Shown here in pieces: positions 1 through 64,000 of a stretch of 64,000 nucleotides of DNA (position 1 is the first letter of the stretch; the number at the start of each line of letters is the position of its first letter). Origin of the DNA: Gemmatimonas sp. (GTDB lineage: Bacteria > Gemmatimonadota > Gemmatimonadetes > Gemmatimonadales > Gemmatimonadaceae); assembly GCA_031414535.1 (NCBI GenBank), contig JANNVQ010000054.1, positions 64,001 through 128,000 of the forward strand, given 5' to 3'. Position numbers and translations under genes: made by a program. Under the pieces are notes generated by a model that was given only the letters and a program-made list of their open reading frames with translations, did no database searches and was not told the origin of the DNA.

Positions 1-2
1 AG

Positions 3-83
3 GTCTTTGGGGTGGACCAGATCTACCTCTTCGACGCCAACGTCAGCCGCCTCCACAAGGTGGAGTTTTCCGCCACCGAGTAG
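3..83 (+). CDS. 3' end of an upstream gene (partial, product unknown)
   Basis: Frame 3 reads VFGVDQIYLFDANVSRLHKVEFSATE* with GC3-rich codons and stops at TAG 81-83; it begins outside the window. Confidence 0.6.
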   Translation, partial: VFGVDQIYLFDANVSRLHKVEFSATE

Positions 84-108
84 GCTAAAAGCCGATATAT
101 TTCAGGTC

Positions 109-1278
109 GTGCCCCCCAAGTCGCCCATCTACCTCGACCACGCTGCCACCACCCCGGTTCGCCCGGAGGTGATGGAGGCGATGATTCCCTTTTTCGGTCC
201 GCGGTTCGGGAATCCGTCGTCCACGCATCGTTGGGGTCGTGAAGCGCGCGCCGCGCTGGATGAAGCCCGCGAACGCGTGGCCCGCTGCTTCAACGCGGCG
301 CCGGACGAGATATGCTTCACTTCCGGTGGCACCGAAGGCGACAACCTCGCCGTGCTCGGCGGCTGGCGCATTCTCAAGGAGCAGGGCAAGAAGGCCGTTG
401 TCACGAGCCCGATTGAACACAAAGCCGTGTTGCAGGCCGTGCACCAGGCCGCCAAGGAAGGCGCTGAGGAGCGCATGCTCTCCGTCCAGCGCAACGGCAT
501 GGTGGATATGACCGACGCGCGCTCAAAGATCACGAGCGGCGACACGGCCCTCGTCTCCGTCATGTGGGTCAACAACGAGACGGGCGTCATTCAGCCTATT
601 GAAGCGCTCGCGGCCTTGACCAAGGCGGCTGGCGCGGTCTTCCACACGGATGCCGTGCAGGCCTTTGGCAAAGTCGAAGTGAACGCCAAGACTGTGCCAT
701 TTGATTTTGTGGCTCTGAGCGGTCACAAGCTTGGTGCGCCCAAAGGAATCGGCGCATTCTTCATTCGCCGCGGCACGCCGCTGGAGCCGCTGTTCTTTGG
801 CGGCACGCAGGATCGCGGCCGTCGGCCTGGCACCGAGAACGTCGCAGCAGCTGTTGGGCTCGCCCGAGCGATGGAGCTCGCGCTCGAGGAACGTGAATCG
901 CACTGGACCATGCTTGCGGCCATGCGGGATCAGCTCGAGGCGCGGCTTCTGGAGCGCATCCCTGACGCGGTGATTCACGGCCGTGACGCGAAGCGTGCGC
1001 CGCACGTGCTGAATATCTCCGTGCCGGGAACGGACTCGGAATCAATGCTCATGGCGCTCGACCTGCAGGGCGTCGCGGCGTCGAGTGGGTCGGCCTGTCA
1101 GAGTGGAAGCGTGGCGCCTTCGCACGTGCTGGCCGCGATGGGCGTGCGCGCGGACATCGCGAATGCCGCGATTCGGATGTCGTTCGGTGCGCTGAGTACG
1201 CCGGACGATGTGGACCGCGTGGCGGAGCTGTTCCCGGCCTTGATTGCCAAGGCGCGCGGGTTGAGCGGGGTCGCGTGA
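109..1278 (+). CDS. iscS: Cysteine desulfurase (IscS/NifS family)
   Basis: IYLDHAATTP, FTSGGTEGDN, HTDAVQ, SGHKLGAPKG (PLP lysine), SSGSAC catalytic Cys; GTG 109 chosen as start, close to the YLD motif. Confidence 0.93.
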   Translation: MPPKSPIYLDHAATTPVRPEVMEAMIPFFGPRFGNPSSTHRWGREARAALDEARERVARCFNAAPDEICFTSGGTEGDNLAVLGGWRILKEQGKKAVVTSPIEHKAVLQAVHQAAKEGAEERMLSVQRNGMVDMTDARSKITSGDTALVSVMWVNNETGVIQPIEALAALTKAAGAVFHTDAVQAFGKVEVNAKTVPFDFVALSGHKLGAPKGIGAFFIRRGTPLEPLFFGGTQDRGRRPGTENVAAAVGLARAMELALEERESHWTMLAAMRDQLEARLLERIPDAVIHGRDAKRAPHVLNISVPGTDSESMLMALDLQGVAASSGSACQSGSVAPSHVLAAMGVRADIANAAIRMSFGALSTPDDVDRVAELFPALIAKARGLSGVA

Positions 1279-1288
1279 CGTCACACTA

Positions 1289-1317
1289 TTGACAACGACG
1301 AAACTGTACCTTAGCCT
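1289..1317 (+). promoter_or_regulatory. sigma70-type promoter for the rtcB leader
   Basis: TTGACA (1289-1294), 17-nt spacer, TAGCCT (1312-1317); predicted start near 1324. Confidence 0.7.
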
Positions 1318-1420
1318 TCCCTTCGCTTGGGAGTCGCGTCCCGCACGAACGGTTGTCCCCTGTGGACTTCCTGCCGTCACTGACGCGACTCCTTTTTCTT
1401 TGCCCCTCAGGTATCCGACC

Positions 1421-1570
1421 ATGACTGTCCAACGCCAATTCCGCCGCGCAGCTCTCGCGAGCCCGATGATTGACATCATCGGACGCTTGGACGCGCGCGC
1501 GTTTGCGCCAGTCAATCTCACTCCGAAGACCAACACCGCAGGCGACAGAGGAATCCGCGAGCAGACCTAA
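1421..1570 (+). CDS. Putative 49-aa leader peptide
   Basis: ATG 1421 to TAA 1570 (MTVQRQFRRAALASPMIDIIG...EQT), ending 30 nt before a terminator hairpin; weak RBS, no recognisable family. Confidence 0.35.
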   Translation: MTVQRQFRRAALASPMIDIIGRLDARAFAPVNLTPKTNTAGDRGIREQT

Positions 1571-1600
1571 TGCTCAAGGCCCTCTTGGGTTAGCACCACC

Positions 1601-1641
1601 ACCCCGCCTGCGCTTCCCGAGCCAGGCGGGGTTTCTGTTTC
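1601..1641 (+). terminator. Intrinsic terminator / attenuator inside the rtcB leader
   Basis: Perfect 10-bp stem ACCCCGCCTG/CAGGCGGGGT followed by TTCTGTTTC. Confidence 0.65.
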
Positions 1642-1819
1642 CTGGCAATACAAGACGGCGTTGCGGATCTCCTCGCAGCGAATGAACGGGTGAAAGGCAC
1701 GCGACTCCCAACACTCGGCTCATTCACCACAGCGTCGGCAACTCCCTCGGGGCGCTCGCGGCGCGCTCGGCCTCGCCTCGAGGGAGAGGCATTCACATTT
1801 CTGAAGTGAGCAGTGACCA

Positions 1820-3031
1820 ATGAAAATCTTTGGACAGCACGACGAAAAGACCCTGATCCAGTTCGAATCCGTGCGCGAACGTGCAGTGGACGCCGCCCTC
1901 ATGGCCGACGGTCACGTGGGCTATGTCATGCCGATTGGTGGCGTGGCGGCGTATCGCAACCAGGTATCGGTGGTGGGCGTCGGCTTCGACATCGCCTGCG
2001 GAAACGCCGCGATTCGCACAGACCTCACGCTGCAGTCGCTGGGTGGCACGGCGGAAGCGCAGCACGTGGCCCTGCTTTCGTTCGCCGACGAGATTGCGGA
2101 TGTGGTGAGCTTCGGCGTCGGCCGGAAGAATCGCGCCGACGATGCGCCCGTGGACCATGAGCTCTTTGCTGCGAGCGAGTGGGATGCGGTCCCAGCGTCG
2201 CACCGCGAGGCGCTGCGGAACAAGGCGCGTATCCAGCTCGGCACCGTGGGAAGCGGCAACCACTATGTGGACGTGTTCGAGGACGAAACCGGTCACCTCT
2301 GGGTCGGCGTGCACTTCGGCAGCCGTGGCTTTGGGCACACCGTGGCCTCAGGGTTCCTCGCGCTCAGCCAGGGCGAGGCCTGGGATACCCGCGTGCGGGA
2401 GATCGAAGTGCTTTTGGATCTCGCCGAGCCCACGGGACACGACTACTGGCACCTGATGTCTCTCGCCGGCCGCTACGCTTACGCGGGCCGTGAGTGGGTG
2501 GCTCGGAAAGTGGTCAGCATCATCGGCGGCACGGAACTGGAGCTCGTACATAACCATCACAACTTCGCGTGGAAGGAAGAACACCACGGCGAGGAACTCG
2601 TGGTGATTCGGAAGGGTGCCACGCCGGCCTTTCCGGGGCAGCTGGGCTTCATTGGCGGATCGATGGGCGATGACGCCGTGATTGTGCGCGGTACCGCAAG
2701 CACCGCCTCGCAGGTGCAAGAGACTCAGCGCGACGCGCTCTACTCCACCGTCCATGGTGCGGGCCGTGTAATGTCACGCACGCGGGCTGCCGGTGGCCGC
2801 AAGGGCAAGCAGCGATTTCGGGGCGAGATTTCCGAAGGCATGATGGAGAAGTGGGTGCGGGAGAAGGGCGTGATCCTCCGTGGCGGCGGTGTGGACGAGA
2901 GTCCGCATGTGTACCGCCGGCTCCCGGACGTACTCGCCGCGCAGGGCGAGACGGTAGAAGTCCTGCACACCCTGCGGCCGCTGGTGGTCGTGATGGCGGG
3001 CGCCAACGAGTTTGACCCGTACAAGGACTGA
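1820..3031 (+). CDS. rtcB: RNA ligase RtcB (3'-phosphate/5'-OH)
   Basis: MADGHVGYVMPIGG, VGFDIACGN, GTVGSGNHY, VHFGSRG, NHHN, RKGAT and HGAGR motifs. Confidence 0.93.
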   Translation: MKIFGQHDEKTLIQFESVRERAVDAALMADGHVGYVMPIGGVAAYRNQVSVVGVGFDIACGNAAIRTDLTLQSLGGTAEAQHVALLSFADEIADVVSFGVGRKNRADDAPVDHELFAASEWDAVPASHREALRNKARIQLGTVGSGNHYVDVFEDETGHLWVGVHFGSRGFGHTVASGFLALSQGEAWDTRVREIEVLLDLAEPTGHDYWHLMSLAGRYAYAGREWVARKVVSIIGGTELELVHNHHNFAWKEEHHGEELVVIRKGATPAFPGQLGFIGGSMGDDAVIVRGTASTASQVQETQRDALYSTVHGAGRVMSRTRAAGGRKGKQRFRGEISEGMMEKWVREKGVILRGGGVDESPHVYRRLPDVLAAQGETVEVLHTLRPLVVVMAGANEFDPYKD

Positions 3032-3052
3032 CTCGCTCGGTATATTCCATCT

Positions 3053-4168
3053 GTGTCCTCACCGGCCAAGAACACCCGCCCCCGAGTCCTCGCCGCCATG
3101 TCTGGCGGCGTGGACTCTTCGGTTGCCGCCGCACTCCTTGTGCGGGAAGGCTACGACGTCGTGGGCGTCACCATGAAGCTGTTCAAGGATGGCGGCGACC
3201 TTCCCGACCGCCCCTGCTGTTCGCTCGATTCCGTGAACGATGCGCGGCGCGTCTGCGAGTCCTTGGGCATTCCGCACTACGTGTTGAATCTCCAGGACGC
3301 GTTCGGTCGCGACGTCGTCAGTGATTTCGTGGCGGAGTATGCGGCAGGTCGCACGCCCATTCCTTGCGTGCGCTGCAACACCTTCACCAAGTTCCGAGAC
3401 CTGCTCGCCAAGGCCGACGCCATTGATGCGCCGTGGATTGCTACAGGCCATTACGCGCGCGTGGCCGACGGCCGTCTGCAGCGCGGCGTGGATGACAACA
3501 AAGACCAGACATACTTCCTCTGGGGCATCGAGCGTGAGGTACTCTCGCGCATGATTCTGCCCGTGGGCGGTCTGACCAAGCCGGAAACACGTGCCGTTGC
3601 TCGCGAACTCGGCCTCCTCACTGCCGAGAAGCCCGAGAGCCACGAGATTTGCTTTGTCCCCGATGGTGATTATGTGAAGGTCCTCGAGCGCGAACTCCCG
3701 CCTGATGCGCCTGCGCTTACGCCTGGACCCATTGTCACGATGGATGGGACAGTGGTCGGCACGCACGAAGGTTTCGCGCGCTTCACCATTGGCCAGCGCC
3801 GTCGGCTGCCCGGTGGCTCGAGCGAGCCAATGTTCGTGGTCGCCTTGCGCCCCGAAGATCGGGCCGTGGTGATTGGGCCGCGGGAGGCCCTGCTCGGACG
3901 CGGCCTCGTCGCCAACGAGGCGAACTGGCTCGTGGACCGCATCCCCGACGAGGGCAGCACGGTGCTGGTCCGCATTCGTCATCGCGCGACACCGGTGGCG
4001 GCCACGCTTCTGCTTGCAACGCCTGAGCGATTCGAAGTCCTGTTGCACGAACCCGCGTACGCGATCGCACCTGGCCAGAGCGTTGTGCTCTATGATGCCG
4101 ATGCGATTGTACTCGGCGGCGGCATCATCAGCGCCAGCCGTCGGGTATTGCCGGTTCGCGCGGCCTGA
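3053..4168 (+). CDS. mnmA: tRNA 2-thiouridine(34) synthase MnmA
   Basis: AMSGGVDSSVAA PP-loop, TPIPCVRCN, ATGHYA, KDQTYFL, ESHEICF, FTIGQRR, APGQSVVLY. Confidence 0.95.
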   Translation: MSSPAKNTRPRVLAAMSGGVDSSVAAALLVREGYDVVGVTMKLFKDGGDLPDRPCCSLDSVNDARRVCESLGIPHYVLNLQDAFGRDVVSDFVAEYAAGRTPIPCVRCNTFTKFRDLLAKADAIDAPWIATGHYARVADGRLQRGVDDNKDQTYFLWGIEREVLSRMILPVGGLTKPETRAVARELGLLTAEKPESHEICFVPDGDYVKVLERELPPDAPALTPGPIVTMDGTVVGTHEGFARFTIGQRRRLPGGSSEPMFVVALRPEDRAVVIGPREALLGRGLVANEANWLVDRIPDEGSTVLVRIRHRATPVAATLLLATPERFEVLLHEPAYAIAPGQSVVLYDADAIVLGGGIISASRRVLPVRAA

Positions 4169-4324
4169 CCGTCTCACCGAGCTGGCCGACGCCGAGCTTG
4201 CCGAAGTACTCAAGCGAATCCGCCCGCCCCGCTAAGCTCTAACCCCACACAGGGGAACGCGATCACACTGGCCGCGATTCTTAGCCAGAGTCTACCTTAA
4301 AAAACATCTCGCTCAGGAGTTCCG

Positions 4325-4747
4325 ATGATCATTCGTAAGTCTTCCGCCAAGTGGGCCGGCGAACTCAAGACCGGCACCGGCCATGTCCGACTCGGCAGCG
4401 GCGCCTTCGAAGGCAAGTATTCGTTTACGACGCGATTTGAGGGCGCGCCAGGCACGAATCCCGAAGAGTTGCTCGCCGCCGCTCACGCCGGCTGCTACTC
4501 AATGGCCTTCAACCTGATGATGTCCATGGCCGGCTTCACCGCCGAGTACGTAGACACCACGGTCGAGGTGCAGATGGATAAGGTGGGCCCGGGCATGGGC
4601 ATCATCGGTGCGAGAATTATCACCGCAGCCAAGGTGCCGGGCATCACAGCGGAGAAGTTCCAAGAGATTGCCGAGAACGCCAAGCAGAACTGCATCATCT
4701 CCAAGGCATTGAATGTGCCGATGACGCTGGACGCGACGCTGGCCTAA
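4325..4747 (+). CDS. osmC: OsmC family peroxiredoxin
   Basis: GTNPEELLAAAHAGCYSMA and AKQNCIISKAL; AGGAG RBS. Confidence 0.92.
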   Translation: MIIRKSSAKWAGELKTGTGHVRLGSGAFEGKYSFTTRFEGAPGTNPEELLAAAHAGCYSMAFNLMMSMAGFTAEYVDTTVEVQMDKVGPGMGIIGARIITAAKVPGITAEKFQEIAENAKQNCIISKALNVPMTLDATLA

Positions 4748-4879
4748 GCGCGGTTCAGGGCGCAGAATAACTCGCAAAGCGACTTACCCTCGCCACGCAT
4801 CGAATTCTGCGCCATACTTTCCCCACCCCTACCTTGGCCCTCCCTCCTCTCCCACCCGGCTCCGCCGATGGAGATCACG

Positions 4880-5440
4880 ATGTCCAACAGCATTCGCACC
4901 GCGCTCGCCGCCGTGGGCTTCGTCCTCGCTGCCGCCGAGCTCCACGCTCAGGCCGCCGCCACAATCCCCGAAGCGGACCGCCCTCGCTACATCCGCGTGT
5001 ACGCAAAGGACTACGCGTTCGACGCCCCCGCGACCTCGTTTGCAGGCGTCGCCACTATTCACCTGATTAATCAGGGCTCGGACCTCCATCACCTGACGGT
5101 TCAGGAACTGCCTGAGGGGCGTACGGTGCGAGAGTACTTGGATGCGGTGCAACGCACGGGGCTTCCGCCGGCGTGGAGCAAGAGCATCGGGCAAACGGCC
5201 ATGATCCCAAACGGAGGCGAGGCCTTCATTGCATTCCGCATGCCTCCTGGTCGCTATGTGCTCTCCTGCGTCATTCCCGCCGCCGACGGCCGTTCGCACG
5301 TGGCCAAAGGGATGTATCAGTTGATCACCGCGACACGAGCGCCCGCGCCGGCAGCAACGCCTCGCACCGCGCCGGCCCCTAACTCGCCCGCCGCGGCCCG
5401 TCCCACAGCCACGCCGCGCCCAGCGACACCGCGGCCCTAG
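4880..5440 (+). CDS. Secreted cupredoxin-like protein with Pro/Ala/Thr tail
   Basis: Signal peptide (..LHA-Q), NQGSDLHH and GRYVLSCVIPAADGRSHVAKGM (His...Cys...His...Met type-1 copper pattern). Confidence 0.65.
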   Translation: MSNSIRTALAAVGFVLAAAELHAQAAATIPEADRPRYIRVYAKDYAFDAPATSFAGVATIHLINQGSDLHHLTVQELPEGRTVREYLDAVQRTGLPPAWSKSIGQTAMIPNGGEAFIAFRMPPGRYVLSCVIPAADGRSHVAKGMYQLITATRAPAPAATPRTAPAPNSPAAARPTATPRPATPRP

Positions 5441-5478
5441 CCCTCGAGTGTTGGCGTGCTTGCGCTGACCTCCGGCAA

Positions 5479-6153
5479 ATGAGATTCCTCAGCTGGATTT
5501 ATGACGCACTTGCCGTCATTGGGGCATCGGCTATTGGGCTGTTGATTGTTGCCGTCGCTGCGGACTTTGCTCAGCAGTGGTATTGGAGAACATTCCGCGA
5601 AGATCGAGGCGCTTCAGTTTCGGTCGCGCAGACTACGCCAGCAGCGACACGATCTGCTCGGACTTCATCAGCGGTGAGCCCACCTGCGGCAACCGCACCC
5701 GTGGCGACTCCCGTGGAGTCAACTCCACCCGCGGCGACTCCCGTTGCGACGAAGCCCGAGCTTCCGCCGTCTTCTGGGGTGCCGTGGGGACTGGAGGTCG
5801 CAGAACCAAACGGGCGCATTCTGTCCCCAGATCTCCGGCTGAGAATCACCGTGGAGGGACGTACGCAACCGGGTTCCAGCAACGCTTGGGTCGAGACTCA
5901 CTCCCGGAATCTCTACCTGCTCGTTTCGCAGGACTCCACTTTGCTTTCGCGACCGCCGCGCGGCACACGGTGGGCCCTGCGGCTCACTGGCAATCGTAGT
6001 ACTGGCATTCTCACGTATAGGCGAGCAGACGGTGAACGGTTTGCGTACGTTCGTTTGTGTCGCTTCCCGGATGATCACAACCGTTACGTGACGACGCTGC
6101 CGAGCATCTCGGCGGATTCCGCACGCATCGAGCGGAGAGTACAGTGCCACTAG
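5479..6153 (+). CDS. Hypothetical membrane-anchored protein
   Basis: N-terminal hydrophobic helix, PAAT/PVAT-rich linker, C-terminal globular region; overlaps next start. Confidence 0.6.
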   Translation: MRFLSWIYDALAVIGASAIGLLIVAVAADFAQQWYWRTFREDRGASVSVAQTTPAATRSARTSSAVSPPAATAPVATPVESTPPAATPVATKPELPPSSGVPWGLEVAEPNGRILSPDLRLRITVEGRTQPGSSNAWVETHSRNLYLLVSQDSTLLSRPPRGTRWALRLTGNRSTGILTYRRADGERFAYVRLCRFPDDHNRYVTTLPSISADSARIERRVQCH

Positions 6154-6563
6154 CCAAGTTCATCGCCGCCCTGGTCGGCTTGTTGGTCGTGCTCAGTATG
6201 ATCGTGCGCCCCGCTCCGAACACACGCGAGAAGATTTATTTCGCCGCGATGAAGGGAGACCTGCGCAATCTGATCACCGCCCAAGAAGCGTTCTTCTCTG
6301 ACAGCGCGCGCTATGCAATCTCGCTCCAAGAGCTTGGTGACTCCACCCGCTTCTGGACAACGCCGGGAGTGACGGTGTCCATCACAGAAGCCACCGACCG
6401 CCTTTTTAGGGCGCGCGCGCGGCATTCCGATCTCACCCCGCCTGGTGGATGCGAAATCGCCGCTGGCTTTGAGAAGGAGATGGGAGACATTCCCGACAAC
6501 GGAGAGCCCATCTGCAAACCCGATCGGAAGCGGAGAAGCTGGATCTTCGTCTGGGAGCTGTGA
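6144..6563 (+). CDS. Type IV pilin-like protein lacking prepilin cleavage motif
   Basis: Hydrophobic N-terminus then NTREKIYFAAMKGDLRNLITAQEAFFSDSARY (pilin alpha1-C-like); two C-terminal Cys. Confidence 0.65.
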   Translation: MPLAKFIAALVGLLVVLSMIVRPAPNTREKIYFAAMKGDLRNLITAQEAFFSDSARYAISLQELGDSTRFWTTPGVTVSITEATDRLFRARARHSDLTPPGGCEIAAGFEKEMGDIPDNGEPICKPDRKRRSWIFVWEL

Positions 6564-6593
6564 CTTGTTGAGCACACTCATCCCAGTGCTATA

Positions 6594-7007
6594 ATGCCAG
6601 TCGCCAAATTCCTCTTCGCCATTGTAGGCGCACTCTTCATTGCGGCGCTGCTCATCAAGCCCGCCCACCAATCTCCAAAGCTGGGATCGGCTTACGCGTC
6701 AATGAAAGCCGATCTGCGGAATCTCGTATTGGCGCAGGACGCTTTCCATGAAGACAGCGCCCGTTACGCCAGCTCACAGCGAGAACTCAGCGACGCACGA
6801 TACCAGACGTCATCCGGCGTATCCGTCGAGATCACCTCGGGCAGCGACAGTGCGTGGGCGGCCATTGCGACGAACAGCATCGATCCGAAGTACCGCTGCC
6901 GCATCGCGGTGTCTATCGCCCACAGCGAGGAGCCCCTAGTGAACGATTCGGAGCCCATCTGCCATCCCGAGTTTCGATCTGGAGGCTGGCGCTGGGTCTG
7001 GCAGTAG
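6594..7007 (+). CDS. Type IV pilin-like protein, paralog of 6144-6563
   Basis: MPVAKFL.. start, AYASMKADLRNLVLAQDAFHEDSARYA, two C-terminal Cys, EPICHP. Confidence 0.65.
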   Translation: MPVAKFLFAIVGALFIAALLIKPAHQSPKLGSAYASMKADLRNLVLAQDAFHEDSARYASSQRELSDARYQTSSGVSVEITSGSDSAWAAIATNSIDPKYRCRIAVSIAHSEEPLVNDSEPICHPEFRSGGWRWVWQ

Positions 7008-7052
7008 CGGTTCAACATGTGCCGGAGCGGCCGGACACAGGATGCGCAGACC

Positions 7053-8186
7053 CTAGTACTCCAACCCCGCCGCCTTCGCGAATTGCTCCATGAGCTTTCG
7101 CTGCTCGGCGCTCAACTGTTCCGGCACCGCCACCTGAATCTCTACGATCAGATCACCACGGTGCTCATCCTTGGCGATGCCCTGCCCTCGCACACGAAAG
7201 CGCTTGCCGCTCGGCGTCCCCGCAGGGAGCGTGAGCGTCACCGTCTTCTCGTCGAGCGTCTGCACGCTCACCTTGGAGCCCAGCGTGGCCTGCGCGATGT
7301 TGACGCGCGCGCGCGCAATCACATCGAGGCCGTCGCGCTCGTAGTCGGCATCATCCTTCACTTGAAAAGTGATGGTGATGTCCCCGTTGGGACCGCCGCG
7401 CATGCCGCGACCGCCCTGACCCTTGAGGCGAATCTTGCCACCGCTTTCCGTGCCGCCTGGCACAGAGATCAACACTTTCTTGGACGTGCGCGAGGCACCC
7501 GCACCGTTGCACGAGGCGCACTTTTCGGTTGGCACAGTGCCCTTGCCCACGCACATCGGGCAGGGACGATTCACCGCGAAGCCACCCTGCCCGAACGAAA
7601 TCTCCCCTCGACCGCTGCACTCGGGGCAGGTCTGTAGCTTCGCTCCCTTGGCCGCACCGCTGCCGCCACAGGTGCCGCACTCTTCGTTGAGTTCAAGCGT
7701 GATGGGCACCTTGCCACCGAGCGCCGCCACGCGAAACGGAACCTCCAAGGTAGTCTCGACGCTTTGGCCCTGTTCTGGACCACTCGGCCGTTGTTGACGG
7801 CCGCCACCAAAGATTGAGCCAAAGAGATCGCCTAGTCCGCCGAGCCCGCCCACATCAAACTCGTCCATCCGCGGGCCGCCCGCCGAGGAACCCGCATTGG
7901 CCGGACGCGCTCCACCGGGCCGTGCGCCACCTGGGCGTGGGCCACGCGACACGAATGGATCAAATGCGCCCAGACGACGCATCTCGTCGTACTGCTTTCG
8001 CTTCTCGGCGTCACCGAGGACATTGTGCGCTTCAGAAATTTCTTTGAAGCGCTCAGCGGCCTTGGGGTCGCCCGAATTTGAGTCCGGGTGATACTGCTTG
8101 GCCAAACGACGATACTGCTTCTTGATCTCGTCTGGTGTGGCCGACGCGCTCACGCCGAGCACGGCGTAGAAGTCTTTCTGCGCCAT
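7053..8186 (-). CDS. dnaJ: Chaperone DnaJ
   Basis: J domain with HPD, G/F-rich region, four CxxCxGxG repeats; ATG 8186 overlaps grpE stop (TGATG). Confidence 0.95.
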   Translation of the reverse strand: MAQKDFYAVLGVSASATPDEIKKQYRRLAKQYHPDSNSGDPKAAERFKEISEAHNVLGDAEKRKQYDEMRRLGAFDPFVSRGPRPGGARPGGARPANAGSSAGGPRMDEFDVGGLGGLGDLFGSIFGGGRQQRPSGPEQGQSVETTLEVPFRVAALGGKVPITLELNEECGTCGGSGAAKGAKLQTCPECSGRGEISFGQGGFAVNRPCPMCVGKGTVPTEKCASCNGAGASRTSKKVLISVPGGTESGGKIRLKGQGGRGMRGGPNGDITITFQVKDDADYERDGLDVIARARVNIAQATLGSKVSVQTLDEKTVTLTLPAGTPSGKRFRVRGQGIAKDEHRGDLIVEIQVAVPEQLSAEQRKLMEQFAKAAGLEY

Positions 8187-8758
8187 CACCCGTTCCACTG
8201 CTTCACGACGACGCGCGCCGGACGAAGCAGTGTGCCATTGAGGACGTATCCCACCTGATACACAACGGCCACGTGATGATCCTCGTCCGCGTTCGCAGCG
8301 GGCGCTGTGGTGATGGCTTCGTGCAAGGCAGGATCGAAGACTGCGCCCGTTGGGTCTACGACCTCGAGACCGTGGCCGGCGAGCGACTTCAGCAGCTTCT
8401 TCTCCACCATCGTGAGCCCATCGAGCACTTGGCTTAGATCCGTGCCGTCGGGCGTCATATGCACCACGCGGCCGAGGTCATCGAGCGTCTCGAGCAGCCC
8501 CTTCATCACCGCACCCATGCCCATCTTCTCGGCATCCTGCCGGTCGCGCACGCTGCGCTTGCGGAAGTTGTCGTACTCGGCGGCGAGGCGCAGATACTTG
8601 TCTTGCTGCTCGGAGAGGGCGCGCTGCACCTCGGCGAGGGCGTCACGGGAATCCACAGCCCCCGCCCCGAGATCGGCGGAAGTCGCGGCAGTCCCTGAGC
8701 CGTCGGCGGCCGAATCGTCCGCGGGAGTATCTAGATTGGGAGTTCGTGGGTCAGTCAT
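8186..8758 (-). CDS. grpE: Nucleotide exchange factor GrpE
   Basis: YLRLAAEYDNFRKR, FDPALHEA, GYVLNGTLLRPARVVV. Confidence 0.95.
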   Translation of the reverse strand: MTDPRTPNLDTPADDSAADGSGTAATSADLGAGAVDSRDALAEVQRALSEQQDKYLRLAAEYDNFRKRSVRDRQDAEKMGMGAVMKGLLETLDDLGRVVHMTPDGTDLSQVLDGLTMVEKKLLKSLAGHGLEVVDPTGAVFDPALHEAITTAPAANADEDHHVAVVYQVGYVLNGTLLRPARVVVKQWNG

Positions 8759-8790
8759 AGGGGTAAGTTCGCCGTTTCCCACATACATGG

Positions 8791-8805
8791 GCAACGGGCG
8801 TGCCA
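8791..8805 (-). promoter_or_regulatory. sigma54 (-24/-12) promoter upstream of grpE-dnaJ
   Basis: Minus strand TGGCACGCCCGTTGC matches TGGCACGNNNNTTGC with exact GG-N10-GC spacing, ~33 nt before the grpE ATG. Confidence 0.7.
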
Positions 8806-8925
8806 GCCAGATGCGCCGGAACTGCAGGGTGGCGCGGGGTTACTGGCCCCTACGGCAGGGAGCGGCGGACGTTTCGGCGCGGCGCGAGTAGGCGCGCCAG
8901 CCCGACGCCGTGGCGTCGCGGGCGC

Positions 8926-9483
8926 TCAGTCGAGGACCAACGCAAACAGCGCGGCGACGTCCAACCCAAGCGGCGCGATGGCTTCCGCTGGCTGCCACTC
9001 GAGTGTGTCCGAGACGACTTCCGGACGATCTTGCCCGGGTGTCCAGCGCTCGATCAATCGCGCATCCAGATCCACGATCCAGTACTCGCGCACGCCCGCT
9101 CGCTGATAGAACTTCCTCTTCAAGACGCGATCGTAGCGAGCGGTTGACGGTGAGAGCACCTCCACGGCGAGCAACAGCGTGCCGATGTCCGACCACGTAC
9201 GCAGTCGGGAGCCATCGCGAGATACGGCGACGAAGATATCCGGCTGCACGAGTGAGCCCGCTTTAAGCTCCACATCGGCGGGAGAGTGGATGACCTCGCC
9301 GACCCCGACTTGCTTCACGAAGGTCCGGATTAGATGCTGGAGCTCGGACAGCATCCGCTGGTGCAGCAGGCGCGGAGCCGGCGTCACGAGCAGCTCCCCG
9401 TCAATGCACTCGTAGCGCTTTCCGTCCTCAGGCAGCGCGCGGACTTCGGCCGCCGTCCAATACTGCGATTCAAGGGCTGGCAT
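8926..9483 (-). CDS. Uma2 family (DUF820) putative endonuclease
   Basis: RYECIDGELLVTPAP, VQPDIFV, AVEVLSPSTARYDR, KRKFYQRAGVREYWIVD; start 9483 or 9489. Confidence 0.9.
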   Translation of the reverse strand: MPALESQYWTAAEVRALPEDGKRYECIDGELLVTPAPRLLHQRMLSELQHLIRTFVKQVGVGEVIHSPADVELKAGSLVQPDIFVAVSRDGSRLRTWSDIGTLLLAVEVLSPSTARYDRVLKRKFYQRAGVREYWIVDLDARLIERWTPGQDRPEVVSDTLEWQPAEAIAPLGLDVAALFALVLD

Positions 9484-9583
9484 GGCCATACCATACGCTC
9501 GGCGAAGGACAAAAGTAAATAGGGCACGGCGCATCCTACTCGCCTGCCCCAGTATTACCATCGCCACGGCATTGCGTCTTTAA

Positions 9584-10840
9584 TCAGCGTTGTTCGAGCG
9601 CCTTCCGCACCATGTTGATTGCCGCCTGCGCCGAGCGCTGGCGAATCTCGTGACGATCGCCCACACTAGTCGTTCGGAAGGAGCGCACGACGCCTCGTAC
9701 ATCCACTGCGCAGCAGTACGTGCCAACTGGCTTCTCTGGCGTACCACCGCCAGGCCCAGCAATGCCGGTGATACTCACGCCGACGTCCACGCCGAACTTC
9801 GCTCGCACGCCAGCAGCCATCTCGCGCGCCGTCTCCTCACTCACCGCACCGTGCGCGAGCAAGGTTGATTCCTGCACACCGAGCTCGCGCACCTTTACGG
9901 CGTTGGCGTAGGCAATGGTGCCACCATCCACCACATCGCTCGATCCGGCGATGGCCGTGAGCCGCATACCAAGCATGCCGCCGGTGCAGGATTCCGCCAC
10001 CGCGATCTTCATCCCGCTCGCACGCAGCGCCTTCAAGACCAAATCCGCGAGGTCGTCTTCCTCGCTTCCGTAGATCCACGGCGCGAGCTTCGTGCGGATC
10101 GCAGCCTCTGCGTTCGCGAGAAGTTCAATCGCCCGCGCCTCTGGTTCATCCCACACACTCAGCCGCAGGTCTACGCCTTCCCATCCGGGCAGATACGCGA
10201 GCCGCGTGCCGTGCGGATCCTTCGCCAGTTCGCCCAGCTCGTCCGCGAGCTTCGATTCCGCAATCCCCGTCGTCCGTAGCGTGCGCGAACGCACCACAAG
10301 CGCCGCAGCGTCGCCACGCTTTGCCACGAGCTTCGGAATCAGCTGCTCGCGCGACATCCCGCGAAACTCACGCGGCACGCCGGGCAGCATCGCACACCAA
10401 CGCCCGCGTTCATCTTCCAGCCAGATGCCGGGTGCGGAGCCATGATCGTTGCGAATGATCTCGCAGCCCTCGGGAATGATGGCCTGCTGATGATTCGCCG
10501 CCGGGAGCTCTCCTGGCCAGCCGCGTTTCTTCCAACGCGCCTTCAAGTCCTCAATGATTCCTTCGTCGAGGCGCATGCTGCGGCCAAAAATTGCGGCAAT
10601 GCTTGGCTTGGTAAGATCATCTGCAGTCGGACCGAGGCCGCCGCTTGTAATCACGGCACCGGTGCGGTCCAAGGCTTCACGCACCGCCTCGGCAATTTCC
10701 TCTGGCCCATCGCCCACGGTCGCCCGACGCACCACGCGAATGCCATGCGCCGCAGCCTCGCGCGCGAAGAAGGCGCTGTTGGTATCAATGGTGTAGCCGA
10801 GCAAGAGCTCGGTACCGATGCTGACGAGTTCTACGTCCAT
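9584..10840 (-). CDS. cinA: Competence/damage-inducible protein A (MocF-like plus PncC domain)
   Basis: IGTELLLG..DTN, SGGLGPTADDLT, LPGVPRE, AVAESCTGG, GAVSEETAREMA, SITGIAGPGGG. Confidence 0.93.
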   Translation of the reverse strand: MDVELVSIGTELLLGYTIDTNSAFFAREAAAHGIRVVRRATVGDGPEEIAEAVREALDRTGAVITSGGLGPTADDLTKPSIAAIFGRSMRLDEGIIEDLKARWKKRGWPGELPAANHQQAIIPEGCEIIRNDHGSAPGIWLEDERGRWCAMLPGVPREFRGMSREQLIPKLVAKRGDAAALVVRSRTLRTTGIAESKLADELGELAKDPHGTRLAYLPGWEGVDLRLSVWDEPEARAIELLANAEAAIRTKLAPWIYGSEEDDLADLVLKALRASGMKIAVAESCTGGMLGMRLTAIAGSSDVVDGGTIAYANAVKVRELGVQESTLLAHGAVSEETAREMAAGVRAKFGVDVGVSITGIAGPGGGTPEKPVGTYCCAVDVRGVVRSFRTTSVGDRHEIRQRSAQAAINMVRKALEQR

Positions 10841-10847
10841 CCTCGCC

Positions 10848-11531
10848 TCAGGCGCGCGCGGAGAAAACGCGGCGATGCCGGATGAGATAGTCGCCGAGTG
10901 AGATGAGCGTGAGAGCAAGCGCTAACAGCATCGACAGGGCCCCGATGGTGCCCAGCACGCGTGACCAGACATCGGCCGAAGGATTCCCCCACCACGTCTG
11001 CCGCTCAATCATTAGCTTCACCGCGAACCACAGATAGGACGCACCCATCCAGGTGTACTGAGACCCGGCCTTCCATTTGCCCAGCTTCTGCGCCGCGATG
11101 ACGACGCCGCGCTTTTGCGCAAAACTCCGGAACCAGGTCATGAATGCCTCTCGGCCCACGATGGGCAGCAGCACCCACCAAGGGAAGAACACTGGACCCA
11201 TCCCGAACGTGATGAAGGGGTACATCGCCTTTTCGGCGACGTCCGGGAGCAGCGTCAGCACAGGATCTTGAGGCGGCGCCTGCAGGAGGAACATTGGTAC
11301 GAAGCAGCCCGCAAGCAGCAGTTTGTCGGCCAGCGGGTCGAGAATCTTCCCGAGGTCCGTAATCAGGCCGCGCGCGCGCGCAATCTTGCCATCAATGTGA
11401 TCGGAAATTGCCGTGATTAAATACAGCGCGAAGGCAAAGAAGCGCACGCCCACCGACTCCGTGAACGGCAGGAGTGCGAGAAAAGGCGCGGCGACGATTC
11501 GGGCCGCGGAAATCAGATTCGGAAGATTCAC
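10848..11531 (-). CDS. pgsA: CDP-alcohol phosphatidyltransferase (PgsA-like)
   Basis: MNLPNLISAARI, SDHIDGKIARARGLITDLGKILDPLADK signature, GKWKA. Confidence 0.85.
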   Translation of the reverse strand: MNLPNLISAARIVAAPFLALLPFTESVGVRFFAFALYLITAISDHIDGKIARARGLITDLGKILDPLADKLLLAGCFVPMFLLQAPPQDPVLTLLPDVAEKAMYPFITFGMGPVFFPWWVLLPIVGREAFMTWFRSFAQKRGVVIAAQKLGKWKAGSQYTWMGASYLWFAVKLMIERQTWWGNPSADVWSRVLGTIGALSMLLALALTLISLGDYLIRHRRVFSARA

Positions 11532-11546
11532 CTAATCCGCCGCCGC

Positions 11547-12224
11547 TTACGCGAGCGTCTTCAGGACGAGCTTGGAGACCGCCTTGAGCGTATCGAAGAC
11601 GCCGTCGCCAGTGACGGCCACTGCCTCGAAGAAATGCGCGCGCTCTACCCACACGCCATCCACGTTCTGCTCGACGATGTTCTCCCCGGGGCGGAACTGA
11701 TTCGGCGTGATCTTATGGCGCTCCGGCTCCATGACCTCCCAGCCGGGATTTAGCGTGCTCTGCAATTCCTCGAGCGACGAGGCATTAGGCAAGTCACGCT
11801 TATTGTACTGGATGATGAAGGGCATCTTCGTGAGGTCATAGCCGTACTCCGCCATGTTGTCGTACAAGTTCTGCATGGCTTCGAGATTGGCTTCCATGCG
11901 CTCAACCTGCGAATCGGCGACGAAGACGATGCCGTCCACGCCCTTGAGGATGAGCTTGCGCGAGGCGTTGTAGTACACCTGGCCCGGCACGGTGTAGAGA
12001 TGGAACCGGGTCTTGAAGCCGCGGATGGTACCAAGGTCCACGGGCAGGAAGTCAAAGAACAGCGTGCGCTCGGTCTCCGTGGCCAGCGAGATGAGCTTGC
12101 CACGCGTGTCGGGCTTCACCTTCCCGTACACGTGCTCGAGGTTGGTCGTCTTGCCGCCGAGGCCGGGGCCGTAGTAGACGATTTTGCAGTTGATCTCGCG
12201 CGAGGCGTAGTTAATCATCGACAT
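11547..12224 (-). CDS. mglA: MglA family small GTPase
   Basis: [46 protein letters not shown]. Confidence 0.95.
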
Positions 12225-12235
12225 GGCTGTTCTCC

Positions 12236-12721
12236 TTATCCGAACAGTTGATCGATTTCATCGTCAGCGCCGGCGAGAAGGCCGGGCTGCGGCGTGCCAG
12301 TCTTGCCACGCTGGAACACTTCGTGGAACAGCTTGGTCAGTTCAATCACGGTGTCCTTAATCTTCAGGCGGACGAGTCCGAGCGTCGTGCGATTGTCGAA
12401 CAGCGCCACGAGAATCACGCGCCGCGCGATATCCGCGAGGTACATCGATTCCTTTTCGCCCTGGTGGAACAGCGAATTGAAGTCCGTCTCACCAATCAGC
12501 TGCGCGAGCTGATCGTTGGCGGAGAAGTCCGCCGCGGTGAGCGTGGCGAACGCCGTGGGATCGAAGTTCGGCTGCTCGCCAACCGTCGCGACCAACTGGC
12601 CTGAACGGTCTACGAGCAACGCGCAGCGCGCGTTGGTTTCGCCCAAGAACTTCTGGAGCGCCTTAGTTATGGCGCCGAAGTCCTCTTCGGTAAATGACCA
12701 GCTAGCGGACCCTACTGCCAT
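12236..12721 (-). CDS. mglB: MglB roadblock/LC7 GAP
   Basis: [47 protein letters not shown]; directly upstream of mglA. Confidence 0.92.
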
Positions 12722-12730
12722 CGTCCCGTC

Positions 12731-13000
12731 CTATGCGAGGGCGTTCTCGAAGCGTGTGAGCAGGCGCCGAGCTCGGCGCTGCAATACCGGATTTTGCTCC
12801 CAACCAAGATACTCGCGCAACAGCATCACTGACTGCACCGAGGGCTGACCGCTGAGCCACCCCAGCGCCGCCATCCGGCGCAAAGGTTTGGAGCTGTACA
12901 GCGCCCGCTGATGCCGTTCCTGTTCCCGCGTCCACCAAGCGTACCCCGCAGCCGCCCCGGCCACGAGCCCAACAACAAACGCCACGCGGGACCGGCTCAC
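12731..13000 (-). CDS. Small hypothetical membrane-anchored protein
   Basis: N-terminal TM helix; start overlaps recR stop. Confidence 0.75.
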   Translation of the reverse strand: MSRSRVAFVVGLVAGAAAGYAWWTREQERHQRALYSSKPLRRMAALGWLSGQPSVQSVMLLREYLGWEQNPVLQRRARRLLTRFENALA

Positions 13001-13584
13001 ATGGCCCGCCGAGCCGCCAGGGCTTGCACGATTGTGACGCCATCGGCGTACTCGAGGTCCCCGCCAATCGGAAGCCCGCGGGCCAACCGGGAGACCGTCA
13101 CCCCCGCCCCCCGCAACTGCTCCTGAAGATACAACGCGGTCGCCTCACCTTCGAGCTTTGGGTTGGTGGCAATGATGACTTCTGTGACCGCCTCCTCTGT
13201 GACGCGCCGCACCAACGCGCCGACGGAGAGGTCGTCCGGGCCAATGCCGTCCAACGGCGCGAGCCGCCCACCCAATACGTGATATAACCCGCGATATTCG
13301 CCCGTGCGCTCGATGGACGGGATATCCGAGGCCTCCTCCACCACACAAATCAGACTCCGATCGCGGCGCGGGTCCGCACAGAACGAACAGGGCGAGGCCT
13401 CGGTGAGATTCCCGCATTCCGTGCAGGGCTTCACCTTCTCGATCAGGGCAATCAAGGCCGACGCTAGGCGGCGGCTCTGGTCGCCAGGTTGGCGCAGCAG
13501 GTGGTAGGTAAGTCGCATCGCCGACTTCCGCCCGATGGTCGGAAGCCGAGAGAGTTCGGTCACGAGATCGTCGATGGCCGACAC
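12997..13584 (-). CDS. recR: Recombination mediator RecR
   Basis: LPTIGRKSAMRL HhH, C4 zinc finger, ICVVEE, YHVLGG, Toprim EGEATA, GGDLEYAD. Confidence 0.96.
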   Translation of the reverse strand: MSAIDDLVTELSRLPTIGRKSAMRLTYHLLRQPGDQSRRLASALIALIEKVKPCTECGNLTEASPCSFCADPRRDRSLICVVEEASDIPSIERTGEYRGLYHVLGGRLAPLDGIGPDDLSVGALVRRVTEEAVTEVIIATNPKLEGEATALYLQEQLRGAGVTVSRLARGLPIGGDLEYADGVTIVQALAARRAM

Positions 13585-13591
13585 TGGCGTC

Positions 13592-13927
13592 TCAGAACGG
13601 GAGCTTAAACGGCAGGTTTCCCAGCCCCGGAATCCCGAGGCCGCCAGCCACGGCCTTCATCTCTTCTTCCGCCAGCTCTCGGCCCTTTCGCTGCGCCTCC
13701 TGAATAGCCACCGCGAGCAGGTCCTCGAGCATCTCCACGTCGGCGGGGTTCGCCACGGACGGATCAATGGAGACGCGCTTCACTGCCCCCTTTCCGTCGG
13801 CTTCCACCTTCACCATGCCACCGCCGGCAGCGCCGATGACCGTGGCCTTGGCGAGCTTATCCTGAACGTCCTGCATCTTGGCCGTCATCTGCTGGGCCTG
13901 CTGCATCATCTTCAAGAAGTCAGTCAT
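13592..13927 (-). CDS. ybaB: YbaB/EbfC nucleoid-associated protein
   Basis: GAAGGGMVKV..DG, IDPS, DVEMLEDLLAVA; between dnaX and recR. Confidence 0.93.
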   Translation of the reverse strand: MTDFLKMMQQAQQMTAKMQDVQDKLAKATVIGAAGGGMVKVEADGKGAVKRVSIDPSVANPADVEMLEDLLAVAIQEAQRKGRELAEEEMKAVAGGLGIPGLGNLPFKLPF

Positions 13928-13930
13928 GAT

Positions 13931-15661
13931 TTAGTCGAGCAGTTCGAGGTCGAGCGCATCCACGGCCGCATCGAGCAGCTTGCTCTGCTTGCGGAGCATC
14001 TGCATGCGATCCGCTTTCACCGCCGTCTCGTTGAGACGACGCGGTGCCGCCTTTTCTCCGGGAGCGGCCTGCACGTTCAAGCGCGCCACGCTCTCGAAGC
14101 GCTTGCGAATGCTGGCAAGAATCGCCGCTTCTTGTTGCTCGATGAGGTCCGCCTGCGCGGCAACGTCCACCGTGAGCGTCACCACACCAGCCGCCGTCAC
14201 GGCCGTTGGTGTCGCGTGGCCAAGCGCCGCACCAAGTAGCGCGCGCCCGTCGCGGACGATGCCGTCCACGATGGATTCCCAGTACTCCACTAGGCGGTTG
14301 ATCTCGAGAGGCTGCAGCGCACTCTTGGCCGGCGCCGCGTCGGCCACGAGCGCCGCGGCCTGCGCGGGGGCGGGGCGTTCGCGCACAACGGGCGGTGGGG
14401 CCGCTGGTGACTGCGTGGGCGGCGCGAGGCGCGCGGAAGGGGCGACGTCGCGTACCACCGGCGGCGGCGCCGCACGGACCGGCTCGCGAGTAGCAGCAGG
14501 CGCGGGCGCCGCAGCGCCGCCCGACGAGGCCGCGCCACCGCGCAACAACTCTTCGATAGAAATCGTGCGGTCCAGCAGGGCGCACCGCACCAACAGCGTC
14601 TCAAACAGCATCTGTTGCTGCCCCGAGCGCTTCATGTGCGGTTCAATCTCCACGAGCAACGAGAGCATGCGGAGCAAGTCGCCAGCCGCAAAGTGTGCCG
14701 CGCGCTTGGGCAGCTCCTCACGCAAACGCTCGGACACTTCTGGTAGCTGACCGCCCAGCACCACCGCGAGCTGCGCGCGCAGGACTTCCGCGAACTCAGT
14801 GAGGAGCACGGTGAAGTCCACGCCGTGATCAGCCAGCCGGGCCACGGTCCCGAACACGTCGCCGGCGCGCCGCTCGACGATAAGGTCGAGCATGGCGAGA
14901 TGCTCATCTTCGGGGACGAGCCCCAGAGCATCACGCACGCGCTGCGCGGTCACGCCGCCTTCGCCAAGCGACAGGACTTGGTCGGTGAGCGAGAGCGCAT
15001 CGCGCATGGAACCGTCGGCCGCGCGCGCGAGCATGCCAAGCGCGTCACCTTCGGCGGCGATGCCTTCCTGCTCGAGCACGTTAGAGAGGCGCAGCTTCAC
15101 ATCGGCAGGGCCAATGCGCTTTAAGTCGAAGCGCTGCACGCGCGAAAGAACCGGCGCAGCCATCTGCTGAATCTTCTGCGGCTCGGTGGTCGCGAAGACA
15201 AACACCACGCGTGGCGGCGGCTCCTCGAGAATCTTGAGCAACGCGTTCCAGGCCTCACGCGTGAGCATGTGCGCCTCGTCAATGATGTAGACCTTGTAGC
15301 GGTCTTCACCGGAGGGCGCGTACATAGCCCGCTCACGCAGGTCGCGGGCGTCGTCTACGCCGCGATTGGACGCGGCGTCAATCTCCACCACGTCGAGTGA
15401 GGCGCCACCGCCCCACACGCGAGTGCAGGAAGGGCATTCCCCGCAGGGTTCCCGGTCGGCGCGGCGATTCTCGCAGTTGAGCGCCATGGCCAGCACACGG
15501 GCCAGCGTCGTCTTGCCCGTACCACGAGGCCCGCAGAACAAGTACGCGTGGGCAATGCGGTCAGAAAGAATCGCGTTGCGTAGCGTGTTTGCCACGTGCG
15601 ACTGCACGGCCACATCGGCGAACTTCCGGGGGCGGTACTTCCGCGCGAGGGCAAGCGACAT
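13931..15661 (-). CDS. dnaX: DNA polymerase III gamma/tau
   Basis: LARKYRP, GPRGTGKTT, EIDAASNRGVDD, IIDEAHML, NALLKILEEPP, GSMRDALSL. Confidence 0.96.
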   Translation of the reverse strand: MSLALARKYRPRKFADVAVQSHVANTLRNAILSDRIAHAYLFCGPRGTGKTTLARVLAMALNCENRRADREPCGECPSCTRVWGGGASLDVVEIDAASNRGVDDARDLRERAMYAPSGEDRYKVYIIDEAHMLTREAWNALLKILEEPPPRVVFVFATTEPQKIQQMAAPVLSRVQRFDLKRIGPADVKLRLSNVLEQEGIAAEGDALGMLARAADGSMRDALSLTDQVLSLGEGGVTAQRVRDALGLVPEDEHLAMLDLIVERRAGDVFGTVARLADHGVDFTVLLTEFAEVLRAQLAVVLGGQLPEVSERLREELPKRAAHFAAGDLLRMLSLLVEIEPHMKRSGQQQMLFETLLVRCALLDRTISIEELLRGGAASSGGAAAPAPAATREPVRAAPPPVVRDVAPSARLAPPTQSPAAPPPVVRERPAPAQAAALVADAAPAKSALQPLEINRLVEYWESIVDGIVRDGRALLGAALGHATPTAVTAAGVVTLTVDVAAQADLIEQQEAAILASIRKRFESVARLNVQAAPGEKAAPRRLNETAVKADRMQMLRKQSKLLDAAVDALDLELLD

Positions 15662-15716
15662 AAGCCGTGAATTTAGCCGTTGGGACGCGGTTCCGCACCC
15701 ACGGTTTTACTGCTTT

Positions 15717-15945
15717 TTCACCACGGAGGCACCGAGGCTCGGAGACTTCAACGGCGGAACCGCTTCACCACGACAGTACGAAGGGAGCCGCGATGATCTC
15801 TCGGTCCCGCAGCGCCTAAAGAGACAATGCTTTTTGGGGTCGCCAGACCGAAAGTCTGCACTGAATCCTTCGTGCCTTCGTGGTGAACGCAGTTGCTGTT
15901 GCCGTCTGCACTTGTAGTCTCCGTGTCTCCGTGCCTCCGTGTGAA
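15717..15945. repeat. Nested imperfect inverted repeat (REP/MITE-like), ~230 bp
   Basis: Outer arms TTCACCACGGAGGCACCGAGGCTCGGAGACTTCAA (15717-15751) and 15912-15945; inner arms TTCACCACGACAGTACGAAGG (from 15764) and CCTTCGTGCCTTCGTGGTGAA (to 15887). Confidence 0.8.
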
Positions 15946-15964
15946 TCGCCGTTCAAGACGGCAC

Positions 15965-16014
15965 AAAAAAACTCGCGCGAGGAGCAAGCCAAATGGCTGC
16001 TCTCTCGCGCGAGT
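15965..16014 (-). terminator. Intrinsic terminator of SRP RNA
   Basis: ACTCGCGCGAG...CTCGCGCGAGT stem followed by a T7 run on the minus strand. Confidence 0.8.
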
Positions 16015-16114
16015 GTTCCAGGTCTGGCGAGGCGACGACGACGTCACGTACCGTTGCTGCCTTTCGGCCCTGGCGGGGTTGGCGGGTTGAAGCCCCTCGG
16101 GACCTGGAACACCC
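16011..16114 (-). ncRNA. ffs: Signal recognition particle RNA (small bacterial 4.5S type)
   Basis: Minus strand GCCAGGGCCGAAAGGCAGCAACGG (helix 8 with GNRA loop and AGCA); closing stem GTGTTCCAGGTC/GACCTGGAACAC; upstream of dnaX as in many bacteria. Confidence 0.92.
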
Positions 16115-16365
16115 GTAATGTACCCGCAGTAGAGCCGGCAAACAATCGGGATGAGTACCGATCTATGCCCCAGAGCCCACCCAAGCGGGTGGCCTACACC
16201 AATCCATTCTCTCCCACCCCGACAGGCGTTCTTCGCGCCGCACCCCGAGGGCATTTTTTCCTCATCCGTGACGGCGATGGCTTGCCGGATCCGGCACGGC
16301 TGCGCGACGGCGGACGCGGGGGGCGTCCGTCCGTCCGCGCCCCACTCCCGGGAGAGGTCCACCCA

Positions 16366-17238
16366 ATGTCGCACCGCGCCTCGCGCCCCGCGCTCTGCGC
16401 CCTCGTGGGCGCTGCGGGAGCCGGCAAAAGCACGCTCTGCCAAGGTCTCGCCGATCTGTTCGGAGGCGAAGCCGTGACGACGCTCGCGCTCGACGATTAC
16501 ATCGCGCATGAGCACGACGCCGGCATCCGCCGCGGCGTCTCGCCGCTCGCAGCGGATGCTTCGCACCTGGATCTCATGGCGCAGCACCTTCGCCTGCTCC
16601 GCCAGGGAGAGACGGTCTTCAAGCCCGTGTACGACCGGTCGAGCGGACGCTTTGCCGACCCCGAGTTCCTTCGGCCCAAGCGCACCGTACTCGCGCACGG
16701 CATGCACGGACTCGATACGCCCGAACTTCGCGCCCTCTGGGACGTGTCACTCTTCGTGGCCTCGGGCCGTGAGGACGCCGACAGCGCCCGCTTCATTGCT
16801 CCGCAACGCGAGAAAGCCGATGCCTCACTCAGCGTGCGGGCCACCTCTGATGGCAGGGATTGGGACGCCGAGTTCCGCATCGCGCATCCCGTGCCACTCC
16901 CAGCGCTCGATGAACTGCAGCACGACCCTGTGGCCACGCCCTATCTGCGCATCGAGCGTGCCTCCGGCGGGGCCTATGTCATTGAGATGAGTGGGCGCGT
17001 GGACGACGTCTCACGCACGCATATGGAAGCGCGGCTGCTCTCGGCCCTGCCGGATGCGCCACCGCGCCGTCAACTGAAGCTCGGCGTCATTCCGGACGCC
17101 CCAGCAAGTGATCGCCGCTCAAATCTTCTTGCCCTCACGCAGTTGATTGTCGGCCACTACTTCGTGCAGAAGGGGCGCTTGCTTCAGACCCCTACGCTCG
17201 AGGCGGCCCGCTCCGCCCACCCGGCCCCTGGTGCCTGA
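16366..17238 (+). CDS. Phosphoribulokinase/uridine kinase-like protein, apparently degenerate
   Basis: P-loop GAAGAGKST, LDDY, HLDLMAQHLRLLRQGETVFKPVYD, FIAPQR; GGAGAGG RBS before ATG 16366. Confidence 0.7.
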   Translation: MSHRASRPALCALVGAAGAGKSTLCQGLADLFGGEAVTTLALDDYIAHEHDAGIRRGVSPLAADASHLDLMAQHLRLLRQGETVFKPVYDRSSGRFADPEFLRPKRTVLAHGMHGLDTPELRALWDVSLFVASGREDADSARFIAPQREKADASLSVRATSDGRDWDAEFRIAHPVPLPALDELQHDPVATPYLRIERASGGAYVIEMSGRVDDVSRTHMEARLLSALPDAPPRRQLKLGVIPDAPASDRRSNLLALTQLIVGHYFVQKGRLLQTPTLEAARSAHPAPGA

Positions 17239-17839
17239 GCGCAGCCTCGGTCCGGTTCTTCACGCCCAGCTTCTGGTACAGATGCTGCACGTGGAACTTC
17301 ACGGTGTTCTCGGAGAGAGCGAGCCGCGAGGCGATCTGCACGTTGGTGAGTCCTTCCGCCAACAGCGCCCAGACTTCGCGTTCGCGCGCCGTCAGATCCA
17401 TGATGCCGCCGCGAGTGCCTCGCGCCTCTAGCCAACGTCTGGCCGCCTGGGGGAACACCAGCTGTCCGTCTACCACCTGACGAATCGCCGAGAGGGTCTG
17501 CTGAGGCGATGCGGTCTTGAGCGCCAAGCCCTCGGCGCCGGATTCCAGCACGGAGCGAATCGTCTCGCCATCGTGGTAGGCGGTGAGCACCAGCACGCGA
17601 GGCGCATCGGCCATTGAGCGAAGCTCGCCCATGATGTCCGTGGCACGCATACCGCCGAGTTCGTAGTCGAGCACCACGACTTCGGGCGTGTGTTTCTTCA
17701 CGAGGCCAAGCACCTGAGTGCCGTCCGTGGTAGCGGCGACGACCTGCATGTCGCCCTCGTTGTCGACGAGCGCGCGCAGGCCCTCGAGGACGATGCCATG
17801 ATCGTCAGCTAAGACGATGCGAATCTCTCGGTCGTTCAC
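17192..17839 (-). CDS. NarL/LuxR family response regulator
   Basis: IVLADDH, VVVLD, VLVLT, LTAREREV..GLTNVQIA..LSENTVKFH..KLGVKNR. Confidence 0.92.
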   Translation of the reverse strand: MNDREIRIVLADDHGIVLEGLRALVDNEGDMQVVAATTDGTQVLGLVKKHTPEVVVLDYELGGMRATDIMGELRSMADAPRVLVLTAYHDGETIRSVLESGAEGLALKTASPQQTLSAIRQVVDGQLVFPQAARRWLEARGTRGGIMDLTAREREVWALLAEGLTNVQIASRLALSENTVKFHVQHLYQKLGVKNRTEAALRHQGPGGRSGPPRA

Positions 17840-18522
17840 GCTTCCACCGGAACAGAGATGGTGAGCACGGTGCCCTGCCCTGGCTCGGAATCGATTGTCA
17901 GCCGGCCGCCCAGCATCGCGAGGCGATCCTGAATGCCTCGCAGACCGAAGTGTCCGCCTTCGACACCAACATCAGCCTCGCTTGCGAGCACCGTGGGTGA
18001 ATCGAATCCGCGTCCGTTGTCCGTCACCGTCATTCGAATCTCATCTCCGTGGCGTTCTACCGTGACCGTCTGGCGCGTCGCGCCGGCGTGACGATGCCCA
18101 TTCGCGAGCGCCTCCTGCAAGATACGATACAACGCAATCTTCACGGGCAGCGAGCAGTCACCGAGTGATTCGTCGAGCGAACACTCGACGGGCTGATCCG
18201 TCATCGCCTCGTGCTGCACCGCGAGCCCTTCGAGAATGGCTCCCAGCGAGCGACGCTCGAATCCTGGTGGCCTGAACACGCCGATGAGCGTGCGAATCTC
18301 GCCCAGCGCGCGTTCGAGCAGCGCCGCGGCTTGGGCGGAGCGACGGGCGGCCTCGGGAAGATACGAGAGATCCCGCTGCAACAACTGCAGGTGCGACACG
18401 GCCGCAAAGATGTCCTGCACCGGCCCATCGTGCATATCGAGCACGATGCGCTGCAGTTCGCGTTCGCCCGCTGCGAGCAGGCGCCGCGAAGCCTCGCCTG
18501 CCGCGCGGGTGTCCTCAGTCAT
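17836..18522 (-). CDS. HisKA_3-type histidine kinase without sensor domain
   Basis: ELQRIVLDMHDGPVQ H-box, YRILQEALANGHRHA, DNGRGF, GHFGLRGI, GQGT; ATG overlaps upstream stop. Confidence 0.88.
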   Translation of the reverse strand: MTEDTRAAGEASRRLLAAGERELQRIVLDMHDGPVQDIFAAVSHLQLLQRDLSYLPEAARRSAQAAALLERALGEIRTLIGVFRPPGFERRSLGAILEGLAVQHEAMTDQPVECSLDESLGDCSLPVKIALYRILQEALANGHRHAGATRQTVTVERHGDEIRMTVTDNGRGFDSPTVLASEADVGVEGGHFGLRGIQDRLAMLGGRLTIDSEPGQGTVLTISVPVEA

Positions 18523-18911
18523 CAGATTCCGAGCCAGATGGTCATGGCCGCCGCCGCGTACCACATCCAGCCAACGTGGCGGCCGCGGGCCATAAACAGC
18601 GAGAGGGCGGCCAGCGCGGCCAGCACCGCCGCGAGCAGCGTCGTCGTGCTGGTCCACGCGCTGCCGAAGGCCTCGGCGTCGAAGGCGGCCAAGAGCAGGA
18701 CCAGCGCATAGCCCACAAGGGCAATGGTCACGCTGTGCCAAGCCAGCCGCACCGCCTGCCGCGTGGTCGGGTCATCCGCCGCGCGCCGTGATGTCCCGCT
18801 GTCGGACGGATGCCGAAACAAACGGGGGAGAATCACCTTTTCGCCTGTCAGCGCATGCGCCATGGCCGAACCCAGTAGCAGCACACAAGCGGTCATCAAC
18901 CACGCGTTCAT
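18522..18911 (-). CDS. Small multi-pass membrane protein
   Basis: About four hydrophobic helices; coupled to ltaE and to the kinase by overlapping codons. Confidence 0.75.
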   Translation of the reverse strand: MNAWLMTACVLLLGSAMAHALTGEKVILPRLFRHPSDSGTSRRAADDPTTRQAVRLAWHSVTIALVGYALVLLLAAFDAEAFGSAWTSTTTLLAAVLAALAALSLFMARGRHVGWMWYAAAAMTIWLGI

Positions 18912-19921
18912 TGGAGAAGCTCCTGAAGGCGAGCGACGGCCGTGGCGCAGGCGGCATCGTCAACGTCCAGATGCAGGACCGCACGGACCCGTGTCGCACT
19001 CCAAGGACTGACGAGCACCCCGGCCTCTCGGGCACGCGCTGTTACCGTGACCGCGTCGAGCCGCGACGGCAAATCCACCATCACGATGTTGCTGTCCGGC
19101 TTCACCACGCTAAGGTCAGCGATCGTCGCGAGGCCGGCGGCGAGTTGCTTCGCACGCCGATGGTCCTCGTGTAGCCGAGGCAAATTGTGTTCGAGGCCGT
19201 GGAGCGCCGCTGCGGCGAGGATGCCGGATTGCCGCATGCCGCCACCGAAGCGCTTTCGCGTTTCCCAGGCCTTGGCCATCACCTTTTCGTCGCCAACGAG
19301 CACGGCACCGACTGGCGCGCCAAGACCCTTGGAGAACGAAAGCATCACGGAATCGGCGCAGGCCGCGAAGTCAGCGAGCGCCGTACCCGTGGCCACGTGG
19401 GCATTCCACAGGCGCGCGCCATCGAGGTGCAGCGGAAGCCCAGCGTCGGAGGCCACGCGCCGAATCTCCTGCAGCTTGGCCAATGGCGTCACCATTCCGC
19501 CGGCACCGTTGTGCGTATTCTCGGCGCATACGAGCGATGCGCGCGGCGCGTGTGGCGATGCAGGGCGCAGCATGGCACGCAGGGCATCGGGCTCCAGCAC
19601 CGGCGCACCCCGCACCAAGCGCGGTTGTAAGCCAATGAGTCCGGCCGTGCCAGCGAGTTCCCAGTTCACGATATGCGAGTCTTCGTGGCAATACACCTCG
19701 GTGCCACGCTCACCGAGCAGCCAGAGGGCCGCTTGATTGGCCATGGTGCCCGTCGGGAAAAACAGCCCACGCGCCTTTCCCAGCATGCGGGCCACGGTCT
19801 CCTCGAGGCGCCGCACCGTTGGGTCACCGTCGAGGACATCATCGCCAACCTCGGCGTCGGCCATGGCGCGGCGCATTGCGAGGCTTGGACGCGTGACGGT
19901 GTCGGAGCGGAGGTCGATCAT
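18908..19921 (-). CDS. ltaE: Low-specificity L-threonine aldolase
   Basis: MIDLRSDTVT, VGDDV, PTGTMANQ, ENTHN, HLDGARLWNA, SFSKGLGAPVG, GGGMRQSG. Confidence 0.93.
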   Translation of the reverse strand: MIDLRSDTVTRPSLAMRRAMADAEVGDDVLDGDPTVRRLEETVARMLGKARGLFFPTGTMANQAALWLLGERGTEVYCHEDSHIVNWELAGTAGLIGLQPRLVRGAPVLEPDALRAMLRPASPHAPRASLVCAENTHNGAGGMVTPLAKLQEIRRVASDAGLPLHLDGARLWNAHVATGTALADFAACADSVMLSFSKGLGAPVGAVLVGDEKVMAKAWETRKRFGGGMRQSGILAAAALHGLEHNLPRLHEDHRRAKQLAAGLATIADLSVVKPDSNIVMVDLPSRLDAVTVTARAREAGVLVSPWSATRVRAVLHLDVDDAACATAVARLQELLQ

Positions 19922-19930
19922 GGGTTTGGA

Positions 19931-19965
19931 GACGGAAGACGGAAGACGGATGACGGAAGACGGAA
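19931..19965. repeat. Heptamer tandem repeat (GACGGAW)x5
   Basis: GACGGAA GACGGAA GACGGAT GACGGAA GACGGAA. Confidence 0.9.
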
Positions 19966-19993
19966 GAAACCAGCCGCCGACGGCGCGGCAAAA

Positions 19994-20851
19994 CTACGCG
20001 GCAGACTTCGCAGCGAGTTCGAGCTCTTCCTTCGTACCAGCGGCAACCTGAGCGCCTAGCACGAAAATCAACGCCGCGTAGTAGGACCAGAAGACTACTA
20101 CGATGATGGCGCCGAGTGTGCCGGAGTACACCGACGTGGGCGGAAAATTGGCCATGAAAATGCCAAAGAGCCAACGCGCGAGATCGAACATCAGCGCGGC
20201 TGTCACGCCACCGGCAATGGTGGGAACCCACTCTGTCTTCTTCTTAGGCAGCCAGCGATACAGCGAACCAAAGATCGCGACGACCACAGCGAAGGCAATG
20301 AGGCGACCAAGGAGCAATTCTAGGCCGCTGAGCACTCCTTCACGCGCGCCAAGATCCGTCAGGGCCTGACCGATGCGACCGCTGGAGATGGTCAGGAAGG
20401 ACTGCAGACCCACCCAGACCACCGTCAAGGCGACGGTGAGCACCGAGAGCGTGATATCCCAAGCGATGCCAAGGAACACCGTGCGGTCGCGCTCATGCGC
20501 GAACACGGTCTTCATCACGCTGCGCAGGGACCCGAAGAGACGCACCGAGAACCACAGAAAGCCGAGGGTTCCGCCGATACCGAACACGGCGCGCGTGCGC
20601 TCGACGTCCGCGAGCACCGGGTCGAGCATGGAACCCTCCACGCCCATCACATGCGGCAGCACACGCTCCATCACGCCCTGCACGGTGTTGGTAGCGGCGA
20701 CGGGTGATTGGTCCAGCAGGTAGCCGAGTGCCGCAGACAGCATGAGCACAAACGGAACACCGGCGAGGAGGATACTGAAGGCCACCCCGCCGGCAAGAAA
20801 TCCTACGTTGACATTGACGATGTCGCGCCAGACGCGGCGCACAACGCCCAC
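19994..20851 (-). CDS. YihY/BrkB family membrane protein
   Basis: LAGGVAFSILL..PF, multiple TM helices, LYRWLP, VYSGTLGAIIVVVFWSYYAALIFVLGA. Confidence 0.85.
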   Translation of the reverse strand: MGVVRRVWRDIVNVNVGFLAGGVAFSILLAGVPFVLMLSAALGYLLDQSPVAATNTVQGVMERVLPHVMGVEGSMLDPVLADVERTRAVFGIGGTLGFLWFSVRLFGSLRSVMKTVFAHERDRTVFLGIAWDITLSVLTVALTVVWVGLQSFLTISSGRIGQALTDLGAREGVLSGLELLLGRLIAFAVVVAIFGSLYRWLPKKKTEWVPTIAGGVTAALMFDLARWLFGIFMANFPPTSVYSGTLGAIIVVVFWSYYAALIFVLGAQVAAGTKEELELAAKSAA

Positions 20852-20862
20852 TGCGAGGCTAA

Positions 20863-21192
20863 TCAGACGCCGTCATCCTCATGATCGGTACTCGCCTCGC
20901 GATGCCGGGCGAGGCGACCCTCAAGCGCCGACCGTGCATCCTTCACGGCGCTGCGGCCCTGTTGCTTGAGATCGTCCACCACCTCGCCGCTCTGGTCCAC
21001 GATATCGCGGGCCTTCCGCTTCAGGCGCCGGGCACCGCGGCGCAAATCGGCGCGTGTCTCTTCCCCCGACTGAGGGGCGAAGAGGAGCGCCACGCCAGCA
21101 CCGATTGCCGCGCCGAGGAGAAACATGGCGACGCCCGTACCGGCACCGCCGCCGCGTCGTTCGATGACGACAGACTCATCACGATCAGACAT
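20863..21192 (-). CDS. YtxH domain protein
   Basis: FLLGAAIGAGVALLFAPQSGEETR motif. Confidence 0.88.
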   Translation of the reverse strand: MSDRDESVVIERRGGGAGTGVAMFLLGAAIGAGVALLFAPQSGEETRADLRRGARRLKRKARDIVDQSGEVVDDLKQQGRSAVKDARSALEGRLARHREASTDHEDDGV

Positions 21193-21222
21193 CTCGCCTC
21201 CTTAAGAATCGGGACCAACACT

Positions 21223-22101
21223 TTAGTTCTCGACGAGTACCAAGAAGCGCGAGGTGCGCCAGAAGGCCGTCGGGTTCGCGATGCGGATGGTTCCCTTGAA
21301 CTTGCCGTCAGTGGGCGCAGCGTCCAGCCCCGTGAGGTCATTAGGGGAAACAATGCGGTAGGTCTTGTTGGCATTCGGTAGGGTGAGCTCCACCATCTGC
21401 CGGCGATCACCAGCCGTGAACTCTTCGGCGTTGAGCGTGCGTGAGATTACCGTGGTGCGCCCAATCCCGAGCATGCCGCCGCGACGCTCGATGACGCCGC
21501 GACGCAGCAAGTCCTCCTGCGTGCCAGACACCCAGTACACGGTGTTCTGCTCCACCACCAGCGCGTCCTTATCGGCGCGGAGCGCCTGGCCCTCGACGGC
21601 GAGCTGCGTGTTCTGCTCGCGCAACTCCCGATTCTGTGCCGTGAGCGCCGTGACCTGCTCCACAAGGCCAGCAATCTCCTGCTTCTGCTGGTCCACGAGC
21701 GACTGGAAGGCCGCGACGGTCGAATCGAAGCGCGACGTAAGCGCCTCATTGCCAGCCGTGAGAGCCGCGATGCGGCGACGACTCTGCGCCATCCGGTCCT
21801 CGGCCGTCTTCACGCGGGCGGTCAGTTCCTGCACCCGCGCCAGGAGCTGCGTTCGGGCTTCGGTGGGCGAGAGTTGCTCCATCTCGCCGTCGCGCGCCTG
21901 CACGGGCTGGCCGGTCCGCACCTTGTCAATCTCGCCGTTCACGTCCGAAATGAACCGCTGCGTGGAGACCACTTCGGTGAGCAGGGAATCCTTCTCTGCC
22001 GAAAGCGCAGCCGCTTGGGCTAACTGGCGATCGTACTCCGACTTGGAAACGCAGGCCGACGCGACAACCGCGACGGCCAGCAGCATCAGTGTTTTGCGCA
22101 T
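21223..22101 (-). CDS. Coiled-coil lipoprotein (resembles Bacteroidota Cbp1-like proteins)
   Basis: Lipobox VASA-C, long heptad region, C-terminal NTVYWVSGT...NPTAFWRTSRFLVLV; family assignment from memory. Confidence 0.65.
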   Translation of the reverse strand: MRKTLMLLAVAVVASACVSKSEYDRQLAQAAALSAEKDSLLTEVVSTQRFISDVNGEIDKVRTGQPVQARDGEMEQLSPTEARTQLLARVQELTARVKTAEDRMAQSRRRIAALTAGNEALTSRFDSTVAAFQSLVDQQKQEIAGLVEQVTALTAQNRELREQNTQLAVEGQALRADKDALVVEQNTVYWVSGTQEDLLRRGVIERRGGMLGIGRTTVISRTLNAEEFTAGDRRQMVELTLPNANKTYRIVSPNDLTGLDAAPTDGKFKGTIRIANPTAFWRTSRFLVLVEN

Positions 22102-22138
22102 CGTGCATATCCTGTGTGGGGGAGTAATGCTCGCGGGC

Positions 22139-23557
22139 CTATTCGCCCGCGTCTGGATCGTCTGGCGCTGCCTCGACGGCAGGGCCAGCCCCGGGGGCAG
22201 GTCGCTCAATAGCCGGTCCTTTGACATACCTACGCACCCCCTCCGCTGTTCCACCCACGGCAAGCTTTTCAAACAAAAAGGTGAACTTTTCATCGTACGC
22301 TAATGCCAGCGTCTGCTTCACATCGGCGCTCAAGTCCCAGAGCTTCCGCTTGAACGGACCGAGCGCCTTCTTGCGGGTCTTGTAGAAGAACTGTTCGTCC
22401 GTGTCGCCGGCCTTCCGCTCCTCCGCCGCATTCACGCGGAGCCACGCATACATCTCCTCGCGCAAAGCCGTCGGGAGATGATCGTAGAGCATGTTTTGGA
22501 AGCCCGTGGCGAGATGGATCTCCGCCGTCTCGGTCCGCGGGAAGTGGAAGAAGGCGTCATCGGGAAGCGTGGATGCGCCGTGCTGCACCGCGCCGCTCAA
22601 GCCGTACTTCTTGCGCGCCACACGCGAGAGATCCTCAAGCGTCTGAAAGTCCAAGGCCACGTCTGCGATGGAGCCGTCGGCGAGCACCACACCACCGTGC
22701 GAGGTCCCAGATTGTACGGAAATCTTGCTCAACCCCACCATGCCCTTGGACTTGGCCGCGAGCGTGCGGTTATAGCCGTCCATGAACGCCTCAAGCTCGG
22801 GCACGGTGGAATTCTCCGTGCCCACTTCGCCAATCTCGCCGCCGAGCGAGATGGTCACACCGTTGGGCTCCAGCGAGCGAACGTACTGAGTGAGCTCCAC
22901 CGCCGTCTCGAAGTTGAGGCGCTGCTGCTCATCGAGCGTGGGGTGCGCCAACTCCACGAGCGTGGACGTGTCAATGTCGATGTTGTAGAACCCGGCGGAG
23001 ATGGCCTCGAGCGCGAGCTGCTTCACCGCGCCGACCTCCGCCTTGGGGTCCACCTTGTACTTCTTGGCGTTGACCTGAAAGTGGTCGCCCTGAATGAACA
23101 CTGGACCGCGGTGTCCTTCGCGGAGCGCGGCGGCAACCATCACGGCCACGTATTCCGATGGGCGCTGCTCGGTGTAGGCAATCTCGGAGCGTGCGATCTC
23201 GAGGATGAACGCGCCACCCTTGAGCTTGGCAGCCGTGCGGAAAATTGAGCGTGCGGTGTCGTACGAGGCACCGCGAATGTTCATCGCTGGCACGGTCACT
23301 GGCGGCACATCGCCGCGGCCGCGGGCCATATAGAAGTCTTGAATGGACGCCGAGAACGTACCCACAGCGCGCCCGCACTCGGAGATGGCCCAACGGGCCC
23401 AGTCCTGCTCGTCGCTGTCACCGAACACAGCGAGACGCACGAGCGCGTCCATCACCGGGCCGGCGAGCGCGGCCTCATCCTCGAGAGCGAGCTTGCCGTC
23501 GCGAATCGAAGCGGCAGGCCCAAGGGCGGATAGGACGGAAGGCGGCGCGGATGTCAT
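22139..23557 (-). CDS. Class II fructose-bisphosphate aldolase family protein
   Basis: VPAMNIR, FIQGDH, DIDTS, GGEIGEVG, VQSGTSHGG, AVQHGASTLP, EIHLATGFQN. Confidence 0.82.
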   Translation of the reverse strand: MTSAPPSVLSALGPAASIRDGKLALEDEAALAGPVMDALVRLAVFGDSDEQDWARWAISECGRAVGTFSASIQDFYMARGRGDVPPVTVPAMNIRGASYDTARSIFRTAAKLKGGAFILEIARSEIAYTEQRPSEYVAVMVAAALREGHRGPVFIQGDHFQVNAKKYKVDPKAEVGAVKQLALEAISAGFYNIDIDTSTLVELAHPTLDEQQRLNFETAVELTQYVRSLEPNGVTISLGGEIGEVGTENSTVPELEAFMDGYNRTLAAKSKGMVGLSKISVQSGTSHGGVVLADGSIADVALDFQTLEDLSRVARKKYGLSGAVQHGASTLPDDAFFHFPRTETAEIHLATGFQNMLYDHLPTALREEMYAWLRVNAAEERKAGDTDEQFFYKTRKKALGPFKRKLWDLSADVKQTLALAYDEKFTFLFEKLAVGGTAEGVRRYVKGPAIERPAPGAGPAVEAAPDDPDAGE

Positions 23558-23654
23558 TGCGGATTGGAAAATGGGAGCGGCGGCTCCAAGTGGAGTGCGA
23601 GGCTGGCGGTAGCAGGGTGAAAGTTGCCCGCCGAGTGCCTCGAAGGCAACGCGC

Positions 23655-23670
23655 CGGCACACCTCGTGCA
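23655..23670 (+). promoter_or_regulatory. Possible sigma54 promoter for the hybrid kinase
   Basis: CGGCACACCTCGTGCA has GG-N10-GC spacing but several mismatches to consensus; 54 nt before ATG 23724. Confidence 0.35.
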
Positions 23671-23723
23671 TTGGTGACCGATACCGTATGCTACGGACAG
23701 CAGGTTCCCCCCGGCATGCTTAA

Positions 23724-26700
23724 ATGACCCCACACGGCAGTCCGCAGTCCCGAGGTGGCGTTGGCCCGCGCGGCTGGTGGCGCGACGTCGCGCTGGTCAT
23801 GGTGATTGCGTTCGTTGCGGAGCGCATCCTGCACGAGGCAGTTGGTGCCGTCAACTTGCCAAGCGGGCTCAGTGGGTGGGCGGACGCGCTCGCCCTCGTA
23901 CTCATTCTTGGACCGTTGCTCAGCTGGATTCTCCATCGGCGCGCATTGGAAGCCAAGCTTGCGGTGCGCCATGGGTCGCTGGAAACATTGCCGCGCAGTC
24001 CACATCGCTCGGTGCGCATCGCTGTCTTGGCATCGCTTGCGGTTCTAGTGTCGATGTCCCTGCTAGCATTGGCGTTAGAACGGGGGTCCCTGCGCAGCGC
24101 GGGTGCCGCCGCGGAATTGGTCAACGAAGCGGGGCGGCAACGGTATCTGAGCCAAGTGATTGCGCGGCTGGCGCCCCTCTCCGTCACGGACGCCTCGGCG
24201 CAGCTGGCACTGCGGGAGGCCATTGAGAGGTTCTCCCGCGCCGTCGCGACCTCGGATTCTCTGCGGGCCGAGTGGTTAGGCGCCCCGGCGGTATCGGACT
24301 ACTCCGCGGAGGCCAGCCGTGCCCGCGCAGCCTTCATCGCACTGATGGCGGCGCCGCCTCGCGATGCCACGGAGGCCCAGGCGCTTGCGGCTGCAGCCGA
24401 CCGATTTCTCGGGCCGCAAGATCGGTACGTCGCGCGCATCGGGGCCCTGACGCGCGGCGAATTGGAACACTTGGGCGAGGCGCAGGGTCGGTTTGCGTGG
24501 GCCATCCTCGTGCTCTTCATCGGCATCGCCTTGGTGGTGGTGGAACCCGCGGTGCGACTCCTGGAGCGCCAGCACCGGGCCAACGGCGCCATGGGCCGCG
24601 AGTATGAACGGCTCGCCCTGGTTGCCCAGCGCACCAGTAATGCCGTCGTGATGACCAGTCCCGCGCGTCAAATCACCTGGGTGAACGCGGCGTTCACCGA
24701 GTTGACGGGATTCTCGCTCGACGAGGCGCAGGGCAAAAGTCCAGGGACCTTGCTGCAAGGGCCTGGCACCGACCCCGCGACGATTGCCCAAGTGCGCGAG
24801 GCGCTGGATGCCGAGCGCTCGGTGCGTACCGTGCTGCTCAACTATGCCAAGGACGGAACGCAGTATTGGCTCGACATGAGCATCGAACCGCTGCGGGACG
24901 CGTCGGGCACTTTGACGGGCTTCATGTCCGTGGAGTCGGATGTCACGCGGCTCATTGAAACGCAGCAGGCGCTGGAGCGCGAGCGCGCGGAGTTGCACCG
25001 CCTCGCCGCCCAAGCGGAGGAGGCGCAGCGCGTCGCGCGCATCGGGAACTGGGAGTACGATCTCGAAACGGGCAGCGTGGATTGGTCCTTGGGCATCCAC
25101 CTGCTCTTCGGGCGGGACCCGGCACTTGGCCCGCCAACCTTTGAGGAGATGCTGGCGGGTTACGCGCCGCAAGGCGCCGACGAACTCCGCGCGGCGATTG
25201 CCACGACGGCGGCAAGTGGCGAGCCGTACTCACTGATTCTTCGCACCGCGTCCAGCAATCCAGACGTGCGTTTTGTTCGCGGCATTGGTCATGTGCGTCG
25301 TGGACCGGAGGGGCGCGCCACTGCGCTCTATGGCACGGTGGCCGACCTGACGGCTCCGGTCGAGCTCCAGGCGCAGTTGGAGACAGCGCGGCGGAGCGCG
25401 GAGGCGGCGAGCCTCAGCAAGAGCGAGTTTCTGGCGAACATGAGTCACGAGATCCGCACGCCCCTGACCGTGATCATGGGCTTTGCCGATGTCCTCCGCG
25501 ACCGCGCCTTGCTCTCGCCCGACGGCGCCGCGCAACTCGAAACCATCGCGACAATCCAACGGGCGGGCGAACACCTCATCCGTGTCATTAACGACATTCT
25601 CGACATCTCCAAGATTGAAGCCGGTCGGATGGAAGTCGAGCGGGTGGATACCGACGTGTCGGCGCTATTTCGCGACGTGGAAAGCCTGATCAGGCCGCGC
25701 GCGCTCGGGAAAGGCATTGACCTCACCCTTGCCGTCTTAACGCCACTGCCGGCGCAGATACTCACCGACCCCACTCGCTTGCGTCAGATTCTGATGAACC
25801 TCGTCGGGAACGCCGTGAAGTTCACCGAGACGGGCGGCGTCACCCTCGACGTCTCGGTCGTGGGGAGTGATGCGGCGCGCCTCTTCGTGGTCGGCGTGGA
25901 AGACAGCGGCATCGGCATGACCCCGGAACAGGCGAGCGCGCTGTTTGTTCCCTTCTCGCAGGCCGATACATCGGTCACGCGGCGATTTGGCGGCACCGGG
26001 CTGGGCCTAACCATCTCACGGCGCCTCGCCGCGCTGATGGGTGGCACCGTGGAACTGGTGCGAAGCGCACCCGGACGTGGCTCTCGGTTCGAACTTCGAC
26101 TTCCCCTCCAGCCGGGGGAGGACGGGGGAGAAATCTCGGAGTTCAGTTCTGCGGTGAGTCAGTCGCTGAGCGCGGCGATTGCGCTCGATGCATTGGCGGG
26201 GCGCCGCGTGCTGCTCGCCGAGGATGGCCCCGACAATCAAGTGCTGATCTCGCTCCTGCTCGAATCGGTTGGGGCGACGGTCGTGCTGGCGGCGAACGGG
26301 CGCATTGCATTGGACATCGCGTCGCAGACGGAGCCGCCGGGAGCGGCCTTTGACCTCGTCCTCACCGACATGCAGATGCCGGAGATGGATGGCTACACCT
26401 TAGCGCGGCAACTTCGGGCCCGCGGCAGCGATGTCCCCATCATCGCGTTGACGGCAAACGCCATGGCTGAGGACCGGGCGCGTTGCCTCGACGCGGGGTG
26501 CTCCGATTACGCTACCAAACCGATTGATCGCGCGGTGCTCGTGCAGACCTGTGCGCGCTGGGCGACCACGCACGCCAGAGGACAGCTTGAGCATCGGCTG
26601 CCGCAAAAGATGGTCAGCGCGCACGCGGGACACCGACTGCTCGGAAAACTGTCGCGCGACTTCGCCGAGGCGCTTCCCGCGCGCGTGCGCACGATTACCG

Positions 26701-26903
26701 AGCGTCTTTCCTCCAACGATGCCGCCGCCGCACAAAGCCTCGCCCACCAACTACGCGGCGCCGGGGGAAGCTTTGGATTCCCGCTCATCAGCACCGTCGC
26801 CGGCGCACTTGAGGACGCGCTCATCGCGGGCGATGGCGCAGCCGCCGCTCGTGCGGTAAGTGACCTCGCCGCGCTCGCCGAAGCTGCCGAACGCGGACTC
26901 TGA
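23724..26903 (+). CDS. Hybrid sensor kinase (PilJ/NarX-like sensor, PAS x2, HisKA, HATPase, REC, Hpt)
   Basis: LVNEAGRQRYLSQ, PAS (WVNAAFTELTGF..NYAKDG), FLANMSHEIRTP, NLVGNAVKFT, GGTGLGL, LLAEDGPDNQ..DMQMP, AHQLRGAGGSFG. Confidence 0.92.
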   Translation: MTPHGSPQSRGGVGPRGWWRDVALVMVIAFVAERILHEAVGAVNLPSGLSGWADALALVLILGPLLSWILHRRALEAKLAVRHGSLETLPRSPHRSVRIAVLASLAVLVSMSLLALALERGSLRSAGAAAELVNEAGRQRYLSQVIARLAPLSVTDASAQLALREAIERFSRAVATSDSLRAEWLGAPAVSDYSAEASRARAAFIALMAAPPRDATEAQALAAAADRFLGPQDRYVARIGALTRGELEHLGEAQGRFAWAILVLFIGIALVVVEPAVRLLERQHRANGAMGREYERLALVAQRTSNAVVMTSPARQITWVNAAFTELTGFSLDEAQGKSPGTLLQGPGTDPATIAQVREALDAERSVRTVLLNYAKDGTQYWLDMSIEPLRDASGTLTGFMSVESDVTRLIETQQALERERAELHRLAAQAEEAQRVARIGNWEYDLETGSVDWSLGIHLLFGRDPALGPPTFEEMLAGYAPQGADELRAAIATTAASGEPYSLILRTASSNPDVRFVRGIGHVRRGPEGRATALYGTVADLTAPVELQAQLETARRSAEAASLSKSEFLANMSHEIRTPLTVIMGFADVLRDRALLSPDGAAQLETIATIQRAGEHLIRVINDILDISKIEAGRMEVERVDTDVSALFRDVESLIRPRALGKGIDLTLAVLTPLPAQILTDPTRLRQILMNLVGNAVKFTETGGVTLDVSVVGSDAARLFVVGVEDSGIGMTPEQASALFVPFSQADTSVTRRFGGTGLGLTISRRLAALMGGTVELVRSAPGRGSRFELRLPLQPGEDGGEISEFSSAVSQSLSAAIALDALAGRRVLLAEDGPDNQVLISLLLESVGATVVLAANGRIALDIASQTEPPGAAFDLVLTDMQMPEMDGYTLARQLRARGSDVPIIALTANAMAEDRARCLDAGCSDYATKPIDRAVLVQTCARWATTHARGQLEHRLPQKMVSAHAGHRLLGKLSRDFAEALPARVRTITERLSSNDAAAAQSLAHQLRGAGGSFGFPLISTVAGALEDALIAGDGAAAARAVSDLAALAEAAERGL

Positions 26904-26914
26904 AATCGGTTGCG

Positions 26915-28297
26915 CTACAACAACCAGCGTGGATCGGCCGACGGCAACGAATCCCACACGGGCTGCATTGACTGCCAATCAGGATGTCCAAACTGGTAGT
27001 ACGTGAGCTGCTTACCCAGCTCCACGCCGGGCTGGTCGAGCGCATCGATGCCGTACAGCTGGCCGGCGTAAATGGTGGCGAGTTCGAAGAACATGAACAG
27101 GCCCCCGAGATGCCAGGCGTCCACCTGCGAGACGCGCAACGTCATCGACGCACGCCCGCCCCGCGCCAGCGCTCCTGCCGTCGCTCGGCACTCTGCGCGG
27201 AGCAACTCCCCAAACGTGCGGCCCTTCAAGTAGGCGAGTTCCGCGGGCGCACCATCACCGAAGGGAATCACCAGATCGTCGGGGTGTGACGCCACGTCGA
27301 TAAAGGTCACCGTCTTGTCGAGCGGTCCTTCCATGAACAACTGCACCTGCGCGTGCTGGTCGGTGGCGCCAACGGCGGCGATGGGCGTCGGTCCCACGTG
27401 CTCACCATCGGGACGGCGCTTGCCCAGCGACTCCGCCCAGAGCTGCACGAACCACGGCGCAAGGTCGCGTAGCGCATCGCTGTACGGCATGAGGACCTGC
27501 GTCCCCTGTCCGGCCACGCGATGCGCGCGCCACTGCAGCGCGGCGAACGCGAGCGCAGGATCTTCGCGCATAGAGGCGCCAGCGCAACGATCTCGCATAG
27601 CGGCGGCACCGGCCACCAGCGCCTCCACATCAACGCCGAGCAAGGCCGAGGGCAAAGTGCCAACCGGACTCAGTACGCTGAAGCGCCCGCCCACATTGGC
27701 TGGCACCTCGAACGCGGGCACGCCTTCGCTTTCGGCCACGCGGCGCAGCGCGCCCTTGCTGGGATCCGTGATGAACGCGATGTGCTCGCGCGCCGGCAGG
27801 CCGGCCTGCCGCAGTCGCTCGCGCACCAACAAGTACTGCGCCATGGTCTCGGCGGTGCTACCCGACTTAGAGATGACCAAAAAGCGCGTGCGCGCGAGGT
27901 TCACGAAATCGAGCAGTCCTGCTACGCTGCGCGGATCCACATTGTCGAGCACATGCAGGCGCGGACGCCCGTCGCGCTGCTCGGGGCTGCGTGCATTCCA
28001 GTCGCGTGGCAGCAGCGCGGTGCGCAGGCAGGTCGCGCCGAGCGCGGAGCCGCCGATACCGAGGACCACGACGTCATCAATGCCACGCCGCACGGTCGCG
28101 GCCCAATCCTGCACGCGCGCCCGCTCGGACGCATGCGCCTCGAGTTCGCGAAAGCCGAGCACCCCGCGCGCGGCCTGCTCGCGCGCGCCAGCCACCGCTG
28201 AGACAAGCGTTGGAGCGAGTGCGTCGAGTTCCGCAGCATCGGGTCCCGAGGGCACCGCCGAACGCAGCATTCCGCTCACATCCAAATGAATCGTCAA
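26915..28297 (-). CDS. pgi: Glucose-6-phosphate isomerase
   Basis: LGIGGSALG, VISKSGSTAET, VGGRFSVLS, QLWAESLGK, GATDQHA, DQPGVELGK. Confidence 0.94.
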   Translation of the reverse strand: MTIHLDVSGMLRSAVPSGPDAAELDALAPTLVSAVAGAREQAARGVLGFRELEAHASERARVQDWAATVRRGIDDVVVLGIGGSALGATCLRTALLPRDWNARSPEQRDGRPRLHVLDNVDPRSVAGLLDFVNLARTRFLVISKSGSTAETMAQYLLVRERLRQAGLPAREHIAFITDPSKGALRRVAESEGVPAFEVPANVGGRFSVLSPVGTLPSALLGVDVEALVAGAAAMRDRCAGASMREDPALAFAALQWRAHRVAGQGTQVLMPYSDALRDLAPWFVQLWAESLGKRRPDGEHVGPTPIAAVGATDQHAQVQLFMEGPLDKTVTFIDVASHPDDLVIPFGDGAPAELAYLKGRTFGELLRAECRATAGALARGGRASMTLRVSQVDAWHLGGLFMFFELATIYAGQLYGIDALDQPGVELGKQLTYYQFGHPDWQSMQPVWDSLPSADPRWLL

Positions 28298-29073
28298 CTG
28301 GAAATCTCCACAGTAAGTCCGTCGTACGCAGGCATGACGCCCGCAGGCAGCGCCGCTTCGAGCGCGGCATGCGCCGTCTCATGCGTGAGGTGAGTGAGGT
28401 AGGTGCGTTTGGCGCCCACACGCGCGGCGGCCTCCACGGCCTCGCCCAAGGAGAGGTGCGTGGGATGCGAGGTCCGGAACAGGGCATTGAGCACGAGCAC
28501 GTCTGCACCACGAAGCTGCGCCACGGCCGCGTCAGTGAGCTCCTTGGCGTCCGTAACGTACGCCAGCGGTCCGATGCGATAGCCGAAGACGCGAATACGG
28601 CCGTGCGGAAGCTCCACGGGCACCACGTCCAAATGGCCGATGCGGGTGCTGATGCCGGGCTCCATGACGTAGGCAAACCCCTCGGGCTTCGTGGTGCCCG
28701 GTAGCGGCTTCATGGCGGAGTCGAAAATGTACGGGAAGCGCCTCGCGAGGGACTCGAGCGTCTCGCGCGGCCCGTACATGGGCAGGGCACCATCCCGACG
28801 CACGGAGATGGCCCGCACGTCATCAATACCGTGCGTATGGTCGGCGTGTTCGTGTGTGAACAGCACCGCGTCCACGCGATCCACACCCGCAGCAATCAGC
28901 TGCAGGCGCAGTTCCGGTGGCGTATCAATCAGCAAGCGCAGGCCGGCGTCTTCCACCACGGCACCAACACGCGTGCGCTTGTCGCGCGGATCCTCGGACC
29001 GACAGACCGCGCACCCGCACCCAATCTGCGGCACGCCAAAGCTCGTGCCGGTGCCGAGGAAGGTCAGCCTCAC
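28294..29073 (-). CDS. MBL-fold metallo-hydrolase (PhnP-like)
   Basis: FLGTGTSFGVP..CGCAVC, THEHADHTHG, AYVTD, THLTH. Confidence 0.9.
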   Translation of the reverse strand: MRLTFLGTGTSFGVPQIGCGCAVCRSEDPRDKRTRVGAVVEDAGLRLLIDTPPELRLQLIAAGVDRVDAVLFTHEHADHTHGIDDVRAISVRRDGALPMYGPRETLESLARRFPYIFDSAMKPLPGTTKPEGFAYVMEPGISTRIGHLDVVPVELPHGRIRVFGYRIGPLAYVTDAKELTDAAVAQLRGADVLVLNALFRTSHPTHLSLGEAVEAAARVGAKRTYLTHLTHETAHAALEAALPAGVMPAYDGLTVEISS

Positions 29074-30497
29074 ACCGTCTCTACCTTCAGCTGGTTGGTG
29101 GTGCCGGGCACGTCAAACGGGACACCGGCCGTGATGACAATCCTCTCCCCCGCCTGCGCCAGCTTGTGCTTGAGGAGCAGGTCTCGCGCCAAGCCTGCCA
29201 TCTGATCGTAGGTGTCGCAGTGTGGCACCAAGAACGGCGTGACGCCCCACGTGAGCGCCAGCTGATTGTAGGTGCGCACATTGTCCGTGAGCACCACGAT
29301 GTTCACGTTGGGACGCCGAGCCGCCACGACGCGGGCGCTAAAACCGCTCTTGGTGAAGACCACAACGGTATGCGCCCCGAGCAGTCGGACGGCGGTGACG
29401 CTCGCCGAAGCGATTGTCTCCTCGACGGTCGCCTCACCAGGCTGCAGACGGTCGAGCCCGAGACCGCGCGCCACGGGCGCCGCCTCGGCGGCCGTCGCAA
29501 TGCGTCGCATGGCCTGCACCGCCAGCACGGGGTGCAGGCCGGCGGCGGTTTCGGCCGAGAGCATCACGGCATCAGTGCCATCGAGAATCGCGTTCGCGAC
29601 GTCGCTGGCCTCGGCGCGCGTGGGACGCGGATTCTGAATCATGGACTCGAGCATCTGCGTGGCCGTGATCACCGGGCGGCCGTAACGATTGGCGAGCGAG
29701 ATGATACGCTTTTGTTGCAGCGGCACTTGCTCGAACGGCAGTTCGACACCGAGATCACCGCGCGCCACCATCACGGCATCGGACACCTTGAGGATGCCCT
29801 CGATGCGCTCGAGTGCAGAGTCCTTCTCAATCTTGGCGACGACTAGCATGCCTTTGGGCAGCAGGGCCTTCAGCTCAAGAATGTCCTCTGGCCGACGCAC
29901 GAAGCTCAGCGCGAGGTAGTCAATATCCTGCTCGATCGCGAAGAGAATGTCCGCGCGATCCTTCTCGGTGAGCGACGGCGCAGAGACATCAATGCCCGGG
30001 AGGTTCATCCCCTTGTTGCTCTTGAGCAGTCCGCCGTAGCGCACCGTGGCGTGGACACGCGGGCCTTCAACCTTCGTCACCTCAAGGGAGATGAGCCCAT
30101 CGTCCACGAGAATGTTTCCACCCACATGCACGTCGGTGGAGAGGTCATCGTAGGTGACTGGGATCTCGCCCTCGGCGGCCGTGTCCTCGTGGACGAGCAC
30201 GACGGTGTCCCCAACCGCGAGTGTGAGGGCTTCGGCGAGTACACCAATGCGAATACGCGGGCCCTGCAGGTCGCCGAGGATGGCCACGGGCCGGCCCATG
30301 TCCTCGGCGATGGCACGGATGTTCTGCACCGTGCGCGCATGCATCTCGTGCGCGCCGTGCGAGAAGTTGAGCCGTGCGACATTCACCCCGGCGAGGATCA
30401 GCTGCCGGATGACATCAGGTGATGACGACGAGGGGCCAATCGTGGCGACGATCTTGGTGACGCCGGTGTTCTGCCAAGCGGTGGAGGAATTGTTCAC
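29070..30497 (-). CDS. pyk: Pyruvate kinase
   Basis: TKIVATIGPSS, ARLNFSHG, DLQGPRIR, AKIE, MVARGDLGVE, ATQMLESM, TRAEASD; GTG 30497 chosen just after tal stop. Confidence 0.95.
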   Translation of the reverse strand: MNNSSTAWQNTGVTKIVATIGPSSSSPDVIRQLILAGVNVARLNFSHGAHEMHARTVQNIRAIAEDMGRPVAILGDLQGPRIRIGVLAEALTLAVGDTVVLVHEDTAAEGEIPVTYDDLSTDVHVGGNILVDDGLISLEVTKVEGPRVHATVRYGGLLKSNKGMNLPGIDVSAPSLTEKDRADILFAIEQDIDYLALSFVRRPEDILELKALLPKGMLVVAKIEKDSALERIEGILKVSDAVMVARGDLGVELPFEQVPLQQKRIISLANRYGRPVITATQMLESMIQNPRPTRAEASDVANAILDGTDAVMLSAETAAGLHPVLAVQAMRRIATAAEAAPVARGLGLDRLQPGEATVEETIASASVTAVRLLGAHTVVVFTKSGFSARVVAARRPNVNIVVLTDNVRTYNQLALTWGVTPFLVPHCDTYDQMAGLARDLLLKHKLAQAGERIVITAGVPFDVPGTTNQLKVETV

Positions 30498-30501
30498 AGG
30501 T

Positions 30502-31647
30502 TCAGCGGCCGGCGCCGACCGCGTGCCCGAGGGCCGCCGTCTTTTGCTCGATGCCAGCAATGAGGGAGTCGAACGACTTCTGGAATGACGTGAGACCTTC
30601 GGCGAGCAACTTGTCGGTCACGGCATCGAGCGTGATGCCGTGCTGTTCGAGTTCCGCAAGGACGGCATCCGCGGCGGCCAGATCGCGGTCCACGGCGCGC
30701 ACGGTCACACCGTGGTCACGATAGGCTTCGAGCGTATTGGGCGGCATCGTGTTGACCGTGTCGGGACCGATGAGCCCCTCCACATAGATCGTGTCGCGAT
30801 ACGACGGATTTTTGGTGCTGGTGCTCGCCCAGAGCGGGCGTTGCAGCTGAGCGCCCTTTGCGGCCAGCGCACTCCAGCGCGTGCCGCTGAACTTCTCGCG
30901 GAACAGGCGGTAGGCGCGCTTCGCATTGGCGATTGCCGCTTTGCCCTGCAGATGCGTGGCCACCTCGGCGCTGATTGTGCCGGCCTTCGCCAGCGCGTCG
31001 AGCTGGGCGTCAATCGCGGAGTCCACGCGGCTGACAAAGAACGAGGCCACGCTGGCCACATGATTGAGCGGCTGGCCCGCGGCTGCGCGACGCTCGAGTC
31101 CGGAGATGAACGCCTCAATCACGCGCTCGTGCGCCGCCACGGCGAAAAGCAGCGTGACGTTCACGTTGAGCCCGTCGGCAATCAACTGCTCAAGGGCAAT
31201 ACAGCCCTCTTCTGTGCCAGGCACCTTGATCATCACATTCGGGCGGTCCACCGTCTGCCAGAGGCGATGCGCTTCGGCGACGGTCGCCGCAGCGTCATGC
31301 GCGGCACCAGGCGACACCTCAATGGACACATAGCCATCGAGCATCTTCGTGGCGTCGTAGACCGGGCGAAAAATGTCGCAAGCCGTGCGCACATCATCCG
31401 TCTCCACGAGCTCAAACAGCTGCCAGGCGGTCTTCCCGGCTGCCGCGGACTTTAGCTGGGCGTCATAAGCCGAACCCGAGGCAAGCGCCTTCTCGAAAAT
31501 GGTTGGGTTGGACGTGATGCCGGTGAGGGCTTCGTCTCGAATGCGGCGGGAGAGGGTATCGCCCTGCAGAAGCGAACGGTCAATGAAGTCGAGCCAAATG
31601 GACTGGCCAGCGGCGTTGAGTGCGTGCAATGGTGTGGAGGCGGACAT
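30502..31647 (-). CDS. tal: Transaldolase
   Basis: GQSIWLD, GITSNPTIF, VSIEVSP, NVMIKVP, NVNVTLLF, ASFFVSRVD, QRPLWASTSTKNP. Confidence 0.94.
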   Translation of the reverse strand: MSASTPLHALNAAGQSIWLDFIDRSLLQGDTLSRRIRDEALTGITSNPTIFEKALASGSAYDAQLKSAAAGKTAWQLFELVETDDVRTACDIFRPVYDATKMLDGYVSIEVSPGAAHDAAATVAEAHRLWQTVDRPNVMIKVPGTEEGCIALEQLIADGLNVNVTLLFAVAAHERVIEAFISGLERRAAAGQPLNHVASVASFFVSRVDSAIDAQLDALAKAGTISAEVATHLQGKAAIANAKRAYRLFREKFSGTRWSALAAKGAQLQRPLWASTSTKNPSYRDTIYVEGLIGPDTVNTMPPNTLEAYRDHGVTVRAVDRDLAAADAVLAELEQHGITLDAVTDKLLAEGLTSFQKSFDSLIAGIEQKTAALGHAVGAGR

Positions 31648-31759
31648 CGGCGTAGGGCAAGAGTGACGGGGGCGAGCCGACAATTTACCATTCCGTAGCG
31701 CCCAATGCGTCAAAGCGGCACCTTTCTTTTTCGCCCTCCCCGCCCCCGTTCCCGATTCC

Positions 31760-33736
31760 GTGGATCTGAACGAACCGCTGACCGGCCCTACAGGCACCAC
31801 CCGAGCCGCCTGGTGGCGACGATTGTCGCTGACGGCGCAGTTGGCGTCCATTGGCGTGATGGTCGCCATGGCGTGGTTCCTCACCGCGCGCCTCGCCTCC
31901 GAAGTGCAACGGGAAGAGACGAGGCAGATGGGCGAGCGTTTGGACCGTCTGCACTTAGCAGAAGTCGCGACGGTGCGTCTTCAGTCCTCGCTCAACGCCA
32001 TCGCGTCCGCCCAGCGCGGTTATGTCCTGACGAGCGAACCCGATCAACTCCTGCGCTATGAGTCGGCGCTGAGGGCGTTTCGGTCCGATGCGACGGTGAT
32101 TCGGGAGCAGATGCGCCACAACTTAGCCGTACTTAATCGGCTCGAGCGTGTTCAGGAGCAGGCCGTCCGCTACGACACGGAGATTGCCCGGCCAAACTTC
32201 GTGGAAGTCCGCTCGAGTGGCCTGCTTGGATTTTCCCCGGGCTCGCCAGGGGCAGCGCGCGTGCGGCGTGGCATCGCACTCATGGAGAGCGTGCGCGTGG
32301 AACACGCGCTCATGCTCAGAGAAGTGCGTGAGAACCGAACGCAGCTTGAGGCCGAGATTGAATTGGGGGAAGCCGCCGATGAATGGGAGAGCTTTCTCAT
32401 TCGCGCGGCCGCCGTGGCGATTTTCTTTCTCGCCCTCATTCTTGTCATGCGCCTGCTCTCGCGCTCACTTTCCAAAGTGGTCGGAGCGGCCGAGGCGCTT
32501 GAGGCAGGCCGCTACGACGAAGCGCGCCTGCCCTACCACCAGCGCGCTCCCAACGCGGAAATGGCGCGACTCGGTCTCACCTTCGACCGACTTGCCATCA
32601 GCATTGCCACCCGCGAGCGGCAGCTGCAGGACGACATCGAACAGTTAAAAGATCTCGAACGCCTGAAGACGGACTTCGTCTCGACGGTGAGCCACGAGTT
32701 GCGCACGCCACTGACCTCGATGCGCGGGGCGCTCGGGCTACTGCTCGGCGGTGCCGGCGGCGACTTGAGCCCCAAAGGCCGCGAGTTGTTGCGCATCGCG
32801 CTCACCAACACCGACCGGCTGATTCGGCTCATCAACGACATTCTCGACATCGAAAAAATTGACGCCGGACACGTGCAGATTCGGCGCGACCGCTTGCTTC
32901 TTCGTCCCCTGCTCGAAACGACGCTGGCCGGCCTCGATGGGTATGCCCGCGATGCCGGCGTCACGCTCGAGTTGCGCGACGTCCCCGAGCTGGAGCTTAT
33001 CGGCGACGGTGACCGCCTGATCCAGGTGTTCACGAACCTGATTTCGAATGCTGTGAAGTTCTCGCCGAGGGAAGCGGCTGTGGAGGTGCGGGCACTCGTC
33101 GAAGGCGATGCCGTGCGGGTCTGCGTGCGCGACCACGGCCAAGGCATCCCAGCGGAGTTTGCCTCACGCATCTTCGGGCGCTTCCAGCAGGCTGGCGGTG
33201 CCGCCTCGCGTCGTAGCGGAGGCACGGGCCTCGGGCTCAGCATTGCGAAGGCCATCACAGAACTGCACGGCGGACGCATCGGCTTCGAGAACGCTGAGGG
33301 TGGCGGTACGGTGTTCCAAGTACAACTGCCCATCGCCCCGGCGCCGGAAGGCAATGAGGATGCGCGCCCCGTGCTGCTCATCGTCGAGGACGACGATTCC
33401 ATGCGTACGGTTATGTCCACGCTGTTCGGGCCCTACGCGCATTCGATCACGGTGCCTGATGCCGTCGGTGCCATGAAGGCCTTGAACAAGCACAAGGTGC
33501 GCGTGCTCATCGTGGACCACGGCCTGCCGGGCATGGATGGCCTAGCCTTCTCGCGACGTCTGCGCGCGGACCCGCGGTTCCGCGCCCTGCCCATCATCCT
33601 CTACTCGGCCATCGAGTTCTCGCAAGAGGATCTGCGGGACTCGGGGATTCGCATTGGCGATGCCTTCGTGAAGACCCGGGACTCGGAGCAGTCGCTGCTG
33701 GAGCGGGTGAAACGCGAGATTCAGGGCAGTACCTGA
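31760..33736 (+). CDS. Hybrid sensor kinase (CHASE3-like, HAMP, HisKA, HATPase, REC)
   Basis: TM, AQRGYVLT (CHASE3), TM, FVSTVSHELRTP, NLISNAVKFS, GGTGLGL, C-terminal LLIVEDD..IVDHGLPGMDG. Confidence 0.9.
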   Translation: MDLNEPLTGPTGTTRAAWWRRLSLTAQLASIGVMVAMAWFLTARLASEVQREETRQMGERLDRLHLAEVATVRLQSSLNAIASAQRGYVLTSEPDQLLRYESALRAFRSDATVIREQMRHNLAVLNRLERVQEQAVRYDTEIARPNFVEVRSSGLLGFSPGSPGAARVRRGIALMESVRVEHALMLREVRENRTQLEAEIELGEAADEWESFLIRAAAVAIFFLALILVMRLLSRSLSKVVGAAEALEAGRYDEARLPYHQRAPNAEMARLGLTFDRLAISIATRERQLQDDIEQLKDLERLKTDFVSTVSHELRTPLTSMRGALGLLLGGAGGDLSPKGRELLRIALTNTDRLIRLINDILDIEKIDAGHVQIRRDRLLLRPLLETTLAGLDGYARDAGVTLELRDVPELELIGDGDRLIQVFTNLISNAVKFSPREAAVEVRALVEGDAVRVCVRDHGQGIPAEFASRIFGRFQQAGGAASRRSGGTGLGLSIAKAITELHGGRIGFENAEGGGTVFQVQLPIAPAPEGNEDARPVLLIVEDDDSMRTVMSTLFGPYAHSITVPDAVGAMKALNKHKVRVLIVDHGLPGMDGLAFSRRLRADPRFRALPIILYSAIEFSQEDLRDSGIRIGDAFVKTRDSEQSLLERVKREIQGST

Positions 33737-33757
33737 GGGACGCTCAATCCAAGAAAC

Positions 33758-35191
33758 TCAGCTGGGCTTCTTCGTGCCGAAGCCTTCGCGCGTCATCTTG
33801 CCCCAGCTCTCGACGCCTCGCAGATGCTTCCAGAAGCCCTCAAGGCGGTAGAGCACGGTCATCTGGCGGTAGCCGAGTCCTTCGATGAGGGCAAAGCCGA
33901 TGAGCACCCAAAAGTCGCTGCGTCGCCGGTAGCGCTTGAAGCTGACCTCCTCTAGCACCACGGCCCAGATGGAGAGGATGGTGCCGTAGCCAATGGCCAC
34001 GCCAAAGAAGAGGACGGCGAAGCCAGGGTCCACGGCACCGAGCGCGAGGCCAATGAACAATGCCACCCATCCAATCATTTCCACGACCGGCGCAATCATC
34101 TCACCAAAGACATAAAACGGAACGGCGAGCATGCCGATGCTGCCGTAGCGCGGATTGAACAACATGGTGCGATGCGTCCACATGGTCCCGATGAGTCCGC
34201 GATGCCATCGCTCGCGCTGACGACGCAGCACCAAGGTCGAGGCGGGGACCTCGGTCCACGCCACAGGATCGGGAATGAATGGCATCGTGGCCTTGATCCG
34301 ATTCTCGCGCAGGTACCGATGCAGCCGGACGACGAGGTCCATGTCCTCGGTCACGTTGCCCGTCTTGTAGCCTCCGATGGCGAGCAGGTACTCCTTGCGA
34401 AATAGACCGAAGGCGCCGGAGATGATGAGGTTGCCGCCAAGTTTGTTCCAGCCGAGTCGGCCGAACAGGAAGGCGCGGAGATACTCCACGACCTGACAGC
34501 CCACGAGCCATTGACGTGAGACGCGCGCATCCGTCACGCGTCCCATCTCGACGGTGCACGCGTTGGCCACGCGAATGGTTCCACCCACGGCCGCCACGTT
34601 GCTGCCGAGCAGGAAGGGTCGTGCCAAGCGCATCAAGGCATCGGGCTCAATCAGCGTGTCGGCATCCACCGCGACCACGAAGGGGTGACGCGCCGCATTC
34701 ATAGCCGCGTTGAGCGAGTCGGCCTTGCCCCCATTTTCCTTGTCAATGACGAGCAGCCGCGCGTGGCGGCGCGACCGATAGTACGCGCGCACATCCTTGG
34801 TACGAATGGTCACCGGAAACGCCGGCGGCACTTCGTACAGGTCAAACTCCTTCACAAGCGAGTTCATGGTCCCGTCTTTGGAGCCGTCGTTGACCACGAC
34901 GATTTCCAACTGGGGATACTCCAGCGTGAGGAAGGAGAGCAAGCTGGCCCCGATGGTCACTTCTTCGTTGTACGCTGGTACGAGGAGTGATAGGGGTGGC
35001 AGCGAGTCCGACGACAGCAGGCGCTGGAGATGCTCGTCGGCGGCGAGACGCCAGTGGCTCCAGAGCTCAGGAATGGAGAGCAAGAGCAGCACCGCGTAGC
35101 CCGTGCTCAGGATGAGCAAGTAGACGAGCGCGGTGACGTCGGTCCAGTACAGGACGTTGCGGATGGCTTCGACGATATTGGCGCCGCTCAT
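33758..35191 (-). CDS. Processive family 2 glycosyltransferase (PgaC/IcaA/cellulose-synthase-like)
   Basis: VPAYNEE, VNDGSKD, GGKADSLN, DAD, SGAFGLFR, TED, QRERW; one N-terminal and several C-terminal TM helices. Confidence 0.92.
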   Translation of the reverse strand: MSGANIVEAIRNVLYWTDVTALVYLLILSTGYAVLLLLSIPELWSHWRLAADEHLQRLLSSDSLPPLSLLVPAYNEEVTIGASLLSFLTLEYPQLEIVVVNDGSKDGTMNSLVKEFDLYEVPPAFPVTIRTKDVRAYYRSRRHARLLVIDKENGGKADSLNAAMNAARHPFVVAVDADTLIEPDALMRLARPFLLGSNVAAVGGTIRVANACTVEMGRVTDARVSRQWLVGCQVVEYLRAFLFGRLGWNKLGGNLIISGAFGLFRKEYLLAIGGYKTGNVTEDMDLVVRLHRYLRENRIKATMPFIPDPVAWTEVPASTLVLRRQRERWHRGLIGTMWTHRTMLFNPRYGSIGMLAVPFYVFGEMIAPVVEMIGWVALFIGLALGAVDPGFAVLFFGVAIGYGTILSIWAVVLEEVSFKRYRRRSDFWVLIGFALIEGLGYRQMTVLYRLEGFWKHLRGVESWGKMTREGFGTKKPS

Positions 35192-36258
35192 CCCTGCCCC
35201 ATCTCAAGAATGGCGCCATCCGAGAGGCCCGAGACCATCGTGGCCATGTCGCGGGCAAATCGATCGTCACCCTCCCGGGCGACGCGCAAGGCGGCACGGC
35301 CACGTTCTCCGAGTTGCGCGAGTGCGAGCGCAGCATGCAGGCGCACTTGCCACACGGGATCCCGTATCAGCGGGGCGAGCAATGGCGTGGCGCCGCTGGC
35401 GCCGAGTTCGCCGAGGGAGCGCGCCGCGGCCGCACGCACGGTCGCGTCGGGGTCGCCCACCAGCTGGGCGAGGGCGCGCGCCGCTTCGGGGCCGGCAAAG
35501 CGTCCAAGCGCACGCGCCACGGTGCGCCGCACGAATGCCGCGGGATGCGCGATGTGCGCGAGTGACGACGCAATCGCGCGCGGATCATCCAACGACGCCG
35601 CGAGCGAGATCCATGCCGCGAGCTCATTGGGTCTGGCCCCGGCGCGAATTCGCTGCGCCAATTGCTCACCCGCGGCTGTCGCGCGCTGACGGAGCACCGT
35701 GGTGAGAAAGTTGCGCGTCACCTTGGGCATGGAGAACAGGTCATCCATCACCTGGCCAAAGAGTGCGGCATCGGCCACGCGCGGGAGTGCCGACACCGCG
35801 GCGATCTGCACGGCCGGATGCTGGTCGCGCAGGAGTTCCCGCACCGCCTCGCTGTCCTTTGACGTCCCGATAATCGAAAGCGCGCGGCCGGCCTCCAGCC
35901 TCCGCCACCAAAAGCGCGACCGCCGACGCTCCACCGCAACGCGCATCCACGGTTCCCCGCGCAATGCGACGGCCAACTCGTTTCGCTGCGACTCCGGAAT
36001 CGTCTGCCGCGCCAGCAACGAGATGTAGCCAACCGCCGTGCCCCGAGGAAGCGCACGCAGTGCGCGCACCACCGGCTCCGGGTGCGCGCCGGCCACAATC
36101 CAGTCGCGCAAGGGACCCTCAAGTGCCGCACGGCCAGCCACGAAGGCCGTGCGCCGCTCGCGATCGTAGCGTCGGCGGACCAAGACAAAACCCAAGAGCA
36201 GCACCAGAAAAATCACCTGGACGATGCCGACGACCGCGAGGATGAAGGCGGCGTTCAC
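35188..36258 (-). CDS. Membrane-anchored HEAT-repeat protein
   Basis: N-terminal TM; repeated D.....VR.AAA.ALG units; coupled to both neighbours. Confidence 0.88.
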   Translation of the reverse strand: MNAAFILAVVGIVQVIFLVLLLGFVLVRRRYDRERRTAFVAGRAALEGPLRDWIVAGAHPEPVVRALRALPRGTAVGYISLLARQTIPESQRNELAVALRGEPWMRVAVERRRSRFWWRRLEAGRALSIIGTSKDSEAVRELLRDQHPAVQIAAVSALPRVADAALFGQVMDDLFSMPKVTRNFLTTVLRQRATAAGEQLAQRIRAGARPNELAAWISLAASLDDPRAIASSLAHIAHPAAFVRRTVARALGRFAGPEAARALAQLVGDPDATVRAAAARSLGELGASGATPLLAPLIRDPVWQVRLHAALALAQLGERGRAALRVAREGDDRFARDMATMVSGLSDGAILEMGQG

Positions 36259-38177
36259 GCCGCCGGACCTCGCGTGCGCCAGCCCGCAATTTTCGCCATC
36301 AGCACCCGGAGGCTGACCGGTTTGGAGAGATAGTCCAAGGCCCCCGCGCGAATGGCCCGCAGTTGATCCGATTCCGTGGAATGCACCGACACGAACACCA
36401 CGCGGAACACACCAGGACGCTCGACGCGAAGGCGCTCATGCAGTGAGAATCCATCGAGGCCCGGAAGGTCCACATCGAGCAGCACCAGCGGAGAACGGCC
36501 TCGCACGCGCATGCCTCGCAACGCATCGAGCGCCTCGGGGCCATTCTGGTAGCGTGCCCAAGTGAGTCCACGGGCCGCCATGGCGAAGGTCATGAGGTCC
36601 GCGAGCGCGGCATCGTCCTCCACCACAATGACGTCCGGTGCGATGCCCGCGTCCGCGGGGTCCCAGCGGCGTACATAGGCGCCGGTGTCGCGCGCGGCGA
36701 GCCACGCTTCATCGGCAAGGCCCGCTAAGCGGATAGCCGAGGGATCAGCGCCGGGCGAGAGTTCCGCGATGCCAGCGCTCCACGGCACCACATCCACACG
36801 CGACGCTTCGGCGTACTGCTCCAGGCGCGTCAGCGCGACCGCGGCCTTCATCGGGAACAAGAACATCGCCGCCGTCTCATCATGGAAGCCCGCGAGCACC
36901 TGCTCAATGCCGAGGGCCGCGGCGAGCAGGCGCAACTCACGATGCCACAGCGCGGCGCGCTTCACGCCATCGGGTGGGTCAAGCGGTCGTACCACGGCCA
37001 AGGACATCGGGTTCGCGAGCGCTGCAGCGGCCGCCAATGCTTCATCGAAGGCCCGCACGGTGCGCTGGGGCAGCAGCAATCCCGTACCTGGGTGCACCCC
37101 GCTGGAGAGTTGGCGCTGACGCGACACCTCTAGCAGGCGCTCGATGCGCCGCAGGAGTTCCTCCGCCACCACGGGCTTGGACTGAAAGTCGTCGGCGCCC
37201 GCGACGAAGGCCGCGGTACGGGTGTCCACATCGGTGGAGCCAGACACCAGCACGATGGGAAGGTCCCGGTAGCGGTCGTCGCTCCTCAGCTGCTTGGTCA
37301 CCACCAATCCGTTGACGCCTGGCAACTCGATGTCGAGCAGGACCAGACCCGGCCGAACCTCGTCAATGGTGTTGATGATGTCGCGGGCATCGGTGCGGGA
37401 CTCCACAAACATCCCTTGGCGTTCGCACATGGCCCGCAGGAGGTCAATCATCGCGACATCATCGTCCACAATGAGCAGCGAGACGCCGACCAAACCCGTG
37501 TGCGTGGCCAAGGACTCCGCCATCAGCATGATCTCGCGCGGGTCGGTGCTCGCTTCGAGTAGGCGTGAGGACGCCGACCGCGGCGCGACGGCTCCATCTT
37601 TGCCCCGTAGTAGCAGGAGGGGCACACCCTCAGGCACTGAGAGCGCGACGTGGGCGCCCGCGACGACGATGGTGGGTTGCGTTGCTTCGAACACGGCGGC
37701 CACGCCCTGCGCGGTTACCTGCTCCACGGCATAGCCGCGGTGCATGGCCTCGGCCACGATGCCCGGTGCGACCTCTTCTGATACCTCCACGAGCAGCAGG
37801 CGCTGCTCCGGAACCTCGCCAGCGGGCGCAGGTGTTTCGGCGCCCTCGGGACGCAGCGAAGCACCAAGCGCGCGTACAAACTGGCGCACGATTCCAGCGC
37901 GCCGATCGTGGTCCATAGATGCATCCGCTGCCCAACGCACGGCGACCGGCTCCAAGGCGCCGGCCAAACGGCTCGCTTCGTGAAATCCATATGACCCGGC
38001 GGTGCCGTGCACGCGATGCAGCTCACGGCGAAGCGCATCCACGACCTCGGGAGCGGCCGGGTCTCGACTCAACTGCTCGGCGAGTTGGGAAAAGGCCGTC
38101 AGCGTGTTGCCACTCGAGGCCAGATACTTCTCACGGAGTTGTTTGAGGACTGCCGAGAGATCTGCCGGGCCGACCAT
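36255..38177 (-). CDS. Hpt-REC-degenerate GGDEF-REC signalling protein
   Basis: LHRVHGTAGSYG (Hpt), LLIVDDD..LLDIELPG..SKP (REC), HPGTGL..SLAVV..SAGIAE..LADEA (GGDEF-like, motif lost), IVVEDD..LLDVDLPG..SKP (REC). Confidence 0.82.
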   Translation of the reverse strand: MVGPADLSAVLKQLREKYLASSGNTLTAFSQLAEQLSRDPAAPEVVDALRRELHRVHGTAGSYGFHEASRLAGALEPVAVRWAADASMDHDRRAGIVRQFVRALGASLRPEGAETPAPAGEVPEQRLLLVEVSEEVAPGIVAEAMHRGYAVEQVTAQGVAAVFEATQPTIVVAGAHVALSVPEGVPLLLLRGKDGAVAPRSASSRLLEASTDPREIMLMAESLATHTGLVGVSLLIVDDDVAMIDLLRAMCERQGMFVESRTDARDIINTIDEVRPGLVLLDIELPGVNGLVVTKQLRSDDRYRDLPIVLVSGSTDVDTRTAAFVAGADDFQSKPVVAEELLRRIERLLEVSRQRQLSSGVHPGTGLLLPQRTVRAFDEALAAAAALANPMSLAVVRPLDPPDGVKRAALWHRELRLLAAALGIEQVLAGFHDETAAMFLFPMKAAVALTRLEQYAEASRVDVVPWSAGIAELSPGADPSAIRLAGLADEAWLAARDTGAYVRRWDPADAGIAPDVIVVEDDAALADLMTFAMAARGLTWARYQNGPEALDALRGMRVRGRSPLVLLDVDLPGLDGFSLHERLRVERPGVFRVVFVSVHSTESDQLRAIRAGALDYLSKPVSLRVLMAKIAGWRTRGPAA

Positions 38178-38325
38178 AGCGAAGCAAAGGGTTAGAGGGA
38201 CAGCGCCGTCTATAATGCAGGAAGTATCGCCCGCTCTCGGCCCGCCGGACACCCCCACTGTCAGAAAGAAACGCAAAGTGAATCCAGCCGTTGCCCCACC
38301 CGACGCGGCCCCACACTTTTCGTAG

Positions 38326-38691
38326 ATGAAACTGCTCTGCGCCGACGACGAACCCGACATCCGCATCATTCTGGAACTGGCACTCGGCCTTGAGCCAAGA
38401 ATCCACGCCGAAGTCCTCGCCTCTGGCATCGAGTTGCTGGAAAAGGTGAAGAACTTCAAGCCGGACGCTATTCTGCTCGACGCGATGATGCCCGACGTGG
38501 ACGGATACGAGACGTGTCGGCGCTTGAAGGCGGATCCCGAGACGGCGGCCATACCCGTGGTGTTTCTCACGGCTCGGGCGCAACGCGGCGAGCAGGACAC
38601 CGCCATCGAGGTTGGTGCGGTGGCCTGCATGACCAAGCCGTTTGATCCACTCACGCTTGCCGGCGAGTTACTAGTCACGCTCGGCCGCTGA
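38326..38691 (+). CDS. Single-domain response regulator
   Basis: LLCADDEPD, ILLDAMMP, VVFLTA, MTKPFD. Confidence 0.92.
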   Translation: MKLLCADDEPDIRIILELALGLEPRIHAEVLASGIELLEKVKNFKPDAILLDAMMPDVDGYETCRRLKADPETAAIPVVFLTARAQRGEQDTAIEVGAVACMTKPFDPLTLAGELLVTLGR

Positions 38692-38741
38692 GCTGACCCG
38701 TTGTGATCACTGCGCGGCGCATTTCAGGGCAGGTTTGGATT

Positions 38742-41411
38742 ATGCGAACTGCCACGCTCGCGCTGGGTGCTTGCGTATGCGTCAGCGCTGTGCTTGGCGC
38801 CCAGCAGCCGGCCTCCTCCACACGCTGCGACATCAGCACTGCCAACGCGGCGATTGACGCCGGCTGGGAGGCGTGGCGCCTCAACAACATTGCGAGGGCC
38901 GATTCCCTTTTTCGCCGTGGGGTCATTGCCTGCCGGGAGGCGAGGCGCGGCTGGACTGGTCTGGGTTATGTGGCCCTCCGTCGTGACTTACTTCCGCTCT
39001 CGGTAGCGCGCTTCGACACAGCCTTCGCCGTCGACAGCACCCGCGACGCAGACGAAGCCATTGGCCTCGGCCTCGCGACCTTCCGTTTAGGCAACTTCGC
39101 GCGCGCGCGTGCAGCGTTTCTTCTCGCGGATTCGCTTGCACCGGGAGATGCACTCGTTGCCGACTACCTGCGACGCCTCCCCGCCCCCGTTGATGCGGCG
39201 GCCCTGCCGACGCGCCCGCGACCCACGGAGCGCGTGATTGCCGCGCGGACGGGCAAGCGCATACTCGAAGTCCCCGATGGCCGCGGTGGATGGCGGCCAT
39301 TGTGGGTGAAGGCCGTGAACCTCGGCGCCGCACTTCCCGGTAAACATCCCAGCGAGTTTCCACCGGATGATGGCACATACGAGGGCTGGATTCGCGACAT
39401 CGCTGAGATGGGCGCCAACAGCGTTCGCGTCTATACCATTCATCCACCGCACTTCTACCGTGCGCTACGCGAGTGGAACACCACGCGCCCGGATTCCACG
39501 CTCTGGTTGATTCACGGGGTGTGGACGGAGCTTCCTCCGGGAGTGAAGGAAGAGCGCTACGATGATGTCAGGTGGAACGCCGCGTTCTTAGCGGAGATGC
39601 AACGCGTTGTTGATCTCCTGCACGGCCACGCCGCTATCGCGCCGCGTCCTGGGCATGCCAGCGGGATGTACACGGCAGACGTGTCGAGTTGGACCATTGG
39701 CTACATCCTCGGGCGCGAGTGGGAGCCTTACTCCGTACAGGCTTACGCCGCCCTGCATCCGACGCGTCGCACGTTTGCCGGCCGCTACGTGCAGCTACAG
39801 AATGGCAATGCCGTGGACGTCTGGCTCGCTCAGGTCGCAGATTCTACCATCAGCTACGAGATGGCGCGCTGGAATACACAGCGCCCGATGGCCTACACCA
39901 ATTGGCCGACGCTCGATCCGCTGCGGCATCCAACTGAGACCTCGCGCGCCGAGGAAGCCGCGTGGCTCCAGCGTCGTCGTGAACGCGTACCAGAAGTTTC
40001 TAAGGAATACGACAACGACGTCATCGCACTCGACGCCACGTTGATGCGCAGCACCGCGGCGTTTCCTGCGGGACTCTTCGCATCGTTCCATGCGTATCCG
40101 TACTACCCAGAGTTCATGGTGCTTGATTCGGCGTACGCATCAGCTCGTTCTCCCGAGGGACCAAGCGCCTACTTTGGCTACCTGCAGGAGTTGGTGGCAT
40201 ATCACGGCGACATGCCCGTGATCATCTCGGAGTACGGTGTGCCGAGCTCGCGCGGCAACGCGCACTTGCAACCGCAGGGCTGGCATCACGGCGGGCACGA
40301 TGAACAGGCGCAGGCGGCCATCAATGCAAGGCTCACGCGAGACATCGCCGCGAGTGGTGCAGCCGGTGCAGGATTATTTGCCCTGATTGACGAGTGGTTC
40401 AAGAAGAACTGGCTGGTGATTGACTTTGAGCGCCCAGCTGAACGGAATCGTCTGTGGCTCAACGCGCTCGACGCCGAGCAGAACTACGGCGTGATTGCGC
40501 TGCGGGCGGGGCGCCGCGACTCCGCGATTGTCATTGATGGTCGCGGTGACGATTGGCGCGGACGTACGCCGATGTACCAGCAATCCGCCGACGCAGCGGC
40601 CACCTCAGATGCGCAGCGCGTGGAGGCCTTCTGGGTGCATTCCGATGAGGCCTACGTGTACCTGCGCGTAGATATGGGGCGCGTCGACTGGACGAGCACG
40701 CGAGTACTCGTGGGCATCGACACCTATCAGGCCTCACTCGGCGACACGCAGTTGCCGCGCGGCGGGAGCCGCGCGCCGGTAGGCATGGAATTTGTGCTCG
40801 ACCTTGGGGGGCCCAGCGACGCACGTCTCTTAGTGGACCGCGCGTACAACCTGTATCGCGCGGCGCCAATCGTCGGCACGCGGCCTCTGCGCACGCAGTC
40901 GGTGTACAACCGACCATTCCGTAGCCGCGCCAATACCGATGGGCTCTACGACACGCTCTGGGTCACGCCGAACCGCCGCACCTTTGGGCGCGACGGCCGC
41001 GTGTATGAAGCGCAGCGTCTAGAACGCAACCTGCTGCGGCACGCCCGGCAGCAGGAGACCACGCTGGCCGACTGGTACGCGGATTCGGCCACCGGTGTGA
41101 TTGAGATCCGGCTGCCCTGGGGGATGCTGCATGTCACCGATCCGTCGTCGCATCAAGTGCTGTTTGGTCTCGATGGCACGTACCCGGCGTCCGTGACGAC
41201 AGACGGGTTTCGATTCGTGGTGCAGGCAGTCGATAAGGCAACGCAGCAGCCGCAAGCATCGCTCCCGAGCGCAGCGGCCGGATTCGCCACACCGCCGCTA
41301 TGGCGATGGGCCGGCTGGGAGGAGCCGCGTTGGTACGCGGAGCGGAAGCCAGTGTTTGATGCGATGCGCGAAACCTTCCGTGCTATTCCCGACGCGGGAA
41401 TCCCGCGCTAA
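38742..41411 (+). CDS. Secreted TPR plus putative clan GH-A TIM-barrel glycoside hydrolase
   Basis: Signal peptide, TPR-like helices, KAVNLG, MGANSVRVYT, GYILGREWEP, FHAYPYYP, PVIISEYG (candidate catalytic Glu pair). Confidence 0.7.
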   Translation: MRTATLALGACVCVSAVLGAQQPASSTRCDISTANAAIDAGWEAWRLNNIARADSLFRRGVIACREARRGWTGLGYVALRRDLLPLSVARFDTAFAVDSTRDADEAIGLGLATFRLGNFARARAAFLLADSLAPGDALVADYLRRLPAPVDAAALPTRPRPTERVIAARTGKRILEVPDGRGGWRPLWVKAVNLGAALPGKHPSEFPPDDGTYEGWIRDIAEMGANSVRVYTIHPPHFYRALREWNTTRPDSTLWLIHGVWTELPPGVKEERYDDVRWNAAFLAEMQRVVDLLHGHAAIAPRPGHASGMYTADVSSWTIGYILGREWEPYSVQAYAALHPTRRTFAGRYVQLQNGNAVDVWLAQVADSTISYEMARWNTQRPMAYTNWPTLDPLRHPTETSRAEEAAWLQRRRERVPEVSKEYDNDVIALDATLMRSTAAFPAGLFASFHAYPYYPEFMVLDSAYASARSPEGPSAYFGYLQELVAYHGDMPVIISEYGVPSSRGNAHLQPQGWHHGGHDEQAQAAINARLTRDIAASGAAGAGLFALIDEWFKKNWLVIDFERPAERNRLWLNALDAEQNYGVIALRAGRRDSAIVIDGRGDDWRGRTPMYQQSADAAATSDAQRVEAFWVHSDEAYVYLRVDMGRVDWTSTRVLVGIDTYQASLGDTQLPRGGSRAPVGMEFVLDLGGPSDARLLVDRAYNLYRAAPIVGTRPLRTQSVYNRPFRSRANTDGLYDTLWVTPNRRTFGRDGRVYEAQRLERNLLRHARQQETTLADWYADSATGVIEIRLPWGMLHVTDPSSHQVLFGLDGTYPASVTTDGFRFVVQAVDKATQQPQASLPSAAAGFATPPLWRWAGWEEPRWYAERKPVFDAMRETFRAIPDAGIPR

Positions 41412-44188
41412 CGCCGCGGTAGACGCCGCAACTCCGCGCGCACCGCAACGGGATTGAGGTACAGCGACGACGCATCACGCGGTGCGCGCGCCGCAGCCTC
41501 CAGCCACGTCCGCGCCTCGGCGGTCCGACCGAGCGCGACGAGCGACTTCGCGAGATACCAGTTGCTCCGCGTGAAGCCGAGGCTCGGAAACACGATCGCC
41601 CGGCGGAACTCCGCCGCCGCATTCTCGTAGCGCTGGCGCGCCAGCCACGCGAGGCCCCGCACGTGATGATGCAGGTAATGGTCGCGCACATAACGACTCC
41701 GCGGCCCAAGTACCGCCAGCGTATCGGCGAGCGCGAACAAGCCGGTCGTGTCACCCGCCTCGTAACGGGCGGTCGCCGCGAGCGTGCGATTCCACACCAC
41801 GCGACGCGCCCGACCGGCTTCGGACTCGACGACTTGCGGGCGCGCGAACGCGATGGAATCGAAGATCGCCGCGGCCTGCGCACCGGCACCCCGCTCGAGG
41901 TGCACCACGGCCTCAAGCACCGTCGGCGGCGTCGTACCCGGACCGGCGCTTTGGCTGACCCGGCGATACGCTTGCGCCGCCGCAAGTGCACGATCGAATG
42001 CACCGGCATTCCGGTACATGATGGCACGATCCCAGAGCGAGGTTGGCGTTCGCCCGGCACTCGCGGGATCGAGTGTCGCTTCCACACCGGAAAAGGCCGC
42101 CGTATCGCCGCGCCTGCTGGCAGCCTGTAGCAGCCAGCCGCGCGATGCGGGAAATCCACGGTCGACATTCTCGGACACCAGCTTCTCCAACTCTCGGTGG
42201 CGATTCACATCGCGCTCCAAGAGGGACGCGAGGCGATGCCAGGCGAGGACGTCGTTGGGCGCGAGCTTGAGATACCGCTTCATCCAGCTCTCTGCCGCAG
42301 CCAAGGAATCTTGGTTCTCCGCCACCGTGACGATGTGCTGCACGGCTTCGCAGGCGTAGCAGCGGCCAGCGCCGCGGCCGATGCGTGCGCTGTCCGCCAC
42401 CCATACGGACAGCAGCGCCGCGTGCGCCCGTGCGAAGTCGCCCCGCTGGAACAGTGCGGGGCCGGCCGTGCCCATTCGCACTTCAAGGTCGTTGGGATAA
42501 CGCGCCGCCAAGGTGTCGAAAATCGCATCGGCCGCCGGATCATTCATCTCGACGAGCCACGTCGCCCGGATCAGCATTGCGTCGCGCGGCGCGGCGCGTT
42601 GCTGCATGCGCATGGCAAGTTCGAGGAAGGCGCGCGATTCCCGGCCGCCCTCGGGGAGCATGCCCGACAGCGCCAGCGCAGCGAGCGCGAAGGTGCTGTC
42701 CTCGGCCAAGGCGCCGCGTAGCTGAGCGCGCGCCGCGTCATCCCGGCCCTCGGATTGGGCGCGACGCGCGGCTTGGTAGAGGCGCCAGGCCTCGAGCGAT
42801 TTGGTGGAGACTTCCGCCACGGAAGTGCTCGGTGCGCTGCGCGAGAGGGATTGCAGCAGCTGCACCGACGCAGAGTCCACGAGCGCGAACGCCCCGCTGG
42901 CCTCGCTCCGATACGCAGCCACAACCACACCCCGCGTGAGTTCGATGCGCCGCAGATCGAGCCGCCAACGCGCCCCGTCGCGCAGGATAGTCCCCTCGAT
43001 GAGTTCTTGCGCGCCTGCCTCACGCGCCGCGCGAAGCGAGGCCCCGGCCGCGGCTTCGGCCCCCGCCTGCAGTTCCATCATCCGCGCGGCACTCACCACC
43101 GCGATTCCCTCCGCGCGCGCGAGATTCGTGGCGAGCATGCTCGCGATCGTTTCCCCAATTGCGTCGCCACCGATGGTACCGACGGCGAGCACGGGCACCG
43201 TGTCAGCCACCGCCGCTTGCGGCGCTCCGTCCTTCCCCACTCCTCGCAAGCCGAGCGCAACAATCGCCATCACCACCGCGAACACGGAGACGATGGCAAA
43301 CACCGGCCAACGCGGCGGTGCGGGCCTCGGGGCCGCCACTGGCTCTTTGTCCTCGCGAATCTCGGCAACAGGATCGGCAACTCTTTGCGATGCCACCGGC
43401 ACTTCCACTGCAGGCATCGTCGGTGCAAGCATCGTTGGCGCAGGAGGCGGCGACGACACCTCGCCGCGCTGCAACTCCTCCATCAGCCTCAGCACCTCCG
43501 CCGAGGGGGCCGCCTCCAGTTCCTGCTGCACAAGCACAGCGTGGATACGAAGCTGCCGGATCCCGGCCTCACGGTCACCTGAGGCCACCAGAGCACGCGC
43601 AAAGTCCACGGCGGCTCGTCCCGAGAGCGGATCTGCATTTGCGAGGAGCCGCCGGAGCCGCACCGACCGGACGGAGTCGCCTGCGCGTGCCGCTTGCTCT
43701 GCAACGCGGCTCGCGACGGCCCTCCATTTCTGTTCGCATTCATTACGGGATTCCTCGGACCAGAACTCGAATTCCCGCACTTCTGGTAGTTCAAATCCTT
43801 CAAGCAGCGGTGCCGTCCGGAGGTCAGCGGCGGCTCCTTCGGCACCCTCCTTTACCTGCCGCAGAAAATCCCAGTAGTCGCACGACAGCCGATCCTCGTT
43901 CAGCCGGAGATCGGTGGAGCCGAGCACCACATCGTCAGTGCCCAAGTCGCGGCGAATCGCATACAAGGCCTGACTCAACGCTGCTCGGCCACGCTCCTGA
44001 TCATCCCCAGGCCAAAGGATGGAGAGCAGACGCTCGCGCGAGACCGCCGGCCTCCCTGGGGGAGCCTCGACCGCCAACACCGCCACCAGTGCGAGCCGGC
44101 GCCGTTGGGCCAGCGAGCCGCCGACTTGGGCCCCGTCTCGCCAAACACCGGGCGCACCGAAGAGCTGTATTCGCAACGAGTTAGGCAC
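41408..44188 (-). CDS. SARP/BTAD family transmembrane transcriptional regulator with TPRs
   Basis: LRIQLFG, RRRLALVAVL, VSRERLLSILWP, LSQALYAIRRDLG, DPLSGRAA, a TM helix, then TolB_N-like and TPR-like regions. Confidence 0.82.
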   Translation of the reverse strand: MPNSLRIQLFGAPGVWRDGAQVGGSLAQRRRLALVAVLAVEAPPGRPAVSRERLLSILWPGDDQERGRAALSQALYAIRRDLGTDDVVLGSTDLRLNEDRLSCDYWDFLRQVKEGAEGAAADLRTAPLLEGFELPEVREFEFWSEESRNECEQKWRAVASRVAEQAARAGDSVRSVRLRRLLANADPLSGRAAVDFARALVASGDREAGIRQLRIHAVLVQQELEAAPSAEVLRLMEELQRGEVSSPPPAPTMLAPTMPAVEVPVASQRVADPVAEIREDKEPVAAPRPAPPRWPVFAIVSVFAVVMAIVALGLRGVGKDGAPQAAVADTVPVLAVGTIGGDAIGETIASMLATNLARAEGIAVVSAARMMELQAGAEAAAGASLRAAREAGAQELIEGTILRDGARWRLDLRRIELTRGVVVAAYRSEASGAFALVDSASVQLLQSLSRSAPSTSVAEVSTKSLEAWRLYQAARRAQSEGRDDAARAQLRGALAEDSTFALAALALSGMLPEGGRESRAFLELAMRMQQRAAPRDAMLIRATWLVEMNDPAADAIFDTLAARYPNDLEVRMGTAGPALFQRGDFARAHAALLSVWVADSARIGRGAGRCYACEAVQHIVTVAENQDSLAAAESWMKRYLKLAPNDVLAWHRLASLLERDVNRHRELEKLVSENVDRGFPASRGWLLQAASRRGDTAAFSGVEATLDPASAGRTPTSLWDRAIMYRNAGAFDRALAAAQAYRRVSQSAGPGTTPPTVLEAVVHLERGAGAQAAAIFDSIAFARPQVVESEAGRARRVVWNRTLAATARYEAGDTTGLFALADTLAVLGPRSRYVRDHYLHHHVRGLAWLARQRYENAAAEFRRAIVFPSLGFTRSNWYLAKSLVALGRTAEARTWLEAAARAPRDASSLYLNPVAVRAELRRLPRR

Positions 44189-44284
44189 AGGTGAGACTGA
44201 GGTGAGAGCCTGGGCGAATCGGCGTGAGGGCGCCGACGAATATATCGCCGCGTCCCTTACTCACAACCTGTTTTGGAGGTTCCA

Positions 44285-45214
44285 GTGTTCCGTTCTACTC
44301 GACTCACCGCATCGCTACTGCTGGCCGTGCTGGCTGCCTGCGACCCGGCATCAGCACCGCTCACTCCGCCCCTCGAGCCACTGCCGCCGCCGCTGACGCC
44401 GGGCGTCTGGCATCTCGTGCAGGCCGACGGCCAGCCCCTTCCTGCCTACGTCGCTCACCGCCTCGTCGGAGGACAGCTTGAGCAGGTGTACGTAGACTCC
44501 GCGCGCATTGAACTCGACCAACAAGGCCGGTGGACTCAAAGCATCTTCCGCCGCGTCCTTCGCGACGGCCAACTGCAGTACCGCGAAGTGTGGTTCGATC
44601 AAGGCGTCTCCACTCCCTCCGCAGAGACCTACACCTTCACGTCAAATGGCGGGAGCCGAGTCGCGACGGTCAACAACCGTACGGCTGGGCGCCTAGACGT
44701 GATTGAGCCCATGGTCGTGTGGCCGGGTTCCGGACTCGTGGCCTCGAGATACGAACCGCGTCGCAGCGTAACCGTCCCCCCAGGGGACTCGTCTGGCACG
44801 GTTGTCACCATGACGGCGTTCCGTGCCGTGTCAGCGAACGGCGCAGCGCTGCCTGCGGTTGTGCTTGAGATCGACGACGAGCCAGCGGAAGGTAACGGGA
44901 CGAGATTCCTGCTCGACTCGGCGTGGGTGAGCCTTTCCAGCGACGGCACATATCGCCGTACGGTGGCCTACTCGGAGTGGCAGTCGCCGAACCCAGCGCT
45001 GGGATTGGGATGGACGAAGTTCGGAAGCACGAGGCGCTTGGACTGGGGCAGCTTCACGCGGAACGACAAGAACATCACGCTCACCAGCGCGTACTTCCAG
45101 AATTTCGTCGTGACGGGCGAGCTGCGCGCTGACGGCAAGCTGCTGCTGCAGCATGGGCTTGAGCCGCGTGATGAGATGTCGCTCACGGTGTCCTACGATC
45201 GCATCATACCGTGA
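44285..45214 (+). CDS. Lipoprotein with two repeated beta-rich (lipocalin-like) domains
   Basis: GGAGG RBS, GTG 44285, lipobox LAA-C; repeats GVWHLVQADGQPLPA..VDSARIEL and AFRAVSANGAALPA..LDSAWVSL. Confidence 0.7.
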   Translation: MFRSTRLTASLLLAVLAACDPASAPLTPPLEPLPPPLTPGVWHLVQADGQPLPAYVAHRLVGGQLEQVYVDSARIELDQQGRWTQSIFRRVLRDGQLQYREVWFDQGVSTPSAETYTFTSNGGSRVATVNNRTAGRLDVIEPMVVWPGSGLVASRYEPRRSVTVPPGDSSGTVVTMTAFRAVSANGAALPAVVLEIDDEPAEGNGTRFLLDSAWVSLSSDGTYRRTVAYSEWQSPNPALGLGWTKFGSTRRLDWGSFTRNDKNITLTSAYFQNFVVTGELRADGKLLLQHGLEPRDEMSLTVSYDRIIP

Positions 45215-46116
45215 GCGCCGTGTCCCTCAGGAGATTCGGGTTCTGTAGCCTCGTCGTGGCGCTGAGTGCCTGTGCCACGACGGGGGCTACGCTGGGCAGC
45301 GGTGTGGGCGATGCGATGCTCTCGCAGCCTCCTTGGTACGCGGGAGCACGCACCACGCCCACTAGCCGCCCCGACGTGCCCGTCGGCGCCTTGCCCATCA
45401 TGTACCAGACGCGAGACGGACGCGGGGAGATCTTCGATCCGCAGGGTGCCCCGGGTTCAGCGATTGCGACCCTGCTGGAGGAGATGAACGCGTTCTTGCC
45501 TTCGCTCACGGCGAGCAACGCAGTCCCCCTGCGACTGCTCTCCGGCGCGTCGGTGGGAACGCCGCCGGACGTCCGCTTTGGTTGTTTGACGGAGGGTAAT
45601 CTGCCGGGCGAGGAGTGCGTCGCGCGGGGCGATAGCGTCTTGGGTCGCATTCCAAACCTCAATCAGATGAAGCTCGAAGTCGGCCGGCCGTCGCCCGAGT
45701 GGACGGCCTCGGCCTCGGCGGAGGCGGCGAAGCATGGCGTGGACTACACGCTCGTCATCGCATTGGAAGTCGGCGAGTACGTCATCCGTCAGACGGGAAT
45801 GGCTGGCAACAAGTCCGTGGACCTCGGCAGCAACCACGTCCAGTCTCTGCCTTGGCTGACATCACTAGAGCAACCGGTCCAAGTGCTTCAGCTGACCGGG
45901 GCACTGGTGGGTCGAGATGGCAAGGCGATTCGGATCGGTGCCGAAGGCGTGATCGCGAAGCGTACGCCCATCGTTGCGAGCGGCTTTGGGGTGAGCGCAT
46001 TGATTAGCGACGCCGATGTCGAGCTGCTGCGTACACGGCGACGGGAGGACTTACCCGGTAATCCGCTCGCGTGGCAGGAAGCGCTGCGTGAGCTCGTGCG
46101 GGGACTCACTCGCTAA
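45211..46116 (+). CDS. Hypothetical lipoprotein
   Basis: Lipobox LSA-C; start overlaps previous stop (GTGA). Confidence 0.72.
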   Translation: MSAVSLRRFGFCSLVVALSACATTGATLGSGVGDAMLSQPPWYAGARTTPTSRPDVPVGALPIMYQTRDGRGEIFDPQGAPGSAIATLLEEMNAFLPSLTASNAVPLRLLSGASVGTPPDVRFGCLTEGNLPGEECVARGDSVLGRIPNLNQMKLEVGRPSPEWTASASAEAAKHGVDYTLVIALEVGEYVIRQTGMAGNKSVDLGSNHVQSLPWLTSLEQPVQVLQLTGALVGRDGKAIRIGAEGVIAKRTPIVASGFGVSALISDADVELLRTRRREDLPGNPLAWQEALRELVRGLTR

Positions 46117-46151
46117 GGATTCTGGACGTGCTGGAGGCATCTTGCGATGCT

Positions 46152-47687
46152 CTAGAACGTCCAGCGCCCCGTGAGCGTCGCTGCGCCGTAACGATAGTCG
46201 CTCGCCGTGATAGCACCCGCACCAGCCACGTTTGCGTAGACGAGCCCGAACACGAGTTCGCGGCCCGGCGCGACCCTGTAGCCCACGCGCATCGCGCCGC
46301 GCGGGACCACACTGCGACTCACCGGATTGCTCTCGAATGCGACACCCTGGCTTGCGAGCGCGAGGTCACCCGCAAGCACGAGCCCGAGTTCAGCAGGCCG
46401 CTCCCAACTGAGCGCCGCCTCCGTGATGGACCATGTCTGTGGCGCGAAAAATACCCCGAACTCCGGAGCGTCCCAGGATACTTGGCGCTGCGAGAGCGAG
46501 AGTTGCGTGCCGCGGCGTGGGAGGAATCGCAAGGATCCCATGATCGTGCTCCGCGACGCGATGACGTCGGGGCTGCCATCCACGACGCCGGCGGTTCCAG
46601 ACAGACCAAGGTGCCAGCGCGGAGCCAGAATGTAGTTGGCGTCCACATCGAACACGCTAAACATCAGTCCGCGAGACGCGGTGCTCAGTACTTCGTCGAA
46701 CGGTTCGCGATTGCCTCCCGCCGATAGGCGGAGCTTGCCACCGACGACACCGGCCCCTCGTACGCCACCGCGCAGACGCAGCGTCTCACCGGGAACGGTG
46801 GACGGGAAAGACACCGCCCCAAAGTCAGCTCGCCACGTGATGCCGAGTGCCGCAGGCCGCCAAGAGGCGTGAATCAGCGCACCCGGCACCACGATGGCAT
46901 CCACGTCCGAGACGCTCGCTTCGCGCAGACGCGCCGTAGCGCCAGCGCGAACCCCATGCCACATCGGGAGCAGCACGCCAACTTCACGATGCCAGAGCGT
47001 GTTGCGCTCGGAATCCTTTGCCCCGACCATCTGAAAGGTGGCCGCAAGATTCAGATCCGCTTTCACCCACGCCATCTGCTCTCGTGCCGCGCGATCATTC
47101 GGGGCAATCGCGAGCGCGCGCGTCAGTGCCTGCTCCGCCGCGCGCGTTTCGCCCCGCCAGCGACGGAATTGCCCGAGAAGAGTCCAGGCTTCGGTATCGT
47201 CCGCGCGGCGCTCCACCCAGCGCTCGAGTGTCGCTTCGCCCTCGGGGATGCGGTCACTCCAGGCGAGGGTCTGCGCTCGGCCCAGCACCGCGTCCCGATA
47301 ATTGGCGTCGCGCGCGAGCACCGAGTCGTACTGCGCCAGCGATTCGGGAATGCGCGAGGCCCACGCGTAGGTGCGACCCAGCGCAACGCGCCCCTCGAGA
47401 TCATCAGGCTCGGCGCGTATGTAGCGCCGCTGTGCAGCGATGGCAGCGCCAAAACGATTGCTCCAGGCGTGCAGCAACCCAACGCGGAAGAGCGCACGCG
47501 TGGAATACACGGAATCCGCCCGCACCACGGCGTCGTAGGCCGTGAATGCCGCAGGATGGTCTTCGCGCGTCCAGGCTGAATCGCCACGCGCGAGCAGCGT
47601 CGCAAGATCATCACGCGACGGCGGCGACTGCGCGGCCACACTCCCTGCCCAGAAGGCGAGGGCAAGGAGTGTCGACGCGCCCTGCAT
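46152..47687 (-). CDS. TPR plus outer-membrane beta-barrel protein (YaiO/PgaA-like architecture)
   Basis: Signal peptide, TPRs with repeated LAWS/YAWA, alternating beta-strand C-terminal half ending GRWTF (terminal Phe). Confidence 0.7.
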   Translation of the reverse strand: MQGASTLLALAFWAGSVAAQSPPSRDDLATLLARGDSAWTREDHPAAFTAYDAVVRADSVYSTRALFRVGLLHAWSNRFGAAIAAQRRYIRAEPDDLEGRVALGRTYAWASRIPESLAQYDSVLARDANYRDAVLGRAQTLAWSDRIPEGEATLERWVERRADDTEAWTLLGQFRRWRGETRAAEQALTRALAIAPNDRAAREQMAWVKADLNLAATFQMVGAKDSERNTLWHREVGVLLPMWHGVRAGATARLREASVSDVDAIVVPGALIHASWRPAALGITWRADFGAVSFPSTVPGETLRLRGGVRGAGVVGGKLRLSAGGNREPFDEVLSTASRGLMFSVFDVDANYILAPRWHLGLSGTAGVVDGSPDVIASRSTIMGSLRFLPRRGTQLSLSQRQVSWDAPEFGVFFAPQTWSITEAALSWERPAELGLVLAGDLALASQGVAFESNPVSRSVVPRGAMRVGYRVAPGRELVFGLVYANVAGAGAITASDYRYGAATLTGRWTF

Positions 47688-48253
47688 TACTTGGCCGACC
47701 AATCCGCCGCGAGGTCAAGACGGCCCCAGCTGATGCTGAGCACGCCGCGCGCGGAAGTACCGTCAACCGGCACCATCACGATCTGCAGGGACTCCTGCAC
47801 TTCCGTGCGCGTACGAGCGCGCAGCGGCACGCGGGCAAAGTCCTTGGTGGCATCGTACTCCGTGCCCCACTGGCCCGTGTTGTTGTTGATGATGAGGATG
47901 TACTGCCCGTTCTCGCGGATGGTGTAAAGCGAGTAGTCACCGGCCGGCACATCCTTGCCACCGATGACGAGGTCAGTCTGCGTGCGCAGGGTGGTGGCAG
48001 CGTTGGCACCGGTGCGCCAGATCGTGCCGTCCGCCGCCAGCTCGGACGGGACGTCACGCCCGCGGGCGTGCGGTTGGCCGTATTCGATGGTGACATTCTT
48101 GGGCGTGGGCGCAGGCTGACCCTGCACACGGGCGGTGGCGAGAGGCATCGTGAAGACGACGCGCGTGCTCAACGGGGCGCGGAGGCCGCTCTGCTGAGCG
48201 GCGAGCGGAGCGGAGACGAGCGCGAGAAGGGCGAGGGCCAGAACCGGACGCAT
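47687..48253 (-). CDS. DUF2911 domain secreted protein
   Basis: TIEYGQPHARGR, IWRTGANAAT, AGDYSLYTI, QWGTEYD. Confidence 0.85.
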   Translation of the reverse strand: MRPVLALALLALVSAPLAAQQSGLRAPLSTRVVFTMPLATARVQGQPAPTPKNVTIEYGQPHARGRDVPSELAADGTIWRTGANAATTLRTQTDLVIGGKDVPAGDYSLYTIRENGQYILIINNNTGQWGTEYDATKDFARVPLRARTRTEVQESLQIVMVPVDGTSARGVLSISWGRLDLAADWSAK

Positions 48254-48360
48254 TGGTTTTTGTTATTGAAGGTGAATTCCGAGCGCCACAATCAGGGGCG
48301 CAGCACCGTTAAGATACCCCAGAGCAGGATGGGCGTCCAAGCTCCTGCCCACCGCTCCTT

Positions 48361-48381
48361 TTCCGTCATCCGTCATCCGTC
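48361..48381. repeat. Heptamer tandem repeat (WTCCGTC)x3
   Basis: TTCCGTC ATCCGTC ATCCGTC, 2 nt before ATG 48384. Confidence 0.75.
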
Positions 48382-48383
48382 CA

Positions 48384-48824
48384 ATGTCATCCACCCATCC
48401 CGCCGCCCCAGACCACCACGACGCCGAGCTCGTCCTCAAGCTGTACGAACTCCGCCGCGAACCCGTAATGCGCGAGTCTCGCGATGCCATCAACGGTCAG
48501 TTCATGCCTCGCTCCTTTGAGGACGTGGCGGCCATCGCCAAGACAGACCACCCGCTCAACCGTGCCTACCGCCAGGTGAACACGTACTGGGAGATGGCCT
48601 ACGGCCTCATCAAGCACGGCACCCTGAACGCCGACCTCGCCATGGAGAGCAACGGCGAGGGCCTGCTGCTGCTCGCCAAGGTCTGGCCGTGGATGGACCG
48701 CATCCGGACCGAGCTGAACCCACGCTCCTTCCGGAACGCCGAGTGGGTGGCCACCCAGACTGATGCCGGGAAGTACGTATTTAGCCTTTTCCAGGCCCGA
48801 ATCGAAAAACAGCGCGGAACCTGA
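48384..48824 (+). CDS. Hypothetical protein (possibly DUF4760-like)
   Basis: DAELVLKLYELRREPVMRESR..YRQVNTYWEMA; strong GC3 bias. Confidence 0.75.
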   Translation: MSSTHPAAPDHHDAELVLKLYELRREPVMRESRDAINGQFMPRSFEDVAAIAKTDHPLNRAYRQVNTYWEMAYGLIKHGTLNADLAMESNGEGLLLLAKVWPWMDRIRTELNPRSFRNAEWVATQTDAGKYVFSLFQARIEKQRGT

Positions 48825-48904
48825 ACGGGCAGACGACGGGAACCTTTTGTTAAGCAAAGAGTAAGTTATTCGCTGGACAGGACATCACCTGTTCGGACAA
48901 TTGC

Positions 48905-48933
48905 TTGACAGAATGAAACTCCGTCCATATTCT
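48905..48933 (+). promoter_or_regulatory. sigma70 promoter giving a leaderless carH-like mRNA
   Basis: TTGACA (48905-48910), 17 nt, TATTCT (48928-48933); ATG lies 6 nt downstream with no SD. Confidence 0.7.
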
Positions 48934-48939
48934 TAGACC

Positions 48940-49896
48940 ATGCCTGTCTCAAGCGGACTCCACCCGGTACGCATTGTCTCTCAGCGCACCGGCCTCACGC
49001 CAGATGTACTTCGCGCTTGGGAACGTCGCTACCACGCCATTCAACCGGTGCGTTCCCCGGGCGGACAGCGGCACTACAGCGACGCGGATATTGAGCGCCT
49101 CACGTTATTGTCCCGCGCGTCGCGAGCAGGACGGCAAATTGGTCAGCTCGTGCCGCTCGGCAACGAGGAGCTGCAAAAGCTCATCGATGGCGATGAGCGC
49201 CAGTCTCGAGAGCGGGTGGGCCTCGGGCCAGATCAACCAGCCATTGAATCCTATCTCTCCTCGGCCCTGATCGCGGTCGAGGAGTTTGATGGACATCGGC
49301 TCGAACAGACGCTCCGTTCGGCCGTACTCCGCATGCCCAGCGACGAAGTGCTCGACCAGGTCGTTGGTCCCCTGCTCTTCACCATTGGTTCGCTCTGGCA
49401 TCAGGGACTTCTACGTCCTGCGAATGAACACCTCGCGACTACGACGATCCGTCGGGTGCTCGTGTGGATGTCAGACCTTGCCGTACCCGATGCGACGTCG
49501 CCCATCATCGTGATTGGCACGCCGGCGCATCAGATGCATGAGCTCGGCGCGATGCTGGCGGCCACCACGGCGGCCAGCTCGGGGTGGCGGGTTGCCTATC
49601 TTGGCCCGAATCTGCCCGCCGGTGAACTCGCGCGGGCCGTACGCCACGCACGTGCCTCAGCGATTGCGCTCTCCATTGTGTATCCCACGGACGATCCCGG
49701 CCTGCACGGGGAGTTGCGCGAGTTGAAGGCAGCCTTGCCAAGCGAGACGGGCATTATCGTAGGCGGCAGCGGTGCTGCGGGCTACACGGAGACCATCCGT
49801 GAGATTGGCGCGCAGCCGGCGACCTCGCTTGCCGGCATGCGCCAGTGGCTGCGTCAGCGCGCGGTTACGGCGCTTTCGGGTCGAGCTGTTCGATAG
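48940..49896 (+). CDS. MerR-family B12-binding regulator (CarH/LitR-like)
   Basis: LRAWERRY..PVRSPGGQRHYS (MerR HTH), W-x9-EH (WHQGLLRPANEH), QMHELG, YLGPNLP, ALS, IIVGG. Confidence 0.88.
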   Translation: MPVSSGLHPVRIVSQRTGLTPDVLRAWERRYHAIQPVRSPGGQRHYSDADIERLTLLSRASRAGRQIGQLVPLGNEELQKLIDGDERQSRERVGLGPDQPAIESYLSSALIAVEEFDGHRLEQTLRSAVLRMPSDEVLDQVVGPLLFTIGSLWHQGLLRPANEHLATTTIRRVLVWMSDLAVPDATSPIIVIGTPAHQMHELGAMLAATTAASSGWRVAYLGPNLPAGELARAVRHARASAIALSIVYPTDDPGLHGELRELKAALPSETGIIVGGSGAAGYTETIREIGAQPATSLAGMRQWLRQRAVTALSGRAVR

Positions 49897-51091
49897 ATGC
49901 GGTGGATGGCGCGCGCTGCGTCTGCAGCCGCGCCGCCACTTGCTCGGCCCGCGTCATCGCACGGAGGATGTTCTCTCCCGCGAGCTTGCGGAGGTCTGCC
50001 TCGCTCCAGCCACGGCGCGAGAGTTCGGCAAAGAGCCGCGGATAGCTCGCGACGTCTTCGAGCCCGACGACCACCTCTTCGATGCCATCGAAATCGCCGC
50101 CGATGCCAACGTGATCCACGCCGGCCACGCGCCGGATGTGATCAATATGATTGGCGACCTGCGCGAGTGTGGCTGAGGGGCGCGCGCCGCTGCGCTGGGC
50201 CTCGGGCGTGCGGTTCCAGTCAATTTGTGCTTGCGACACGAAGCCGGGCACGAAGGTCACCATCACCACGCCGCCATTGCGCGGCAAGCGCGCGAGAATC
50301 GAATCCGGCACGTTGCGGGTGTGGTTGGCCACCGCGAACGCATTGGAGTGCGACCAGATTACCGGAGCCTCAGACGCATCGAGCGCGTCACTCATTGTGC
50401 CCGGAGAGGTGTGCGAGAGATCCACGAGCATGCCGAGGCGGTTCATCTCGCGCACGACTTCCTTTCCAAAGGCCGTGAGGCCCGCGTGCTGCGGATTCGC
50501 CACATGCGAGTCCACCCAATCGAGATGCACGTTGTGCGTGAGCGTCATGTAGCGCACACCCATGGCGTAATAGGCGCGCAGTGCCCCAAGCGAATTCTCA
50601 ATCGCGTGTCCGCCTTCCATCCCCATCACCGAACCGATGCGACCGCGAGCGAAGGCATCGCGGAAGCCCTGCGCGGTAGTCACGGGCTGCAAGACATCCG
50701 GATACTTGGCGAAGACGCGCTGGGCGATGTCAATCTCCTCAAGCTGCACGCGCGCGTAGCCGAGGGCCTTGTAGGTGGATTCTCCTGGCACGTACACGGA
50801 CCAGAACTGTCCGCCTAGGCGGCCCTCGCGCATGCGCGCGACATCCGTGTGGCCGATGGTGCGCTGGCGTAGGTCATAGCGTTCGACGTCCATCGGCGCG
50901 GCGGCGAAGTTGCGAATCGCCCAAGGCAAATCATTGTGGCCATCAATGAGCGGCACCGCGCGGAGCACTCGCTCGGCGCGGGCCATGTGTTGATCAGCCG
51001 GTGCGGATTGCGAGGCCTGGGCACAGGCCACGGAGGGCGCCGCAACGAACACGGCGAGAAGGGCGTGAAAGAGATTGGCGGATGGTCGCAT
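49865..51091 (-). CDS. Membrane dipeptidase (peptidase M19)
   Basis: IDGHNDLP, GGQFWSVY, MEGGH, YMTLTH, EMNRLGMLVDLSH, SHS, GIGGDFDG. Confidence 0.93.
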   Translation of the reverse strand: MRPSANLFHALLAVFVAAPSVACAQASQSAPADQHMARAERVLRAVPLIDGHNDLPWAIRNFAAAPMDVERYDLRQRTIGHTDVARMREGRLGGQFWSVYVPGESTYKALGYARVQLEEIDIAQRVFAKYPDVLQPVTTAQGFRDAFARGRIGSVMGMEGGHAIENSLGALRAYYAMGVRYMTLTHNVHLDWVDSHVANPQHAGLTAFGKEVVREMNRLGMLVDLSHTSPGTMSDALDASEAPVIWSHSNAFAVANHTRNVPDSILARLPRNGGVVMVTFVPGFVSQAQIDWNRTPEAQRSGARPSATLAQVANHIDHIRRVAGVDHVGIGGDFDGIEEVVVGLEDVASYPRLFAELSRRGWSEADLRKLAGENILRAMTRAEQVAARLQTQRAPSTASIEQLDPKAP

Positions 51092-51113
51092 CCCGCCAAT
51101 CTACAGCATCCTG

Positions 51114-51314
51114 CTAGATATCGCGGCGCAATCCGCAGGTGTTGAAGCCAAACACGGAGTAGAGTGGGCACCATCCCATGGCGGCGGTGCCGAGCGGAAT
51201 AAGGCCGAGCCATCCCCACGGCGTTTGTGGTCCCATGAAGACAAAGGAAAGAATCACCGCGCCAAAAACGGCGCGCATCGTGCGATCAGTGGTGCCTTCG
51301 TTGACCTTGAACAT
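51114..51314 (-). CDS. DUF2892 (YgaP-like) membrane protein
   Basis: NEGTTDRTMR..GLIPLGTAAMGWCPLYSVFGFNTC; AGGAG RBS. Confidence 0.88.
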   Translation of the reverse strand: MFKVNEGTTDRTMRAVFGAVILSFVFMGPQTPWGWLGLIPLGTAAMGWCPLYSVFGFNTCGLRRDI

Positions 51315-51492
51315 TGGGTGCTCCTGTCGGGGAACGCGCTGCTTCATTGCGCTGGATGTATCCTGCCGCTTTACCCCTCGTTCCGGTATCCGTCTTCGGG
51401 CCTATTTCGTGCGAGGGAAACCCTCACCTTGCTCGGCGGTATATTCTCAAGGCTCGCAGTACTCATCGCCCTGCCCTCAACCCCTTTGGCCG

Positions 51493-53502
51493 ATGCCCCG
51501 CGCCCTTCTGGCATGCTTGCTTCTCTCCGCCCCTGTGCTCTCGGCGCAGGATCCTACTCCCTCGCCCATCGCAAGGATTGTGGTGCTGCCGCTGCAGCGC
51601 GTCGTCGCGGCCGGTGACACGCTTCGCCTTCGCGCCGAGGCGCGTGACGCCGCGGGCAACTTGGTCCCGAATGTGAGCTTCCGCTTTGCTCAATCGGGAG
51701 CGCGCTTTGAGGGCGCCGTGTCAGCCGACGGTCTGGTGACGTCGGGTTCAACGGGCGTGCTGCCCGCTGCGGTGGTGGCGGTGCTCCCGGGTCAGCAGCC
51801 CAAGGTGGAGCGATTCGAGATTCGCATGGTGGCTGGGCCAGCGGCGCGGATTGCGCTCACACCAGCGCTGACGCGTCTCGTGCCGGGGCAGCGCATTCGT
51901 TTGAATGCCGACGTGCGCTCGGCCATCGGCGACGTGCGCAATGATCGCGTGACGTGGAATTCATCGAATGCGGCAGTGCTGCGCGTGAACGAAGTGGGGC
52001 TCGTGACGGCGGTGGCGGCAGGCCGCGCTCGGATCACGGCACGTGCGGGCGAGGTCACGCAGGCACTCGAGCTGCAAGTGGTCGCGAGCACGGTGGCGTC
52101 GTTCAGTGTGGAGCCGGGGGTCACAGACGCGCGCACGGGCGATGTCATTCGCTTTAAGGCCGTGGCACGCGATGCGCAGGGTCGCGAGATCGTGGGTGTC
52201 ACGCCAGTGTGGAGCTTCTCGCCAGGCCAAGGCATGATTGAGTCCGATGGTGCCTTCGTGGGCTATGAGGCCGGGAGTTACACCGTCACGGCCTCGCTCG
52301 GCAATCGCTCGGCGGACGCGGTCGTGTCGCTCGCCGCGCGCGACGTGCGCCGGCCGCTTTCAGTCGTGGGCCGCCTTCCGCGCACGCGCTTCAATACGGA
52401 AGAAGTCTGGCTGCATCCCAACGGTCAGGTGGCCTACCTCGGCTCGGGCGGCGGCGGCGACGTGTTGTACACGATTGACATCTCGAATCCCGCTGCGCCG
52501 ATGGTGACGGACTCCATCATCGCCAACACGCGTCGTGTGAACGACGTGATGACGACGCCTGACGGCAAGTACCTCGTGTTCACGCGTGAAGGTGCGGCGG
52601 ACCGGCGCAACGGCGTCGTGTTCGCCTCGTTAGAAGATCCGCGCCATCCGAAAGTCATTAGCGAGTTCACGCAGGGCGTCACGGCCGGCGTGCACTCCAG
52701 CTTCATCTATAAAGATCCCCGTTACGGCCAGCACGTCTTCCTCACCAATGACGGCACCGGCGCGCTGCACGTGCTCAACATTGATGATCCGGCCAACCCA
52801 CGCGAAGTCGCGCAGTGGAAGACGGAGAACCGGCCCGACGCTGGGCGCACGCTGCACGACATTGACGTGCAGGATGGTCTACTCTACGGCAGCTGGTGGA
52901 ATGACGGGCTCGTGATTCTCGACGTGGGCAACGGCATCAAGGGCGGCACGCCGTCCAATCCCGTGTTGGTCACGCAGTACAAGTACGACTTGAATGCCTT
53001 GTACCGCGATGTGGAGGCGACTGGCGGGCCCGGCTTCATTCGCGGCACGCACACGGCGTGGCGCCATCGCAACTACGTGTTTATCGCCGACGAGGTGTTC
53101 CCATCGAGTGGCGTGCAGGGTGCCAAGGACGCCGCCGCAGGCCGCGCCTACGGGAGACTGCAAGTCATTGATATCTCCGACCTGAACGCGCCCAAGTCCG
53201 TGGCATGGTACGAGCCAGAGTATGGTGGCGTGCACAACGTATGGGTGGCGGGTGATTCGCTGTACATCGGCGCGTACAATGCGGGCTTCCGCGTGTTTGA
53301 CGTCTCTGGTGAGCTACGCGGTGACTTGCGCGCGCAGGGCAGAGAGATTGGCCATCTGAACACCGCCGACATGGACGGCCGCGCGCGCAACACGGCGATG
53401 ACGTGGGGTGTGGTCGTGCGCGACGGCTTGGCCTATGTGAATGACATGAACAACGGCCTGTGGATTGTGCGTATTGAACCGAAATCCAGCGTGGTGCCGT
53501 GA
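51493..53502 (+). CDS. Secreted Ig-like (Big_2) plus LVIVD-repeat beta-propeller protein
   Basis: Signal peptide, VTWNSSNAAVLRVNEVGLVTAVAAG, repeated IDISNPAAP / GLVILDV / LQVIDISD. Confidence 0.82.
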   Translation: MPRALLACLLLSAPVLSAQDPTPSPIARIVVLPLQRVVAAGDTLRLRAEARDAAGNLVPNVSFRFAQSGARFEGAVSADGLVTSGSTGVLPAAVVAVLPGQQPKVERFEIRMVAGPAARIALTPALTRLVPGQRIRLNADVRSAIGDVRNDRVTWNSSNAAVLRVNEVGLVTAVAAGRARITARAGEVTQALELQVVASTVASFSVEPGVTDARTGDVIRFKAVARDAQGREIVGVTPVWSFSPGQGMIESDGAFVGYEAGSYTVTASLGNRSADAVVSLAARDVRRPLSVVGRLPRTRFNTEEVWLHPNGQVAYLGSGGGGDVLYTIDISNPAAPMVTDSIIANTRRVNDVMTTPDGKYLVFTREGAADRRNGVVFASLEDPRHPKVISEFTQGVTAGVHSSFIYKDPRYGQHVFLTNDGTGALHVLNIDDPANPREVAQWKTENRPDAGRTLHDIDVQDGLLYGSWWNDGLVILDVGNGIKGGTPSNPVLVTQYKYDLNALYRDVEATGGPGFIRGTHTAWRHRNYVFIADEVFPSSGVQGAKDAAAGRAYGRLQVIDISDLNAPKSVAWYEPEYGGVHNVWVAGDSLYIGAYNAGFRVFDVSGELRGDLRAQGREIGHLNTADMDGRARNTAMTWGVVVRDGLAYVNDMNNGLWIVRIEPKSSVVP

Positions 53503-54707
53503 TTAGCCTAGGCTCGCGGCTCTCACTCGCCATGGCGCTCGCCGCAGGGATGCTCGGCTGTCAGCCGAGCATTCCAGCGGCGAACGTGCGTCCCCGCGTA
53601 CTCACGGAGACTATGGCGCCGAGCGCGGTGAGCGCACCGACGCGGCGCTACGAGGCCATCGTCGTCTCGGAGTCGGTGGACGAGATTGCGCGTATTGAGT
53701 TCGGGCCTGAGGGCGCGCGCGTGGTACGCACCGTGCCGGTTGGCATGTCGCTGATTGATCCAGATGGTCCGCACGGCGTCGCTCTGTCTCCGGATGGCCA
53801 GCATTACTACGTGAGCACCGCGCACGGCTTACCCGGCGGTTCGTTGTGGAAGTTCCGGACCATTGATGACGTGGCCGTATCGCGTGCGACGCTCGGTCTC
53901 TTCCCCGCGACCACACAAGTGAGCCCGGACGGCTACTACGCTTGGGTGGTGAACTTCAACCTCCACGGCGATATGGTGGCATCAAGCGTATCGGTGGTAG
54001 AGACGGGCGAGATGCTGGAGATTGCGCGCATTCCCACCTGCACGATGCCACATGGATCGCGACTCAATGCGGCCGGGACTCGGCACTATTCCGCGTGCAT
54101 GATGGACGAGGAGCTGGTGGAGATTGATGCACAGAAGTTCGAGGTGTCCCGGCACTTCTTTCTCACCAAGGGAAAGGAGACGGGCATGAACGGCGCTCCG
54201 CCGCGGCGCGGTGCCAGTGCGCACGCGGATCACGACATGGGCGGACACGGCATGGAGCCGCCCGCTCTGGGTGATGTGAGTTGCTCGCCAACGTGGGCGC
54301 AGCCGTCACCCGATGGCGCGCGCGTGTGGGTGGCCTGCAATCGGTCAAGCGAGATCGTGGAGATTGACGTCGCGAGCTGGTCGCTCGTGCGCCGCATTCC
54401 GGCAGGTGAGGGCGTATACAATCTCGCGGTCACCGGCGACGGGCACCTTCTCGTAGCGACCAACAAGCGCGGGCGCTCGGTGAGCGTGTTCGATGTGGCG
54501 AGCGGCCGCGAGCTCGCCCGCATCCCGACCTCGAGGCGCGTGGTGCACGGCGCAGCAATCTCCTCGGATAATCGCTACGCGTTCATCTCCAACGAAGGCG
54601 TCGGCTCGGAGAAGGCCACCGTGGACATCGTGGACCTGCGTACCCTGCAATTGGTCGCCACCGTTGAGGTGGGCCAGCAGGCGGGCGGCATCGACGTGCT
54701 ACGCTGA
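53499..54707 (+). CDS. YncE/YVTN beta-propeller lipoprotein
   Basis: Lipobox MLG-C, GPHGVALSPDG, MPHGSR, PTWAQPSPDG, VHGAAISSD. Confidence 0.82.
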   Translation: MISLGSRLSLAMALAAGMLGCQPSIPAANVRPRVLTETMAPSAVSAPTRRYEAIVVSESVDEIARIEFGPEGARVVRTVPVGMSLIDPDGPHGVALSPDGQHYYVSTAHGLPGGSLWKFRTIDDVAVSRATLGLFPATTQVSPDGYYAWVVNFNLHGDMVASSVSVVETGEMLEIARIPTCTMPHGSRLNAAGTRHYSACMMDEELVEIDAQKFEVSRHFFLTKGKETGMNGAPPRRGASAHADHDMGGHGMEPPALGDVSCSPTWAQPSPDGARVWVACNRSSEIVEIDVASWSLVRRIPAGEGVYNLAVTGDGHLLVATNKRGRSVSVFDVASGRELARIPTSRRVVHGAAISSDNRYAFISNEGVGSEKATVDIVDLRTLQLVATVEVGQQAGGIDVLR

Positions 54708-54710
54708 GCC

Positions 54711-56273
54711 TCAGCCTGCCCGGCGGGCGTCGCCCACGTTAGGAGCGACCACGGGAAGGTGTTGCACCTCTGTTCCCGCGACTGGGAAGTAGAGTTGCAC
54801 GACCGTTCCGCTCCCTGCTTTGCTGTGTACTTGGACCATCCCCTCGTGATCCTTCATCATGCCGTACACCATCGTTAGGCCGAGTCCGGCACCCGCTACC
54901 GCCCCTTTGGTGGTGAAGAACGGTTCAAACATCCGCTCGGCGGTTGCCTCGTCCATGCCGACGCCGGTATCGCTCACGGAGACGCAGATGTAGTTGCCGG
55001 GCTTCAGCCAAGGATGCGACGCGCGATAGCGCGCGTCGAGCGCGCTCGCGCGGCACGCGATGTCTATAGTGCCACCATCGGGCATGGCGTCGCGGGCATT
55101 GGTGCACAGGTTGGCAAGAATCTGCTCAAAGGCACCCACGTCGATGAGGGCGGCTTCATCGCCCTCAATTGCCGTGGCCTCCAGCCTGATGTTGTCAGGC
55201 AGTATTCCTGCGATGATGTGCATGAATCCACTGACGGCCGCGTGTACATCAACGCGTTCCCGACGCAACAGCCCGCGGCGACTGAAGCTCACGAGCTGAC
55301 CAATCATGGTCGCGCCGCGCTGCGTGGCCCAGCGGATTTCCTTGAACTCCTGCTTGTCTGAGACGTGCAGCGCGTCTTCTGCGGCCAGCAACTCGGCATT
55401 CGTACGAATCGTGCTCAGTACGCTGCTAAACTCCTGCACAATGCCGGCGGTGACGAGTCCCAAGGCCTCCATCTTCTGGACCTGTCGGCGTTGCTCCTCC
55501 AGAGTGACGCGCGCTGTGAGGTCGCGCAGCACACCGCTGGCATCCAACGCGTAGCCCTGCTCCGGTGGATCGTCACCAGTGTTGCGGACGGCCGCGGTGG
55601 GAATGGCGTTCGCCTGGTTTCTCTTGCGAATCACTGCCCCCAGCCCGAGGGCCAACAGCAGCAGACCGCTTCCTGCAGATACAACTAGAGCGCGTGACCC
55701 AACGAGCGACACCGATTCCACCTGCGCCCTATCTCGAGATAGCACGGACTGTTCGTCCATCACAATCGTCTTGATCGCGGCACGCAGCGAGTCGGTAAGC
55801 TCCCGCCCCCGGAAACCCGCGATGAGCGTTGCCGCATCGCCGGCCCGCAGCGCTTGGCGGAGGGCAACCGTTCTCGACATATGCGCGCGCTGCGATGCCA
55901 GCGCCTCGCGAACATCCGCCAGCATGGGTGCTCGCTCCAGGTCACGGGCGTACAGCACCTCAAGCTTCGCCATCTCCTCGGCTTCAATTTCCAAGGCCCT
56001 TTCGTAGGGGGCGAGGAATCCAGCGTCTCCCGTGATGACGTAGCCGTGCGAACAGGACTCGGCGTCAGTCGCCGCCACAAGCAGGGCGGTCAATTGGACG
56101 ATACGCGAGGCGGCAGCTGTTCTCGAACCGTCGTCGCCAGCCAGCGCGCGGGGGGCGTTGGCGGCGGCGCGCGTGGCAGCCGCCAGGAGCAACACGCCTA
56201 CGACAAAGGCAGCCACCACAGGCCATTTGCTGTGGGATTCAGCCGAGTCCTCGGACGTCTCTAGGTGTTGCAA
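54711..56273 (-). CDS. CHASE3 plus histidine-kinase-like protein lacking the phosphoacceptor His
   Basis: DAESCSHGYVITGD (CHASE3), QKMEALGLVTAGIVQEFSSVL, NLCTNARDAM, DTGVGM, FEPFFTTK, GAGLGL; AAGGAG RBS before TTG 56273. Confidence 0.78.
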   Translation of the reverse strand: MQHLETSEDSAESHSKWPVVAAFVVGVLLLAAATRAAANAPRALAGDDGSRTAAASRIVQLTALLVAATDAESCSHGYVITGDAGFLAPYERALEIEAEEMAKLEVLYARDLERAPMLADVREALASQRAHMSRTVALRQALRAGDAATLIAGFRGRELTDSLRAAIKTIVMDEQSVLSRDRAQVESVSLVGSRALVVSAGSGLLLLALGLGAVIRKRNQANAIPTAAVRNTGDDPPEQGYALDASGVLRDLTARVTLEEQRRQVQKMEALGLVTAGIVQEFSSVLSTIRTNAELLAAEDALHVSDKQEFKEIRWATQRGATMIGQLVSFSRRGLLRRERVDVHAAVSGFMHIIAGILPDNIRLEATAIEGDEAALIDVGAFEQILANLCTNARDAMPDGGTIDIACRASALDARYRASHPWLKPGNYICVSVSDTGVGMDEATAERMFEPFFTTKGAVAGAGLGLTMVYGMMKDHEGMVQVHSKAGSGTVVQLYFPVAGTEVQHLPVVAPNVGDARRAG

Positions 56274-56435
56274 ACGATCTCCTTCGCGTTGAAACGGGAG
56301 GCGAGCATTTATACAGGAAATACTCGCTGCCCTGCGCAGGCGCACAATCACCCGAAGCCTCGCACAATTGGGCTAGCCCACTCCTCATCCTTCGCTCCGT
56401 TACAAACAGGTGGGAGACACCTAGACGGCAGCGGA

Positions 56436-56497
56436 GACGGAAGAAGGGGCGGCAGACTTTGGTCTGCCGCCCCTTCTTCCGTCATCCGTCTTCCGTC
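56436..56497. repeat. 22-bp perfect hairpin built on the heptamer, downstream of ahcY
   Basis: GACGGAAGAAGGGGCGGCAGAC-TTTG-GTCTGCCGCCCCTTCTTCCGTC followed by ATCCGTC TTCCGTC. Confidence 0.85.
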
Positions 56498-56504
56498 CAG
56501 CGTG

Positions 56505-58022
56505 CTAGTAGCGATAGTGATCCGGCTTGTACGGACCATCCACCGGCACGCCGATGTACCCAGCCTGCTTTTCGCTGAGCTTGGTGAGCTTCACGCCAAG
56601 CTTATCGATGTGCAGACGCGCGACCTTCTCGTCGAGCTTCTTTGGCAGCACGTACACCTTGTTCGCGTCGTAGGACGTGCCCGACACGGTCGGCTTGCCC
56701 TGCGCGGCGAGGTGCAGGTCAATCTGCGCCACCACCTGATTGGTGAACGAGCAGCTCATCACGAACGACGGGTGGCCGGTGGCGCAACCGAGGTTCAACA
56801 GGCGGCCTTCGGCGAGGATCAACACCGAGTGCCCGTCCGGGAAAATCCACTCATCGAACTGCGGCTTGATGTTGTTGCGCTTGATGCCCTTCAGGTTCTT
56901 CAGGCCAGCCATGTCGATTTCGTTATCGAAGTGGCCGATGTTTCCGACGATTGCCTTGTCCTTCATCTTGGCCATGTGCTCGACCGTGATGATGTCGGCG
57001 TTGCCGGTGGCGGTGATAAAGACGTCAGCGGTGCTGACGACATCGTCCAGCGTGGTGACCTGGTAGCCTTCCATCGCGGCCTGCAGCGCGCAGATGGGGT
57101 CCACTTCGGTGACGACGACGCGCGCGCCCTGCGCACGCAGCGACTGCGCCGAGCCCTTGCCCACATCGCCGTAGCCCATGACGACGGCAACCTTGCCGGC
57201 GAGCATGACGTCGGACGCGCGGAGGATGCCGTCGGTGAGCGAGTGACGGCAGCCGTAGAGGTTGTCGAACTTGGACTTGGTCACGGCGTCGTTCACGTTG
57301 ATCGCCGGGAAGAGCAGCGAACCAGCCTGCATCATCTCGTAGAGGCGGTGCACACCGGTGGTCGTCTCCTCAGAAACGCCCTTGATGGCCTTCCCCACAT
57401 TGGTCCAACGCTTCGGATCCTGCTTGAGGGTCGTGCGGAGCAGCTCAAGGATGACGCCCCACTCTTCGGGCTCGTTGGCCGCGTCAAACGCTGGAACAAC
57501 ACCAGTGGCCTCGTACTCGGTGCCCTTGTGCACGAGCATCGTGGCGTCGCCGCCGTCATCAAGAATGAGGTTCGGGCCGGCGCCATCGGGCCACATCAGC
57601 GCCTGCTCGGTGCACCACCAGTATTCCTCGAGCGTCTCGCCCTTCCAGGCGAAGACGGGCGTGCCACGCGGCTGCTCAATGCTGCCATCCTTTCCCACGA
57701 CAACGGCAGAGGCGGCGTGATCCTGCGTCGAGAAGATGTTGCAGGAGACCCAGCGCACGTCGGCGCCGAGGTCCGTGAGCGTCTCGATGAGGACCGCGGT
57801 CTGGATGGTCATGTGGAGCGAGCCCATGATGCGGGCGCCGGCAAGCGGCTTCTTGCCCTTGTACTCCTCGCGCAGAGCCATGAGGCCCGGCATCTCGTAC
57901 TCGGCGAGGCGGATTTCCTGACGGCCCCAATCGGCGAGGGTGATGTCGGCGACCTTGTAGCCAGGACGGCCGTTCTTTTCGGATGCGGCGAACGCGTGAA
58001 CCTGTGGAGCGATGGCGGTCAT
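56505..58022 (-). CDS. ahcY: Adenosylhomocysteinase
   Basis: [81 protein letters not shown]. Confidence 0.97.
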
Positions 58023-58053
58023 TGTTTGAACCTCGGACTGTGTTGTGAAAATT

Positions 58054-58123
58054 GGACGGAAGACGGATGACGGATGATTGGGGAGACGGCGACCATCAAG
58101 CTTCCGTCTTCCGTCATCCGTCC
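58054..58123. repeat. Inverted heptamer arrays forming a hairpin upstream of ahcY
   Basis: GGACGGAAGACGGATGACGGATG (58054-58076) faces CTTCCGTCTTCCGTCATCCGTCC (58101-58123). Confidence 0.85.
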
Positions 58124-58125
58124 TG

Positions 58126-59064
58126 TTACAAACTGAGAACTGCGCTGAACAACGTGGGGCCCTTCGAGGTGGAGCTGGGTGGAAGCGCGTGGATGCGCGT
58201 GTGTGCGAACCCGGCCTCCTTCCCCCATTCCTTAATCTGTTCCGCATCGAAGCCCAACCAGACATGGCCCATCGTCTGACGATATTCGGCGCGGTCGTGC
58301 GGGAGCATGTCTACGAGCAGCAACTTGCCGCCCTTTGTGTTCAGCGTGCGGCGGATGCCGATGAGTACCGCCACCGGATCCGCCACGTAGTGCAACACCA
58401 GCGAGAGAATGGCGACGTCGAGCGTGTTGGCATCGATGGGAAGTTCCTCAATGCTTCCGGCGCGCAACTCGACGTTATCGAGAGAAGCGAGCCTTGCCTT
58501 TGCCGCCTTCAACATCGCCGACGATTCATCCACAGCGATCACCTGCTGTACGAACGGCGCCATCACTTCGGCGAGCTGACCGGTGCCACAACCGAGGTCA
58601 CCAATGACCTGCGATTCATTGAGCAAACCGACGAGAGCGAATAACTCCGTTCGCGTACCAAACAGTTCCGCACGGACTTTGTCCCACTGCGCCGCCGAAC
58701 TCGCAAAGAACTGTTGCGAACGCGTATGACGATCCGCCAGTACTCCCTTCACGCGTTGCGCGTCGCGGGCGGCGGCCGTGAGGGCCTCCGCTTCGTCACG
58801 CACCGCTGCCCACAACTTCCGCGTGCCGGCGTCTAGGGCTTTCGCATCCACGCGGTAGCGATTGCTCGTCCCGTCCTCTCGCGCCTGCAACCAGCCCGCG
58901 TCGGTCAGCACCTTTAAGTGTCGACTCACCGTGGACTGCGGCAACTGCAACACCGTGCGCAGTTCCGACACCGTTAGCTCGTGGCGCTCCAGCAGTAGGA
59001 GGAGCCGCGAGCGAATCGGGTCGGCCAAGGCCGACAACCGGTCGAAGAGGGGGGAACGCTTCAT
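58126..59064 (-). CDS. ArsR-HTH plus SAM-binding methyltransferase-fold regulator (SahR/SamR-like)
   Basis: [53 protein letters not shown]; directly upstream of ahcY. Confidence 0.88.
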
Positions 59065-59081
59065 CCGTATATCCGGATGAA
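59060..59081. promoter_or_regulatory. Candidate SahR-like operator palindrome over the start codon
   Basis: TTCATCCG-TATATC-CGGATGAA with perfect 8-bp arms; contains the ATG; -10-like TAACCT immediately upstream on the minus strand. Confidence 0.65.
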
Positions 59082-59084
59082 AGG

Positions 59085-59726
59085 TTACAACGCGGCGGCC
59101 ATCCGCGCAAGTCGAACGGGGTCCAAGTGGCCACCCCGGCGCACCCCCGAGCACACGTCCACACCGTGCGGGCGCACCGTGGCCACGGCCTCGGCGACGT
59201 TTTCGGCGTGGAGGCCGCCGGCCAGCCACACGGGGACGGCGGCGGCGCGCACGATGCGGGCGCTCAGGCTCCAGTCGTGCACGCGACCCGTGCCACCCAA
59301 CTCCTTGACGGCCGCGTTGGGATTGCCAGAGTCGAGCAGGAGTTCATCTACGTACGGCGCGAGCGCGATGGCCTCGGCGACGTCAGCCGCACCGCGCACG
59401 TGAATCACTTGCACGATGTGCACGTCCGGCGCGAGGCGCCGCAACTCGGCGTGTGCCCCTGCTGCGAGGGCGTCTACGAGTTGCACAGTCTCCGGCTGCA
59501 ACACACGCAGTTGCGCAGCGATGGCGGCTGGCTCGGTGCGTGACGTGAGCAGGAACGTTCGCGCGCGGCCTCTCGCCCACTGCGTGACATCGCGAATGAC
59601 ATCGTCATTCACGACGCCAGGGCCACTCGGCATATCCGAGACCAAGCCGAGCGCAGTGGCTCCGTGATGGAGCGCGAGTTCGGCCTCCGCAATGCTGGCA
59701 ATGCAACAGATCTTCAGCTGGGTCAT
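59085..59726 (-). CDS. trpF: Phosphoribosylanthranilate isomerase family protein
   Basis: LKICCI, LLLDSG, LGGTGRVHDW, WLAGGL, PHGVDVCSGV. Confidence 0.8.
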   Translation of the reverse strand: MTQLKICCIASIAEAELALHHGATALGLVSDMPSGPGVVNDDVIRDVTQWARGRARTFLLTSRTEPAAIAAQLRVLQPETVQLVDALAAGAHAELRRLAPDVHIVQVIHVRGAADVAEAIALAPYVDELLLDSGNPNAAVKELGGTGRVHDWSLSARIVRAAAVPVWLAGGLHAENVAEAVATVRPHGVDVCSGVRRGGHLDPVRLARMAAAL

Positions 59727-59737
59727 ACCGGGCGGAC

Positions 59738-60361
59738 TCAGGCTCGACGCTCAAGCGCCGCGGTGTTCTCGCGCAGCGCGTCGCCAACCCAACAGTGCAT
59801 CCCCACCCCGACCAAGCCAGCCTTACCGAATACCTTGCCATAGGCCGCCGCCGAGCGCTCGTGCCACGCAGCACGATCGCCTTCGATGGAATCGTCGGTG
59901 GTGTACGCCTCGAGGTACGCCACCCCGCCAAGCAACTCCGCAATGGCACGAAGCCCAGGCATGAGTTCCGCGTCTGGCACGTACTGCAGCACGTCGCAGA
60001 CCACGATGACATCGTAGGGCCCATCGAGGGCAACATCGGCAAGTGTACCGAAGCTGCCGGAGCGAATGTCGCGGGTGCGGCCAAAGCGCCCAATCACGTA
60101 CTCGCTGGAATCAACGCCCGTGTAGCGGAGATTCGGCCGCTCTCGGCGTAGATGCTCGCGCCAGGACCCTTCGCCGCATCCAATATCGAGCACGCTGCGC
60201 ACGGGCCGCTCCAGCAGCACCTCCGCGACGCTGAGCACGAGCCGAACCTTGCGTGCAACAGCCGCCGGAGTGATGACGCGGCGATCAGGGTCGTGGTACC
60301 ACTGTTCATAGTACGCCGCGTCGTACCGCTTGCTCACCTGCTTGCTCACCTGCTTGCTCAC
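59738..60361 (-). CDS. Class I SAM-dependent methyltransferase
   Basis: VLDIGCGEG, YTGVDSS, YDVIVVCDVLQY. Confidence 0.85.
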   Translation of the reverse strand: MSKQVSKQVSKRYDAAYYEQWYHDPDRRVITPAAVARKVRLVLSVAEVLLERPVRSVLDIGCGEGSWREHLRRERPNLRYTGVDSSEYVIGRFGRTRDIRSGSFGTLADVALDGPYDVIVVCDVLQYVPDAELMPGLRAIAELLGGVAYLEAYTTDDSIEGDRAAWHERSAAAYGKVFGKAGLVGVGMHCWVGDALRENTAALERRA

Positions 60362-60362
60362 C
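60328..60362. repeat. 12-bp tandem repeat, nearly 3 copies, at a stop/start junction
   Basis: GCTTGCTCACCT GCTTGCTCACCT GCTTGCTCACC. Confidence 0.85.
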
Positions 60363-61092
60363 GCGCTTCTCCTAGCGCCGCACGGATCTCGGCCACATCG
60401 GCCACGGCCTTGGCATCTCGCGACATCAAGGCCAGCCCCACCATCCCCTCCGCGAGTTGTGAGCCGCTGAGTGTCGCGTATCGATCACGCAGCTTGCCGC
60501 CGCCAACTGCGGCGACGCCGGCGAGTAGGGCGGCCATGGCGCTCGCGAGGAATCGCTCGACGGGCCGGTCCTCAGGGCGGTCGTCGCCCGTGATAAAGGC
60601 GGGGCGCACGATTAGATACGGCAGCCCGCTTGCGAGTAGTTCACGCTCGAGGCGCCCACGCGCGGCGAGATACGGCGTGGGCGAAGGATCCTTGGCACCG
60701 ATGGCGGAGAGATACACGAAACGCGGCGAGTGCCCAGCGGCCATCGCGGCGTCCAACACCTGCTTGGTAAGTCCGTAGTCCACGCGCTCGTACGGCTTCT
60801 CAATGCCCTCTTGGGCGGCGCGGCGACGCGTCGTCCCGAGGCAGGAGAAAATCACCGTGGGTTTGTGCGCGGCAACCATTGCAGCAATCGCGGCCGGCTC
60901 CCAGGGCGACTCGTCCACCGTGGCGCCGAGTATACTGAATCGTTCGCGCCACGCGGCGGCGTCTGACGACCCGGGACGCAGGTGCGCGACCGTGCTTACG
61001 TTACGCGAGCGCAAGGCTGCGACGAGGGCGCTGCCCGTGTATCCTGTGGCCCCCACGACAAGGGCCTTGGCGGTTGAGAAGCTGGTAGCCAT
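60358..61092 (-). CDS. NAD(P)-binding Rossmann-fold protein (atypical SDR)
   Basis: VVGATGYTG, FSCLGTT, VDYG, FVYLSAIGA, IVRPAFITG. Confidence 0.85.
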   Translation of the reverse strand: MATSFSTAKALVVGATGYTGSALVAALRSRNVSTVAHLRPGSSDAAAWRERFSILGATVDESPWEPAAIAAMVAAHKPTVIFSCLGTTRRRAAQEGIEKPYERVDYGLTKQVLDAAMAAGHSPRFVYLSAIGAKDPSPTPYLAARGRLERELLASGLPYLIVRPAFITGDDRPEDRPVERFLASAMAALLAGVAAVGGGKLRDRYATLSGSQLAEGMVGLALMSRDAKAVADVAEIRAALGEAR

Positions 61093-61132
61093 CGCGCGGA
61101 AACTAGCGCCAAGTTCGTATCATTGTATCCCT

Positions 61133-62389
61133 ATGGCGACGACTGAGGTAGTAATCATCGGGGGCGGGCTCTCCGGGCTCGCGGCTGCACAGACGCTTTC
61201 CGCAGCGGGCCTCACTCCCCTGCTGCTCGAGGCGCAGTCCGAGGTGGGCGGACGCGTGGCGACGGATTCAGTAGATGGATTCCTGCTCGACCGCGGCTTT
61301 CAGGTCTTCCTAGACTCCTATCCCGAAGCGCGCCAGCAACTCGATCTGCCCGCGCTCCAACTGCGGCGCTTCGCCCCTGGCGCGCAGATTTGGCGCGGTG
61401 ACGGGTTTGGCCGCGTCGCGGACCCGTGGCGCGATCCGGTGGCCGGCGTCGGCTCGCTCTTCTCCGGTGTGTTCACGCTGGGGGATGCCTTCCGTATGCT
61501 CAAACTGCGCTCCGACAGCGTCCTCGCGCTCGAAGGTGATGCCATCGCTCACGGTGAGGAGACGGCCGCGCGTGCTCTGCACCGCCGTGGATTCTCCGAC
61601 CGCGCGATCGAAGGATTCTTCCGGCCATTCTTCGGCGGCGTCTTCTTGGATGGCCAACTCACCGCCCCGTTGCATTGGTTCAACTTCCTCTTTGGGATGT
61701 TCGCCACCGGGAGCGCGACCCTGCCCGCGGGCGGCATGCAGGCGATTCCTCGCCAACTGGCCGCCGCGCTCCCGCCGGGTTCGCTGCGACTGAACGCGCG
61801 GGTGCGTGCGCTCAATGGGCGCCGCGTGGAGCTCGCAGACGGCGAGGTAGTCGAGGCCAGGGCGGTTGTTCTCGCAACAGACGCAAGGCAAGCGTCGGTT
61901 TTGGTGCCCGGTTCACGCGCAACGTCGTGGGCGGCCTGTGCGACGCTCTACTACGCGGCGCCCGAGTCGCCGGTGGGAGCACCGCTGCTGGTGCTCAACG
62001 GCGCCGGACGCGGAGGACCTGTGAATCACGTGTGCGTCCCCAGCGATGTGCAAGCGAGTTACGCTCCGCCTGAGCAGGCGCTTATCTCAGCCACTGTTCT
62101 CGAGAACGCCAACGCCGACGACGGGGCGCTCGACCACGAAGCGCGGCTGCAACTGGCGCAGTGGTTTGGCGAGAAGCGGGTGCAGCACTGGCGCTTGCTG
62201 CGCGTGGCTCGCGTGCCGTTCTCGCTCCCCCGCAACCTGCCGCGGCCTGACGCGATTGCCGAGGCGGTGCGCATCTCGGACGGATTATACGCCTGTGGCG
62301 ACTACCTCGAGACGCCGTCCATCAACGGTGCACTCCGCAGCGGACGTCGCGCGGCGGAGGCACTATTGGCGGATCTCAGCCGGCGCTGA
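61133..62389 (+). CDS. FAD-dependent oxidoreductase (amine oxidase family)
   Basis: VVIIGGGLSGLAAA, VGGRVATD..GFLLDRGFQV, GGMQAIP, ACGDY..SINGALRSGRRAAE. Confidence 0.9.
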   Translation: MATTEVVIIGGGLSGLAAAQTLSAAGLTPLLLEAQSEVGGRVATDSVDGFLLDRGFQVFLDSYPEARQQLDLPALQLRRFAPGAQIWRGDGFGRVADPWRDPVAGVGSLFSGVFTLGDAFRMLKLRSDSVLALEGDAIAHGEETAARALHRRGFSDRAIEGFFRPFFGGVFLDGQLTAPLHWFNFLFGMFATGSATLPAGGMQAIPRQLAAALPPGSLRLNARVRALNGRRVELADGEVVEARAVVLATDARQASVLVPGSRATSWAACATLYYAAPESPVGAPLLVLNGAGRGGPVNHVCVPSDVQASYAPPEQALISATVLENANADDGALDHEARLQLAQWFGEKRVQHWRLLRVARVPFSLPRNLPRPDAIAEAVRISDGLYACGDYLETPSINGALRSGRRAAEALLADLSRR

Positions 62390-62426
62390 GCACCGGCACA
62401 GGTGCTCAGACGGCGTTGAGGACGCC

Positions 62427-63086
62427 TTAGACGGCGTTAAGCACGCCGCAGCCCAGCTGCTGCGCGTGGCAGGTGGCGAAGACGCCAGTCGGCATGCGAT
62501 AGATGCCGGCAATCAGATTGGCATTCACCAGCGCCGCTGCGTCCTGACGCGGAATCTTGCGATGGTTTGCGATGCGACCGGTGAAGTTGCGCAGGGCGAG
62601 GTCGCAGGCGAGCACGATGACACCGCGGGAAATCAGGGTGTCGAGTGCCCCGTCCGCCCACGTGAGCGCGTGCGGCGCGCCCACGGGAATGTTTACAAAC
62701 GGATTGCGCTTGGTGGGCTCACCGGTGACGGGATCCTTGAGCGTCGAGCCCTCGGCGAGAAATCCATCGGCCCACAGGGTGTCGTTCATCACCATCGGCA
62801 CGGCGCCGTGACGAATCACGAGCACAGCAGAGACATCGCGGTCCGCGAGCCCGTACACCTCTTTGTAGCCCTGAATGAACGAGCGCGCCTGATGCAGGCA
62901 CACGCCGTCCGAAATCTCATGCGCATCAAAGCACATCTTGTGGCGCCCGGTGACGCGCTCGGTCCAGGACATATCCCAGCTGCCCTGCGCGACGGGTGCA
63001 GGCGCCTGTGCCTCGAGGGAGCCCGCGGCCACCGTACCGGCGGCGAGAACAGAGGCTTTGCGGAGAAAATCGCGACGCTGCGTCAT
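62427..63086 (-). CDS. Tat-exported DsrE-like protein
   Basis: QRRDFL twin-arginine signal, VLVIRHG, LISRGVIVLACDLAL; ATG overlaps lspA stop. Confidence 0.7.
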   Translation of the reverse strand: MTQRRDFLRKASVLAAGTVAAGSLEAQAPAPVAQGSWDMSWTERVTGRHKMCFDAHEISDGVCLHQARSFIQGYKEVYGLADRDVSAVLVIRHGAVPMVMNDTLWADGFLAEGSTLKDPVTGEPTKRNPFVNIPVGAPHALTWADGALDTLISRGVIVLACDLALRNFTGRIANHRKIPRQDAAALVNANLIAGIYRMPTGVFATCHAQQLGCGVLNAV

Positions 63087-63649
63087 TGCTCGGGGCTCTG
63101 GTCGGTGAGGGAAGTTACTTGGAGCGTACTCGCCACTCGGTCTTCGCGCCATAGGAGCAGGGCCAAGAGCGCGGCGCCACAGGTCACACCAATGTCGGCC
63201 ACGTTAAAGATCCAGAAGCGCCATCCCGACGTGCCGACGTCAATAAAATCCACGACGCCGAGGGTGTGGCGGAGACGATCTACGAGATTGCCGAGCGCGC
63301 CAGCCGTGATGAGGGCGAGCGCCAAGGGCACGGCGCGCGCATCCCGCGCGGTGCCGCGGAGCAGCCTGAAGAGGTACACGACCATCAGGATGGCCACGAT
63401 GCTGAAGAACGGACGCGACAGATTGCCAATCGAAAGGCTCATCGCCGCGCCGGTGTTGTACGTGAGCGTCCAGCGTAGCGCGGCACCGAGCACGTCCACG
63501 GGAACGTGCAACTCCAGCGCGCGTTCGGCCCAACGCTTGGTGATGACGTCGAGCGTCAGCACGCTGAGCATCACGGACCAGAAAATCAGGTCGCGGGAGC
63601 CGCGGACGGACTTCGCTGATGAGGGTGCGGTCAAGTCAGATTCGGTCAT
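63083..63649 (-). CDS. lspA: Lipoprotein signal peptidase II
   Basis: LDVITK, YNTGAAMS, GALGNLVDR, VVDFI, IFNVAD. Confidence 0.93.
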   Translation of the reverse strand: MTESDLTAPSSAKSVRGSRDLIFWSVMLSVLTLDVITKRWAERALELHVPVDVLGAALRWTLTYNTGAAMSLSIGNLSRPFFSIVAILMVVYLFRLLRGTARDARAVPLALALITAGALGNLVDRLRHTLGVVDFIDVGTSGWRFWIFNVADIGVTCGAALLALLLWREDRVASTLQVTSLTDQSPEQ

Positions 63650-63734
63650 GGCAGTCACAGAGTGCGTCAGTCGTCGTAATTTACCCCACGCTTCTCCCTC
63701 GGTGTACGCCGCACCGCGGGCGGGTGTTTCCTGA

Positions 63735-64000
63735 ATGCCTCTTTTAAACGCGCCCCTGCTTCCCGTTGATGAGGTGCTGCCTGCGCTGCAGGCTGCACTG
63801 GCGCAGCACGGTCACGCGGTGCTCGTGGCGGCGCCGGGGGCGGGCAAAACCACGCGCGTGCCTCTGGCACTGCTTGACGCGCCGTGGCGAGGGGACGGAC
63901 GCATCCTCGTGTTGGAACCGCGTCGGTTAGCGGCACGCGCCGCCGCCGAACAGATGTCGAGGCTGCTTGGCGAAGCGGTGGGGCGCCAGGTGGGCTACCG
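63735..64000 (+). CDS. hrpB: ATP-dependent RNA helicase HrpB (5' part, runs off window)
   Basis: Manual translation gives [52 protein letters not shown]. Confidence 0.9.

Follow-up and report, generated by a model that had tools for sequence, protein, structure and literature searches.

Many bacteria have the RNA ligase RtcB without the regulator RtcR, and how they sense RNA damage is the question raised by the locus described here. It lies in a 64,000-nt stretch of a Gemmatimonas sp. genome (contig JANNVQ010000054.1, positions 64,001 to 128,000; the window), where iscS (ending at position 1278) is followed, on the forward strand, by a long leader, rtcB (1820 to 3031), and mnmA. The rtcB gene encodes 403 amino acids (PF01139, E value of 8.8e-61) and is the single match in the window's genome (G000). 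Neither RtcR (PF06956) nor RtcA (PF01137) was found in this genome, which is 98% complete, and no sigma54-type pattern was found within positions 1200 to 1830, as an original prediction made from the sequence alone had noted for the locus. That prediction proposed that an RNA attenuator coupled to an upstream open reading frame (uORF) controls rtcB. Comparison with related genomes indicates that the leader is a conserved RNA element preceding RNA-repair operons of Gemmatimonadota, and control in this one phylum may depend on a uORF that gauges translation independently of its sequence.

Architecture of the leader

All of the features listed in the original prediction are present in the sequence at the positions given. 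A sigma70-type promoter (1289 to 1317) consists of TTGACA (1289 to 1294) and TAGCCT (1312 to 1317) separated by a 17-nt spacer, and transcription would start at about 1324 to 1328. It is followed by the U-tailed hairpin T1 (1329 to 1401), whose arms (1330 to 1340 and 1382 to 1392) enclose 41 nt of variable sequence and precede a U-rich run (1393 to 1401; fold z score of -4.7 for 1325 to 1405). The near-invariant 5′ strand of T1 is referred to here as motif A (1329 to 1342) and its partner strand as A′ (1382 to 1392). The 49-codon uORF (1421 to 1570) and T2 (1601 to 1640) come next, the latter being an intrinsic-terminator-like hairpin with arms at 1601 to 1610 and 1623 to 1632 and a U-rich tail reaching 1640 (z score of -4.4 for 1598 to 1645). 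A consensus scan called T2 only; the promoter, whose -10 box matches at 3 of 6 positions, and T1 were not called. The whole leader folds better than shuffles (z score of -3.2), and no Rfam 15 covariance model matched positions 1279 to 1819 at E values up to 5, in line with the view that it is not a named RNA family. A repeat search revealed two pairings that the original prediction had missed, namely, positions 1327 to 1342 with 1696 to 1711 and positions 1537 to 1544 with 1605 to 1612.

The remaining predicted structures were upheld in part. The multi-stem domain downstream of T2, here called the B domain (1655 to 1737), is present and is kept in relatives, but its fold is no better than chance (z score of -0.3 for 1650 to 1740). 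It has a long stem and an apical loop (1693 to 1711) with a core complementary to A (1699 to 1709). The small hairpin placed after the uORF stop (1571 to 1595) can likewise be drawn, but it scores poorly (z score of -1.1 for 1571 to 1600), and relatives tend to favor a predicted, weakly supported hairpin at 1559 to 1575 that carries the stop codon in its loop and has 57.6% of its cells paired in a 48-sequence alignment.

The 13-bp hairpin H (1742 to 1786, with arms at 1742 to 1754 and 1774 to 1786; z score of -2.5 for 1738 to 1822) and the AGGGAG run in it (1781 to 1786) are real, but the proposal that H hides a Shine-Dalgarno sequence did not hold. AGGGAG is unlikely to be the Shine-Dalgarno sequence of rtcB because it lies 33 nt before the ATG and is followed by an in-frame TGA (1814 to 1816). 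The H motif is lineage restricted, occurring in 13 of 91 elements, and lies from 63 to more than 300 nt before the next called gene. Given the placement of AGGGAG, the rarity of H, and its variable distance to the gene, sequestration was rejected and H is not regarded as a translation gate; it is probably a stability or processing element.

The gene neighborhood varies within the genus. iscS directly adjoins mnmA in three of five same-genus genomes (L611, L612, and L613 versus L609 and L610), and in the window (118 to 4168), the leader and rtcB lie between the two. The two closest mnmA genes (85 to 86%) also lack an upstream iscS, and they share with the window a TATATT/TATTT box just 5′ of the mnmA start (near 3041); from these two observations, mnmA probably has its own leaderless promoter. 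Farther downstream, two tandem, similar ORFs of approximately 138 aa (6144 to 6563 and 6594 to 7007) carry an MK.DLRNL motif in addition to a hydrophobic N-terminal segment, and the first has no Pfam match. ARAGORN found no tRNA or tmRNA in the window.

Distribution of the leader

Motif A was detected in 122 of 401 family genomes, compared to 11 matches for a reversed control. A GTDB scan for the promoter and motif A together gave at least 120 matches; among the 80 matches listed, 78 were in Gemmatimonadota and one was in a Kofleriaceae bin. Four same-genus rtcB orthologues found by protein search (77 to 80% identity) keep the promoter, A, T1, the uORF, T2, and loop B, although the genes upstream of them differ. 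The promoter pattern was found at the same spacing in all four and in 157 of 187 motif A elements, a count in which the GTDB matches carry the promoter by construction. Some genome tallies include two unpublished genomes (G094 and G354), and no claim depends on those two alone.

The leader was not found within 1.5 kb of six rtcB orthologues from other families, nor was it seen within the examined 1.2 to 1.5 kb of most rtcB genes of the clade, although in some it lies farther upstream. No further copy was found in the window's genome. In IMG/VR, 14 exact matches to the 16-nt A pattern were found, none with the promoter-T1 layout. Rfam searches of two sets of related loci (20 and 8) yielded tRNA-type matches only and nothing for the leader. 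A literature search, which covered mainly open-access papers, found no description of the A/T1-B motif, and the main text of a survey of novel noncoding RNAs in 50 genomes (PMC11109978) mentions neither Gemmatimon nor rtcB.

Genes and elements downstream of the leader

The leader was predicted to control rtcB. It does head rtcB, but many RNA-repair operons are headed by it, not rtcB alone: it precedes rtcB, Ro60, hen1-pnkp, and tRNA arrays. Among the same-strand genes within 5.2 kb of 187 distinct elements (ORFs from a codon model), rtcB was found at 54 elements, a 106-aa protein at 51, and Ro60 at 42, followed by Hen1 (11), Usp (7), Pnkp (6), DksA/TraR (6), HNH (4), and RlaP (2). No regulator gene and no recombinase recurred among these neighbors. 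tRNA-like genes were located 3′ of B in 32 of 88 elements.

Several of these neighbors have features of their own. The tRNA-like arrays 3′ of B contain up to 10 genes (L291, L294, L307, L321, and L005:1836-1908), most often Arg(ACG), His(GTG), and Asp(GTC). The 106-aa protein (L210:5738-6055 and 50 other loci) is always encoded on the leader strand, near rtcB or Ro60; it has no match to Pfam, NCBIfam, or a named Atlas family, its Atlas clusters are mostly from Gemmatimonadota, and it is absent from the window's locus. In four loci (L040, L044, L048, and L073), a tRNA-like element, in which D and T arms are recognizable and a long branched insert replaces the anticodon arm, lies between the H hairpin and rtcB; in L040 and L073, it had no Rfam match at the gathering score. 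A leader subclass (L138, L193, L258, L283, L295, L298, and L318) precedes usp, dksA/traR, a CdiI-like gene, and a 158-aa gene. Its uORFs show partial mutual similarity (e.g., TRVS), and its B loops are often C-to-U variants or lost. In L148 (3780 to 4265) and L156, the gene after the leader encodes a short protein that aligns with just a portion of EF-Ts (PF00889). Finally, 29 of 87 leaders (e.g., L143, L159, L170, and L275) carry a GCTGTTTGACAA-type motif in the stretch from T2 to B, and the motif recurs 5′ of the 16S and 23S genes of three relatives (flanks L569 to L576). It is likely a boxA, which would add Nus antitermination over the noncoding stretch; it is absent from the window.

A probable uORF-coupled attenuator at T2

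Seventy-two elements matching a strict T2 pattern were analyzed, and the T2 of the window was examined separately. An ATG ORF ends 0 to 70 nt before T2 in 70 of the 72 elements. The stop codon falls 25 to 48 nt before T2 in 67, compared to a mean of 6.5 and a maximum of 15 in shuffles. The position of the uORF is thus kept across the family and its peptide is not: the peptides are unrelated and range from 37 to 134 codons, and that of the window has no Pfam match. Control codons of the trp/ilv type were not seen, as the uORFs are rich in R, G, A, and S with no single control residue. An approximate probe found a strong Shine-Dalgarno sequence at only 5 of 70 uORFs, a weak signal that counts against the attenuator proposed below.

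Inside the uORF, approximately 30 nt 5′ of its stop codon, lies an antiterminator strand (1537 to 1544) whose partner (1605 to 1612) is in T2. In the window, the two pair in the nascent fold and separate once T2 is complete. Across the family, the pairing exceeds 0.5 in 59 of 70 nascent folds and averages 0.03 in full folds. Pairing with the T2 5′ strand peaks 35 to 25 nt before the uORF stop (-11.2 kcal/mol, versus about -6 kcal/mol elsewhere) and is stronger between strands of the same element than between swapped ones (-14.3 versus -13.1; 0/200). When the window was aligned with 47 of the 66 listed regions (48 sequences in all), T2 was paired in 99.4% of cells and the antiterminator helix in 88.9%, the latter with 13 double-change cells versus 3.4 expected (0/500), although kinship inflates double-change counts. 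The antiterminator motif falls in all three reading frames, and the constraint is therefore on the RNA.

Related leaders had been named as the check on the original attenuator proposal. They agree with it, in that the leader is kept and the antiterminator exists and covaries with T2. A uORF at a fixed distance before a terminator, with an antiterminator that overlaps the uORF and is mutually exclusive with the terminator, is the arrangement of a known attenuator type. T2 is therefore very probably a ribosome-sensing, uORF-coupled attenuator (gate 2) like PA5471.1-armZ; termination at T2, translation of the uORF, and the nature of the stress signal are what we infer from this arrangement.

To avoid selecting on A, loci were also collected through the T2 sequence, yielding 138 T2 matches with a U tail, 89 of which had enough upstream DNA. 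Motif A was exact in 54 of the 89 and had at least three mismatches in 29 (e.g., L425, L426, L539 to L542, L547, L557, and L057). Several of the latter have a promoter 200 to 300 nt upstream. Because these 29 loci are without A or B, the uORF-T2 attenuator also occurs alone.

T1 and its complement in loop B

The partner strand and U-rich tail of T1 were found in 153 of 161 elements, with A′ often pairing with A through G-U, and the upper-stem arms pair better with their own partners than with swapped ones (-13.5 versus -11.6 kcal/mol; 0/60). The family mostly has 5 to 6 U in 8 nt. With its 41-nt interior and this U content, T1 is a candidate first terminator of an atypical kind. In the nascent RNA, before A′ is made, motif A is predicted to form a mini-hairpin of 4 to 5 bp.

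The B loop is complementary to positions 1327 to 1342 at 15 of 16 positions. Its core is exact in 126 of 174 elements and within one mismatch in 148; in 18 elements, no B within two mismatches was found in cis. Among the T2-anchored loci, B within one mismatch accompanies 46 of 52 exact A motifs and 0 of 24 loci without A, so the two are acquired or lost as a pair. When 43 B domains were aligned with MAFFT, RNAalifold gave no consensus structure because the alignment was poor, and arm-swap tests were used instead. Arms of the same element pair far better than arms swapped at 35% identity (-35.7 versus -26.0; 0/60; 67 nonredundant of 97 elements). The core has a mean unpaired probability of 0.64, compared to 0.27 for its flanks, and when it was forced open, an apical loop of about 18 nt formed in 67 of 67 domains at a median cost of 4.6 kcal/mol.

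In 92 of 93 elements, B is the stronger partner of A (-23.6 kcal/mol, versus -17.2 kcal/mol for A′). In a cofold model that ignores kinetics and loop topology, the median gain for B is -10.1 kcal/mol when the 5′ RNA is nascent (below -5 kcal/mol in 76 of 93) and -1.1 kcal/mol when T1 is finished (below -5 kcal/mol in 11 of 93). By computation, then, B is an accessible RNA complementary to the 5′ stem of T1 that binds the nascent target. Of the 22 B-core substitutions that passed the stem-loop filter, 14 are C-to-U changes that leave a G-U pair with A in place; G-to-A changes are absent. This bias is a weak sign in favor of pairing with A, given that C makes up 6 of the 11 core letters, that C-to-T changes are common, and that the filter dropped one G-to-A variant (L135). 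Because A is almost invariant, no compensatory A-B change exists, and this constancy points to a further constraint on A, for example, a protein. Complementarity between the flanks of A and B is not above that of shuffles (0.54 versus 0.44; 137/2000).

Other partners for A were sought in the host. No tRNA of the window's genome passed the test, and its rRNA was not found with three probes; the rRNAs of three relatives share at most 7 identical nt with the complement of A, and the best loose duplex of A with one 23S rRNA was -28.8 kcal/mol, so a host RNA partner is improbable but conceivable. Within the window's genome, B is the sole site of the 11-nt complement of A, and a search of five genomes for the wobble pattern gave counts at the background level.

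In six loci (L036, L140, L157, L212, L327, and L328), T1 precedes a gene without a uORF, T2, or B. All six lie in genomes that have a second locus with A and the B stem-loop (G455 with a B core variant), although the six loci represent about four lineages and are not independent. Two further genomes (G672 and G417) each have one B-less and one B-bearing locus. Exceptions were also found: G132 (98% complete), G183 (99%), G671, and G673 have A and T1, and no B domain was found in them; G670 has only a G-to-A variant of B; and in G388, A is present but neither the promoter pattern nor B is. The G673 locus (L200) has a reduced leader in which T2 and a tRNA-like gene come directly after T1, and the uORF and B are absent.

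A proposed two-gate model

These observations can be combined in a model of two gates. At gate 2, a ribosome trailing the polymerase to the uORF stop would sit between positions 1537 to 1544 and T2, so that T2 forms and transcription ends near 1640. The usual ribosome footprint does not reach approximately 30 nt from the stop codon, and blocking of the antiterminator would therefore be steric or due to trailing ribosomes. If ribosomes stalled or failed anywhere upstream, the antiterminator would pair with the T2 5′ strand and the polymerase would read through. As the peptide is irrelevant, the uORF would gauge translation in general, placing the leader under a presumed translation-stress control.

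At gate 1, most transcripts would end at T1 near 1400, with few leaking through. RNA extending past T2 would carry the B stem-loop, whose open loop could pair in trans with A before A′ is made; T1 could then not form, and more transcripts would reach gate 2. T1-only operons (hen1-pnkp and some rtcB) would be turned on by the same B RNA. B lies 3′ of both gates, at least 300 nt after T1, and therefore cannot prevent T1 on its own transcript. Since it is exposed, pairs more strongly than A′, and catches A only before A′ is made, its simplest use would be on other RNAs still being transcribed. As T2 precedes B, the feedback loop would be gated by ribosome stress.

Termination at T1 and the action of B in trans are presumed from these pairings, and we give gate 1, with B acting in trans on T1, an even chance of being correct. 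The whole model, a two-gate attenuator with RNA positive feedback common to Gemmatimonadota RNA-repair operons, falls slightly below that. More tentative again is its broadest form, in which B is a self-amplifying RNA activator of an rtcB/Ro60/hen1-pnkp/tRNA regulon without a protein regulator and T1 may derive from a Y RNA.

Alternative explanations for A and B

One alternative keeps T2 as a ribosome-sensing attenuator and reads the T1 product as a small RNA resembling Y RNAs, in which the conserved 5′ strand serves as the Ro60 (Rsr) site and B is an antisense decoy or competitor. Ro60 may then feed back on T1, and in genomes without Ro60, such as that of the window, the A-B pair would be a relic or act without it. 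The outline of T1 fits this reading, as it has a long stem joining the 5′ and 3′ ends with only the 5′ strand conserved, which is how Y RNAs are described in 10.1101/312249. Xenopus Ro60 contacts a GGUCCGA (PMC4201824), to which the family consensus GUCCCGAUG is similar. Furthermore, 38 of 43 Ro60-encoding family genomes carry A, Ro60 follows 42 of 187 elements, no YrlA was found at the Rfam score in 20 loci, and 37 of 40 Ro60 operons retain a CGAU extension, versus 21 of 33 rtcB operons without Ro60. However, Ro60 was not found in the window's genome or in five relatives with the leader, where A and B are intact, and 84 of the 122 motif A-positive genomes lack it (some of these matches being due to chance). 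The YrlA motif GNCGAAN0-1G is not matched, the window having GUCCCGCAC downstream of the core. The window gave no match to any Y RNA model, the best YrlA score among relatives is 25.7 bits versus 69 and falls over a tRNA, and the cofold model does not predict that B opens a completed T1. We consider this reading unlikely as a replacement for B acting in trans, although Ro60 binding could be the cause of the invariance of A and the two readings are compatible.

B could instead act in cis after transcription, pairing back with A to alter stability, processing, or uORF initiation, with T1 being leaky. In hok-type mRNAs, the two ends of the molecule pair in such a way. B lies 330 to 700 nt after A, nearly always on the same transcript, and B-less genomes exist. 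The window itself is an exception in the family, as the minimum-energy and centroid folds of positions 1320 to 1822 pair 1327 to 1338 with B. Among 78 full-length minimum-energy folds, though, A pairs with A′ in 72 and B is preferred over A′ in only 3; such long-range pairing would come at the expense of the covarying stem that holds B in an open loop, and the T1-only operons are left unexplained. Fold-back in cis is accordingly judged improbable as the main role of B.

It is considerably less probable that A is a DNA operator (GGGA-N6-TCCC) for a repressor and B an inverted auxiliary operator. A is symmetric, lies just after the start site, and is invariant phylum-wide, and TrcR represses rtcB and a tRNA operon in Anabaena (PMC10272220). 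The evidence against an operator includes a B that keeps only 11 of 14 nt, always inverted and in an RNA loop with covarying arms, the pairing of A′ via G-U, and B variants that are mostly wobble compatible, and no regulator gene recurs among the same-strand neighbors. Finally, the 16-bp inverted repeat (1327 to 1342 and 1696 to 1711) flanks T1, the uORF, and T2 and might bound an invertible segment that flips both terminators, a proposal rejected as scarcely credible because, by eye, promoter-like DNA has the same orientation in all 54 T2-anchored loci with exact A (0 flipped), no recombinase recurs among the neighbors, and the covariation is of the RNA type.

Comparison with known systems

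The closest parallel to gate 2 is the PA5471.1 leader peptide upstream of armZ (PA5471, RtcB-like) in Pseudomonas aeruginosa, for which PMC12057347 describes a uORF and a terminator, with read-through proposed when ribosomes are impaired. Both leaders place a uORF and a downstream terminator before an RtcB-family gene. The leader described here differs in that its uORF spans 37 to 134 codons with a peptide that is not conserved, it includes a further, upstream gate (T1) together with a complementary B loop, and it serves several RNA-repair operons; the likeness is drawn from the published description of that system. Gate 2 would therefore be a fresh member of an already known attenuator type.

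Other RNA-repair systems share the genes and not the mode of control. The Salmonella rsr-yrlBA-rtcBA operon is controlled by RtcR sensing tRNA fragments (PMC7790460). In common with this operon and bacterial Y RNAs, the family has the Ro60 and RtcB set, an RNA with a conserved 5′ strand, and tRNA-like neighbors, whereas RtcR, RtcA, and Ro60 were not found in the window's genome and no Y RNA model matched. For Ro60 operons where Rfam finds no Y RNA, the T1 of the leader is a candidate. The Anabaena TrcR regulon (PMC10272220) resembles the present one in its RtcR-free control of rtcB, HNH gene, spare tRNA array, and link to translational stress, and the tRNA arrays after B recall the Anabaena stress tRNA operon; a DNA-binding repressor acts there, and an RNA leader would act here. 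A further point of contact is rRNA boxA/NusB-S10 antitermination (PMC13753749): the boxA-like motif occurs in the 29 of 87 elements noted above, and a role for NusB is putative.

For gate 1, the comparison is with small transcription-activating RNAs (STARs), engineered RNAs that bind the 5′ stem of a nascent terminator in trans and block its formation (PMC5648800 and 10.1101/022772). The 2015 preprint (10.1101/022772) states that no natural small RNA transcription activators were known then. Natural RNA antitermination is nevertheless not unheard of, since a 2019 review (PMC6524683) describes antisense RNAs that can induce antiterminators and small RNAs that counter Rho termination. The A/T1-B pair itself is apparently new, being absent from Rfam 15 and the literature searched. 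B differs from STARs in being natural, presented in a loop, and encoded downstream of its own target. If B acts as predicted, it would be a natural counterpart of synthetic STARs and part of an all-RNA feedback circuit that coordinates separate operons.

Follow-up and report, generated by a model that had tools for sequence, protein, structure and literature searches.

Two regulators of RNA-repair operons, RtcR and TrcR, are described as proteins (PMC7790460, PMC10272220). RtcR, which controls rtcBA and rsr-yrlBA-rtcBA, is an enhancer-binding activator with a CARF domain and binds tRNA halves (PMC7790460), and in Anabaena a protein repressor controls the TrcR regulon, which answers translation stress and includes rtcB, an HNH gene and a spare tRNA operon (PMC10272220). 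The whiB7 leader of mycobacteria combines attenuation through an upstream ORF (uORF) with positive feedback, exerted by a protein at the promoter (10.1101/2023.06.02.543512). Small transcription activating RNAs (STARs) are synthetic: an engineered antisense RNA with a linear seed region, made from a separate promoter, acts in trans by annealing to the 5' arm of an intrinsic terminator and so permits read-through (PMC5648800, 10.1101/022772). According to the 2015 preprint, a natural small RNA activator of this kind was not then known; later cases may exist (10.1101/022772).

The leader described here lies upstream of rtcB in a stretch of Gemmatimonas DNA of 64,000 nucleotides, hereafter called the window, and is a real, conserved regulatory RNA architecture. 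More than 150 distinct homologous leaders, nearly all from Gemmatimonadota, have the same layout, which consists, in order, of a predicted sigma70-type promoter, a strand A, a predicted terminator T1, a variable uORF, a second predicted terminator T2, a hairpin displaying the segment D, and then genes for RtcB, Ro60, Hen1-Pnkp or tRNAs. The cargo of RtcB, Ro60 and Y-like RNAs is shared with the RtcR operon (PMC7790460), whereas RtcR (PF06956) was not found in the genome of the window (G000, 98 % complete) and the promoter is sigma70-like. The TrcR regulon resembles the genes behind this leader in its link to translation stress, here putative, and in the presence of rtcB, an HNH gene and spare tRNA genes, and differs in being controlled by a protein repressor (PMC10272220). 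With whiB7, the leader shares a uORF followed by a predicted intrinsic terminator with a putative competing antiterminator, a putative translation-stress logic and a proposed feedback amplification, the agent proposed for that feedback here being an RNA loop (10.1101/2023.06.02.543512). It further differs from whiB7 in a second predicted terminator at the start of the transcript and in its RNA-repair gene targets. Compared with STARs, D is natural, is 11 nt in a hairpin loop and is encoded downstream in the very transcript proposed as its target. In CopA/CopT, the pT181 attenuator and the T-box, loop-loop nucleation on the nascent RNA decides terminator formation; the plasmid antisense RNAs are repressors transcribed from the opposite strand, and T-boxes bind tRNA, whereas D is on the same strand as its target and no Rfam model matched.

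The rtcB leader of the window and its homologues

The leader is the stretch between a gene which, from its motifs, we take to be iscS-like and rtcB (RNA ligase, 1820-3031, on the forward strand like all features given below; PF01139, E 8.8e-61), with mnmA following rtcB. Three related segments reported in the initial annotation (1327-1339, 1382-1392 and 1699-1711) were confirmed letter by letter against the window, 1327-1339 and 1699-1711 being exact reverse complements of each other, and this 13-mer is present at only these two sites in the whole 3.7-Mb genome. When 1279-1819 was shuffled with dinucleotides preserved, 4 of 3000 shuffles contained an inverted repeat of at least 13 nt whose arms lay more than 100 nt apart; the same criterion picked out 65 of 6801 real genome windows. 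The triple arrangement, which the annotation had judged unlikely by chance, proved so on computation, occurring in 0/3000 shuffles and in 14/6801 real genome windows.

A repeat or REP element was ruled out as the source of these segments, the 13-mer being confined to the rtcB leader locus in the genome, as was a tRNA or tmRNA gene, none of which lies within the window. There was no Rfam match in the rtcB leader of the window, nor any match to a riboswitch, T-box or leader model of Rfam 15 in the window and the homologous loci scanned. For the A:B RNA as a Y RNA (YrlA/YrlB), neither an Rfam match in the leader nor a Ro60 (TROVE) partner in the 98 % complete G000 was found. A fourth near-copy of A occurs at 1267-1277, at the end of the iscS-like gene, with 10 of 11 positions complementary to 1698-1708; it is probably due to chance, because the genes upstream of the leader differ among homologues.

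A DNA search of 60 relatives yielded four leaders upstream of rtcB with matching blocks, and strand A after a TTGACA promoter was found at no fewer than 120 loci. Among the 80 titled matches listed, 68 belonged to Gemmatimonadota, 2 were unclassified and 10 came from other groups, one of the ten (L115) having the full layout. The record of L115 is labelled Kofleriaceae, which would imply either transfer or mis-binning. Within the family of the window, the A or D pattern was present in 138 of 301 genomes, often with more than one match each, and an RtcB of the window's type in 109 of 301, both tallies including genomes flagged as unpublished.

Predicted promoter, terminators and D hairpin

The transcript is predicted from the sequence to begin at the start of A, downstream of a sigma70-type promoter (1289-1317) with TTGACA at 1289-1294, a 17-nt spacer and TAGCCT at 1312-1317; a general promoter scan of the window did not list this promoter. 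The arrangement TTGAC, 16-18 nt, TAnnnT was found upstream of A in 121 of 126 homologues, many of which had been retrieved with a pattern that already contained TTGAC, and the distance from the -10 element to the start of A was 6-14 nt in 121/126 leaders.

Strand A (GGGAGUCGCGUCCC; 1327-1342, core 1329-1339), the 5' arm of T1 and the proposed target of D, is invariant across the homologous leaders and was exact at 15/15 positions in all 21 regions containing it out of the 80 chosen by RtcB or Ro60. Folding gave a mini-hairpin within A (GGGA/UCCC, 1329-1342, loop GUCGCG) that forms before strand B is made, with a computed stem probability above 0.5 in 120 of 128 pre-B RNAs. A structured insert at 1345-1377, variable in length and sequence among homologues, separates A from strand B and its U-run (1382-1400), the 3' arm of the predicted T1, which in homologues lies about 30-110 nt downstream of A. 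The local A:B hairpin of the window had a folding z of -5.0. Drift in B was mostly of the wobble kind: at a position free of the search pattern, C-to-T was seen in 107/147 and C-to-A in 1/147 (a wobble count of 282 to 11 for B was left out of the evidence, the search pattern having determined part of it). Judged by these letters and folds, the A:B helix with its U-run reads as a terminator.

The uORF of the window (1421-1570, 49 amino acids, no Pfam match) is conserved in position and not in sequence. Of 93 leaders, 88 had a uORF ahead of T2, where shuffled sequences gave 15 ± 3, with a median length of 62 codons, unconserved sequence and a stop codon at a median of 33 nt before T2. The predicted terminator T2 (1601-1640) covaries, with compensatory pairs among 72 distinct homologues; one pair position is A-U in 38, G-C in 22 and G-U in 12 of them. 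Folding of 1530-1615 predicted an antiterminator for T2 at 1537-1544, pairing with 1605-1612 in an 8-bp helix, and a complement to the T2 5' arm near the end of the uORF was found in 36/88 homologues compared with 25 % expected, a modest enrichment. By analogy, the uORF-T2 module is likely to be a ribosome-sensing attenuator of the whiB7 type. A conserved GCTGTTTGACAA, absent from the uORFs, was also observed between T2 and D in 29/88 leaders; we take it to resemble a Nus boxA, and its pattern was not seen upstream of the 16S rRNA in the three genomes checked.

The D hairpin (1680-1725), drawn from per-sequence folds and close homologues, carries in its loop the D core ACGCGACUCCC (1699-1709), complementary to A. 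Both sequence and fold agreed with the earlier statement that the distal copy lies wholly inside a 19-nt loop (loop 1693-1711, stem 1680-1692/1712-1725). The energy of the window's hairpin alone was unremarkable (z = -0.5), so support for it comes from the homologues: D lay at the tip of a long stem, with 30.1 enclosing pairs against 13.0 in shuffles (n=84), while the sequences flanking D in those leaders were only 34 % identical, and compensatory changes affected 11 of the 24 stem pairs among five close homologues. A consensus fold of 55 divergent D hairpins (RNAalifold on a MAFFT alignment) gave zero pairs; the 55-sequence model of D (R1) is therefore a sequence-only model, and the evidence for the stem is the per-sequence folding together with the five close homologues.

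Exact D was present in 64 of the 86 leaders with at least 800 nt downstream, with one mismatch in 10, two in 3 and no D in 9, and in none of the 12 control A matches lacking the promoter or T1. In the protein-chosen regions D was perfect in 19/21 and had one mismatch in 2/21. Seven of the 13 substitutions in D were C-to-T, and its invariant columns lie in CGCGAC, the predicted kissing core complementary to the A loop. D is nearly always in cis with A, at a distance of 300-740 nt. A further GC-rich hairpin, H (1742-1786; fold and homologues), occurs in a subset of leaders with the conserved loop letters CGCGG(T/C)G, the strict pattern being matched by 16 homologues.

Predicted pairing of A with D and proposed action in trans

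At equilibrium, A:B formed in 64 of 72 full leaders, A:D in 6 and neither in 2. The fold of the window depends on the 3' boundary, the minimum-energy fold being A:D for 1324-1822 and A:B for 1325-1754. D is transcribed after both terminators and therefore cannot rescue its own T1; the terminator-like A:B is made about 300 nt before D. The mutually exclusive cis switch put forward in the initial annotation is unlikely, because D is made after both terminators and A:B is favoured in 64/72 leaders. D is complementary to the 5' arm of the terminator, and binding was computed before T1 forms and not after: the ddG of D with the pre-B RNA was -8.9 kcal/mol, compared with -2.5 once T1 was complete and -3.2 when the core was shuffled, for the first 60 of 96 leaders (n=60) and with programs without terms for kissing loops or co-transcriptional kinetics. 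The annotation had also offered a trans interaction by a short terminated RNA; action in trans fits best, but the direction is reversed, the D-bearing read-through RNA being the proposed actor. The uORF, T2, rtcB and the regulon had no place in the annotation.

We lean slightly towards a reading in which D acts in trans on nascent A and blocks T1, which would provide RNA-only positive feedback within a repair leader gated by the uORF and T2. T1 would end the majority of transcripts early, leaving short RNAs in which B masks A and keeping basal output low. Transcripts that leak past T1 would reach the uORF, where, by likeness to whiB7, normal translation would let T2 form and ribosome stalling (through tRNA or rRNA damage, or antibiotics) would free the antiterminator. 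Read-through would then yield D together with the repair genes, and, according to the computed folds, D would stay free, its own A being already paired with B. In the model, the D loop ACGCGAC could, as the computed energies allow, kiss the A loop GUCGCG of newly started transcripts while B is still to be made; by growing to 11-13 bp, the contact could keep T1 from forming at all A-led promoters of the genome. Against this reading count the shortness of an 11-bp contact in trans, the modest antiterminator signal and the genomes, described below, that have A and T1 but in which D was not found. Within this likely ribosome-mediated attenuator, the chance that D is a natural trans-acting antiterminator loop is about even. 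The layout, its conservation, the covariation in T2 and in the D stem and the genes that follow are shown by the sequences; termination, stress sensing and action in trans are inferred. The wider form of the model, a protein-free, self-amplifying antitermination network in which stalling releases the D hairpin to antiterminate in trans every promoter of a phylum-wide RNA-repair regulon, including sensor-less satellite operons (hen1-pnkp, rtcB), could as readily be wrong as right.

If this reading is true, RNA repair is under RNA-based control across a hard-to-study phylum, and D in trans would be nature's equivalent of the engineered STARs, wired as positive feedback, and an RNA-only feedback amplifier. 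Should the trans step fail, the leader would still be a conserved regulatory RNA motif for which no description was found in a search of Rfam and of mainly open-access article text.

Separable modules are consistent with action in trans. In T1-only leaders the uORF, T2 and D are all missing, and 70-200 nt separate A from the start of hen1 or rtcB; seven are clear (in G346, G578, G581, G307, G280, G180 and G330) and two probable (G285, G311). All nine genomes with such leaders also carry a D-bearing leader elsewhere, a co-occurrence that is no statistical test because the genomes were mostly picked for at least two A matches, most A leaders have D, and kin are not independent. Conversely, the leader L389 (G578:C16:707638) has an intact uORF, T2 and D with A decayed beyond recognition, in a genome with two A leaders; the gene after it is presumably glutamate-dehydrogenase-like. 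Four other candidates for D without A were opposite-strand readings of T2 and were excluded with the other opposite-strand rows. Six uORF-T2 leaders without A-B were also without D, and two leaders with drifted A (L351, L356) have no D hairpin.

Retention of the leader with loss of the complementarity, which the annotation had named as counting against its proposal, did not occur, orthologous leaders keeping A, B and D. The covariation between A and D that it had suggested looking for was not seen in any set: compensatory A/D changes were absent from the 110 protein-chosen regions (80 chosen by RtcB or Ro60, 30 by the small ORF), in which A and D are both nearly invariant. The case for A:D pairing is therefore made by complementarity, wobble drift and co-occurrence.

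The conservation of A is stricter than its pairing partners need and would also fit a protein binding A. A protein or other factor that relieves T1 by binding to the invariant mini-hairpin of A, with D as an accessory that recycles, competes with or boosts it, is unlikely, if far from negligible. It would account for 14 nt of A being invariant when B and D are not, for the need of T1-only leaders for some trans factor, and for the persistence of A and T1 in genomes where D was not found. Two such genomes of one genus (G132 and G183, 98-99 % complete) retain T1, the uORF, T2 and an exact A but lack D in the leader, no convincing copy having turned up elsewhere, and four others (G065, in 540 contigs; G124, 69 % complete; G579; G580) keep A and T1 with no D found, in a genome-wide search that scored 150 candidates per genome and recovered 6/6 positive controls. 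However, no candidate protein travels with the leader, G000 being without the operon's two ORF families, Hen1, Pnkp and Ro60, with RtcR not found there either; the invariance of A could be explained by two to three partners per base (B, D and its own mini-stem); and D is missing from the six leaders without A-B, A itself having drifted in the two D-less leaders above. A regulator encoded by the operon was likewise rejected, being absent from G000.

It is improbable, in our view, that D instead pairs post-transcriptionally with the A of its own transcript, closing the leader to set processing, stability or uORF translation, with T1 simply leaky. The A:D pairing in the minimum-energy fold of 1324-1822 and the nearly constant location of D in cis are what such a closure would give, but A:B is favoured in the great majority of leaders, the window (1325-1754) included, and finished T1 resists D. 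A purely cis helix would moreover tolerate covariation of the kind seen in T2 and the D stem, and leaders with T1 only or D only exist.

Very little probability attaches to A as a ribosome-binding site (GGAG followed after 10 nt by AUG) or as a sensor of tRNA or rRNA fragments, T1 being relieved by ribosomes or broken RNAs. An AUG stands at +15 in 89 of 128 leaders and is missing from the window and 38 others; its frame is not kept open (57/89; the other frames gave 67 and 57) and its letters pair in helix P2; a coding start at +15 was rejected. The 5' end of tRNA-Pro(GGG) could, by eye, form an 11-bp helix with A, two of the pairs being G-U, but duplex energies across tRNAs form a continuum with no outlier, and tRNA-fragment sensing by A was set aside accordingly. 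Neither A nor D had a conserved rRNA complement in the three relatives searched, the rRNA of G000 being unassembled. That the three copies are DNA sites for a looping transcription factor, one form of the protein-binding site that the annotation had suggested, is hardly credible, since for all the invariance of a sequence beside the promoter, repeated at several operons per genome, the drift of B and D is mostly G-U-preserving, U-runs follow B and D lies within a covarying RNA stem.

Genes that follow the leaders

Of 63 leaders with enough downstream DNA, 30 preceded an RtcB cluster, 23 a Ro60 (TROVE) cluster and 2 Hen1-Pnkp, a tally in which rtcB is over-counted, some loci having been found via rtcB, and in which the gene clusters include overlapping spurious frames. 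Genes for tRNAs followed 5 of the 14 leader loci scanned, and YrlA-like matches, below the Rfam gathering score, lay downstream of D in one of five loci scanned. This context of RtcB, Ro60, Hen1-Pnkp, tRNA and YrlA-like genes therefore places the leader at the head of an RNA-repair regulon. The motif marks a translation-damage regulon and points to two protein families, spare tRNA genes and Y-like RNA genes as its members.

The first of the two families, of about 105 amino acids (L109:6266-6580, alignment A1), is often encoded by the first gene after the leader, was present in 36 of 401 genomes of the phylum and had no Pfam match below E 0.009. The second (L064:78-740; L095; L155; L159) follows leaders in which D often has a C-to-T change. 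Downstream of the A-led leaders L311, L336, L294 and L313 are ORFs that we take to be DksA/TraR-like and HNH-like. In the window, mnmA starts 21 nt past the rtcB stop (within 1-4168) and may be co-regulated with rtcB or need a promoter of its own. Spare tRNA genes and YrlA-like RNAs are located directly 3' of D at several loci (L018:908-980; L122; L109; L157; L146; L147), an arrangement reminiscent of the cyanobacterial trn operon.
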